A DNA stretch of 64,000 nucleotides from Pelomyxa schiedti (Eukaryota; Protista; Evosea), in contig JAHLWZ010000222.1 in assembly GCA_020536535.1 (NCBI GenBank), forward strand, positions 186,001 to 250,000, given 5' to 3'. Positions 1 through 64,000 of this stretch are shown piece by piece. Positions within the stretch are counted from its first letter, which is position 1. Each line of letters opens with the position of its first letter. A program made the translations under genes and the position numbers. The notes under the pieces are model-generated. The model was not told the DNA's origin. It did no database searches and worked only from the letters and a program-made list of their open reading frames with translations.

Positions 1-3000
1 CGTGTCGTGGTATTGAAAGAAACATGTGAATCAAAGCCTCCCGTTCCTATTCCCAAAAAAGTGTCAAGATGGTCATTAATTAATTAAAGAGCAGTCACCT
101 TTCTGAGAAGAACCATGGCACGGCCAAAGAGCAAAAAACCACTTAGCAGTACCTACTGAATTTAGAAGGACAAAGGGAAGTTATAGCTTGAGTACAATTA
201 AAGTCGTTATTGGTAATAATACAGCAAGTATAGTGATGGACTTTTTAGATTCATGAGAGGAAATGTCATGGTAAGCTTGAACAAGGTTATCAAGAGCTTC
301 ACGGATAACAAGTTTCCCATTATCCTAGTGTCCAAACAAAATTTAGTTGTTGCAAAGCCATCACTGAGAGCAAACCAGTATATATCTGACATCAGGGAGA
401 ACAACAAACGAACTGTCATCAATAGAATTAGGTGATATCTGTGACGTCGAAAGTAGGTTTCTCTTAAAATCAGAAAGCATCTCTCGCAAGGAAACTAGCA
501 TAAAAGTTCTGCTGAAGGTGTACTCATTCCAAAAGGAAACATTGTGTTTTTGCTCTGTCCATATTGAAAAAGGCACCATTGCATTTGATGAAGCATCCGA
601 GTCTATTTGGAGTAAGTGACAGAAATCCTTCTTTGATGTCGCATACATAAAGTATTTACAAGCCCATCTAGGGTACTGGCAACAGTCCGTAATCGTTCAC
701 CAGCTGTTGTAAAGCTCATGTTTTGCCCATGTCTAAGGTGATTGATCATATCCTCTGTATTAAACGTTCCAGCTGGGATGTAACTATTCTCGATTACCTC
801 AAACCTTGCCGAAAAAGAAAAACCACCTTCGTGCCAGTGATGCTTCATACATAAGGTAGTAAGATTGACGCTGTATTTTAAGTCCTCTTCGCACACAGAT
901 GAACGCAAGAGTTACATTGAAAATGACCACAGCCACTATTATGATGGTGGAAATCATCAGTTGCCTGGTTCAAGGAGTTTTAGAGGGAAAAAGCAAACGG
1001 GTATTAAAGTGCTCATACCAGTATACTGAACTTCTCAATTTTAGGATCTTCTCTTTGTAGACTTGCCATTGCTTGGAATTTACACCTGAATTAAGGTTTG
1101 CTGCCTCACCTTCAAGCATCTCATCAGCTTTGCTTTGTTCTAATGTACGTGGCTCTTCGTGCCTCACACTTAGTTCCGGGAGTTGAGCCTGGGAGTGCAT
1201 GGCAGAATTCAGGGAGGTAGTAAACGCTACAGTAGTCTTTCTATGATGTCCTTCATACCCCGGATCCAACATTTCTTTTTTCTTTGCGGTTACTTCGTAG
1301 TTTTGTGTATCTTCCAAATCAAAGTCAATTGGTGCCACGGAATTCTTCTTCTTGAATCGGGGAGGTTGTTTGGTACCCTTGTTGTGGTGTGACTTCCCCT
1401 ATTGGTGGATGAATAACACATAACGGGTCTTTCTCACAACCTGCATTTCTTCAATAAAATCTGCTCGGGCATACATTGAGGATGCAACCTCGTAGTCATT
1501 ACGAATTTGCTCCAAAAAATGGCCGTAGTGCCTAGTAGCTTTCTTAAGGTAAAGATGTATTTTTAACATAGATACCGCAAAACCTGTAAAAGTGGAAAAG
1601 TTGGATGTAAGTTCAAGTTAAAGCCAATGAAAGAACAATACCGTTGTAGCTTTCGGATATTTAGCTTGCAGTCTTTCAAATATGGTAATTGTACGATGGC
1701 AAGCTTGGTCAAACTTGGACAAAGTATTCTGCAGCTCCTCTACCGAATCTGTCAACAAGAGCTGCCAAAATTTGCAACGCAGATCAGTGGCTTTCTTTGT
1801 ATATTTATCTGCCTCCTTGCAACCCTAATTTTCCAAACATAAGTATTCATGAGAGGAATGTACATAAAACCATCAGTATTTCTTCAAATCCTCCATCTCT
1901 TGATTGCACTACCACTTTACGATATTCTTCCATTCTATGGATTAGTAATTGAATATCCCATGCCGGTTTGTGTTGTTGCGAGCTCCAGAGATGGATGGCA
2001 ACTTGTGGCTCTTCAGAGTTGACAAGTTTCAGCAAAGAGTATAACTAAAAGACTTATCATTGAGAGCTTAGGCCGTGAAAGCATACCACTTCGGTCTCAG
2101 CAACATGTTTGGTATTGGTTCGTGCATCAGGTAGTATTTCTGTGATTCTGTCAAGAAGAGTACTGTCCTATAGGGGATGAGAATGGATAATAAAGATCGA
2201 ATGCCAGTACTTCATCAAAAAATCCAATGAAATGGGAAAATAGATGCAAAATTGTTATCCTTATCTCCCAAAAGGTAAACCCAGTGTTACAATGGGATTG
2301 TACATCAAGGTCGCGCTTTGCTGTTGTAAATGCCGCTACAAGCTTACACCTCAGTTTGTGTGTAACAACCGCGAACCACATTTTACTAGCAAAAAATCCC
2401 AAGGTAGCCAAAGGTAATACACTGGCCCATAATAGAATAAGGCAGACACTCGCTCTTGATGGATAAGCCTATGAACGGGTTTTTGAGATTTGACAAAAAA
2501 AAAAAAGAAATATTCCATACCGCTATTACACCCCCAATAACAGCAGAAAAAAGTAAAGTACTATAAGTGCCCATCTTGAGATGGTTTACCCACCACCTGT
2601 AGTATGGGGCTGTCCACCCAATTACAAGTACTTCAATCAGTGATACCATAGCCATTATTGTGTATAACTGGTAGTGAAATATTAGAAATGCAAGCAGTAC
2701 TTGGATTGAGACCGTTATGGGTCTAAGTAATTCAAAACGGGATAGGGGGTCAAAAAGTGAACAGTGGTACCAAATGCTGAGTACAGTACTCTGTGGTAAA
2801 ATTTATTCTGTGTGTGTTGAATGCGGAACAAAAACCAGAAGCCAATGCAGAGACTCTACACGAGATAGGAATCTTGCAAAGATATGTTTAGAGTCCAGAA
2901 CGAACTCATATTGGAACAGTGTTGACATGACTGTAAGTAAGTTGCAGAGGACAAACAATATAGCTGCCAAAATGCGAGTTGTGGCCTTCTTTGGTATTAG

Positions 3001-3949
3001 CATGAAGGAACTTGCCAAGGGTTTGAAATATTACTGAGAAGTGGCCAATTAACCAAGGTTCAGAACTCATGACAACAAGCAACGAGCAGTGAATAACGGG
3101 CAAATATAAAACTGTGGACCAAATTTCAATCTTTTGTTTATAGATTAGTTGTCACAGTATTAAAAGAGATTGAGAAGAAAAAAAAACCGCACCACTAGTC
3201 TCGTAGTGATTGCAATCTTTCCTTCCACATGAAAGTTTATATTACTTCGGTAATAAAGTGCTGCAATTAACAACACCAGAGCTATAGCCAGTGACAGGTA
3301 AAAATACATCAGTGATGACACAACAAATGGTGATGGATTTGGTGGTAAAAAGGTGCGCAGTCCAACAACAATTTCGTTGAACAGTTGCATCCCATAGCTG
3401 ACATATGATTCACTGGAACTGCTACTGATACTGATACTACTGGATGATGAAAAGGCATTGTTGAGCCCATATCCATAGTTTAGTGGTTCAACTGTGAAAC
3501 TGAGAATCTAACAATCAAAGAACGAACAAGTAAGAAGAAGAAGAGGAGTGAAGAATTGCAGCTGATATTTGAGCAGGGCCAACCTGGACTGCCTGCAAAA
3601 TGAAAAGAGGAAGTGCAAATCTTGAGTAGGAATGCTTTGTGGCAAACAGACAGATTTCAAAAAGCAAGGACCTGAATCTCCCAACGTAGTACACTGTTCC
3701 CCTGTTTGACGATGCCAAACTTGTGGCCGAAGTGGAAGTGGTTCCTTTTTGGATATTAGCATGCCGGCTCAGTTGTCAATGTGTCAAGTGTTATTGTGGC
3801 CGGCGGCTCACTTCATTGTTATACAAAATCCCTGGGCCGAATGGCCTGGATTGTTTACCTGTGTGGGTGGATGTCTCAGTCTCTGTGTCAATGTCGGAAA
3901 CATCATTGGACGTGGTAACGATGTCCTCCTGACTGGACGTTGCTTTCAT
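1..3949 (-). CDS. TmcB/TmcC (tiny macrocysts)-like multi-pass membrane protein with TPR-like region; multi-exon, 3' end runs off the window
   Basis: Minus-strand exons encode successive hydrophobic helices (SLMYFYLSLAIALVLLIAALYY; RILAAILFVLCNLLTVMSTLFQYEF; IGGVIAVWNISFFF), then a helical segment IHLYLKKATRHYGHFLEQIRNDYEVASSMYARADFIEEMQ (1441-1560) resembling the TmcB TPR region. Probable start MKATSSQED at 3949. Family assignment from remembered motifs. Confidence 0.55.
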
Positions 3950-4125
3950 GAGGTGTTTGTGCGGGAGAAGGTGTTTTAGTGTTTTTGTTAAGACCGAGAA
4001 AATCTGCACTTTTCCTTTCGTTACAGTTTACGACCCTCTTCAGGACTCCGAGGAAAACTCCCTTTCCGCGACTGATTTTCTTCGGGGTTATCTGAACTAC
4101 GATCAGGTGTGTTGATCGCTTGGGG
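3950..4125. promoter_or_regulatory. Probable bidirectional promoter between the TmcB-like gene and CFAP44
   Basis: 176 bp between divergent ATGs; position-based inference. Confidence 0.4.
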
Positions 4126-7100
4126 ATGTCAACCCGCCAAACTGCAGAGTCGCCACTTTTCTCGCTGGAGTTTGTTCTTCGCACTTGTGGTTTTCGACTG
4201 TTCAACACTTCTGCTCCCTCTCAGGCACTCGTTCGGTTATGAAAACAACCGTAGAAACAACTTACATTTGGCTCCTACACGAGATGCAGAGGCGGTATTG
4301 TATATTGCAGGTTGTACAGTTCAGGAATTGAACTTGAACACAGGAGAGCAACGAACTCTCTTTCACTCCGAGAGACCAAACTCTGCACTTTCTGTAAGAC
4401 GACTTATGTACCCCTTCCCTAAGTGAGGCATTACCAGGTGAATATTCTCAAAAATATTATGGCAGTTGGGGAACAAGGACCCTATGCTGCAATAAATATT
4501 GTAAACTTATCTACAACGGCGATATTATACGTTTTCTCTGAGGAGGACAGTAAAAATTTCTGTGAGTCTGAATCCAACACCAATCCAACTGGGTATCATC
4601 ATCTCTGCTTTCTATCAAGTGGAGACAAACTGGCCTCCATTTCCTTTTTTTGGGAGTATTCTCTCGTCATATGGGATGTGGAAAGAGCATATATACTCCT
4701 TCGATCAAGGTTTCTTTCACAGGTTGTCATTACTATCGGGCCAATTGAACAATAACAACAACAAAAAAGCCTGTCTTACACCTATCTTTTGACAATGATA
4801 TGAGTCTGGTCAGTTCTGGCGTTAATCATCTTACCTTCTGGAGGCCTGCAAACACTTTTACTGGTCAGAAATTACAAGTAAGTCATCAAATCTTTTTTTT
4901 TTTATCCATTCCTTAATTCCCAAAAGAGAGAAAGTGGCAAATTTGGGGAATTTGACCTCACTGATATTTTTGCTTTCACGGAATTACCTGATGGCAAAAT
5001 ACTCTCTGGAACGGTATTGGGTAAAATGTTGATATGGGAAGGCGGCACTTGTGTCTGCGATATTACGAAAACAAATGGAAAGCCTTGCCATTATGGTAAT
5101 CATCACTCCTAACAGAAACCATGATAGAGACTCAATAGGTAATATCGAGTCTGTCAAGCTGGCAGGGGATGTTATTGCCTCTGCTGGAGCAGATGGGTGC
5201 CTCTCTTCAAAGTGACACCATACTATCACTTATTGCAAAAAGATTTTTTAAACTTTGGAGTTCCAAACAGTTATCTCTGGTTGATACAAGTAGCACTCCC
5301 CATTTTACATTGGAACCGCTCTCTGAAGTTTCTTTTGGTGATAGTGCATATGTGCCCCCAAAATATTTTTGCTTCTAGTACAAACCTTTCAAATAGATTA
5401 GTACTATATTGCACAGTTCACACTACTGGATTACACTAGACAATAAAAGCTGCACCATCCACCAAATTGATGTGCAAGGTAGTAAGCCCTTGTTCCACTT
5501 TCAATCCGGACCCCTACATGTATGTAGTCAAGCTTGATGTATGTGGCATGTCATGAGTATACAGGGAATTTGCCTATCACCCTGTCTTCCTCTTGCAGCA
5601 ACCACGGGGGAAGATATGACTGTAAGATTATTTAACTACAGGACAAAGATAGCCTACACTGTTGAGAAATTTGATTCACAAGGCACCACTTTGGCCTGGG
5701 CTCCAATTGTATAAATCTCATGTAATATCTATTGATTAAACACTATGACAGAGTGTTGATCCCAAGGGTAAAACTATTGCAGTTGGTTTTTCTGATGGTA
5801 TTGTGCGCCTTCTTTCCTGTGGACTGCACAATTTGACCACTATATATGTGGTGAAGCCACATGTGCAAAAAGTGACCAGCATTTCATTCTCTCCATGTGG
5901 CCAGTTTTTAGCAACCTGTTCAGATGATGGCACAATATTCTTCTTTTTGGCCCAGATACCATCATGCACACCGTTAGGTAGATCTGTCATTCCATGGTTT
6001 TTATAAATAATGCTCTTAGGATTCACTTCTATCCCCTCTAGTATTACCTCTCTATCCTGGAGTCAATCGGGAGCTTCCATTGTGCTTTGCACCAAGTCTG
6101 ATGGCCCTTTCCAGTTGACACTCCCTTCTCAATTGGATGTCTTAGACACTGCAACAAGTTATGACATTAATCTGCCACTGAGGTATTTGATTTTAACTAA
6201 TATTTCTAATGTGTATCAAAAAAGCCCTGTCAGTCTCCCATACCTTGAGGTAGCTTGCTGAATTATTTTTTTCTGAAACACTTAATTCTTGAAGCACAGT
6301 GGCAGAAAAGATGCCTTCACTAAGCCGACTCTGTCTGTGTGCACAGATGGGGGAGTGATCCTAATTTCTGTGAGTGGTAATGCCAGCATGACTTATTTGC
6401 CAGATAGGAGGTAACTTGTGACTGGCAAGTCAATTCATAATTCATTCTTCAGGCAAATTGATATTGATATGAAAGTAACTTGTGGAAGTTACGCAAGTGG
6501 CAAACTAGTTTTGTATGTTGTGCTTACATCTTCTTTTTGTCACCAAAAAAAGGGGATCTTCAGACGGATTTATTTCCGCGTGGACAATAGGCTCTCAATT
6601 TTCTTGCCTTTGGAGAAGTAGGTTTCATTCTGGAGCTGTAACAGGGCTTCTACTATCTTTTGTGAGTTCTTGATGAGAAACTTTTCACTTAAGGTCCAAT
6701 AGGATGAACAATTCCTCCTGTCGATTGGTGAGGATGGCAATATTTTTTCCTTTCGTGCAACGAAGCCACACGTGGGAAAGGAACAAGGTGATGAAGATAA
6801 TATCATACTTGTTGAGTGACGATTAAAGATATAACTGAGATACTTGGGCAAAATCATTGTATTCCAATCACAGCACCACTGCCCTCACTGACTTTACAAG
6901 AAGAAAAAAAAAAGGAAATACAAGTCAGAAGCCAGCTTGCAGCCGAAAGAAAAAGAGCCGTAATAACCAACCCTCTGGTTACCACCTTGAGTGTAAGATA
7001 GACAATTAGGAAATAGCTAGTGGAATATCGGATTTGAGAGAGAAGTTCGCATCTCTTCTTGATCGAAGCAAAGTCTTGCCATATGAATACCAACTTCCAA

Positions 7101-10100
7101 CTGAAATTCAGACTGTTGACAACCAATGTATCTCTTTATTATTTCCAGCAGGATATAATTGTCTGTAGGTTTAGCTTCTGGTTTAGGTTCTTCAAAACAT
7201 TAGCCAACCGTAATAAATTTAACTCTTTCATTCTCTCATCACAGATTCAGAATTTGAAGAGGAGTTTTCACCAGTAAAGCAAAAGCTGATCTCTACAATC
7301 GCAAATCAGGATCAGACACTGCAAAAATTGAAGTCCCGCTATATAGATTGCCTCAAAGTACCAAAAATAACTGTCTTATCATTCGAGGTCTGAAATCACA
7401 ATTTTCCATGAGTTAATATGCATATAGTCAAAACTACAGGTATCAACATTCGTACTCCATAGAATGTCAGCTGCGATGAACCATAAGTTGGAAGTTGTTC
7501 ACTCTGAAACGGATAGTACAAACAAAGCAAGGTTTGCCTTCTGATAACATTAATATTATCGAAACTCGGTACAGGGTGAAAAGTGCACAAAAGAAAACAA
7601 CCTCAGCTCACAACCATAGCCTCCATGGAAAACCCTTTAAGATTCCGTTACCAAAAGTTTTCTTTCAGTGTGGAGGAAAAAAACTAACATGAAAGAAAAA
7701 AGAAGGGCACTATGATGCAATCAATAGCAGATACCCGAGTAAGACAAGAAAACCTAAGGAAGCAAATGTGGGAAAAGCATAATATGTCCCGACCAACCCC
7801 CAACCCTGTTGAAGGTGCCAATAATTTTTCTGCCTTGTTCAACCTGAAATCCACAGACATTGCCTCAATCCAACATGTGAAAAACGAAATTGGTGACTTC
7901 CCTTTGAAAATTCTGCTAGAGGATTCTCCAGCTTACAGCTCAGAAATGTTAACAGTAAGATACAAGAGGAAAGAAAAACTACTCTTGAAAGAAAAAATAT
8001 ACCAAGTCAAGAAGGCAAGTGATCCTACATGCTCCTGATATGTCTGAATTATGCCAGAAATTCAACTCACAACTTATATCTCTGAGAGACAAGAAAGCAA
8101 ACTTGCTTAAACAAATGAATATGTGGAACAATGAAATTATGCAACTTAACAAGTCGCTCGGAATTTTTGAGGCACTAAGTTCATCAGAATTAGCTGTATT
8201 ATTCTTCACAATATAAAAATTAATTCCAAAATCAATATCACACAAAAAGCAATGTGAGGAACCTGAACGAGTGCTGGTAATTTCGAATGAAGAGACATTG
8301 GCGAGTGAACAAAAGACACCCACTCTAGTATACACTTTTTTTATTCTCACTTATGCCAATGTCCTTCAAGAGAATCGATAGTGTCTCCAAGTCAGCTATC
8401 AGTCCCGATAAACCAACACCTATTTCCACGTTAACTGGAGGCTTCCGGCATGCCAGACACAGCACTAAGAGACTTTTGTCTGTAACTAATTTATTAAGTA
8501 TAAAGGGTACAGGTTTGTAGTCACATTTATAATTATTCTGCGAAATTCAGTTTGCATGAAGATACATTAGCACCTCTAAGAGGGAGTAGTAAGTTCAGCT
8601 CTTCCTCTATATCCGTTGGAAGTGAACTGGAAGAGCTAGAACAGAAAATTACACAAATACAGAGTACATACCTGAAGAATGAGCTCTTAGAAGTAAGAAA
8701 TGTTAATGAAAGGTTCTTTTCTCAAGAATGTAGAAAATAAGGATCTACAGTGCAGCTTTTGATCTGGAGTTGAGTGCCCTACGAAAAGAAAAATTTCACA
8801 TTGCATCAGGTTGGAATCTCTTTAGTACAGAGTGTAGAGAGTGACCACTGAATCCACAAGATGTTAAATTTATGGAACTGAAGCTCACTCTTCTGAAGAA
8901 AGAAATCTACATCCTCAAGGATTTTGAAAAGCAAGCTTGCATTCGGACCAACGCCATCGAAGCCAAGAAACAGGAGCGAGCACAACAACTTGCTCAAGTG
9001 TGCTTTTTTCCTTCCTTACAATATGCATATCCCGAAGACAGATTGAAGAACTTCGTTCAAAAGAGAAGGATGAGCTACCCCAATTACTCCTAGGACAGAA
9101 GTCCATTAAACATTCCGACACCCACGTATGTCCTTTTACATTATTTCTTTAGCCTTCCCTCTAACACTGTCTACAGGAGACAAGCTCTCCAATGGAACTC
9201 TTATACAAGAAGTTGGACCTCATTGAGGTTTCCTTATCTGAAGCCGAGAACGGCATGAAGAACCTGCAAATTGACAGAAAGCGTAAGCTGAATGACTTGC
9301 ACACAGTGGTAACCAATCCCACAGTTTATTGTGGTGAGAGCTTATAACGACTTAGGTTGCTCTCGGCCTTCATCAAATCCAAACAACACATGTCAACGAA
9401 ATGCCAGGGGATTTCTCTTCTTCGATCGTGTTTAGCCAAACTCAGCTTGACTCCCTTCACAAGAGGATTGATGACATTCAGATGGATAACCAGACCCTTC
9501 ACCTTCAAACAAAATTGAAAAATAAAGAATTACAGGCTCTGAGGCAACAAAAAACTACAAAGGAGAAACAGGTTAACTCACAAAAAGAAATGAAGGCTCT
9601 GATAAAAACTTCCAGGTCAAGGAACTGGAAAATAAATCACAGGATTTACAGGTATCTTTTTTCTCATTATTACTCAAGCACGTGTCACTCAAGTGCTATA
9701 GTTGCGAAAGTTTGGGCAGCTGATACCAAATATTGAGCTGCTGGATCAACTTTCTGAGAGCAAAACAACCGATGATCTTGAGAAGCAAATACAACAGCAA
9801 GAAAATCTTTGGGCCGCTAACCTTGTACAATTAGAGGTAGTGTTACTTCCTGAATGCGTTGAAGTTGACAAAAATATGTATTGACACCAGGTCAAACTGA
9901 AAGAGGAGAGGCAAGAGTATGTTAGAACTGTAGAAATGAACACCGAACTCCTCCAGAAATTGCATTCAATATCTCTTGAAGAATACCACCTAGAAGAACT
10001 CCTTGGTGCCTGTTCAGAGAATAAGGTCACAACTGCCATCATTCTTGGCTTTCTAAACACCCTGTTCTTTTTTCTTCAGGTAAAGGAAGCCTCCACAGCC

Positions 10101-10217
10101 AAAAGGCTGGCACAACTCGAAGCAGAAGCAGAAAAACTCAATGAGACAATCCAGCTTCAGCAAAAAGAGCTCAGCACCCTCGACGTCCAAATTCAACAAG
10201 AGCAGCAACACTCCTAA
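4126..10217 (+). CDS. CFAP44: Cilia- and flagella-associated protein 44 (WDR52): WD40 repeats plus long C-terminal coiled coil; many introns
   Basis: Spliced start MSTRQTAESPLFSLE|HSFGYENNRRNNL; later exons HLTFWRPANTFTGQKLQ and GKFGEFDLTDIFAFTELPDGKILSGTVLGKMLIWEGG match the CFAP44 N-terminal propeller as I recall it. WD repeat KPHVQKVTSISFSPCGQFLATCSDDGTIF; coiled-coil exons from about 7000 to 10217. Confidence 0.85.
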
Positions 10218-10372
10218 GTCACCTTTTTCTCCAGTTTCAAAATTTCATAAACAACTTGGTTAAATTACGTAATTGTCAAATATGTCACTGCGTTATGGCT
10301 TGGCCCCTCTGCTCCCTGTGTCCATAAAGTCTCTGTCTATCGTCAGCGCACCATCATACTACAATTTTTTTT

Positions 10373-11785
10373 TTGTCCCAACCCCTCTTTAGACCCAAGA
10401 AGACCACAGTCACCCAAAACTCCGTGCAACCAACGGCCGTGCCTCCGCCATCATCGACGACTGCGAGTGCAGCGCCAAAGAGCGACCCGAAATCGATTCC
10501 CACAATTGGCTACACGCCCAGTGCGCCCAGGGCAAAACAACCCCCACCACCCAAGGCCCTTGTGCCGGCCATACCTGAACAAGCCGAGGTACCCCCTGTT
10601 CGCGGGACTAATTGTGGGAACACCCCCCTCACAAGAGAATGCTCTTTGCCGCTGTGCACTTGTGGTGCCAGTTCCGTGTATCAGTGTCAGTGCTCTCGGA
10701 CATTTTGCATATGTTGCTTACTCCTATACGCAATTAACAAGCGGAATCCGGATTTGGGAACACTTGTACTCAAGACTTTGCCTGATGTAAGATGTTGTTG
10801 ATGGCAGCTTCTCGTTCTTTTTTTTTTTTTTTTGGGTTTTTTTTTTTTTTTTTTTGTTTTCTCACCATACGCATAGTTGGGAGCTGCGGAAGTTGACTGC
10901 CCAAGTTGCCGTCAGACTTTTCATGTTGGTCTGTAGTAGCCTACTACCGATCATAACCTCTGACCCAAATTTCATAGATATGAGACCATACGCAAAAGAC
11001 TACTTTCCAATAGAAAGAGGAAAATCTGACACACACCAACACATGTCTTCATCAGGTAAATACCTCTGCAAAAGCGGTCACATTTATTTACATTTATTAG
11101 TTTTCGACAATGAATTGGATAATTGTATAGAAGTGACCTATAGCGCTTTCTTTTCCTCTTCTTACAATCTCACAGATGGTCGAAAAGCGGATTGATGAAC
11201 TGGACACATTAAATCAGCACATTTCCGAGCAATTGGACACTTTTCCGAAAAAACTAGATACTACTACAGGCTGGATAGGTAACCGTTTCCAATGGAACAC
11301 AATCCTCACCGTCGAGTAGAAACTCAGCTGGCCACACAAGAAAAGGCCGTTGCTACCCTTCACACATACCATGAATCCCTGCTCAATCTCGTCAACCAAT
11401 GCAAGGAAGGAGGTGACAGTGTATGCCACAGTGCGTGCCTGGAAAGACTCTACTGTGCCTTCGCCGAAAATCCCCTACTCGTGTGTAGTACTACTACAAA
11501 CTATCAATTCCATCCCAACCAAACCACGATAGAAGTGTCATCTCCCACCTATCTCTTCTATCTCCCACCCCATCTCACTAACCCCCTTGCCACCCCCCTA
11601 CCACCAAACAGAATGACTTGCCAATTGCTGCCAAGAAACCAGTGATATCATCAGACGAGGTGCTAATTGTCGGTTGCGATGCAACTGACCCGGTCCCAAC
11701 GCAACTGCGCTCTCGCGACCTCAGTGTACAAGTGGCTGCGTGGGTCATACAAGCCTCTGAGCTCCTGAAGAACAAGGGCTTCTAG
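10373..11785 (+). CDS. Hypothetical protein: Pro/Thr-rich N-terminus, Cys cluster (LCTCGASSVYQCQCSRTFCICCL, possible zinc finger), coiled-coil segment
   Basis: Consecutive plus-strand open frames (10373-10801, 10854-11195, 11292-11645) separated by T-rich intron-like gaps, ending ...ASELLKNKGF* at 11785. Start uncertain; no family recognised. Confidence 0.5.
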
Positions 11786-12041
11786 AATATTCCGCCGAAA
11801 ACGCGGGGAAAGTTTGGCTTTTCGCCTACGAGTCTGACGCAGTCAGAAGTGTAACCCAAATAAAGGAATTCTTGGCTGCGATTTTGGGAAAGAGAGAACC
11901 AAATTCCACGGCTTGTTCCGCAATCATTTTTTTTCTCAAAGCAAGCACAAAAAGAAAGAGGAAGCAGAGCGACGCTAAGAAGAAAAAAAGGAGGGCAACG
12001 CCACACAAAATATTGACAAGAAAACATAGAGAAAAAACCAA

Positions 12042-13744
12042 ATGAGACCAACTCAGACCGCAGATCCGACCACTTCAACAACAAGATCTCGGAGCACGTC
12101 GGGTTCTTTCTTCGCAAGGTTGTTGTCTACGTCGCAACCGGCATCTCCACAAGAAACGATCGCAGATCCAGTGAACAGCAGCGGAAAACGATCCAATCAA
12201 ATAAAAAAACCACAAGCCGCTGATGCCGTTGTCACGCCAACACCGTCGGTACCAATCCCCACAACTTCAGTCATTCACACTACGAGTGATCCGATCGACT
12301 CCGTCAAAAATCCTGTGCCGCTAGTTCACCCGCACTCGCTGCCGGAAATGCAGGACTTATGGGGAACAGCGGACTGTATAATACCACAAGAGCAATTTGG
12401 GCCTACTTCCTTTGGTGTCTATGCCCGTTCAAGTGCCAGAGCAAAATTTGAGGAGAAGTACAGACTGTTGGGCGATGATGATCTCGATGACGACGATGCT
12501 TGGACCGAAGGCAGCTCGGCACCTGTCAAAACCGAAGTTGTTGCAGAACCTCTGGATACTACTCGTATCACCCACTTTCTCATTTGAAGTATCATTAATT
12601 GTATCTCCCACAGCACCCACTGGTGGCCCTCTGAAAATAACTGGTACTCCCGCTTATTCCATCATCTTGGTAGCCAATCCCTTTAAGATATCGAATGTTG
12701 TTATGCTGGGCCTTACGGACCTGCCACGGAAAGTCGAGTGTATTACCCACATTCACAAGTACTTTTTTCTTTGAGGGAAATCCGTCATAATGTGAATATC
12801 TTAAGATTGTATACCGCTTTTCAATTTGTGGGTTGAAACTTGATTCTCGCAATAAATCCCGCGTTACATCCACCATTCGAATTTTGGATTCGACTTCAGG
12901 TCGGGCTCTGGACCAAAAAGTCTACCCTGCAACTCCAACCTTATTTTTGGGTGGTGATCAACTCTCTGGTAACCAAGTTGTGTTCCTGCTCTTACTTATT
13001 TTCCTTTAGGATTCTTTACTCTCTCTTTGACCAGGAAAAAACTTCCGTTTGGCTTGTATGTTTCATTTTCCCATCACCATGCCAAGGCACCATCTAGGTA
13101 CATAATTGAGTATACAGTTTTAGATCATAGAACGGGGCAGACGGCAACTTTTTGTCGGTTAGTAAAGTCCTTACATAGAAAGTGGACTCAATATACACAG
13201 AAATATCAAATATGAGAAACCAACTCAAGTTGTATTAGCAAGAATTAATTTCTATGCGGATAGTGCTTGCTCTGCCCCAGTTTTTCTTAGTACACTAGAA
13301 TTTGCATTTGTAATCCTCTAAGTGAAATACTAGCTGGATGCAAAGGGGAGTCCAGATTTATGAAAATCATTTGTGAAGGGCTAACACCCAGTGGCAGGCG
13401 TATTGTTGCTAGTAAGGAACTTACCAAGTCAACAAACACTAACCAGTGGATAGAAGTTGAATACAATGTACGGGATGTGGAAACTAATCAGGTGTGGTTT
13501 TTTTTTTTTTGTGCCCTTCTGTGTGGCTTTGATTTATGGCACAAAATTGCAGGTGTCACTGAGGACACCCATCACTGCAAAGATAGACACCAAAATGGAT
13601 ACCCCCACTCCAGCAACCCTTGAGTTCACATTCCCTCTGAAACTGACCAAAAGTGGCAGATTCATGATGTGCGTTTCTGTGGTTGATGTGATTAGCAACA
13701 CAAGCCAGTCAATGGAAATTCCCTTCACTGTCATTAGACCATAA
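12042..13744 (+). CDS. Hypothetical protein: disordered Ser/Thr/Pro N-terminus, beta-rich (Ig-like?) C-terminus
   Basis: 181-aa first ORF plus downstream exons ending EFTFPLKLTKSGRFMMCVSVVDVISNTSQSMEIPFTVIRP*, whose alternating hydrophobic pattern suggests a beta-sandwich. Confidence 0.55.
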
Positions 13745-13946
13745 CCTCATAAGGCCTTTGTAAGATTTTTTACAAGTTCAAATTTTTTTTGATTGTCAAC
13801 GCGAACAAAGATACAGCACAAGATTTGGTGTTGCCACAGTGTGGTTTTTGGGTTTGCAAGTCTGTTGAGGGCAGTAGTTATTTTCTGGGGAATGAAAATT
13901 CTCTGCCAAGTGGAGACACAAGAGAATGAATAGAAATTTTTTTGAG

Positions 13947-18714
<4,768 letters not shown>

Positions 18715-18941
18715 GAACTTCGTGTTTGATGGGCGATTGTAAATTTCATCTTTAAAACAATGTTAAATGGGTTTTCTCTTCACAAGTTCTGTGGTTCCAC
18801 AGTGTGGCGGGTGGCTGGAACTCCATCTGTCAGAAGTGAGACTTTGAGAGTTCTCCAATTGCAGAGCTTTGGCCGAAAAGGAAAGGCAAGGATCAGTTTG
18901 GCTCTCTTTTGTTTGACTGTTTTTGAAATCCCGAGATTGTG

Positions 18942-20367
18942 TTAGGGCAGTTGCAAGTTGGACTTATCGAGTGTGAGGAAATAGGGGTGTTTAAGGGCCA
19001 CTCGGGCAGAAATTCGCCGCTCCGGCTGGTAGACAAGCATTGACTGAAGGGAGGTTAGTATACCAAACTTGTGTTGAGAGGTTCTACCTCCAGAAGGTTA
19101 ACTGCCGCAGGTTCGGCATTTGGAAAGACAGAAGAAAATGCAAGAGGTGGCCAAACAGGGAAGGAAACCTTGAAATCTGGAAGGTGACTTACACCAGGCC
19201 ACACACGCTCATTTGGGGTGCCAAGTAGCCTTGGATAAATTAGTGTTGTGAGTGAACCGGCATTACCTAAAAATCTGAAAGAGTTGATCAATCTCGGAGT
19301 CACCAGGGAATAGTGGTTGCTTCACAAGTAGTTCAGCAAATATCACACCTGTAGAGGGTGAGGTGAAAGTTTATTCTTCCCACCCAACCTGTGGACCAGA
19401 TGTCAACACTTGTACCGTAGTTTTGACTTCCCAGCAGAATTTCCGGTGCTCTGCGTGCTGTTACAATTCAAGACTTACAGAATTGGAGCACACCTGTACC
19501 ATAGAGTAATAACCTAAGAAGAAAGTTAAGAGACAATAAGGTAAGAAATGACATTTATACCTCATGTGTGTAAGCACGAAGAGGAATCCCAAATGCTCTG
19601 TACAGACTAAGGTTGGAAAATCACATGGCAATGTACCGCGCCAATCCAAAGTCTGCAAGTTTCAAGTTTCCAGCTCGGTCTATGAGTAAATTCTGTGGTT
19701 TCAGATCTCTGAAAAATCAGTTTATTAGGACTACTACTAAAGTCTACCTGTGAATGATTCGGTGGGAGTGACAGTAGTCAAGGCCGAGTAGAATTTGAAA
19801 AAGATAACTCTTCAATATGTTCAAAAAAAAAAAAGAAAAGGGAACAGGTACCTTAACTAGAGAGCCAGACACGACTTTTGAAGTGGATTCCATGTATTTT
19901 TTCAAGTCCTGGTCCAAGAACTCAAACACCAGATACAGCTTATTATTGCCACTTACCACATCACGCAAACTGTAAGTGCAGGGTGATTAAAAGAAGTGAC
20001 TGGAAACATTGAAGGCATACGTAACAATGTTGGGATGTCTGAGATCTCTCAAAAGTGCTATCTCTCGAATGGCAGTACTTGGAACACCTTCTTCATCTGC
20101 AGGATCCATTCTGATTTTCTTCATAGCTACGAACTCTCCTGTTTGCCTGTCTATTGCCTGCACATTTTTTGTTTAGTTAGGGGATTTTCAGAGTCATTTG
20201 CGCCAACAGTAGCACACAACCTTGAATACTATACCGTACGTTCCTTCCCCAAGTTTTTCCTCCTTTTGGTACCTCGTCATTGACTCCTCTCCATATTCGT
20301 GTGTTGTTGTATCCTCAGAAGTGAACGTTGTTTCGGCGGAGTTACGAGACGCATGTGACGTGGACAT
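18942..20367 (-). CDS. CDK1: Cyclin-dependent kinase, CDK1/CDK2 (cdc2) type
   Basis: [35 protein letters not shown] (intact PSTAIRE), [24 protein letters not shown]|[33 protein letters not shown]. An in-frame upstream ATG at 20367 adds 29 aa before the canonical Met at 20280. Confidence 0.93.
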
Positions 20368-20616
20368 CTCTGCACGAGATCAGGCTTCTCCCCAAACCAG
20401 GATGTGGTTGTCACACAGAGACGAAATGGTCGCTTGTATGCGCTAGATGACTTTTTTTTCTTTTTTTTAATCTTTTGAATGTATTCCCATGGCTGCTCGT
20501 GGCATGTGAGCAGGGGAATTGATGCGCCATCTTGATCGGGCCTCCACCGTTACTTGAAAGCTTCTTCCGAGATCTTGAATTTTGCAAACTGCAAGAGATC
20601 TCTTTTTACGTACGCA
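20368..20616. promoter_or_regulatory. Probable bidirectional promoter between the CDK and acyltransferase genes
   Basis: About 250 bp between divergent ATGs; position-based inference. Confidence 0.4.
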
Positions 20617-22098
20617 ATGTCGTCATCAAAGAGACCAATGGGTGGTGACGCGGTCAGTACAACACAGAGTGAACGTGAATTGGAGTGGTTGTCAGAGTGC
20701 GCGTTGGCGTTTTCTCGACCCGAGAGATCGCGTTGGAGTGCTGGGGAAATCACAAAGGTACCAGGCGAGGAGCGTTGTGCTTTGCAAAGGAGCAATTTTG
20801 ATTTGGCCACTTTGGGTTGATGAGGATTTTCGAATTCAATTCTCGAAGTCGGCAGTAAATCGAACGTCACGTTAACAGGTCGCCCTGTGCTGCGCCTTTG
20901 TGCTACCTGTAAGAGCTATTTTGCTTCTAGTTCTGCTGTTTGTATCTTGTGCAGTTGTCAAGATTGTCTCGTGGGCATCAAATTCCAGAAGGACTGTTGC
21001 CTGGTGCATGCGAGTATTCTCCTTGCTCTTCCTATGGTTATTTGGCTTCATGAATGTAAAGACCACCACGGCCAAGTCCAAGGTGTGCCTGTTGCACACA
21101 ATACCCTCTCCTCCAACCACAAAATAATTGCCACAGGTACCTAAAGAGGATGAATCCTCAGACTCAAGAGTGTTTGTGTGCAATCATTTGAGCTGGGTAG
21201 ACGTTCTATTGCTTTGGGCAACTGCAGATGTAACACCGGGATTTGTTGCTGAGGTATCTTGCACTAAGTAATTCCTACAAAACCCACTGATCACAGGCTC
21301 GCATCCGCAGATTGCCTGTGTTTGGTACACTTGGAGATGTGATGGATTGTGTGTGGGTGGACCGTCATTGTAGTGCTCCTTCTGGAATGGCAGGCATGCT
21401 AACACAGCGTGTCAACAAACCAGGCATGCTGCTGTTAATCCCCCCTCTTTGTGTTTGCTTTATTTATTTTTTTAACCAATCCTCTCAGATACACCCCCTT
21501 TGGTAAGAACAAATTAAATATGCATTGGCCCATTCATTCTTACTCTTTTGAGGTAGTGTTTCCTGAAGGAACATCAACCAATGGAAGATGTTTATGTATG
21601 TTCTCCTTAAATTGTTGAACCATTAAATTACCACGAATGTAGTGGCGTTTAAGACGGGAGTTTTTGTAAGTGCCCTACCGGTCAAGCCCGTTCTCATTAG
21701 GTGTGTTCTGGTCCTCCGTTTTAATATGCACTCATCTGGACTTAATGGGGCAGATATCCCTTTTCACACTACAGCCCCTGTTGGTGTACAACACCTGTCT
21801 GGCTCCATGTCTTGTGCCTTCTCACTCAGCCTGTAAATCACGTCGAGGTAAACGTACAACACATTAACCATTGCTCTAACATTTATTCAGGTGGAATACC
21901 TTTCAACATACATTCCATGTGAGGCCGAGAAGCAAGACCCAGCGCTGTTTGCCACAAACGTGCAACGTCTAATGGCTACTGCACTCAATGTGCCCATTGT
22001 CCATAAGACGTTCCAAGATAAAGTGAGGCACACTAAAGCTTCTAGTTCCTGTGTTGCTAATAGCCTTTCAGGAGAAGTATCAATCCTATCATCAGTGA
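20617..22098 (+). CDS. Lysophospholipid acyltransferase (LPCAT/LPEAT, PlsC family)
   Basis: N-terminal TM helix (VALCCAFVLPVRAILLLVLLFVSC), catalytic NHLSWVD (HxxxxD, 21182), VFPEGTSTNG (about 21555), GVFVSALPVKPVLIR, and C-terminal EYLSTYIPCEAEKQDPALFATNVQRLMATALNVP. Confidence 0.82.
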
Positions 22099-22222
22099 GA
22101 GGTAAAATTCAAAAGAACAACGCGGTTTTTTTCTTTTTTTCTTTTTCCCTCGTTTGACGATCGGATCTCTGAATCTTATCGGAATAAATCGCCCACTTTT
22201 CGGCGGTCAAAGAAAGGACAAA

Positions 22223-23386
22223 ATGTCGAACGGGGGAGTCGCCGTAGCGACACAAGGCGGCCACCAGGCAGCACAGCTAGAGAAGCACATAGCCACGATC
22301 GACGACATCCTCACCGCGTGCCTGCTCCACGTCTCCTCGGCGTGCGCCTCGTGCGGGGTGCGCACGCCCGCGCCGCTGCAGGACGCGATCGGCTCGGCGC
22401 TCGCCAACGTGGACACGGCGGTGCCCCCGGGGTCGCCGCCGGCCTGCAACACGACGCCGATCACGCGGGCCAAGATGGTGCTGCAGCGGGCGCGCCAGTT
22501 CGCCGACGCGATGCAGGAGCTGCCGCAGGCGTCGCCGTCGTTCGGCGCCGCGGCGGCGCGCGCCAAGCCCCAGCGGCGGCTGGACGAGGTCGCGGCGCTG
22601 GAGCAGGAGGCGGCCAGGCTGGACGCGACGATCGCCGAGACCAAGGCCAAGTGCCTGGAGCTGCACCGGACGCTGGCCGATACGCACGCGAGGCTCGGCG
22701 AGCAGTCGGGCGCGGGGGGCTCGGCGCCGCCCGGGGGCCTCGTGGCGTCGGGGGGCCCGGGGCTCGCCGTGGGGCTGCACGCCCGCTCCGAGTGCTCGCC
22801 GTCCCCGACGAGGAACCTCGAGGGGGGCGTGAGGACCAGCACGCCGCCCAACTCTCTGCCTCCTGTGACGAAGGCCAGGTCCTTGTCTTCTCCAAGTCTT
22901 CCTAAAGAGGGGCTGATAAAAGAAGGCGTCGTGGAAGAGCAACCTGCCGTATGGTTTCATCAATCTCTGTCTATTTTTTTTTTCTTTTTAACACCACTGT
23001 TGCTAAAATTCCAACTTCTTTGCTATATAATTATATTAGGCACAAGTTTAAACATGGCCACTTACTATTCACCCAGACAGAGACCGTGGAGCCAACTCCA
23101 ATCTCTCAGCAACAAGATATCGCGCGAGATCCCACACCTGACGCTGTTGACGTTGACACTGTTGCAACTGATACACAACAGGAGCATACACTGGCATTGA
23201 TCCACACTGCTGCCATGGTAATACAACTGATTAGTGTATTGAGAGTGGTGTTCTGACCATTTTTCCTTCCCGCAGTTGCTTGAAGAAATCATGGAAGATG
23301 GGCGCAAGATCAAGATCCTTGATGTAATGCAGCACATTGACGATGATCTGGTACTCTCCTCTCGTTACTACTCGATGATGTTTTGA
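22223..23386 (+). CDS. Coiled-coil protein; N-terminal half weakly resembles Mediator subunit Med21
   Basis: GC-rich first exon: AQLEKHIATIDDILTACL...MVLQRARQFADAMQELP...RLDEVAALEQEAARLDATIAETKAKCLELHRTLAD. Helix spacing recalls Med21 but is not decisive. 3' exons inferred. Confidence 0.5.
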
Positions 23387-23858
23387 CAGTTGATAGCAGC
23401 AGAAGAGCCACAAGACACCGGCATTTATGAAAATATTCGATTCTTGAGAGAAGTAGCCAGCAACACCACTGGCGTCGGGAATTCCTGTTTCTTTTAGAAT
23501 TAACATAGAATAGTTTTTACTTCTTCCCTTTTAAATGAAATGAATGGTATCCTCCTTGCCATTTCAGTCAACCATCACTTCTTGGAAGACGAAACATCCA
23601 AAAAAAACAAAAGAATCGGTATTAAAATTAACAGGCGCCGAGATGCAACGGGGTATTGATCGCGACCATTATTCGTTGACGTAAACAACCACTTATTCCG
23701 GTGCCCTTCCAGCACTTAATAGCAGAAAGAAACTCCTCAAACTCAATGTCACGTGTGCTCCAGCGCCGGCAGCTAATTCTGCGCCTAAATCAACCACAAC
23801 CAATGCCACAACGGACCAACGACCACCACCCAAAAAAGCGATCAAAAAACCTGCCAAA

Positions 23859-24439
23859 ATGAATGCGCCTTCTGCATCCAGCACCACACCGACAACAACT
23901 TCAAGTGGAAGTGCGAGTGCCATACCACCAAAACCAGTGAACAAGAGAAAAGAAAGACAAAAGGAAAAAAGGAAGAACGCCAAAATGGCGGCGGCCAAGG
24001 TCAACGCACCCGCACTTGCAGCGGTCTCAAAGGCTGCGGACACAAAGTCGGCTGAGGAGGAGATTTTTGCGATATTCTCTGCTGGGAAGCAGGAGAAGAA
24101 GAGACTGGAGGAAGAAAAAAAAGTTCAGGAGGAGCAAGAACAAGAGGAGAAAAGGAAAAAGCAAAGGGCCACGAGGCGAAGTTCTGCCGGACCAAGAACT
24201 ACCTTCGATGATCTCAATGAGGGAGAATCGACGAGAAAAGTTACATCTGATGGAATGAAGATATACACACCGGAAGAACTTGGACTTGGAAAAGGAGGAG
24301 GTACGAATCGCGTATTAATATTGGTACTATAGAAATGTGGGTGGCAGTGGAGATCATGTGTACAACATATTTGTATTTATTTACACTCTTTGAATTAGAT
24401 ACCCCGCTATGCCCCTTTGATTGCGATTGCTGCTTCTGA
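23859..24439 (+). CDS. DUF1764 family protein (Lys/Glu-rich, C-terminal CPFDCDCCF)
   Basis: Spliced C-terminus RKVTSDGMKIYTPEELGLGKGG|DTPLCPFDCDCCF* is the DUF1764 signature; one GT-AG intron at about 24301-24398. Confidence 0.78.
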
Positions 24440-24524
24440 TGAGAACCAAAATCTGATTTTGTCTTTAAAAAAAAAATTACACATAGCATGCCTACCAATA
24501 CCTTTTTATGACTCCTTTATGAGT

Positions 24525-26084
24525 TCAGTGAGAATGTTTGTTGAAGAAGTCCAGTATTTGCGTAGCTCTCACAGGGTCTGTTATTTGCACATGTAATTGA
24601 GCAGCCACATTTTCCTTCACCCACTTTTTTGGGAAGCCATGAGCATCACCCTTTACTCTTTTTGTAAATGGGGGTCCTATCTGCAAGACCAGGCATTGTT
24701 GTATTTGTTCATCAAGTGCCACGTAACTAACCATGTTATCAGTTGAAACAGTAAAACCCAAGTAGTGAACTCACAAGGTCAGGAAATCCATCGAGAGTGG
24801 CTGCTCACAAACCAGAAGGAACACTGAAATGTTGTGAGTGTAAATGTAACAAACCACGGTTGTTCTGAAAAAAACGGGAGCTGATAAATACACACAGTCT
24901 TGGTCCTTTGATTTTGCATTTAGAAAATTGCTGAATGCAGCATCAGCATGCTTTGTGAAAGCGGCAATACCCTCACTGTGGTGGTGATAAACAAAGACAT
25001 GGGTGAATTCCTGCTTTTCCCGCAGGCCGTCAAAAGCATCAGCATATGTCTGGAACAATTCTGGGTCATTGCACTCAAGTAGATACCAGCCTCCACGTTG
25101 TATCTGTACATGTGATAGAGACTGTGGCAGTCCCTGTGTTTGCGAAGCATCAGTGTGGAGTTCTTCTGGGGGTGAGGATGTAGTGCCTGAACAAGTCGTT
25201 GTTGTAGTTGCTGTTGTAGTGGATATAGGTGTGGTGTTGGTGGTTGAACTCTGAGTGAAAATTGATGTGGGTGGTGAGCTGCCAGTTACAAGGTCGTCAT
25301 TGCCTACAATAATAGGAGCTTCCTGAGATAAATACTTTGGCTTGGCCGACTGTGGAGGTGGAGCAGGGCGCATACAGCGGCTCTGTACTGCAACTGACAT
25401 CGACAGTGCTTGCGTTTGTGGTTGTGGTTGTGACTGTGTTTGCGGCTGTGGTTGTGGTTGTGACATTGATAGCTGTGCCTGTGGTTGTTGTTGCGGTTGT
25501 TGTTGCGGTTGTGATTGTGATATAGATTGTGACTGTGGCTGCGAGTGCATTTCAGTGAAGGGGAGGGAAAGGGACTGAGCGTGGGCGTGGGAATAGGGGG
25601 AAGACAAACAAGCAGGAGGGGAAGTAGAAGCGGCGGAGGGGGAGTTGGAAGGAGAAGGGGGCTTGGGCGTGGCCGGCGGCGTGGGGGTGAACAGGTGGGA
25701 GGACGCCGTCGTGACCTGCTCGCACGACACGTAGCGGTGGTGCCGCCGGGCGTCGGGCCCCACGCTGGGGCACGGGCACGACGCGCCCCCGACGCTCGCC
25801 AGCTCCCCGCACACCAGCACCGACACCACCCTGCTGTCCTGCCCCGGCTCCGGCTGCTGCTGCTGGTTCTGCTGGTGCGCCCCCGTGTCGCCCCCGCTGC
25901 TGGTTGCGGTGGCGGCTGTGGGTTTGACGGCGGCGGCGGCTCCGGGGAGTCCCAGGGGGCGGGTGGCGCGGGGAGCGGGGGCCGGGGCGGGCTTTGGGGC
26001 GCTGGCCAGGGCGAGGGTCTGCGGCTGGGGCTGGGGCTGGGGCATGCCTTGGATCACAGGGAGCTCGTTGGTGCGCGACGTCAT
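24525..26084 (-). CDS. Hypothetical protein: P/Q/S/T low-complexity N-terminus, globular C-terminal domain of unknown family
   Basis: 437-aa ORF plus terminal exon (GFTVSTDNMVSYVALDEQIQQCLVLQIGPPF...DFFNKHSH*). Confidence 0.62.
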
Positions 26085-26222
26085 CGGTAGCCAAGCGCCG
26101 TTTGTGAAACTTTGCCAAACGAAGGGTCAAAGTGATGAAATTAGCCGGCATCATTTTGTTTTTTTTCGTTGGTTTTTTGCGAAGGAAGTGGTTGGTAAAG
26201 TTAGACGCGTTTAGGATCTCCA

Positions 26223-28571
26223 CTACATAGAGAGCCATGCAATCAGAGGCAGTCGTTCCTTGCCGGCGAGATGGTTGTTGATCCACGCTGAAACCGGCAT
26301 TTCAGCAGGTACAACCTTGGTCCCTGCTATCTGAAGAAGCCATAGGGTTGTCTCCAGAGCGCCCTGCTGTGCGGCGCGTTGTATCAGATGGTTAATAGGT
26401 TTATCACCAGAGAATGGCGGTTCAGTGGACCGGGTCAGCAGCCAGTTCTTGAGCTGAAAGTGACTCACAACCCACTGCGCGGCTTCTAGCCTGTCATCCA
26501 TGATGACCAGGGTTTCAAGAATCTTTAATACAGCTGATTTAGATTTCGCTTCCTGTGAGGCATCAATGGCGGGTAGATCTCCGTATATCTGGATAAAGGC
26601 CTGAAGGCCGGAGAGGGAACGGGTGCTGTAGTCTGAAATTAGGTACCAAAAAAGTTCCGGTTGTGGTGGTAAGGACAAGGATTGAGCACCGAAGGTGGAT
26701 AGCACCCATATTGCTCCCTCTGTACAACTCCTTGAGAGGCAGACTCTTACAATACTTCGTACTTCTTCCGGGCTGAATGATGGTGTTCCAAATTTCTTGG
26801 CGGCCCACTTCCATGTGGGAAGAGTGTCGGATGAAAGGTGGATCTTCAGGTTACGAGAGTTGATAATAATAACTCCTCCACGTGAAGCTAGATACTTTGC
26901 TGCTTTTAGATTCCCTTGGTTGATACAGTCTGTGAGTAACTGTGAGATATTCTGAGTGAAGGAGGGAGATGTTGGAGCAAGAAGATTATCAATGGCCCAC
27001 TCGATGTCTTCTGCACTCATAGCAAAGCAGCTATTAAAAAGTTCCGTGGCGTGTTCCGAGCCTTTTTCTGGAACTCTAAACTGCATGTTGATCCATCTAA
27101 CGATGTTGCCGTTGCCTGATTTACATGCCTCCAGTTGGATACTTTGTAGAATATCTTTGTCTGTAACAGAAAACCTATTTATGAGCCATTGCAAAGATGG
27201 GAGGTTTCCGATTGCGGCACAGCATTTTAGATTTGCTAGAGTAACAACACTATCATGGCGGAGCGAAAGTATCAGTTCAATTATTTCAGTATTTCCTGTG
27301 TGACTTGCTCTGAGAAGGGAGTCCTGCAGAGCCCAATGAGAAAAGCCTTCTGCACAAACATCGATGACGTATCGGACAACTTGAACGTTTCCGGAAGAAC
27401 AAGCCGCTAGAAGTGCTTTATTGTTGACGAAAACTTCGTTAAGTGAGCTAGTCAAAAGTGCACGGACTACACCCAGGTTTCCACTTGCACAAGCACCAAC
27501 TACTGCATAAATGATATTTTGCTGTAATAGGTGCGGCAATGGATGTTCATGTAGATATGATTGCACAAACTCTGGGTTGTTATGCATTGCTACTAATTGC
27601 AGTTCTTCTGGTTCAAGATAAGGCACATGGAAAAGAGAAGAAACCCAGCTTACCAGCTGATCATTTGAACTTGTTAGGCTGGCTCTGTTTAATCGCCCTC
27701 TTAGAGATGGTGTTGGCATACCAACACAGCCTGCGTTTGCCGCAAGCCACTTACACAAATATAGGTAGCCCCCTTCACAGGCGCCTATTAGGGCATCCCA
27801 GTCGCAGCAAGACAGGTCATCTCCAGTTAGTTTGAATGCTGCAGCAAGCCACTTTGCCGTAGGCAAATGTCCTCCTGCACAGCACCACCTTAGGCAGGCA
27901 CACATTCCACTGCGAGCATTATCAATCGACAATGCAAAGGAAACCTTGGCCCACATGGCAAACAAAAGGTGTCCACCTTGGCAGCACAGTTGCAGTACGC
28001 GATCTTTCAATAATTTGGAGCAGACCACACCCCAATTATAGTGGGAATCAGGGACCACAGCAGTAGGAGCCAGCAGGAAGGGAACGTGATTGGTACTAGT
28101 ACATAATTGTAGGGACCTGACTATCCATCGTGCCAGTCTGAGAGACCCACAACTGGATGCCACACACAAAACAGCACATGGATCCTGAAGAACCTCCACC
28201 AGGTACTGACCGCACTTTGCTGTAAGTTCTGGCCATACTTCAGCTATAATACACAGTGCACGGTAATACTGGAACTCTGATGATTCTTTCCATTTCCTAT
28301 CGAAACAAGCATTGAAAAAGACAACACCTCATGTAGTTACTTTCTCGATAAGAGCATGAAACCCAGAAAAAAAAAAAATCCCATAGAGACCAACAGCTCA
28401 CTTGAGTTTAGCAAAAAGTCGCCGGTGTATATCGGAGTTGTGAGCTATGAACCGCCAAAAGACACAGTCCTCAGCGTCAGGGTCCAACTGAAAATACTTG
28501 GGCGTCACAACTCCCCACACCACTTGCTCAATTACGCCACTTGCACAACAACTCCGGCTAACACTTGCCAT
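26223..28571 (-). CDS. Ankyrin-like repeat protein (lineage-expanded family)
   Basis: Repeated LxxAC..G.L..(V/A)xWL units (ALIGACEGGYLYLCKWL; VVGACASGNLGVVRAL; LLAACSSGNVQVVRYV; QLEACKSGNGNIVRWI). Exon 1 MASVSRSCC...EQVVWGVVTP at 28571, one intron, then a single exon of about 2 kb. Confidence 0.78.
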
Positions 28572-28742
28572 GGTTTTTGGAGAAAGAGCAAAGGAGGTCG
28601 AAGAATGGAAACAAAGTTTGTTTTTTTTCTTGTTTGGATGCGTTTTTAGAATCTAGAGCTCCCAAATAATGATACCTCTTGTGTCGGTTTACTTGCTTAC
28701 ATACCCTGTGTAAAAAGTGAGCAAGAACGGTTAGAGCAGTGA

Positions 28743-31700
28743 TTAGATAGGTATTACCTTCTTGTCAGTAGAGGGTTTGTAGCGGTCCCAGTTTGAGTCC
28801 TTCTGGTTAGCCATTTGTGGGTTGGGGTCTCGGGATGACCTTCTCTTTGGTGGAGACCGTGACCTTGAATTGGAACGTGACCTTGACCTTGAACTTGCAG
28901 TCGCAGTGGCAGTGGCAGTTGTACTTGTACCCATTGACCACCCTGACACATTCGGCTGAACTGAGTGCAGGGAAGGCTGCTGTTGCTGCTGCTGTTGCGG
29001 CATAGGCGGGTATGCTTTGTTTGTTGGTTCCGAGGGCTGATATGACCTCCTTGGGGACCTTGACCTAGAACGGGCTGGTGAAGGGCTGCGAGCACTTGTC
29101 GATGGGGGTGGTGCGTTTACTGGTGCACCTGGAGGGCCAGCACTCCACCCAGAAGTTCTAGGCTGTTGCTCTGGTGGGCCCCTTTTGTCAAACTGGCTCC
29201 TGTGTTCGTACTGTGATCTCTCCTCGCCTCCGCGGTCTTTGTGTTCATGCTGTCGATCTCTTGGCCTGTCATAGTCTCTGTCTTTGTTTCTATCTCTATC
29301 CCTTTCACTCCGATCGCGGTCTCTATCACTCCTATCGTGGTCCCTATCTCTATTCCTGTCCCTATCTCGATCTCTATCCCTATCACGATCGCGGTCGCGG
29401 TCGCGGTCATGATCACGATCCCTGTCTCGGTCCCTGTCTCTATCGCGGTCATAATCTCCACCCTCAGCTTCATCCTTAGAAAGAATAAGGGAAGACATGT
29501 GAACGTTTCTCATACCGCTCCCCAGGATGGCCGGCCCCTGCCCCTTCCACGTCCAAATCCAAATCCTCTTCCTCTTCCTCTGCCATCATCATTCCATCCT
29601 GAAATGAAATAAGAAAAACCATTGTTCAGGAAAAGAGGAAATACCACCACGCCCAGCACCATCACCTGGAAATTGGGGAGGTCCGCCTCGCCCTATTGAC
29701 AAGTTAGCAGTCAGGTCAAAAATTGGCACCTACCTCTCCCTCTTCCACCGGTGTTGGCCCTGTCTATTGTAACTTGCTTCCCCATCACATTGGTACCATT
29801 CAGTTCCACTAATCAAAAAATAAGTAAGGAATTAAAGAATTGTCTTTTACATGCAGCTGTTGCCTCTTCTTCAGAAAAGAATTCCAAGAAGCCACATCTC
29901 TTAAATTCACTGAGCTAATTTAGTGTCCAAAAGTTTCGATACAAATTAGTGTACCCAGTAACTTTGTCTTTATGCCAGCGTATATCCTTTACCTTACCCA
30001 CTTTGGCAAATAACTGATGAATTGCGTTATCTTCAATGTTCTCAGGAACGTTTCCAATGAAAAGTGTTGTCCCACTCTGCTCTTGTGCTAAACGTTGGCG
30101 ATGGAATTTAATGAGACGATGAAAATGACAACAAAAATTGAGAAAGTGCAATCAAGGGCATAAAGGGAACGGGACAATTTGAGAAGAGGGAGAGAGTCTG
30201 TGTTTGCAAACCAATTATGCGATGTGTGTTCAGGATATCATTCCTTGGTGTGTGTGAGAGTGATCGTGTAGGAAATTGTAGACAGGGAAAGTATAAAACC
30301 TCGATTAGGTCCTCTGGGTCCGCTTCTATCATCCATCTGCCTGGGAGGTCCCATGAAGCCACCGCCAGAAGAACCACCAAAGCCACCCTGAGAACCAGAA
30401 CCACCAAAACCACCAGAAGAAAAGCCACCCCGCCCACCTGGCTTTGTATGGCTATACTGAACTTTAATGTTGCGGCCAAAGAGAGTGGAGCCATTCATAG
30501 AAACAGCATTACTGGCGCCTTTGGGATCCATAAATTCGATGAATGCAAAGCTAACCAGTGTTAGGGTGCTTTCTGACTTTCACTGTTTCGGTACCCTTTA
30601 AAATCCCCAGTTGCCTTATCAGTTTGCCAGCTGATGTGCTTCACAGGTCCACAATCAGTAGAAAAAGTTTCTCGGACAGTCTCCTCATCCATTTTGAAGG
30701 GAAGGTTGCCAACATAAACTGTTGTTGTTGACTCCACTCCTGGGGTCTATTAATAGATGGTCAGTTACTGCATTAAACCCTCTTCCATTAACGGGTATTA
30801 CCTGTTGCATGTTAGGAGCTCCTTGGTCAAAAGGCATCTAAAGGGTGATTAGGTATAATGACGTTGGTAGGAGGGAGATACCTGTGGAAAAGCTCCAGGT
30901 GGATATCCCTGTGGTGGGTACTGTGGATATTGTTGAAATTGTGCTGGGTATTGATAAAAGGGGGGGCCAGAGGGGTTTCCTGGAACTGGGTTTGGCCTTT
31001 GGGACGGCATTCCTTCAGGTCCTGCAGTCGCCTGTGGTTGGGTACCGGATGCAGGCTCTGCACTTGGTGGTGGTACTTGTGCGTTTGTTGGAGCGCCTTG
31101 CGGTACGTTGTCTGTTGGTTGAGCAGGTTTAGACTGTGCCCCTTGCATTTGTTGCATTTGGTATTGTTGAACGCGCGTTTGCCAATCCCAGTATGCGTAC
31201 CACTCGGCGTTGATCTCTTCCTTAGGAAAAAGTTAGAATGAGAGTTGTGTGCAAAGGGGGGGGGAAAAACACATAGAACTACTTGAGTTTTTTGGGGCTG
31301 AGCGCCTCCTTCAGGGGCCTGCTTCTGAGAGGGATCCGTGGTATGTGATGGTTGTGATTGTGGGGCAGAGTCCGGCGAAGTCTGCTGCTGTTGATTCGAT
31401 TGGGGCTGTCCTTGTTGTGTTTGCGCCTGTGGCATTTGTTGTTGTGACTGGCCTTGCTGGGTAGACTGAGGTTGCCCTGGCTGTGATGGCGCCTGTTGCT
31501 GCTGGCCCGTTTGGGACGAGTTTTGCATCATCTGCAACTGCGCCATTCTCTGTTGCTCGTAGTAAGCAGCCCACTGCGCTTGAATTACCTCCTGAGGTGA
31601 TTTCGCGCCAGGGTCGGCGGGGGCGGCGCCGCCTCCGCGGCCCTGAGGCGCCGATGGCGAGGCGGCGCTTACGGCGGAGCCAGGAGATTGTTGATGCTGC

Positions 31701-31842
31701 GACGGCGGTGGTTTGGGCGCGTCGGCAGGCTAACGGGCGAGTGTGGCTTAAGTTAGTAATTTTCGAAAAACCAAAGTGCGCGGGAAAACTTTTTCATGTC
31801 TGTAGTCGCGCTCGGGACTCGAGTCGGGCGAAGCAGGATCAT
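28743..31842 (-). CDS. RNA-binding protein: Q/P-rich N-terminus, two RRMs, RGG boxes, RD-dipeptide and RS repeats (SR/RBM39/nucleolin-like); 5' end unresolved
   Basis: RRM1 RNP2 VYVGNLPF with RNP1 starting FKG|; RRM2 LFIGNVPE...FKRCGFLEF; GRGRGRG tract; (RD)n and SRSRSRS in the final 256-aa ORF. Confidence 0.78.
29270..29450. repeat. Degenerate hexamer array encoding (RD)n
   Basis: tctcgg/tcgcgg/tctatc units read as RDRDRD on the minus strand. Confidence 0.85.
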
Positions 31843-32197
31843 CTATACAAAGCAACAGAAGCAAATTGTGAGCGCATGAGGCAAAAAAAAAAAGTTGTTG
31901 CAAAAAATGAACGACGAGGACGGAGAGTTGTTGGATTGGTGGTGGAGTTGCAATGACGTGAAAATGCGCATACACATCGACCCGCACTGTAACCTTTTTC
32001 CTGTTTGTTTTTTAATGTTTTGTTTTTCTTTTTTTTTTTTTCGGCGACCCAAGGAGTGATGGGCAGGCTGCCAGTTTGGGGTCTTGTTGTACTAAAAACA
32101 ACATTGTATTTAGTGCCTCTAAGTGTGTTGATCCCAAAGAAAAATGTCTCAGAGAACACCCGAGGAAAAAAAGAGTGCAGGGTATCCTACACACGAT

Positions 32198-34715
32198 TCA
32201 GGGAGTGAGGAAGTATTCCTTTGCCCACGCCGGGTGCGGGTATTGTAGGTGAATAAGCAGTACCTTGTAATATCTCTTTGCCTCTGGCTTGCTCATCAGC
32301 CCATGTGCGACAGCAAGTTCAACGGCACAAGGGTTGCTCAGCACCATTCTTAGCAAGCGGTAGTGTACGAAACTAAGCTCCGGAAAGGGTCGGATCAAAG
32401 AAAATAGTGACAGAAATGCAGCCACGGGCAGGCAATATTCATCTTCTATGTGTGAGGACATTTTTATGATCTGTCTAGGGGAGTGAGTTGGAGAAAAAAA
32501 AAACGAGCAACTTGCACACATCTGAAGCTCCGAGGTAAAACCTTGTGATAAGCCACTCGGCACAGTGAATTTTGTTATTGTGATAGAGCCAGAACAGAAG
32601 GGCATTGTTATTTTTTCTGATATCTTCTGCAGTCATGTTCAGTTCACATACAAGCCACTTTACAGCCTTGGATGATGACACTGGCCTGATTTTGTGCCAG
32701 TCCGGTTTGCGTGAAAAGAAATCAACCACGTCAGATTTCCGGAAGAAATGACACATGGACAACAGTTTTTGAATCTGGGGCAAGGAGCCATACTTGATGA
32801 GTCCATCAAAGAGTGAGAAAACCAGCCTCTCTCCAAAACAAGTAGAACTCCCAAGAAGAATAAATGCATTTTGAAAGCATTGCCTTTGGACACATGATGA
32901 AAACGCGACCTGTAACATAGTTGCGGCAAAGGGGAAGTGTTTCAGATACCATGATACTTGCCAAGCGTCATACTTTCCACTGCTACTGTAATTAAAATGC
33001 ATAAGCCCCATGTCGTGGACTGCTTTATCTACCACTTTAGGATATGTCTGGGCAATCAAAGTGTACGCAGACACTGTACCTTCCATCAAACAGTTGCGAA
33101 GCATTTGGATTAAGTCCTTTTCACTTGGGGGTTGTTCCGGCCAACCTTGAAGGATCAATTTTACAGTGTCAGGAGGAGTGGAACAGCCCAGTACTGTACT
33201 ATGAAAACAAGCCAACCTAAACGTTTCCATTGTTGGGGTTATGTGGTACTCCTTTAACAGCCACTGAACAAGCTGCAAATTCCCAGTCCTACATGCCATG
33301 TTAAGGACAAAGATGCTTGGCACAAAGAGTGGAACGTGGTCCATAAACCACTTCACTGTCTCCAGCTGGAGCAGGTTGTCGAAGAAGCTAAACTTCATTT
33401 GTCTCTCACTGGGAAGAGGGAAGTTTTTGAACTTGAACAGCCAATACAGAAATTCCTCTGTGACCACTTCTTGACCCAACTCCGGGTACACCCTATCAGA
33501 TCTGGGTCTGCCCACAGAGAAATTTTCAAAAGCCCATTTGCAAAAATCCACTTTGCCAGCCTTAAGTGCAGAAATGGCAGGGTGAGCACTGAAGAAAGGA
33601 ATGCCGAGAGAGGTGAATCCACTGTACAGCCACGAAAACAACTCAATGTTTCCTGAATGGCAGGCACTGGTCCACGCTTTAAGCAGCTCCCATTTGGGAA
33701 TTCCGAACTTGTCCACCAGCCACATGGCTGTATCCAAGTCTCCATTCTCGCACACAAACTCCAGTACTCTTGTGTCTCTTACCAAGTACTCAATGTTCAA
33801 ACCCTCTGATTGTTGCTGGTGCACATCATCACTCCTCGGATGACCACTGGCTGGAGCCTTGGGCCACCACAGGCACCCATTGGTCTCCGCCTCCAGTGCG
33901 CCATCCACAAGCCTCTTTGCTTCCTCTCTGTGGCCGCCAACACAAAGCCCTGTCAGCATCGTGACCAATTCCTTCACATTGGCTCTCCTCCTTCCAACCC
34001 TTACAGGTTTCTCCCACAATGGATTTACATGATCCCACCATGGTTTACCATCTACGCGCCCATCCCCTCCCGTCACCATTACTATATGTTTGTCGAGATC
34101 CCCTCCCGTCACTATTACTAGATGTTTGTCGAGCACACCATTGCCTCTATTATTCCTGATTGTGTGGTTACCAAAGTCGTTGCATACCAGCGAGGCCATG
34201 CACCTGATCGCCGCATTCCGCGAAGCAAACCAGAGCGCCGCCGTAGTTGCTCCATTGTAATCACAGTGGCTCGCGACGTACCTGTAGGCAACTCCCACAA
34301 GTGGGAACAGTGCGCCGGCCAGGCTCATCACCACCCCGATCGACTCGCGCTCCGCCCGGACCATTTCGCCTAACTTTGGTGGTTGCCCGCTGCCCCGTAG
34401 CTTGTGGTAGGAGTGGCTGGGCCGGCCGGTGATCTTCGCCCTCTTCTCGCCGTTGCTGCTCCACAGAACCAACTTGGGTTCCTCGAGGGCGATCTCGATG
34501 GCTAGCTTCTGCACCGGGTCGGGGGCCGAATAGGGCGCCTCGAGGTCCACGTCGCCGACGATGTCGCGGCCGTAGGCGCTGAGAATAGACGGCGGGAAGG
34601 GGCGGCCCGTCACCCCTGCTATTGGGAGGACTACGTCCCACATCAACTTCGACACGAGCAGTATCCACTGCTTACTTTTCGCCCTTACGGCGGCAACACC
34701 CTCTGGTTGTGACAT
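32198..34715 (-). CDS. Ankyrin-like repeat protein (same expanded family as 26223-28571); true 3' end probably spliced beyond the 746-aa ORF
   Basis: Units VLEFVCENGDLDTAMWL, WTSACHSGNIELFSWL, LNMACRTGNLQLVQWL. An intron after SDVCK would add QIIKMSS...NPCAVELAVAHGLMSKPEAKRYYK. Confidence 0.75.
34062..34133. repeat. 36-bp tandem duplication (2 copies, 2 mismatches), in frame: LDKHLVIVTGGD/LDKHIVMVTGGD
   Basis: atcccctcccgtcaccattactatatgtttgtcgag followed by atcccctcccgtcactattactagatgtttgtcgag. Confidence 0.9.
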
Positions 34716-34895
34716 TTTGTCAATTCCAGGAAAAGACCGACAGGCCCGAGATCAAATAGACAAGTCTCCGTGTGACGCACTCATATGTTGATGTACAGCG
34801 GAGCCTGATGATCGACTGCAGTGTCACGTTCTCAAATCGATTCAGTACAACCAACAATTCAAAAAACCAAAACAAAAAAAAAAAAAAAAATCACA

Positions 34896-36302
34896 ATGTC
34901 CGACACCACAACTTGCGACGCCAATTCTGGCGAACCAAAGACCGACACGCCATGTTGTGCGCCTTCTTCCAACGAAGGCACCTCTCCCATTGCCACGAGT
35001 GGCCCTCTTGCCGTTACCGACACCACCCCCAGCCCAACAACCCCGACGACGACGACAACAACCGCCGCTTCCCCTTCCTTCTCCTTCTCCTTCTCCACTC
35101 CGCCGACTCCTACGGCCACCCCACTTTCGACCTCGTCCTCGTCGTCGTCCCCTTCCCCGTCGCCCGCGCCCCAGACGACCGCCCCTCCTTCTCTGCAGGA
35201 CTTTGCGCGCCAGTTCCTCTCCGAGGCTACGGCGGTGTCGTACGGCGTGAGCTCGGCGCCCCCGCAGCGATCGCCGCAGCAGGCCGAGCCGCAGGCGGAG
35301 CCCCAGGCCCCAGTGGAGCCACCCGCGCCGCTTCCCGCTCCCCCGCCAAAGGACCCGTCGAAGAAGGCTGAGGAGGAAAAGAAGCTGACCGCAGTGGATA
35401 AGTTCTTGCTGGAACTACCTGGGCCATTCCGCAAAGGCATGTTGCGTCGTATTGTATTGTGGGATTGGGTGTCGGGATTGTTGTTTTTTTGTATTAATTT
35501 TCGAGCTTGCAGTGGTCAGGACATTTCTTTGGGGAAGTTTATTGCACTCTGCAATATGGTTCGTTGGTTTGATGTTTATTTTTACATCTGTTTACGTTGC
35601 TGGCCATTGGTATGGTTACCACATGGTCCCTGTTTTATCACTCCTGTGCCTTCTTGCAATTGCTTTGCATGGTGCGTATATCTACGCCCACCAAGGCTAC
35701 CAAAAGTGGGTGCAGAAGGTGGCACCAGTGAATCCTTTTGCGTGCGTCTCCTTTGTTCCGTAAAAAGTACTAATGCTGAAAGTAGTCTGTCACAGCCATT
35801 TGACGTCCCGAACTTCTGGGTAGAGTTCCACCTTGGAGCAATATGCAGTCTCATAAATTCACACCTGGAGGGATTATTCTACATGCTTTATTTCCAGAAC
35901 CCGTCTGCGTCCGCCAAGGTTTCCCACACCCAAAAATTTCGCCGCTTACTATTCTCTAACTTGTACACATGCACCCCACCATCATTACAGTTCATGGGGG
36001 TTCTGCTGGTGCTGTGCGTCGTCGGCCACTTTTTCAGCGGGTTTGCCGTCCTCGCGGCGCTGTCCCTGTTCCTCTTCACGATCCCGCCGCTCTACGTGAG
36101 ATACCCCAAGCGCTTCAGCGACCTGGCGCACAGGATCCACCAAGCAATGCACCTTGTCTGCAGCAAGTGCCGTGGCTGCTGCCCAATGAAGCGCTGCTGC
36201 TCGGCGTCATCAGCCACAACCGCGGCGGCCACCAGTGCCGAGCAGCCCACAGAGGCACAGTCTCAGTCATGTTGTGCCACTGACAACATGGGTGGCAGGT
36301 GA
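34896..36302 (+). CDS. Reticulon family ER-shaping protein
   Basis: Two long hydrophobic hairpins: VVRTFLWGSLLHSAIWFVGLMFIFTSVY...VLSLLCLLAIALHGAYIY and FMGVLLVLCVVGHFFSGFAVLAALSLFLFTIPPLYVRY, after a disordered N-terminus. The first hairpin is the ORF at 35452-35763, which reads on + although the track labels it '-'. Confidence 0.8.
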   Translation: MSDTTTCDANSGEPKTDTPCCAPSSNEGTSPIATSGPLAVTDTTPSPTTPTTTTTTAASPSFSFSFSTPPTPTATPLSTSSSSSSPSPSPAPQTTAPPSLQDFARQFLSEATAVSYGVSSAPPQRSPQQAEPQAEPQAPVEPPAPLPAPPPKDPSKKAEEEKKLTAVDKFLLELPGPFRKGMLRRIVLWDWVSGLLFFCINFRACSGQDISLGKFIALCNMVRWFDVYFYICLRCWPLVWLPHGPCFITPVPSCNCFAWCVYLRPPRLPKVGAEGGTSESFCVRLLCSVKSTNAESSLSQPFDVPNFWVEFHLGAICSLINSHLEGLFYMLYFQNPSASAKVSHTQKFRRLLFSNLYTCTPPSLQFMGVLLVLCVVGHFFSGFAVLAALSLFLFTIPPLYVRYPKRFSDLAHRIHQAMHLVCSKCRGCCPMKRCCSASSATTAAATSAEQPTEAQSQSCCATDNMGGR

Positions 36303-36550
36303 GTGACGGGACTAGGCCAGAGACACCCCACCCACACAATCAAACAATCGACTTTTGTCTTTTTTTTTTTCTGCTTTTCATTTTTTTTTTATTTCTCTTA
36401 CACCAGAGGTCCAGTGACTTAAACTCTACTTGTACTTCCTCTTCAGCCCCTGCACCAATGCCTGAGGAGGAAGAGGATGTTGCCTGGCAATTCTAAAATC
36501 CTAAATTCCTACCACAATCACTACGCAGTTGAAGGGTGCAGACAAGGAAG

Positions 36551-37695
36551 ATGTCGGTGACCAAGAGGTTGTTTGTGGGCAATTTGGACCCAAGAGTTAC
36601 GGAGTACGGCTCGTATTTCTTTTGTGGGATGGCGGATGCGGGCGTGCACGTGCACTTGTGTGAACAAAGACAGGCCCAAACCAATCACAAAAAACAGGTT
36701 CAGCGTCATCAAGCTCTTTCAACAGTATGGGAAACTGCAAGGGGTTCAGTTTTTATGGAACAAAAGTGGTCCGAGGTGCGGCCTGCCAAAATCGTATTGC
36801 TTTGTAGAGTTCGAAAATATAGAGGTCTGTTTCTATGGCGTCATATTTTTTTTTCCCCTATTAAGAAGTCTAATGTTGCTATTTTATGGAGATTTATTAC
36901 ATTTATTTTAATCTCATTCAGGATGCAATAAAAGCTAAATCAGTGGTAAATGGACTTCGATTTTTGGGGAAACCACTGAGTGTTAGATTTGTAGTTCCAA
37001 GGGTGCCCATTCTTCATTTACTACATGTTCAAAATTAATTTTAGTTTAGGAACCTTTCAAAACTTCTGTTGAGGTTCCTGCTCTTCGAACACCTGTGGAG
37101 GCAACTCCTTTACCTCTCACTCCCGGTTCTGCCCTTGCTGCTGTAGTCGCGTGTGTATCAAGAGCTTTTAGTACCTGGACTAACCAAACACCAAACGCAT
37201 GGTGGTTTTATTTCTGTAATGTGGTTGGTATAGGACAGACGTTAGAATATCGGCAGTAAAAACTAAACTTCGCTTAATGGATGAGGAGGTTTCCCGATCT
37301 TCAAAGCGCTATAAGCCGGACCTTATGTATTGCTCCTATCATAAACTCCACTTTCACAACAACTAATTCCTCCACGAAACAGAATTCCGCCGACTTTTGG
37401 GATTACCCCTCCGTCATCCTCCGAGTCCCAACCGCCCTCACCCTCCACATCCACATCCACATCCACATCCACATCCACATCCACATCCACATCCACATCC
37501 ACATCCACATCCACATCCACATCCACATCCACATCCACATCCACATCCAGTACCAGCCCACAGTCCTTTTCTGGCACAACTTCAGAAGGCTCTCTCAATC
37601 CAATCCCCAGCTCTGCATCCCCTACAACATCCACACCATTGTCAAGCACACAAACAATAGGAACAAACTCAGACAACAAGGATGATGATTCCTAG
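36551..37695 (+). CDS. RBM18: RNA-binding protein 18-like (single RRM) with C-terminal Ser/Thr extension
   Basis: RLFVGNLDPRVTE|FSVIKLFQQYGKLQGVQFLWNKSGPRCGLPKSYCFVEFENIE|DAIKAKSVVNG...KPLSVRF, plus RISAVKTKLRLMDEE matching the RBM18 C-terminal IxAIEAKLKMM helix. Confidence 0.75.
37445..37546. repeat. (CCACAT)17 perfect microsatellite, probably encoding (ST)17
   Basis: 102 bp of uninterrupted ccacat; the frame after the cag acceptor near 37383 reads PPSPSTSTST...SSTSPQSFSG to TAG at 37695. Confidence 0.92.
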
Positions 37696-37996
37696 GGTCT
37701 GCCTCATTCTGATTCTTAGCAGGGACCAGAACATTGAATCACAAAACAATCAGGTTAAACCCCCGCGCGCACCTCGAAATCTGCTCTCGTGGCCTCTGGA
37801 CATCTAGTTGTCAACAAAATTTTCGCTAAATTTCTCGTGAACTTCAGGCAGAACCATCGAAAAAGAGGAATTTTTAGTTCATGAAACACACGCCATCTCG
37901 CGAGTGAAAAAACAAAAAAATCATAAAAACCCTGCGCCTGCAATTTGATCTCGCGTATTATTATCCACTACTTTTCGTACCTCTGTTGGTATCGCA

Positions 37997-39224
37997 ATGG
38001 CACGCATCGGAGAAACCGACCCGCGGTGGATCGTAACAAACAGGGAAGACGGCACCAACGTTGGCGCCTGGCATTGGGTGGAGAAAGATTGCCTGCCGTG
38101 GTTCAGAGAGACCGCCAGCGACGCTTTTTCCGCATCGCCCTTGCTTTCTCGCGGCGGCGACTTCGTAGTTACGACCAAGAGCGTGGACGTGACCGGCGAG
38201 GCTACCGCAAACAACCGCAAGGGGAAAACGATCTACCTTTACGAGCTGGAGCTGACCGTAAACTGGGAGGCAAAGTGGACCGATTCCGCGACTTCTAGTT
38301 CCGAAACCGCTACGGGGACGCTCAAGATGCCTTACATTGGCGACGACAACGAAGGGGAAGCGCTCGAAGTGAGGATAGAGGCGACAGGCGCAAACAAGTC
38401 GAATGACAAAGTCAAGAAGACGATAGTGCCTGCCATGCAGCGGGAGTGCCCAGCTGTGGCGAGAACTACAGTCGAACAAGTCATAGCGCGAATGAAGGAA
38501 AAGTTTGCTACCCAACGCAAGGGGCTGACCTCTTCCGGCACCGCATCCGCGCCTACGCCAGTTTTGATTAAACCTGCCCCCGCTTCTCCCACATCCACCA
38601 CAAAACCTTCAGCCACTTCCTCCACTGCATCTACTAAGTCAACTTCTTCTTCATCACCGGCTTCGTATGTCGGCAGTGGGAAGGATTTACATATGACTGA
38701 GAGATTCAGAGCGTCGCCAAAGTATGCCTGATAGTTTTCTGGTCTATAACCTAAGTGCACTACAGGAACCTGTATGACTTGCTGCTAGATCCGCAGCGAT
38801 TGTCTATGCTTACAGGAGGTCAAGCGATTATGGAACCCAGGGTTGGAGGCAAATTCGTGTATTTTGGCGGAGCAGTTACAGGTAATGCACTCTCTTCATT
38901 GATCTCATGTAACATTTATTGCAGGAGAGATCCTGGAACTCATACCCGAGCAAAGAATAAAGCAGACATGGAGATTCTCTACTTGGCCTGGGTCACACAA
39001 CTCGGTTGTAACTATTGAGTTGTCACCCTCCAAGGAGTTTGACATAACAACACTCACTCTGCACCAGGTTATTTGATACGAGAAACCTTTTCTTTTACTA
39101 AACATTTTAGGTGGGCATTCCATCTGAAGACCTGGAGAGGACCCAACACGGGTGGAGGGAGAACTTCTGGGAAAGAATCAAGAAAATGTTTGGTTATGAA
39201 GCCCCAAACATGTCCTCTTTGTAA
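37997..39224 (+). CDS. AHSA1: Activator of Hsp90 ATPase (Aha1)
   Basis: MARIGETDPRWIVTNREDGTNVGAWHWVEKD, ANNRKGKTIYLYELEL, and C-domain LYDLLLDPQRLSMLTGG...GGKFVYFGGAVTG ... GWRENFWERIKKMFGY. Confidence 0.92.
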
Positions 39225-39293
39225 AATTTTACTCCCACCTCACCAATGTGCAGACAAAAAAAAAGTTTTGTTTCACTGCTAAACATTCTTTTT

Positions 39294-42200
39294 TCAGTCC
39301 TTTTTTGTAAAGTCACACAACGAGTAGAACAGAGGTTTTGAGTGCGGACACATGGGCATATTTGCTTCATGTGAGTGTTTGAGATATGCCAGCCGTGTAA
39401 TTGCATCTGTGGTTGCCGCTTTACACCCAGAATCACGAGGCCCAATCCTGTTTTTTTTTTGACTTGTTACTGTTGATAGTTGTGAAATGGGAGGTACCAT
39501 TTGTTTATGTAGTCCGGAGATATTTTTGTTTCTTGTGCAATATGTTGGCGAATGCATCTCGGTCGGGGTATGCATTTCTCTTCATTTGTAACTAAATTTG
39601 AGTGCGAATCGGAAATCAATGTAGTAAGTTCTACAAGAACAGACAGGGCTTCACCCTCCGGCACACAGAGTGGATGAGACGAAATTTCCAAGCTCTAATG
39701 AAGAATTAGATTTCATTTCAGTGGAGTTGGATACTTGAGCACTCATATCAAAGCTAAATCCGTTGGCACTGTAAAGTTGCATGATGTCAGGAGCACTTCC
39801 GGCCACCTGTAGCTCTCTCCAGAGCCGTTCCCCCTCCCCTCCTTCGAGTCTTAGAAATTCTGTCTCAGACACGTGTAATCTTGAATGAGCTACAGGAGGT
39901 GCAAAGGTTTTGAGAAGGTTTTGTTGCTGCAATAGTTCTTCTGTACGAAATAAATTCGCAAGGAAAATATGAGGCTCTGAGAAGACGGCCGCAACGCCAG
40001 TGAGGGTGGTAGTACCCGCATTAGCACCCAAATCAGGTTCTTGTGTCAAAATAACCTTCCCAATTGGACGAGCCCTATTCATATGAATATTTGCACAGGA
40101 TTGGTGATGTACTAACCGTAAAAGCATGTTGGGTTCTACATTTATTGCATCCCCTGGTGATATTGGCGTGATTTGTTGTGAAGAGTCATCCATACAGCAA
40201 GGATCTATTTGAGAGAGTATGCTGGCATAGTGCTCGACTTCACATCGTATTTTTATTTCTTTTGGAGGTAGCAAGGAGAATGACGAAGTGGAAGTAGTTG
40301 AGTGCGTGTTACCAGACGATTTTTGAGGTGCATTAACAGAAATTGGCTGTGACGCTTGGCGCACTGGTGACGTTTGTATAGTTATGGGTATGGGTATGGG
40401 ATGTGGTGGGGATTGTGAAGAAACCCGTTTTTTAGGATCAGGTGGGGTGAAGTCTTCATCATCAGGATTTTCATCTATCTTAGTGTATTTTTCTTTGTCG
40501 AGTGTTGATTGGATTTGCTTAGAAGCGGTTTCACTTGCCTTGCGCTTCGTTCCACACAGTGAGAAATCTATTTGTGGGGATATGGGATTTGATTGAGGTT
40601 TGGTGGGGGTTAATGTCTGAGGTTGTGGAGGTGTGCCTTCGTCATCATGGGTTAAAGGTGAAGAGAAATCCGGCAATTGGACAACAGTGGTTGCTACCTG
40701 ATGGTCACTATGAAGTATTCTTAGTAAATTGTTGGCTTGGAGAGGCGATACGGAGGCTTTGGGGACGCTTTAGGCTCTGTAGATACATACACTTGTGTAC
40801 TTGGGACTTCTGCCTCACTTCCTACAAGTTGGGCTTTGTTTCAAACAAAAATGAACAAACCTCTCACAAGCAGCCTGTGTGGTTGTGGGGTAGAGAGTAT
40901 TCAGCAATTCTAAATTCTGTCGTAGTAGTTTGTCTTCATCCTTAAAGAAGATCTTTCTTTTATCTGGTGTGAGGTTCACGTCATACCTGAAAGAAATAAA
41001 GTGAATGATTTTTCTTCCCCCAAGATGGTCATACAGGTTAGGGCTAAGTATTTCATCAAGTATAACGAAGGGGTATCTCTGCTTAGCGGCAAGAAACCAT
41101 TTTCTCATATGTTGAAAAAGGAGTTTGGCAAGTCTTGGAAGGTCGATGGGACGCTTGTTAACATACAAGAAAAATCGGTCATTTACACTGAGTTCAGGAA
41201 TTTTAGACCAAAAAAAAAAAAATAAGCTGTTGTATTTACCTCCTCATAATAATTTTCGGGTCAGCCTTGGGCTTAGGTAAAAAGCCAACAATTCTCAAAC
41301 AACCATCAGGGGTAGTGAAATCTACTGGGCTCAGCTGATCCATTAAAAAAGGTCCATAAACACTGAGTAAAGACTCTGCTGTTGTTGGAACTGACTCCCG
41401 TATGAGCGGCTTTTGGAACTGAGAAATATAAATACTGAACATAGGCTTACCTTGGATGGGGGATATTCCACATGAAAGTGAACAGTGGGACATATTAAGA
41501 TATAAGATAAAACCAGATCATGTATTTTCTTTGTTTCGGATTTTGTTTTGCATTGCTCTGTAATCATACGCCGCCTAACAGGGTTTCCACCATACAGATT
41601 ATGGGCCTTTTCCCAATTATCAGAATATTTAGAAGTGGCCTCGTTACCGTTATTTTCGTGCCGACGGGGATTGGAACATCCCTGGAAGAGCTTACAGCCC
41701 CAGAGTTTGTGTATGTTACATGCTGCCCAAGAGTCGATTCCTTTTTGTGTGTGGTGTCTATGTCTTGGTGCTAAGGGATGTTGGCCTGCTCCATTACCTG
41801 AGTTCTGGTCTCTATTTCTAGTGTACTAACAGAGCACAAGCTGTGCAAAGCTTCTCCACGAAACCTTACTTAGAATTAAAAAAAAAAAAAAGAATTATAA
41901 TATGAAGACAGTACATACCCATAGGAGGACAATATATCCAAACTATGGTAATCCTCGATTTTACTTGTATGGTGTCCAATGCAACAAGTGTGGAGGTCAG
42001 ATTCTCTTCTAGCTTTGAGAAAATTTGAAAACGTAGAGCAAAGTTACATATAAAGCAACCAACCCTATTCCATGTCCATTGTCACTGACAGAAATGAGGT
42101 CAGCTCCATTTCCTTCTAGTCTGATATTTATATACGAGGCCCCTTTTTTGTAGTCACAAAGGGGAAGGGGGAGGAAAAAACAAAACAAAGCAAAACAAAA

Positions 42201-42794
42201 CACACCAGCATCCAGTGAGTTTTCAAGTAGCTCTTTTATGGCTGCTTTTGTGTCAGTTATGACTTGGCCAGATTTTATAGCCCTAACAGTGCTTGCCGGC
42301 AATCCCCTAATTCTCCCTCCTCCGGACACACCCCCTCCCACCACAACGTCGGGTCCAGCCGGAGCCGTCCCACAATTAGCGGCCCTGGAGCCCCCGCTTT
42401 TATTGTCGCTGCTGCTGTTACTATTGCCGCCCTCGCCGTTCGTCTCGTCCTTGGCCCCCGCTGACGTTGGGGACGATGCAACCGTTGTAGTTGTAGTAGT
42501 AGTAGTGATGGTTGCACTCTTCTCAGCCCCGCCGCCGTCGTCGGGGTGGCTGTGGGTGCGCTCTGTCTCGCTGTCCGAGTCGGTGGCAATCCCGTCGTCG
42601 GGCCCAGCATTGCCTGCTTTCCCATCATCGGCGGGGCGTACCAGCAAAGACTGAGGAAGCCGCCGCTGCGAGGACGACGCAGGAGCGGGGGGCTGCGTCG
42701 CCGGCATAGGGTCTCCCTCCTCGTCGTTGTCAGCCTGGGGTACCATGACTACGTCCAGCGAGCGGCTGGGCGCAGTTACAGTGTCATCGTTCAT
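39294..42794 (-). CDS. PMS1: MutL family mismatch-repair protein, PMS1-type (endonuclease motif absent)
   Basis: GHKL motifs IKSGQVITDTKAAIKELLENSLDAG, ISVSDNGHG, SYG|FRGEAL; transducer YVNKRPID...YPFVIL...DVNLTPDKRKIFF; C-terminal FLANLFRTEELL and MCPHSKPLF. Confidence 0.8.
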
Positions 42795-42996
42795 TTTCGT
42801 TTTCTATCTGGTCTCCCTCAACAGGCAATCTTCAAGGTGGGTTCTCAGAGGGGTGAGACAAGCTGCCAAAGGGAAATCAACTGGGATTTCTTGGGCATTG
42901 TGTGGAAAAGATAAGAGAGGACAGTGGGACTGTTCGCAGAATGATCCCAAGAAGAGAGTCTTTCCGTTACAGGCGCTTTTGGTTTGTTTTCCAGCG

Positions 42997-45082
42997 ATGA
43001 GTTCGTCGTCACTACTATTGGCACTGAGGTACAGGGACATCGATGCCAGGTCTCCAGTATTTTTCATTGTTCCCATCCAACAAAACTCAAAACCACTAGG
43101 TTTCTCCGTGAGGCAAAGCAATTCCTGGCATCCTCGGATAATTCTTCGTGCTTGACCCTAATTAGCCCCTCGGCATCAGAGCCCATCACAACAGCAACAA
43201 CATCTTCCACAACATCCACGACTGGATCCAGTTGCTCCTCCGCCCATAATGCCACCGCGGCTGCATCTGGTACCTCCCTATTTGCGCCCCCAACTCGAAA
43301 TTTATCTGCCGTTGTGAACCAGGTTCCAAGCCCAACCGGGTTTTTGAGTTTGCTTTCAATCACGAACCGGCACAGTACTGCGCATGTGGCCGCCGTTGGC
43401 AGTGGAAGTTGGATTTCTCCCGTGAACCTTTTCAGGTGACTCCCATGAGTGCGCATTGTCAGCAGTGCAGTGCACCTATAACAAAGTGGTGCTCGGACGT
43501 TCAGGCGTTTGCTGCCACACACGTTGAAATAACTGATATCCTGGACAAGGCTTGTTCATTTTTCTTGAACGACTACAAGCACGCCGTATGTTTAGCCACG
43601 CAATGCAGTTCATTCTTTTAGTGCTGATTTTTACTTTTCCTGAAGATTTGGGAGGATGCAACAACCACAACTGCTCCAGTTTCTTCACCTGAGCCAAAAG
43701 GGAAAGTACCACCTGCTTCCACGGCTTCAAAGTGCTTCTTTTCTTTGGGTTCTCGCATTTCTCAATTTTATCCTACTCCAGTCAAGCTCCTGATCCACTT
43801 GTATCGAAGTGCCGACTGTGCTGTAGACAGTTTGACGCTGCAGTAATAGGAAAAACATACCCACCAAAAGTGACATCTCCAAACAAGCGGATAGTGTATG
43901 GCATGAGCTGCGCAAAGCCGCATCAAGGAATAATCACATTCACGAGGTAGTTCCTTATATGTAGAAAATCCAGTCTCCATTTTTAATGCCTCCAGGTGGA
44001 GAGCCATGTCTCTTCAGTCAGCGTACAAAATAACACATCCCACTCTGTCACCTAGCCTCGATTTTAGTGGAACACTGCTCAACTGTGTGGATGGTGCTTT
44101 CTTGTATGAGCCGGTTGATCCAAACTCAAACATAGTTCCATGGTTATACCGACTTTCGAAATGTTTACGTTTACCCATTGATCAGGCATATGAACTTTGC
44201 CGACAAACAGCTCTTTGGATTTTATGGCGGATCTCTCTTTGCGCAGGATGAAATGCAGGTTGTTCTCTACTGTTTAGGTTTTCTCCAACAGCTGCAACAG
44301 GTCGCAGAGCACCCCATTCTTGCATCCCTGCGAGCTGCTCTTCTTGCCTGTCCCGATGAATTGTGCAAGCCTATAACCTCAAATGCTTCCCAACCCACAC
44401 CATGTGCCATTCGGGGTGCTGAACGCCGGGTGCACATTGCAATAGAGCCAAATACTTCTCTTGGCCGTCCCAACGGGTTGTACGGGCACCAATTTGGACA
44501 GGCACCAGCAAATGTAGTTACAGAGGCGTGTACACTTTTGTCTCCTCCAACTATCTCAAATATTCTTGCCATGGAAGCCCCCAAGTAAGTTACTGTACTT
44601 CTTCTGCAGTTCCCAATTAATTACCTAGATTCGGCAAAGGGGCATACACATTATCTCAGCTGAACTTCATCTTGCAAACAGCTTACACGGGATATAAAGC
44701 AGCTGTTCTCGAATCCAAAGCTTATATGTTAGAACAGGGAAAATCCACCACCGAGCCATTTGTTTGCCCTCCCACTTTACCACAAAGTCCTAACCCAAAA
44801 AAGGTTGTGATGCACACTGGTGGATGGGGAACAGGAGCCTTTGGCGGCAACAAGGTTGTTATGACTCTGATGCAAGTCATTGCAGCCGCGTTTGCTGGAG
44901 TTGGCCAAATTATGTTCCACTGTTTTGATAACAGTGGCAGGGATGCCTTCACGGAAGCAGTCTCTATTCTGGAAACTGTGATCCCTCCCATTACCAACAG
45001 CAACCACCAAGTTCCAGTTTCTTCCTTGTTGAATGCAATCCAGGCTCTGGGTTTATTGTGGGGCCAAACAGATGGCAACTAA
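42997..45082 (+). CDS. Poly(ADP-ribose) glycohydrolase-like macrodomain protein with N-terminal low-complexity/Cys region; start uncertain
   Basis: Spliced W|HMNFADKQLFGFYGGSLFAQDEMQ|VAEHP (PARG NFA...GG...QxE loop) and HTGGWGTGAFGGNK...MQVIAA (PARG TGxWGCGAFGG loop). Confidence 0.75.
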
Positions 45083-45202
45083 GAATTCTTAAAAAAAACT
45101 TAATTTCTGCGTTGAAGGGACTGTACACAAGGAATTTGTTTGTTTTTAAGAAACTCTTCTGGTGTGGAGCTTCTGGTGTTTTTTAGGAATGCGGCAATGC
45201 AT

Positions 45203-46004
45203 CTAGTGCTTATCTGCTGGCCGTTTTCGTTTCCTTGGTATTGGTTCCTCTGGTGTGGTTGGTTTTTCTTGTTTTATTTTTCTTGTGGTTGATTTTGGCT
45301 CTGATTTGATTTTTGGTGATTTGGTTGTGGTGGATGTAGTTGTGGATGATGCTTTTTGCTTTTGCAAGAGCTTGGCATGGTCCTGTGCTACCTGATTAGC
45401 CAGTTTTGACTTGGCGATTTTCTTGAGCTTCATTTTCTTTGGGCTCTTGTCAGCAGTCCCATTCTTCACCTTCTCCGCAAGCAATTTCTTCTTCCTGAGG
45501 GTTCTGGCCTTGTCCTTCCTCCGCTTTAGTATTTTTCTGTGCCACTCCATTTTCTTCAAGCTCGTAGGAGCTTTGTAGGGGGGAAGAACTGGGTTGAGGT
45601 CGGGAACGTGGGCCGGCAGGATTTTCTGGCCCAGCTTGGGGTTCTTCTTCACTTGCTCCATTAGAATCGTGTGAACGGGGCGTGGTTCTTTGGCCTCAAT
45701 CGCGGCCTTGAGGTCTTTGAGCTTTTTTGTTGGTGGTTGCTTTGTGGGTGTCACTGCATATTTCCAGTGGAATCATCGAGTATGAACAGAACCAAAAAAA
45801 AAAACAAAAAAAAATGCAAGTGAGACAAGGTCATAACCCTCACCATGAAAATGGGGGGGGAAGGATACCGTGGCGTAGACCGAGCATTGTCTTTTGACAA
45901 GCAGCCCACACTTGTTCCTGCCTTGCTGCCCACACACCAGCCACCCTGGCCTTCATAATTCTCTTGTTGTTTTGGCTCGAAGTCGAGCAATTGGCCTTGC
46001 CCAT
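45203..46004 (-). CDS. Basic Lys-rich protein, probably nucleolar (weak LLPH/DUF2423-like N-terminus)
   Basis: Exon 1 MGKANCSTSSQNNKRIMKARVAGVWAARQEQVWAACQK joined in phase 1 to the 183-aa Lys-rich ORF. Confidence 0.55.
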
Positions 46005-46289
46005 TTCCGAAAATAGTGTCGCCTGTCTGTCGTGGGGGGGCTGGGTGTGATGTCTACGAAGAGCGAGGTGTCGCTTGTTGTGGGCGATTCGGCCGCAGCA
46101 CCTTTAATAAAGAATGTGCAACTGAAAGGAAAAAAGGAAATTTTTTTTTTTTATTTCAATAAACGTTTTTTGTTTTATCTATTAGGGGTGCGGAACGTGA
46201 AGAAGCGGGTTGGGTGTATTTTGAACATGGGCGGTATAATGTCTCCATTAGACCGGTTTGCGTTTGGCATTCACAAGCGGTGAGCGGGA

Positions 46290-48560
46290 CTACATCTTCT
46301 TGTTGGAATAGAGAGTGGAGTGGCGGAACCTAGTTCCTGATCTTAGGCTGTGGGGAGGTGCCTGTGCTGAGGTTGTGGTTCGAGGTGTTGTGTTTCTTAA
46401 CTTCTTGGGTTCTGGTGGTTTGTAATCTTCTTCACTGTTTTCTGGGGAAAGTTCTGGATAGTGGCCGGACTCATACCCGTCATCTGTTGGAGGGATTGGT
46501 GTGCCTGAAGGTGATGATAAAGGGGGCCCTGTGGGCTTATCGGATTGGGGTGGTATTTCCTTTGCTGATGTTACCAGCAGCATTACTGGTGGTGATGGTA
46601 GAACTGGCTTCTTGGTCTTGTTGGGATTAGGTTCATCTTCTGTGTCTGTGTCACTAGAGAGATTTGCGGTTCCGGCGGTTTTATCTGGATTTTTAGGAGA
46701 AGGTTCCGATCGTTGCCCTCTTGAGTGTCTCGGGACCGGGAGGCTTTGAAAGTCTGACACATCATCTTCATCAGAGTCTTCTGTAGATCTACGCCTACCA
46801 TGGTTCCGTCTTCTTCGAGCTGCATGAGCCGCAGCAAGGGAAGCTGCTGCGCCCTCGTAGCTCAGAATTAGATCAAGCAAAGAGAGTCCAGTGGCAAGAG
46901 GCAGTGACACAGATTGTATATTAGATTGGTGTTTGATCTTCCACTGTGAAGTAGGTGAGTGGCTACAGAAAGTTGAAGATATGTAAGTACGTAAGTTACT
47001 CCACTCTCCTCAAATTTTCCAATAACAGTAGGTGCAGAGTCAGTATCCAAATTGGTGAAGGACTTTGAAGAGTTTACGTGTGCGAGAGGGGGATGCACCT
47101 CCGGTGCTGCGGAAGGTGCTGCGGAAGGGGCATTTGTGAATTCCTCTTGGGTAGGAGAGAGTTTGGACGATGAAGTAGAATGACGTCTGCGTTGGGAAGA
47201 CGTCCACTCCTCGAAATCCGACTTTGCCCTTTCCTGAAGGCCATTCCATTGGTGAGTAGCCACCCACCGCAGACTATCGACGGCACGAAGGTAGCCGTTT
47301 TGTTCAAGTACGGAGAGTACACTTCCCAGGGCTTGGTTTCCAATGATTCCAAGATTGGGCCTTACAAGGCTGTTATGCAGTGGTAAAAGTTTTCTCGCCC
47401 TGATATTTTGTACAGTGATAGGAATATCTCTGTCACGTCGTTAGTATTTATTTGGTGGAAGAAACGTGAAAGTACCTTGCCACACACTTATGAATTCCAA
47501 CGATAAAAGCACACCAGGGATAGTGAACTCCATAAATACAAGTGTTCCTCATTCCATTTATACCAGGAAAAGGTGTAGCGCCAACAGGTGAATTCTCATT
47601 CGTGTCAGTCTGTGATTCTGGGCTACTTCGTGAACTCTATTTAACCCAAGAATGAGTAGGCACAGGGAAAAAAGGGGAGGAATTCCCACGAACTGGTCCC
47701 AAAACAAAATTAATTTGCATGTGTGTGAATGTTCATTCGAGACACACATTATTCTGGTCAGTTGTGACAGGTAGCCTGCTTAAATTATCCGGTGAGGACA
47801 TGGACTTTGAGCGATTGACCACGGCCGGTTCTATCCAAGTTGGTTTCTTGTTGTGAGTGTTGTCTCGAAGTGCACGGTGGCAACACTGAGTGAGTATGTC
47901 TGTGGGAATTTTTCGAACTGTCGCGACACGTGCGAAATTCCACTCAGATCTTTCTTTCCGGTTCTATGTGGCCACTTGTTTTCTAACTTGTTTTCTATTT
48001 CTTTCAACATATTACTAACCAGCTGTAGTGTGGGCGTTTGCACAGGGGGGAAGACAATGGGGGCCCGGATTGGTTCTGAATCTCATCTACGGTCTCCAGA
48101 GGTGCAGCAACTTGACCTGTGAATCTCGGAAGAAAGGAATACTTGTCAAGTTACAGGAAGTGCAGTCAGTTTTCTTCTCGGAATTTCCCTTTGATTTCAT
48201 CAAAAAAACGCCCAACGGCAACCAGGCGATGTACCCTAGAGGCTCGATAAACTGGGGCTGAAGGAAATGGTGAACCACGGTTATCCAGTGGTTCAAGTTC
48301 TCGCCCTGATACTTTGGTGGTGACACCGGAGCTACCGTTGGCTTGGAGGCTCCGCTGTGCTCCCAGCCACCAGATACTTACTTATGGGCACGTACCCGAA
48401 GTTATTCGCGTATGTGGCGTTATACGGATGCAACATTCCTTACAGCGTTTTGGCTCCGTGGTGATTCTGATTCTCACAATTGTTTTGGGTTCCGTTTCTC
48501 CTGCTGTGTCCTTTTGGAGTGATGTCCCTCTTACAACAACGGGCTGAGTACACGACTAAG
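46290..48560 (-). CDS. Hypothetical multi-exon protein, largely disordered; 5' end unresolved (may extend to about 49000)
   Basis: Chain of minus-strand open frames bounded by GT/AG (NRKERSEWNFARVATVRKIP...; RDIPITVQNIRARKLL...VLSVLEQNGYLRAVDSL; 206-aa terminal ORF). No family recognised. Confidence 0.4.
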
Positions 48561-49420
48561 GGCCATTTATGCACCAAAGTAGGAATACGTTTCTCCCCCA
48601 GAGAATATGTTTTTCCAGAACTTCAGTGGTTATTCTGACTCCGTAATGATTGTTAATGTGACTCCTAGTAAGCACTAATCTAGACACAGAAATTGACTTT
48701 CACGTGACGATGGCTGTTAAAACTGAGTCAAGTGTATTCTCCTTCCAAGAACAGTTCAGTGGGAACGCGAACACAAACCGGTGGTAAAAGATTCTCCCAG
48801 TAATGCACGGAACCAACGAGTAGAATACCAAATAGAGACCAAGTGCCATACTGGAACACAGGTACCCAATAAACCCAAAACCACTGAACATCACACAGGG
48901 AAAAAAATATGGAACTTGTGTACCTATTGTGGTTCTGAAGATTTCAATCGGGACTGCCTTCTGACAGAAACCTTCCCGGCACCGACTTCCCCCGGGTTCG
49001 TGTGTCCGAAAAAGGAAGCAAACTGGGCCGGTGCTTTGGGCTTTGATTTTTCTATTCCGCTAACTCAACAGAATTTCCGACTAAGGAAAGTTCAATTACT
49101 AAAAAATACGGTTACGCAAAACGTCTTGCAAACAAAGCAAAAGGTTGTCAACCGTTATGTTTTCCCAGGAGAAATAACCAACCAGCGAAACACCCGCTAT
49201 TTTTAAAAAATAAACCAACAAGCGAAGTCGGTACGTTTTTTTTCCTGTTGTGGTCTTTGTCATTTTGTGTGACAACAAAACAAAAAAAGCCCGCGACAAC
49301 AAAAAAAAACCAACGGACACGCATAGAAAGCTTCATCAGTGAGAGGGCACTTGAGTCCCTCCTTCCTCGTTGATTTACCTCGCCCATAATAACGGTTCTC
49401 TGGGTGGACTCTCTCAACAT

Positions 49421-52400
49421 ATGACCTCATCCTCCCTCACTAGTACAGTGTGGTCGTCCCCTGGTGCTACTCGACGTACCCCATCCCCAGGTGGGGGTGG
49501 GTCTGCCTCAGTCTCGTCACCCCCTCTGCCCTCAGGCCACACATCAACATCAACAACTGCAACATCAACATCAACAACGGTCACTTCAATAGGCACGAAC
49601 CACCCCAAACAACTCAACAACCACAATATCGGCAACTGGAATGTTGTTGGTTCCGAAAATGTACAATCACAAACTACAGCACAAATGTCAGTCCCTATTA
49701 TGGGACCCTATGTGATTCCCCAGATGTCACTCATGGAACAACTGCCCCCAATTCAGCAGCAAGGTCCCATAATGAGCCACTACCTCCTCCAGCAACAACA
49801 AAGACAGCAGCAGCAACAACAATCCCAGGTTATGATGAACCCACAACAATACCAGCAGCACAGTGAGCAGCAGAAGCAAATCATGGGAGAAAACACCAAC
49901 AACACTGTGACATCACCACGAGGCGTGGATGGTTCTCAAACAATCACATCTCCACGTGCTTTCAATGCCCATGCTCCGGCATACATTCCCGTAAGTGTGG
50001 CAAAATCTCAGGCATCAAAAGTTGCATCTGCCGGCGGATTAGTAGATTCACCTAGTATGGGTTCGGGTCCTGCCAATTCTGGAGGAACGAATTCCTCACA
50101 TGGCATATTACACCTCAACATGACCACTCCACTGACACTGAGCGGTCTGGGTACCCAAAAGAACATGAGTATTGTTCTTTCCCCTTTAAACGCCAGCGTC
50201 ACATCACCGAGGAATGCATCTACTACTTCACCACGAAACTTGCCAACAACATCCCCCAGGACCAATTCAATGGTATCCCCGAGGGTTCCGACACTGTCCT
50301 CACCAAGGACACTTAATCCCTCATCTCCAAGCTACACTCCTCCTGGTTCCCCGGGATCTTCTTACCTTCAATCTGTACCATACACACCTTACACAGTGCC
50401 TAAGAATGAGTGCCCAATGCGTATTGAGAGTGAATACCAACCTCCAATCGAGGGGTATTACGAGGACAATTTCCTTAGTGACAGCGATTACCAAGAGACA
50501 CCGAGATCAAGGAGAGCAAATTTAAGTCCAAATTTAGACAGTGACGTGTCATCACCAAGAGAATATATCCCTGAAGTTAGTATAGATGAAGATGATGCTG
50601 CCATCTCAGATGACCGCTCCGCTGATTTGAATGGCTATGGCTTCTCCAATCCAGGGGCATGGCAGGATACTAACCATTTTCGACCTGAGCACCATTTGGA
50701 AGCCCGTAGAACTGAAACCTGTTACCAAGAATCCGTTCAGCTTCTTGAAAACGGTTTAGATGCATTAAATCTTCTTGATGAACAAGAGTATGCGGACCTT
50801 ACCCTGCTTTTTTTTAATCCAAATTCAGAAGCACTGATGGAACACTCAATGACCACAACTCAATCGATATGGGCTTGTGGGGCAGCACTACCAAGCCCTT
50901 GGACCCGCACCAAGTAGCTTTTACCGAAGAGAATTCATTTTATAGTCTCCCACTTTTACCTAAGAGTCCCTCTGCCCCATTCATACAAACGTCACCGGCC
51001 ACACTATCCAAGTCCACACTTCGAAAGCAGTCCTCATTTCCCCTTCCCACATATCGACACAGTAATGCGCCAGGATCCCCGACCTCGAATAGTCCTGCAA
51101 TTGGTCAGAATTCACCTACCATGGCTGGAAGTATCCCGTCTACTGGTTCCCCGCCTCTCCAATTACCTCTTCCTCTCACTTCTCAGTTGTCACAAGAGCA
51201 AGATGTACGTGCCACCAGAGTTTCCCGCAGTCTTCCATCCACTTCAACTTTTATCCAACAGTTCCTACTGAAAGAGGCCCAAACAATTGTTACGGACGAA
51301 ATGAAAGCACAATATGAGCCCGATCAAGGCCAAGCTGCAATTGTGGGAACAGAAATGGAAAATAACGACCAAGAAAACAACTCCTTTTCCTACTTCAGTG
51401 GATTTCAACCTCCTACCACACGGACACCACCATTGATGCCGCATCCCTACCCAGCAATTGCGCGAGCACACTCTGCAGATAACCTTTTGTCCCCACCATC
51501 GCCTCCGGTTGTACCAAACTGTTTTACACCACCACTTGCACAAACCCCGACATCTTATAGTTTGCCACGGTTACAGTTCGTTCCCCAAGGAAACTCAAAT
51601 GTTGGAAAATCATCTCCGCCTCCCTCCCTATCTCCAAGATCCCAAGAACAACAAACATACAAACCCCCACAGATGTCTCCTCGTTCCCAAGATCCTTCAA
51701 CCAAGTTTGCTCAGAGTTCCCCACGTGGTGAACAAGCAGTACCCTACAAACTACCGTTATCGTCTCCACGATCAGTAGACCCACTCACTGGTTACAAACT
51801 TCAAATCTCACCAAGGTATGCTGAGCACAACAAGTTATCTCCCCGTTCAATGGATCCATCGTCCTATAGAGCACCTCTTTGTAGTCCAGAACAGGTTCCG
51901 CAAACTCTTCCTAAAAATCAGTTGTCTCCTGAGCAAATCTCTTGGCAACAAAGATCACCTAGAGGCACAAATGAAATCTACAAGCCCCCGCCAGTGTCTC
52001 CTCGGTCTGTGGTAGAGCCACAAATGTACAAATCTCCGGATGCACTTCACGCAGTTGAGATGCCTCAACATTTGCATGACCAACCATCCATTTTGGGGCA
52101 ACACTCTCCCCGTGGAGAACAGCAACAACCGCAGATTTCACCAAGACAACCACATATCAACTCCCCTACTGTACAATCGCCGCCACTTGGCCCAGCTTCT
52201 TCTCCACCTCCCACTCAAAGAAATCGCTATTACACACTAGACTTGTCTCATCAACCTTATGATCTCCCCCTTTTACCTCCTCCAAATGGATCGTTGCCTC
52301 TTTCTCAAGATCAAAAGCAGTTTACACCAGGAATCAACCCTGGGATTACCTCCCCAAGGGGGTGCTTCATTCCGCAAGTAACGAGTATGGTGTAGTCCAC

Positions 52401-54847
52401 TTGAAATATGAATTTAACACTTTCCAGATGCACCAGCAAGCATATACAATGAAGAATCATCCATGAACCAAAATAAACGAGGTGAATTGGTGGAAAGTCC
52501 TACCTCGCGATTGACATACAAAATGTTTTACCGCAAGTTTAAGCAAACAGAAAAAGATGAGGGACTGAAGGCGGCAGTTAATTTTGCTTTGAGGCATCTT
52601 ATCACTCTTCCTCACAAAGTGCACTGGCGTGTATATCTTGAAATGGCTGACATGGCTAAGCGTGAAAATGTACTGGAGGAAGCAAGAGATTACTATGAAA
52701 AAGTAACTCAGTTGCAACCATATGCTAGCCAAGGATGGCTGGAGTATGCAAAAATGGAAGAAGAGTGTGGCAAAGTGGAAGCTTGTCGAGTAAGCTCCTC
52801 CCGTTAAGATTCATTCCAGTAATCCCCATTGGCAGTGTATTCTCGCGCGGGGACTTAACCACTGCTCATATAATGAAAGCTTAATGTTAAAGGCAATAAA
52901 ACTTGAAGAAAAACTTGGAAATCTTGACGCTGCTCGTGCTCTCCTCTCTCGAGTGAAGTAGGCTTATTTTTTCTTGTTGCCCATTCTTATCAACACAGGC
53001 ACTTTCCGGTGGAAAAGACTTGGAAAACAATGCTGGAGGGTGCTCTTCTGGAAGCTAGAAATGGCAATATCGGTCTGGCTCGTCACATTTTCAAAGTTTC
53101 ATTGTCACATTTGGTACTTTCTCTTACATAGAATAGTATCTGATCAGGCATGCTCCTTGGTTTGGACCTATTTATCAAGAAGCATACCGATTCGAGGAGA
53201 AGTATGAATCCTATGACCGAGCCGTAGCAATAGTAGAGACTGGATTAAAGCAATGCACACGGTAGTTACGTAATTGCCCTTTTCTCGCTTACTTATTCAA
53301 AGATATGGGCCACTTTGGTTTTCAGCACTAAGGATTCATGAAAAAATTTCCAAAGGGAATTTGGAAAAAACTCGCCAAATTGTTGAACGAGCTGTTCAGC
53401 AAATATCCAAGGTTCGACAACCTAGTGCTTACTCTTAGATTGACGTGTCATCTTAGGAATTGGTCTGGAAGATTTACTTTGAGGCTGCCCAGATAGAAGA
53501 CAGAGCAGGCAACATTGACAAAGCTAGGGATATGTACGTCCGCGCTGTTTACACCTGTCCGGAAAATTTGTTGTGGAAAGTATGGCTTGGAGGTATGAAT
53601 GAACGCACTGACAGCTGTAATTACCCACGATACAGGGGCGAGAACTGAGCTTGGGGTGGACGGCGTTCTTGTTGCTCGGATGCTTGTGAGACGTGCGTTA
53701 CAGGAAGTACCCCTAAAAATGCGCCCAACGGTACTACTGGATAAATCGAGACTCGAAGAATATGCAGGGGATATTGAAGCAGCTAGAGGTATCCTTTTCA
53801 ATGCAAGGAAGGAATCCTCCCACGAATGGAAGGTACCCCATATGCTCAGATTTTGAGTGCTATTTGTGCAAGCTAACAGACGTGAAAGGTTTTCCTAGAG
53901 AGTGTACTTTTAGAAATACGTGCTGGAAATATACCGGGAGCTATACTTGCAGTGAAAGAGGCACTGAAAGTAGAATCACCCTTCTCCCCTTGAAAGGAAA
54001 TAAATGCCCCTCCTAGATCCACACTGCCACTGGGCGTCTGTGGGCTGTATTTATACAACTGAAGCAACCATGCGGAAGTGAAGCCCAAATGAAGGTGTTT
54101 CAGAAAGCACTTCGTGAGGTATCTTTTTTACCACTTTTTTTTTTGCTCAGGCAAATATCTCAAGGTACCCAAGTCGGGTGAAGTATGGTGTGAGGGGGCA
54201 AGAATATATCTTTCTCAAAACGACTTCAAGGAAGCTAAAAAGTAGTGATCCACTAGCTTTATACCCTTTTAAACATCCAAAAGGGCACTCAAATTTGCCA
54301 TACAATTCACGCCTCAATATGGTGACTCATTTATTGAATGTCTCCATAGAAAGATACTCTGTAAAGGTATATCATGCGATACACGTGGGATAGAACAGGT
54401 ACAGAACTCTCCGATTTCTTCCGGTCATCTTATTTCTGGAAGAGGTGCATAAACGCAGAACCCAACTATGGACCAATGTGGTTGCACTGCAAAATCCACC
54501 CTCTTGATTCCTCAAGACAGGTCCTGCGCACAGCAAAACAACTTCTTATCACAGCTCTCGCAGACAAGGGCCCTGGTCTCAGTGCTAGCAGCCCTGGTTT
54601 GCCCAGTTCACCCCTCATCAACCAGCATGAATATAGCACCAGTGCACCTTCTCAACCTTCGATTCTTACTGCAAGTCCAACTTCAAATGCCTCCGGAAAT
54701 GTAAATGGCAATGAAGCATCACCCCCAAAAGGCGATGATAACCCAGTTTGCTTATTCAATCTCAACGCAATCCACCAGTGCCACAGTGGCACAAAGGCTA
54801 CTGATCGCCGGAAACTCATTTTTGGATCAGATCAGATAAAGCCATGA
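49421..54847 (+). CDS. Large protein with about 1000-aa disordered S/T/P/Q N-terminus and C-terminal HAT/TPR repeats (Prp6/Crn-like fold; RNA processing inferred)
   Basis: The 515-aa and 508-aa ORFs are joined by a short GT-AG intron near 50789-50828. Then HWRVYLEMADMAKRE, QGWLEYAKMEEECG, VWKIYFEAAQIEDRAG, EWKVFLESVLLEIRAG, SGEVWCEGARI, NYGPMWLHCK: repeated W..Y/F...E HAT pattern. Confidence 0.78.
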
Positions 54848-56467
54848 GAGGATCCCGGCAGTGAAAAAACAAGTATCTTCCCAATTTTTCAGCCTAGCAC
54901 CAACGCAATAGGATTAGACTGTAGAGGAAATAAAGAGATAGAACAAGCCCTGACTGTTTCATACCGCACTTCCCCAGCAAACAGCTGAATATGTGTAACG
55001 ATAATATCTGTTGGAGATGTAAATGAAACAGCTATAGGAATGTGGAGCTTCTGGGGTGGGGATAAAGAAACCACCCCAATTTGTAAAGATTGGTTTTTGT
55101 GTAACAGAAAAATTTTTGTCTGTCTCTGCGGAATCGCACCCTAATTTATTTTTAGCTCATAACTGGCTTTGCCCATAAGTACATGTGGGGAAAAAACGCT
55201 AGACTGAAAAGAGGATCCCGCGGGCTTATTTTCCGTGGTGCCGTTGTTGCAGTGCTCCATCGTTTTCTAAACAAATGTCCACTTTTCTGATATACATGAA
55301 GAACACAACTGCCAACAACAAAACAATATTTGATCAGACACTGTTGTGCCGAGATCAAGCAAGCAACGCAAACACCACATTTTTTTTCCCCCGAATGCGC
55401 AGTCATATTTGTAGGTTTGTGAAAGAAGCAGTTGTGATTTCTTACTTTCCAGTTCCTTCATTCAGTTTGTTAATGACCCACTGGTGTGGTTTTTCATTAA
55501 TCACACATCATGTCCAAAGGAAAAGGAAAATGTCAGCAAATGCCTTATCTCACGAGTGCCTGAAGAACCTTTACAATCAAATAAACATCACAAATGAAAC
55601 AAACATTGAAAATCAAGCTGGCTGTCGCCTGGCTTGCGCTTGTGTCTTCTGTTTGTGAAGGTTGGTTCTCTTCTCCCTAAAAAGAAAGAACAGCTAGTTT
55701 ACCGCGTGGGCTTGCGCACAGGAAGACGGCGAAGATCAAGAAGGCGACACGTCATTGTTGGGTGTTCTTGCTGAACACTGCGCGGCAATGGCCTTGTACG
55801 CCATCGTTATCAATGATATTATCACTCAGCACATTCGTTGTGTTGTTTATTGCGTTTAGTGCGATTTTCAGTGCTTAAATTGTGGGTCGTCGTTCTCAGA
55901 AAAGCGAACGAAGGGTTACCGCGGTACCGTCCCATCTTTCGAAGATTGAATTGAATGTCTCAGGGTATGAGAGTGTCTGATGTAGGGCACACTTTCATTG
56001 AAGCCACACAACGCAGTGCGTACGAGGACCAGTTACAAGGGGATAGGAAATTATGGCTTCGTGGCAATTTTATCGGAATTTTATTTCAAGACGATTCTAA
56101 TCAAAATTCCCTTTAATCGAATTGTTTTGTCATGTACATGGGAAAACAAACAGAAGCCCAATAAAAAGAAAGGTTGACAAAGGAACAGTGATTTATTATT
56201 TTTTCTCTGCCAACAACCAAAGACGGCCAAAGCCTCAAAGGGCAACGGGAAGGAGTGTGTCTTGGCAGGTAATAGGGTTTCCTTTTCCCCCTGGCTCTAT
56301 ATGTTCAAGTTGGCCAAACCAGTGGCACAACCCGAAACCAGAGGAAGGGGGATAGAGCCCTGTGCTTACCACATTCAACAAGACTCCTAGCACTTCCCGT
56401 ATAGCTGCCCAAGGAAGCTCTGTGGTCCGTATCTTTCCGGTTGTTGTCTGAAGGGTTTAGTGTGTGT

Positions 56468-57718
<1,251 letters not shown>

Positions 57719-58138
57719 TTATTTTTTTAATTGTTTGTTGGTTCTGCTTGCTTGTCTGTTCTTTGTTGAAAAGAAAAAATGTTGGTTCGTCGCTTAAATG
57801 CCTAGATTGTTCCTAAACAAGGAGCAATTGCCAAAGGGCAGAATCCGTTTTTGGCATTATTCTGTTCCTCTGAACTGGGGAGTCAACTTGGCTCCCCCCA
57901 GCCCTGTCAGAAGGAGGCACATGTTGAGATTCGTGCTGTGTGGTTCGTACAACAGCTTCCGATAACCCCAATCTTTGTTTTGTTTCGCAAGAAGAACCCA
58001 AACAGTGGAACGGAACCCCTCCTGTTCTTTCGGGCTACACATGTTCCCCCTTGCGCAATAAGGAGAACATCCACTTCGCCGAAGCCAAAGTTCAGAGAAG
58101 AAAAAAGAAGTCTGCCTGATCGGGTGTGGTCGCACCCC

Positions 58139-59462
58139 ATGTTCCATCGTAGATCCGGGTCATCCAAGAGCGGCGACAACAGCAATGGGGGGGGACACAA
58201 CAACGGCCACAGCCCCACGCCGAACTCGCGGGCGCACGGGGCGAGCTCGCCCCCGCCGCAGTCGGCCTCCGCCGCCACCGTGTTGATGTCGCCACCTCGA
58301 TCCCCCGGAGACAACTTGCGGGGCGCGGCTACGACGTTCTTTCTCGTGCGGCACGGGGACAAATTAGGGGACGACCTTACTGGTATGTGCTCGGGTTTCC
58401 TTCTTTTTTGTGTTTTGTGTTTTGTGTTTTGGGGTTTTTTGATTTGTGTTTTGTATTTTGTATTGCAACCTGTTAGTGGGAGTAACAGGGTTAAGTGGCG
58501 GGTGTAATCATTCCAGGCAGATATCGGAGTCAGGGAGGCAGATGCCCTGGCTGAGAGAATGTCGGGTGCTCAGCTGACGCATGTATATACCAGTCCAGCT
58601 AGAAGAGCACAGAAGACAGCTAAGCCGACATGTGACGCCACTGGAATTGAGCCGGTTGTGCTGCCTTGGTTGATGGAGGCCAGCCAACTCAGAGTTGACC
58701 AAGGCGGCCGGAATTACTGCATTTGGGACACATTTGGCGAGTATGCACTTCCATCTTTTATTAAGAGACTTTGCGTCAACTTGATATATGTGGCACCACT
58801 AAACTGTCTGTAGAACGATTCGCGGGGAGTCGAAGTTACCCTCCACAAGGGATTGGTAGCCATCTCCCGTCATTACATTTATTGCGTTTTAAAAGCTGAT
58901 TTTTTTAATAGGGCCACCAGAGAACCGTTTAATACCCCTGAGATAGTGGAGGCCTGGAACAATTTCTGTGACGATGTCGATTCCATGCTGCTTCAGCACG
59001 GCTACAAACGGGAAGGATATGTGTATAGACTTGTACCTCCCGCACCCGAGGTGGCTGAGGTCTTACAAAAACACACTGGAACTTGTGGGGTAGGACATGG
59101 CGGTCGCATTGCCTTGTTTTGTCATAATGGCACTTTACTCTTTCTTCTTGCACACATGCTGGCAATACCCCTGCCTCTCGTTTTTTGCGGTTTCTTCTGC
59201 TGCCCTAGTAGTGTCACAACAGTTGCGCCCTTTTCCCCCCTTCTGTTACTTTTCATTAATGTGTTTTCTCTTCATTAGATATGCATGGAACAGCACTCCG
59301 ATGAAATAGCCGTTCCTCGTTGCCTTGGTGTGGCAGATGTATCACATCTGTTCAAAAAGGTTCCCCTTGTGATTGAAATTAAGTCGGCCTAACACATAAA
59401 CATAGGGACTGGAACCAGTTCCAAGGGGAATGGGAGACTACTTCCCCCAATGGCGCTGGTAG
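58139..59462 (+). CDS. Histidine phosphatase (phosphoglycerate mutase-like) superfamily protein
   Basis: TFFLVRHGD (RHG), LT|DIGVREADALAERM, VYTSPARRAQKTA, LPWLME, IALFCHNG (second catalytic His), PSSVTT|I, VPRCLGVADVSHL. Confidence 0.86.
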
Positions 59463-59782
59463 GCCAATATACAAAACAAAAGGAAGTGGGTTTGTTTGTC
59501 AATAAGCATGGTGTTAGTTGTTTTGGGAGTTTTAGGCAGTAAATACCATTCCACCACCGAGGCCCCTTTTCTTTCCCCTTGGCTTTTTGTTGTCATTTTA
59601 CTGCACTTCTACTAAAGAGGCTTTGGTGGGTGTAAACCACGCGAAAGTATCAATCCTAAGTGTAACGAAGCCACGCACAATAAGGGAAACGCCACTATTA
59701 CACATTACAAGAAGCAAACTTTTCTTTCTCACTTCTTATTAGTGACATAGGTTTTTATACAGAGAGATACAGCACGTTGTTG

Positions 59783-60719
59783 TCACAGTATGTTGCAAAA
59801 CTTTTTCTTCTTGGGGGTTGAGTGTGCAAGAATGTCCCTCACAATTTGTGTGAATGCCTCCACAACGTTGTGCTTTGTACGGGCACTAGTTTCACTGAAA
59901 AAAACCTTTGTTAATCTGGGGTGTTTTGAGAAGATAAAAGCATACAAAAATCTTGCTGAATTAGCTTTGGCTAGGGCGTCTCCATCCTGAAAACAACGGT
60001 TATTACTTCACTGTGTTCTTTTGCTACAAGTGATGGGAATTCGTACTGCCGTAGGAATAACTCGGTCTTCCATATCGCATTTGTTACCAATTATCATCAA
60101 GTGGCGGTCTTCATCCTTGGGCTTCTGAGTCTTGATTTGATTAATTATATCTGTCAGAGCAAGGAATGAAGGCTTCAGGTTTATAGCATATACAAGTACA
60201 AATCTGTTTGTTGTACGTGAGAAGTTGAACTCTTTGTAGGTCATATAAAGGGGGGTTGGGATTTTTTTTTACCCTTGACCAGTCCGAATATACAACTCCC
60301 GCATTGCTAGACATCACATGTTAATGATACTTTTCAAATATTCGGAGGCATACTAACAAATTGCTCTGTTCCAGCAGTATCCAATATTTCCAGAAGATGA
60401 TTTGTTCCATCAACTGCAAGTGTTCTTTGGAAAGAGTTTTCAATAGACTATTAGAGTTGGTTTAGTCCAAGGTTTTGAATAGTATAATGAAAGTCTTTAA
60501 GTGTATGATACCGGCGTATAATCTGTTTCAAAGCGGTCTTGCACGAATCTTATTGTTATACAACCTAAATGGGGGGAAAAAAGACATTAAAACCATGGTT
60601 ACAACTCAGCTGCTCAAACAACATTCCACGAAGGAAAAAAAAAAAATAAAAAAAAGGTACTCACTTTTGCCAACACCACAACCGCCCAACATTACAAGTT
60701 TGATGGCCTTCGACGCCAT
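59783..60719 (-). CDS. Ras/Rap-family small GTPase with CaaX box CNIL; 5 introns
   Basis: KLVMLGGCGVGK|S (G1), YTP|SIENSF (G2), LDTAGTEQF (G3), IGNKCD (G4), ETSAR (G5), C-terminus RRKSFCNIL*. Confidence 0.9.
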
Positions 60720-60873
60720 TTCGTGTCGCGACACGTTGAAATAAAATGGAAACGAATAAAGAAAAGTTTTCGGTGTGATCTTCGCTTTCTTGTGTTCGGC
60801 GATTTGAAGAAACCCCTTCTTTTTTCGATTCTAACGAACAAGAACGCGTTATTGGTGTTGGTTGAGGGAACAA
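60720..60873. promoter_or_regulatory. Probable bidirectional promoter between the Ras-like gene and the Hint-domain gene
   Basis: Only 154 bp between divergent ATGs; position-based inference, no motif identified. Confidence 0.45.
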
Positions 60874-63345
60874 ATGGAGTTCGATGTTGCTGCAATGAAG
60901 TCTTCCCCCCGGAAGTACTTGTCAAGTTGGACCGAGACCCAATTGCGGGATTTGGTGGCCCATTTGCAAAAAACTGAGCAGGAGTCTGCACAACAATTTC
61001 TTCCAGTTGTCCTTGAAATGCTCTCTGCTTTTGAGGTGCGGTGGCACTTTTGGAAATATATGGCACTTAATTAGTTATTTTTTTTTTAGAATAGAAGACA
61101 GTCTGTTCACCGTGAGGCTTTGGAGAGATTGCACTCTGAGCCTGTAGCTTATTGCAGGACCCTCAATGCTGATCAATTGATTCAGTTGTGGTCACTTGTT
61201 CAGTGGAAAAATGGGGCCAGATTGGCTGATATCTTCATGTTGGATGCTCTGTGGGACGCAGTTGTTGCCAAAGTATTCTTACTTTGGTGATGTATTGTCA
61301 ATACCCTTTTATTAGGTGGCAGCGGATCCTGCATCTGTGATTGAAAAGTTTGAGCTGCCTGATTTGATTTACTTCTATAGAACCATGAAGCAGAGGATGT
61401 CTACTCCACAACGAGTTCCCGTAACAGTTCACCCAGCCATAATAGCTTATGTATTTCTCTGCAGGTTTACTCAACTTTAACTCCATTTCTAGCTGGAAAA
61501 GCAGTGCTTTGAGAAGGTTTCAATTAAATTGTTGCTATCCCTGTCATATCCCTTTTAGAGTGCAGGGGACACAGTGAAATGGATGCACCGCTTAAAGGAA
61601 CCTGAACCTTGGCGCCCATTAAGTGAAGAAATATCTCAGGTGAGATAACTTCTTACTTCTATTCTAATCCCATGATAGTGGCTTGATTACTGTTATACAA
61701 CGTCTGCTTTTTTAACTGAAATAAATGGATCTCATCCTGTTTTTGGAAGCTGGAGTGCTGATCTCGAAGCAATGAAATTTAATGCCTTTGGTGTATTCAC
61801 CAATCATCAACTCCGGTACTTGCTTTTTTCAGGCTTGTGAAACCTATTTTGTGTCCAGGAGAAATGGAGCCCCACCATTCCGACTCCACCGAGTCATGCC
61901 CCATTGTAGCTACGGCTCCGGGGTTCGACCTCATACTCAACTAGTGCAGTCTTCTTCCCCCATAAGGTTTTATATGTCAACTTCTCACTCAACTGACAGT
62001 TATTAGCTTCGTCAACCTCCCAAAGAACGTTGTAGTTGATATATTAACGAAAATCCTCTCCCCTGCTCCGTGCCCTTGTCACGCATACTCAGCTGTACGA
62101 CTAATATTGTCATTTGGATTTTCTCAATATTAGTAGCTTTTTAACTTGCGGGAGGTGATTTATTCTCTGTGCACTCTTGAACTCACCTGCCGTTTTTTCC
62201 ATACGCCTGTTTCCGATTTTGCTAATCGCACAATAACTGAGTATTTTTCCCACTTGCAATGTGTGGCTCCAGCAAGTCTCCACTAACACGATTGTAATAG
62301 GGAGGCAGCGCGCCTTATCTCACTTCAACTGAAGCTACACAAGGGGGGTGTACATGACTACAAGTATGAACTTTTTCATTCTGCTAAGGGTGTGTTTGTA
62401 CTCCTTCCCCACTTCAATCTCAATTAGTATAGAGCAAGAAAGGGAGTTAAAAGAAAACCTTTATGACCGTCTTTATGACGGAAGAAGACGCAATAAAACA
62501 ATAGAATCTATCATTCTCTCTGGATTTGGAGCGATTGAACCCGCCCTATGCAGGGTTAGCATAATTTCAACTCACTGATTTATTGCTTATTAAGGAATTA
62601 GCCAACATGCTTCCTTGGGGATGGAATAGTTGAAACCATAACTGGAAGCAGGTTAAAGTCCAGAATTATTCCCTTCAAAGTAAACGCCACAAAGATCTGT
62701 TGGTGATATAAGGATTGGTGATAGTGTGCGAACCGAGAAGGGCTACAGGCGTGTTGTATGTGTAAAAACAACTCCTGTCACTGGACCCACCAAACTGGTT
62801 TACATTAATGGTTTGGGTCTCACACCAAGTCACCCGATATTTGTCCCCTCAGGCCTTCGCCCCAAGGATGATCCCAAATCCATCCAACCAGTGACAATAG
62901 ACTATTCACTCGTTAAGGTTGCTTCGTCTTATTCTGCAATTTCCACTCAATTTGGCTCATTAAGTTTTCCAGAATATACCGTGCCAATGTGAGTGGATTC
63001 ATCCTTGGGAGCTAAGCAAAGCTACAATTGTCAGTGATGCAGATTTTCTCTACAACTTTGAGCTTGAAGGTATTAGCATTCCATGTTTTGAGTCCCACTT
63101 ACCTTTTTTTTTTCTCAAGGTGGGCCCAATGTAAGTTTCCTCTCTAGACTCCTTTGATGATTCGACTTAACAAAACATTAATTACATTTACAACCTGACA
63201 GGCCTATGACCACTCCATTTGGATAAACGGACTTCTCTTGGCCACACTGGGGAAGGATGTTGGAGATAGACTGAACAACAAGTGGCCTGAACTGGACAAA
63301 CAGTACACAACAGCGGTTCTTCCCCACCCAATAACATCTCATTAG
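60874..63345 (+). CDS. Multi-exon protein: helical N-terminal region, central F-box-like motif, C-terminal Hint (Vint-like) domain
   Basis: By-eye splicing gives a continuous frame from MEFDVAAMKSSPRKYLSSW through S|FVNLPKNVVVDILTKIL...VIYSLCTLELTCRFF to GFGAIEPALCR|PTCFLGDG...LTPSHPIF...LYNFEL...INGLLLATLG...*. Mid-gene junctions (61420-62430) are less certain than the Hint exons. Confidence 0.62.
62608..63345 (+). other. Hint domain (intein/Hedgehog superfamily) split over 5 exons
   Basis: Block A CFLGDGIVETITGSR|SVGDIRIGDSVRT (Cys codon TGC 62608-62610), block B LGLTPSHPIFV (TxxH), block F LYNFEL, and terminal HSIWINGLLLATLG. Introns 62652-62694, 62918-62972, 63070-63119 and 63131-63201, all GT-AG and frame-preserving. 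Confidence 0.8.
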
Positions 63346-63485
63346 ATATGGAAAAGGCTACTGGATGTCCTTGAAGAAAAAGTGGGAAGAAAGCACATGA
63401 TACTACAAAAATTCTTTTGTTGTACTTAAAACTATTACACACATGGATAAGGTGTTTTACATTTTTTTGGCTGTGGGGGCTCTAT

Positions 63486-64000
63486 TTACGGAGCGCATTG
63501 TTTGGCTGTTTGAAGGATTTTCTCCTTTTGCTCCTTTGTTTGTACAGATAAAATCAAAATCGTAGAGTCTTCAAGGTGAACTTCACACATGAAAACTCCT
63601 TTGCCTTTTTATTTTGTACTACAATTAGAAAAGACAATTAGACAAAAAACCTACCTGGCTCGTCGAGAATATCTTGTACACGTACTCTTCGCAAATCACA
63701 CTTGACTAACAGTTTGAGCTGCTTCTTCTTGTGCTTCCTCACAAGTAGTAGCATATCCGTCAATAAGTAATACAAGAGTGGTGTTTCAATTCCCTGATGC
63801 CACTCAGAAATGGCTCCTTCGGCAATTATATGACGAACACTGGTGAGTAATTCCTTGGAAAAGTGTTAGAAAGGGAACAGCCCCAGAGACATAGTTACGG
63901 GAATTTTTGGAATGAGAATCTTATCAAGTTCCTTTAACGCTTGAGTCTGCTGGTTTGTTGACTCCTGTCTCACCTGTATTGCTTTTTCAATTTTTGGAAG
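63486..64000 (-). CDS. 3' end of a PH-domain protein (probably DH-PH RhoGEF); 5' part outside the window
   Basis: LPKIEKAIQ|QTQALKELDKIL..|VRHIIAEGAISEW...LLYYLLTDMLLLVRKHKKK...|GKGVFMCEVH...ILILSVQTKEQKEKILQTAK..*: PH strands plus terminal helix after a helical segment. Confidence 0.6.

Follow-up and report, generated by a model that had tools for sequence, protein, structure and literature searches.

The Pelo_2884 gene of the anaerobic amoeba Pelomyxa schiedti encodes a 589-aa protein in which profile matches and the predicted fold identify a C-terminal Hint domain of the Vint type, preceded, from the N-terminus, by helical repeats, a WWE-like domain, a divergent F-box-like motif with a Cys/His insert and a helical linker. 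It is a resident, expressed nuclear gene, and its product is probably cytosolic. The Vint domain was already known; the combination of WWE-like, F-box-like and Vint regions, common to a small gene family of these amoebae, is undescribed, and no F-box–Vint fusion was found in the papers searched, in agreement with the preliminary description of this DNA, whose author did not recognize the architecture from the literature. On balance, the analysis leans slightly towards self-cleavage by the Vint domain, which would serve a putative ubiquitin-ligase adaptor as a single-turnover maturation step or pro-domain switch.

The window, i.e. the whole stretch of 64,000 nucleotides analysed (contig JAHLWZ010000222.1, positions 186,001–250,000 of the forward strand), holds no second Vint copy, as tblastn matched Pelo_2884 alone. 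The 16 introns of the gene are all of the GT–AG type and each is 39–71 nt long, and the part upstream of the Hint domain comprises 11 exons. The exons, with the splice junctions seen in the RNA contigs of runs X1–X3, are as follows (positions are those of the window).

60874–63400, + strand: whole coding sequence of P. schiedti Pelo_2884, 17 exons, 589 codons plus TGA
60874–61035, + strand: exon 1 (aa 1–54) with the start codon, as in the NCBI model P0012
61090–61272, + strand: exon 2; contigs from 61103, junction 61272/61316 in X1–X3
61316–61450, + strand: exon 3; junctions 61272/61316 and 61450/61493
61493–61516, + strand: exon 4, a 24-nt mini-exon; junctions 61450/61493 and 61516/61559 (cut +2), X1 and X2
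61559–61639, + strand: exon 5; junction 61639/61679 (cut +2)
61679–61815, + strand: exon 6; junction 61815/61859 (cut +1)
61859–61966, + strand: exon 7; junction 61966/62007 (cut +2)
62007–62094, + strand: exon 8, first half of the F-box-like motif and CxCH insert; junction 62094/62137
62137–62240, + strand: exon 9, second half of the F-box-like motif; junction 62240/62301 in X1–X3
62301–62389, + strand: exon 10, helical linker; junction 62389/62433 (cut +1) in X1–X3
62433–62554, + strand: exon 11, helical linker to R411; junction 62554/62602 (cut +1) in X1–X3
62602–62651, + strand: exon 12, P412-T413, then Cys1 and Hint block A (CFLGDG...); junction 62651/62695 (cut +2)
62695–62917, + strand: exon 13, Vint core including block B (TPSHP); contigs unbroken over 62693–62915
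62973–63069, + strand: exon 14, W.HP.E and YNFELE motifs, columns invariant in A5; junction 62917/62973
63120–63130, + strand: exon 15, 11-nt microexon GTGGGCCCAAT, encoding G-G-P-N; all three RNA runs
63202–63302, + strand: exon 16, DHS..ING..ATLGKD (putative equivalents of Hint blocks F/G); junction 63302/63346 in X1–X3
63303–63345, + strand: last intron, 43 nt, GT..AG; joint 63302/63346 in X1–X3
63346–63400, + strand: exon 17, G.GYW tail and true stop TGA at 63398–63400; RNA, and tail conserved in paralogues

The RNA evidence consisted of spliced contigs from three single-cell transcriptome runs (X1–X3), which covered the gene from 61103 to past the stop codon and in which every splice junction of that span was seen. 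The ORF stayed open across every RNA-defined junction (589 aa), and the F-box-like exons and the Hint exons are part of one spliced mRNA and one ORF. The proposal that 60874–63345 is a single transcript thus held from 61103 to beyond the stop, but not for exon 1, as there was no RNA depth 5′ of 61103, which leaves exon 1 and 13 nt at the start of exon 2 uncovered. Because exon 1 lacked RNA, the start codon was taken from the NCBI model P0012 and from the homology of the N-terminal repeats to paralogues; the helical repeat encoded by exon 1 has counterparts at the N-termini of P0016 and P0006, to which it aligns. One RNA contig carried a frameshifting extra T after 61707, which was absent from X1 and from the DNA.

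The five Hint exons that had been read from the letters (62602–62651, 62695–62917, 62973–63069, 63120–63130 and from 63202 on) were spliced exactly so in X1–X3. The microexon is proven, since the RNA letters GGGCCCAAT stand between 63071 and 63202 in three of three runs. The end of the reading had to be revised: the presumed stop in 63303–63345 lies in an intron, so the TAG is removed, and X1–X3 lead on to the stop at 63398–63400, the ORF end in 63346–63400 reading ...GKGYW...EEST. With this overlooked last intron the Hint domain has five introns instead of four.

In NCBI, Pelo_2884 is represented by KAH3765360.1 (P0012), labelled as a hypothetical protein. The full 589-aa model equals P0012 plus 14 aa, namely model residues 467–480, which P0012 lacks; residues 17–400 of the Logan transcript ORF P0001 are identical to model residues 206–589. 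The difference arises from one stretch.

62811–62852, + strand: in-frame 42-nt GT..AG stretch, spliced out in the NCBI model and retained in the RNA contigs

Because of this false intron the NCBI model loses the catalytic TxxH of block B, and the public annotation of the gene is corrected here. The 'hypothetical protein' annotation had been missed in the preliminary description, as had the WWE-like domain, the last exon and the existence of an Archamoebae-wide family.

Hint domains use Cys1 and a TxxH motif to drive an N–S acyl shift, after which the thioester is hydrolysed or ligated. Vint was reportedly set apart in 2008 as a third lineage of eukaryotic Hint domains, and no biological role for it was found in the literature searched. 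Several lines of evidence identify the C-terminus of Pelo_2884 as a true Vint-type Hint domain, the class to which the preliminary description had likened it. Pfam Vint (PF14623) scored 58.8 bits on P0001 against a cutoff of 27 (E 7.6e-16), with the match beginning at exon 12. The 74 aa of exon 13 alone gave 35.3 bits (E 1.3e-8), far beyond chance. A profile of the family matched the sequence of 8R2C, the crystal structure of a Tetrahymena Vint domain, with E 3.9e-14, and 8R2C was also the top Foldseek match of the AF2 model of the Vint region (E 4.7e-7). As had been suggested, the predicted structure was a Hint fold; in VIA-align it fell closest to 8R2C (Z 13.8 over 131 aa, 25 % identity), followed by BIL2 (Z 11.2), with inteins and Hedgehog-C at about 10. 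The Vint region had pLDDT values of about 76–93 over most of its length, in models folded from shallow alignments (5–9 sequences) with a mean pLDDT of 66–69. Among the other profiles proposed for the spliced protein, Hint_2 (16.4 bits) and F-box-like remained under threshold and Hint (PF01079) gave no match. The candidate catalytic positions are given below.

62605–62610, + strand: predicted scissile bond between T413 and C414 (Cys1 = C414, 62608–62610); Cys1 invariant in nine of nine paralogues
62822–62836, + strand: block B, T471-P-S-H474-P475 (TxxH; T/H span 62822–62833); T, H and P invariant
63208–63228, + strand: D541-H542-S543 ... I546-N547; invariant in the paralogue Vint alignment

Both residues that had been named for the Hint mechanism, Cys1 (C414) and the block-B TxxH (T471/H474), were thereby located. 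Cys1 superposes on residue 1 of inteins and on Cys258 of Hedgehog-C, block B aligns to TPKHP of 8R2C, and the His of the DHS block aligns to a His of 8R2C; the DHS..IN block may be equivalent to intein block F. The search for paralogues that had been proposed yielded nine Archamoebae paralogue Vint domains for alignment, 36–48 % identical to that of Pelo_2884, and C414, T471 and H474 were invariant in all nine, as were W.HP and DHS..IN (alignment A5). The Hint core of Pelo_2884 ends in ...INGLLLATLGKD and is followed by a conserved tail of about 35 aa and the end of the protein; the terminal His-Asn of inteins is absent, as had been noted. Pelo_2884 has a Lys in place of the His in the C-terminal 'LGH' of canonical Vint domains, and the Vint C-termini of P0007, P0009 and P0010 are divergent or truncated. 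In keeping with the earlier reading, no Pfam match to VWA or Vwaint was obtained at E ≤ 1 in P0012, nor in any paralogue.

On its sequence relationships Pelo_2884 belongs to an Archamoebae family in which Vint stands at the end of varied N-terminal modules. An exhaustive phmmer search over 1.84 billion representatives, with the 74-aa exon as query, returned five Archamoebae proteins, one 100-aa fragment and one spurious FN3-repeat protein, and when contigs from viruses, prokaryotic genomes and metagenomes were scanned with A5 there were pattern matches only, none of which was confirmed by tblastn. At the sensitivity reached, the family thus appears to be restricted to Archamoebae. The same architecture was found in paralogues on other contigs and in homologues from Mastigella and Pelomyxa sp. 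At least three Vint-domain introns match those of the paralogue Pelo_8755, which is about 37 % identical overall, in codon and phase; since these introns are shared, Pelo_2884 is a long-resident nuclear gene and not a mobile intein, which bears out the long domestication suggested before.

Upstream of the F-box-like motif, the AF2 model contained a WWE-like fold.

61571–61865, + strand: WWE-like domain, about aa 173–243, from the AF2 fold; two introns inside

The model matched solved WWE domains of TRIP12 (9bkr; TM by target 0.76, rmsd 2.9), RNF146 (3v3l) and HUWE1 (6pfl), and further those of DTX1, PARP14 and PARP11. TM by target was 0.65–0.77 with the crystal structures of TRIP12, RNF146 and HUWE1 and lower with the remaining ones, with an rmsd of about 3 Å over about 75 aa and a probability of 1.00, in a region with a pLDDT of only 51–76 by 10-residue block. 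Pfam WWE (PF02825) had no match at E ≤ 10 on P0012:165–250; the aligned region of the Mastigella homologue P0005 scored 29.4 bits against a cutoff of 21.1. The domain is termed WWE-like on the strength of the predicted fold and this homologue, not of Pfam. It resembles WWE-domain E3 ligases (RNF146, TRIP12, HUWE1, Deltex) in the coupling of a predicted WWE fold, here taken as about aa 156–243, to a putative ubiquitin-ligase module, and TRIP12 also in the helical repeats that precede it, but differs from them in the lack of RING or HECT and in being undetected by Pfam. Assignment of the N-terminal repeats to the Ia domain of NAD-dependent DNA ligase was rejected, as the Atlas lead was just 0.75 and Pfam gave no support.

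The F-box-like motif of the preliminary description was present, but its Pfam score (16.2 bits, E 0.009) lay under the cutoff of 24.3.

62008–62223, + strand: F-box-like motif, aa 278–335, split by a Cys/His insert of about 14 aa and by the intron 62095–62136
62071–62082, + strand: C299-x-C301-H302, with C318 (62170–62172); invariant in four paralogues (alignment A3)

Exon 9 alone scored 13.3 bits. Among the paralogues, P0004 reached 24.4, P0005 23.9 and P0016 12.5 bits with the same profile (cutoff 24.3), and P0017, a Fic-Ras-Kelch paralogue, had a Pfam F-box (PF00646) score of 20.8 against 20.5 just upstream of Vint. The Atlas language-model neighbours of the region were nearly all F-box clusters (score 0.89). 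Three orthogonal tests were negative: a profile of the F-box region (A3) retrieved no F-box among all PDB sequences, hhalign of A3 against the P0017 F-box region gave nothing (probability 0.1), and a comparison of the N-terminal model with PDB and Swiss-Prot AFDB by Foldseek, a method weak for helical motifs of about 45 aa, had no F-box protein among the matches listed, which were WWE and helical repeats only. Helices were predicted at aa 283–294, 300–323 and 339–350. The LP..(V/L)..IL of helix 1 followed by L..L..(V/T)C(K/R)(R)F in helix 2 is like that of F-box proteins (PF00646, PF12937), and the Kelch-bearing paralogue that passes the cutoff has its box in the same place relative to Vint. 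Unlike in F-box proteins, however, helices 1 and 2 are parted by the insert of about 14 aa with the invariant CxCH...C, a possible metal site; the canonical Trp motif of helix 3 is replaced by F-x-T-P; and the recognition modules lie N-terminal to the box of what would be a putative SKP1 adaptor. Overall, the evidence for an F-box in Pelo_2884 is only suggestive.

Among known Hint systems, the VWA–Vwaint–Vint proteins appear closest, with Pfam, the profile search and the predicted fold all placing Pelo_2884 in the same subfamily. Both have a C-terminal Vint domain with Cys1, a TP.HP block B and no intein C-terminal residues, both are presumed to be intracellular, and some canonical members carry a U-box ubiquitin-ligase module. 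VWA and Vwaint upstream are the architecture by which the Vint family was defined (Bürglin 2008, PMC2362128), whereas Pelo_2884 has helical repeats, a WWE-like domain and an F-box-like motif in their place, and an Archamoebae signature (W.HP.E, GGP..DHS..ING, 'TLGK' for 'LGH' and the G.GYW tail). Hedgehog/Hog domains (PF01079; 1AT0, 6TYY) share the Hint fold (Z 10.2–10.4), with Cys1 of Pelo_2884 on Cys258, and a C-terminal autoprocessing layout from which the N-terminal 'cargo' would leave via the thioester. Pfam PF01079 had no match in Pelo_2884 and at most 22.5 bits in the paralogues (cutoff 29.7), and Pelo_2884 differs in having neither an extension of sterol-recognition length nor, by eye, a signal peptide; it would not be expected to transfer cholesterol. 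The second-best structural match was BIL2 from the polyubiquitin-like BUBL locus of Tetrahymena (6Y75, 6TMM), a Hint domain of the ubiquitin system that is reported to convert a thioester to an isopeptide without E1 or E2 (PMC8616854); it has flanking ubiquitin-like domains and a C-terminal Asn, neither of which is found in Pelo_2884, and its sequence similarity to the Pelo_2884 family is not significant (E 0.2).

If the Vint domain cleaves itself, Cys414 would attack the Thr413 carbonyl with the assistance of T471 and H474 (an N–S acyl shift, as in other Hint domains), and the Thr413 thioester would then be resolved, water or a small thiol being the simplest agent. The 176-aa Vint domain would be cut off and a 413-aa fragment freed, bearing the WWE recognition module; its new C-terminus would lie about 78 residues beyond the F-box-like motif. 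Protein splicing would not follow, because there is no Asn cyclisation and no C-extein. The ubiquitin-system context was counted in favour of this mechanism, i.e. the WWE fold, the F-box scores of the paralogues and the precedent of U-box–VWA–Vint proteins, which are already known (PMC2362128). Weighed against the cleavage reading were the change of the 'LGH' His to Lys and the F-box score under threshold with its three negative tests, as well as the WWE domain without a Pfam match, the start codon without RNA and the shallow alignments. The Archamoebae family offers small, soluble, expressed examples of Vint, and as the domain follows recognizable ubiquitin-system modules (WWE, F-box/F-box-like, Kelch) rather than VWA, what Vint releases, and why, becomes directly testable. 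Cleavage or transfer, if true, would link Hint autoprocessing to cullin-RING adaptor biology, and an anaerobic eukaryote would have provided a further natural tag that cleaves itself.

The Thr413 thioester might instead be taken by a target lysine, as in BIL2/BUBL, or by a lipid or sterol, as in Hedgehog, so that the WWE/F-box fragment would be covalently joined to a partner or membrane without E1 or E2. Such ligation is unlikely, even though the Hint chemistry for the thioester appears intact, BIL2 (Z 11.2) and a bacterial BIL domain are the next structural relatives after Vint, and for BIL2 the conjugation of a ubiquitin-like domain to lysines, among them lysines of a Ras GTPase, is reported (PMC8616854). 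The additional invariant polar residues (T-E, W.HP.E, DHS) could place a second nucleophile, and ubiquitin-system modules recur beside Vint. Against this, only the conserved tail of about 35 aa follows the Hint core and no sterol-recognition-like region was seen, no signal peptide was evident by eye at the N-terminus, and there is no neighbouring acceptor domain like the Ubl domains around BIL2; the present evidence does not separate hydrolysis from transfer. Hedgehog-type sterol transfer was rejected for want of an SRR. A wider version, in which Vint would give WWE/Kelch F-box proteins of Archamoebae a reactive C-terminal thioester for a lysine or lipid and thus tether SCF-type adaptors to a target or membrane without ATP, E1 or E2, is distinctly improbable; it would, if true, amount to a new way of deploying adaptors, similar in principle to conjugation by BUBL/BIL2. 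That the precursor stays intact, with Vint as a binding or regulatory module (substrate receptor, dimerisation, thiol or metal sensing), is a minority reading to which we give somewhat limited credence. It would suit the position of Vint C-terminal to the F-box, the usual place of the substrate-binding domain of F-box proteins, the Lys in place of the 'LGH' His, and the divergent or truncated Vint C-termini of P0007, P0009 and P0010, and in the literature searched no published cleavage assay of any Vint domain, and no paper on 8R2C, was found. However, Cys1 and TxxH are invariant in nine paralogues at 36–48 % identity, which is hard to explain without acyl-shift chemistry, and the paralogues already have separate recognition modules upstream (WWE, Kelch).

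Origins outside a genuine host gene were also considered. Merged neighbouring genes, a pseudogene or bacterial or viral contamination might be suspected in a single-cell assembly of an amoeba reported to be rich in endosymbionts (PMC8887013, PMC10579272), with an extra T after 61707 in one RNA contig and no RNA for exon 1. An artefact is nevertheless very unlikely, given that spliced contigs from three runs link all exons between 61103 and the stop in a single frame and that the extra T is absent from X1 and the DNA; there are 16 spliceosomal introns, the architecture recurs in paralogues on other contigs and in the Mastigella and Pelomyxa sp. homologues, and no relatives emerged from the viral, prokaryotic and metagenome scans. 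A merged gene model was rejected as contradicted by the spliced RNA. The Hint fold with Cys1 and block B would also fit a mobile intein or bacterial-intein-like element in a host gene, an explanation to which we attach next to no probability: Vint stands at the C-terminus and lacks a C-extein, a terminal His-Asn and a +1 nucleophile, no homing endonuclease was found, and the Pfam scores were below threshold (Hint_2 16.4 bits in Pelo_2884, Hom_end_hint at most 21 bits in the paralogues). Intein identity was rejected for the lack of a C-extein and of HN. Introns are moreover common to the paralogues; of the two that flank the microexon, P0004 has the downstream one only.

The three-frame reading of 60000-64000 gave short open stretches in a mosaic, as is typical for an intron-rich eukaryote. 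The stretch was present in three single-cell RNA-seq runs (X1-X3, from one sample labelled 'protist metagenome') and in a DNA run (X4), and contigs from these runs placed 14 joints on 60700-63500, comprising 13 GT..AG intron junctions and one joint at which the letters GGGCCCAAT lay between 63071 and 63202 in the RNA contigs. These letters correspond to an 11-nt microexon, bounded by a GT-AG intron on each side and present in the three RNA runs. The gene model of Pelo_2884 has 17 exons (exon 1 taken from the sequence), 16 introns of 39-71 nt, most of them 42-43 nt, and an open frame of 589 codons. Its features are as follows:

60874-63400, forward strand: coding sequence, with the stop TGA at 63398-63400
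60874-61560, forward strand: N-terminal helical repeats (aa 1-170)
61493-61516, forward strand: mini-exon of 24 nt, also confirmed by RNA
62071-62082 and 62170-62172, forward strand: C-x-C-H and downstream Cys, invariant in four paralogues, inside the F-box-like motif
62811-62852, forward strand: in-frame 42-nt GT..AG stretch encoding exactly block B (TPSHP)
63120-63130, forward strand: microexon
63303-63345, forward strand: last intron

One RNA contig of 1640 nt, starting at 61103, spans both the F-box-like and the Hint exons, so that from this position on the two parts form one mRNA and one ORF, as the preliminary description had assumed; the Hint exons that it drew were also correct, as judged by the spliced RNA contigs. 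The stop codon that it assigned is removed by the last intron, which had been missed, and a conserved tail is thereby added. RNA was absent over 60874-61102, and the start codon is therefore only predicted. The X2 RNA contig differed by T>C at 61137 and by an extra, frameshifting T in the T6 run after 61707, which neither X1 nor the DNA contained.

An exhaustive phmmer search that took the 74-aa core exon as query identified P0001, a 400-aa ORF of a Logan transcript contig, which was 100% identical. Residues 17-400 of P0001 equal residues 206-589 of the gene model, its first 16 residues being a spurious, out-of-frame N-terminus caused by the extra T in the X2 contig. The same cluster included KAH3765360.1 (P0012, 'hypothetical protein Pelo_2884 [Pelomyxa schiedti]', 575 aa, from a 264,827-bp contig); GenBank had listed the gene before, as a hypothetical protein, and its precomputed Pfam label is Vint. 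P0012 is the same as the gene model except that residues 467-480 are missing, the block-B stretch having been removed as an intron in the NCBI model. This stretch was kept in all RNA contigs; a minor, cleavage-dead isoform that lacks it may exist, as assembled contigs lose rare variants. Its length of 42 nt is the modal intron length of the P. schiedti genome, and in the paralogue Pelo_8755 a real intron begins at the homologous codon.

The C-terminal domain belongs to the Vint type of Hint domain and retains the residues of the N-S acyl shift intact. Pfam Vint (PF14623) scored 58.8 bits on P0001 (cutoff 27) and 35.3 bits on a single exon, whilst the Hint, Hint_2 and Hom_end_hint models were all below threshold. 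An alignment of nine Vint sequences of the family matched the sequence of the crystal structure 8R2C ('Vint domain from Tetrahymena thermophila') with an E value of 3.9e-14, and 8R2C was also the best PDB match of the AlphaFold2 model built from the family alignment (pLDDT ~76-93 over most of the domain; Foldseek E 4.7e-7; VIA-align Z 13.8 over 131 aligned residues), which agrees with the class originally proposed. BIL2 of the Tetrahymena BUBL locus came next (Z 11.2), compared with 10.9 for a bacterial BIL domain, 10.2-10.4 for Hedgehog-C and ~10 for mini-inteins. Cys414 (Cys1; model residue 209) superposed on intein residue 1 and on Hedgehog Cys258. Both Cys1 and the block-B Thr/His, noted from the outset, were invariant across nine Archamoebae Vint domains (36-48% identical to that of Pelo_2884), in which the invariant residues included Cys1-Phe-x-Gly-Asp-Gly, a Gly-Asp hairpin, Thr-Glu, Leu-Thr-x-x-His-Pro (block B), Trp-x-His-Pro, Phe-x-Leu-x-Gly-Gly and Asp-His-Ser-x-x-Ile-Asn. 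Identity as an intein was rejected because both the terminal His-Asn and a C-extein were absent from the protein, and a Hog-domain identity was also rejected.

In Hint domains, the peptide bond before Cys1 becomes a thioester through the action of Cys1 and the block-B Thr/His. Cleavage would here fall between Thr413 and Cys414, parting a 413-aa fragment that bears the helical repeats, the WWE-like domain, the F-box-like motif and the linker from a 176-aa Vint fragment, and simple self-cleavage or maturation at this site is, on our analysis, the somewhat favoured outcome. Hint domains that lack the C-terminal Asn and the +1 nucleophile do not splice, and an external nucleophile resolves the thioester, as in Hedgehog and BIL domains (PMC2362128; PMC8616854); ligation of the thioester to a specific nucleophile appears quite improbable for Pelo_2884. 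A non-cleaving role of the Vint domain, with its invariant Cys1 and block B, is unlikely.

Upstream, aa 278-335 probably represent a divergent F-box, as the preliminary description had suggested, which nevertheless fails formal membership in the Pelo_2884 protein. An LP..VV.DIL helix is followed by a SLCTLELTCRFF helix, in F-box order, and the equivalent region of paralogues scored 24.4, 23.9 and 12.5 bits with Pfam F-box-like, compared with 16.2 bits (E 0.009, below the cutoff of 24.3) in Pelo_2884 itself. Language-model neighbours of the segment were F-box clusters almost throughout, the score of 0.89 serving as a lead only. A profile search of PDB sequences with this region gave no F-box match, and neither Foldseek nor hhalign, the latter run against a better F-box, gave a positive result. 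The ~14-residue insert between the two helices bears the invariant C-x-C-H plus the downstream Cys, which may form a zinc site; this candidate lies within or beside a low-confidence stretch of the model (aa 298-308, pLDDT <50).

The N-terminal AF2 model revealed a beta/alpha module at ~aa 173-243, a WWE-like domain that had been missed previously. It matched solved WWE domains of TRIP12, RNF146, HUWE1, DTX1, PARP14 and PARP11 in Foldseek (TM by target up to 0.77, rmsd ~3 A, probability 1.00) and, in AFDB/Swiss-Prot, RNF146, PARP14 and TRIP12 over their WWE regions. Pfam WWE gave no match on the Pelo_2884 protein itself, whereas the aligned segment of a Mastigella eilhardi homologue passed (29.4 vs a cutoff of 21.1). 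The two or three helical repeats preceding this module are common to paralogues (P0016 aa 38-205; P0006 aa 1-187) and carry the motif P..YC.TL....L..L ... PLVDD.TYD.V. An identity as an NAD-dependent DNA ligase Ia domain, to which a weak Atlas lead (0.75) pointed, found no support in Pfam.

The Vint domain of Pelo_2884 falls into a known family, and the novelty lies in the reading of the architecture, not in the sequence. The family was originally defined by VWA and Vwaint domains, whereas Pelo_2884 has neither, which extends the earlier remark that vWA was absent upstream. Only one link with the ubiquitin system had been noted before, the U-box that four VWA-Vint proteins carry (PMC2362128). 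Full-text literature searches gave no description of an F-box fused to a Vint or Hint domain, in line with the unfamiliarity first remarked upon, and a literature search found no paper on structure 8R2C.

Relatives in P. schiedti were Pelo_13368, Pelo_8755, Pelo_18870, Pelo_17233, Pelo_16849, Pelo_18372 and, on another contig, the 1075-aa 'Kelch-type beta propeller' protein P0017; others were Mastigella eilhardi transcripts and one Pelomyxa sp. JSP transcript. Scans of viral, prokaryotic-genome and metagenome contigs gave no relative. The layout of WWE region, F-box-like motif, linker and Vint domain was common to four of the relatives, the other members apart from P0017 having unrelated N-termini or helical repeats alone. 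Pelo_8755 was mapped exactly on its locus: three Vint-domain introns match those of Pelo_2884 in codon and phase, and a fourth, inside the Cys/His insert, lies within one residue. The module is therefore old in the lineage, as the long domestication proposed earlier implies. The microexon results from an extra intron specific to Pelo_2884.

In P0017 the order is Fic (48 bits), Ras (35 bits), Kelch propeller, F-box (PF00646, 20.8 bits vs a cutoff of 20.5) and Vint (69 bits). This is an unusual multi-enzyme architecture, with a Ras-like segment and a Fic domain that retains the HPFxDGNGR motif. A small Ras/Rap-like GTPase gene (59783-60719, reverse strand; ORF fragments ...KLVMLGGCGVGKS... and ...IIGNKCD...) lies head-to-head with Pelo_2884, ~150 nt upstream of its start codon.
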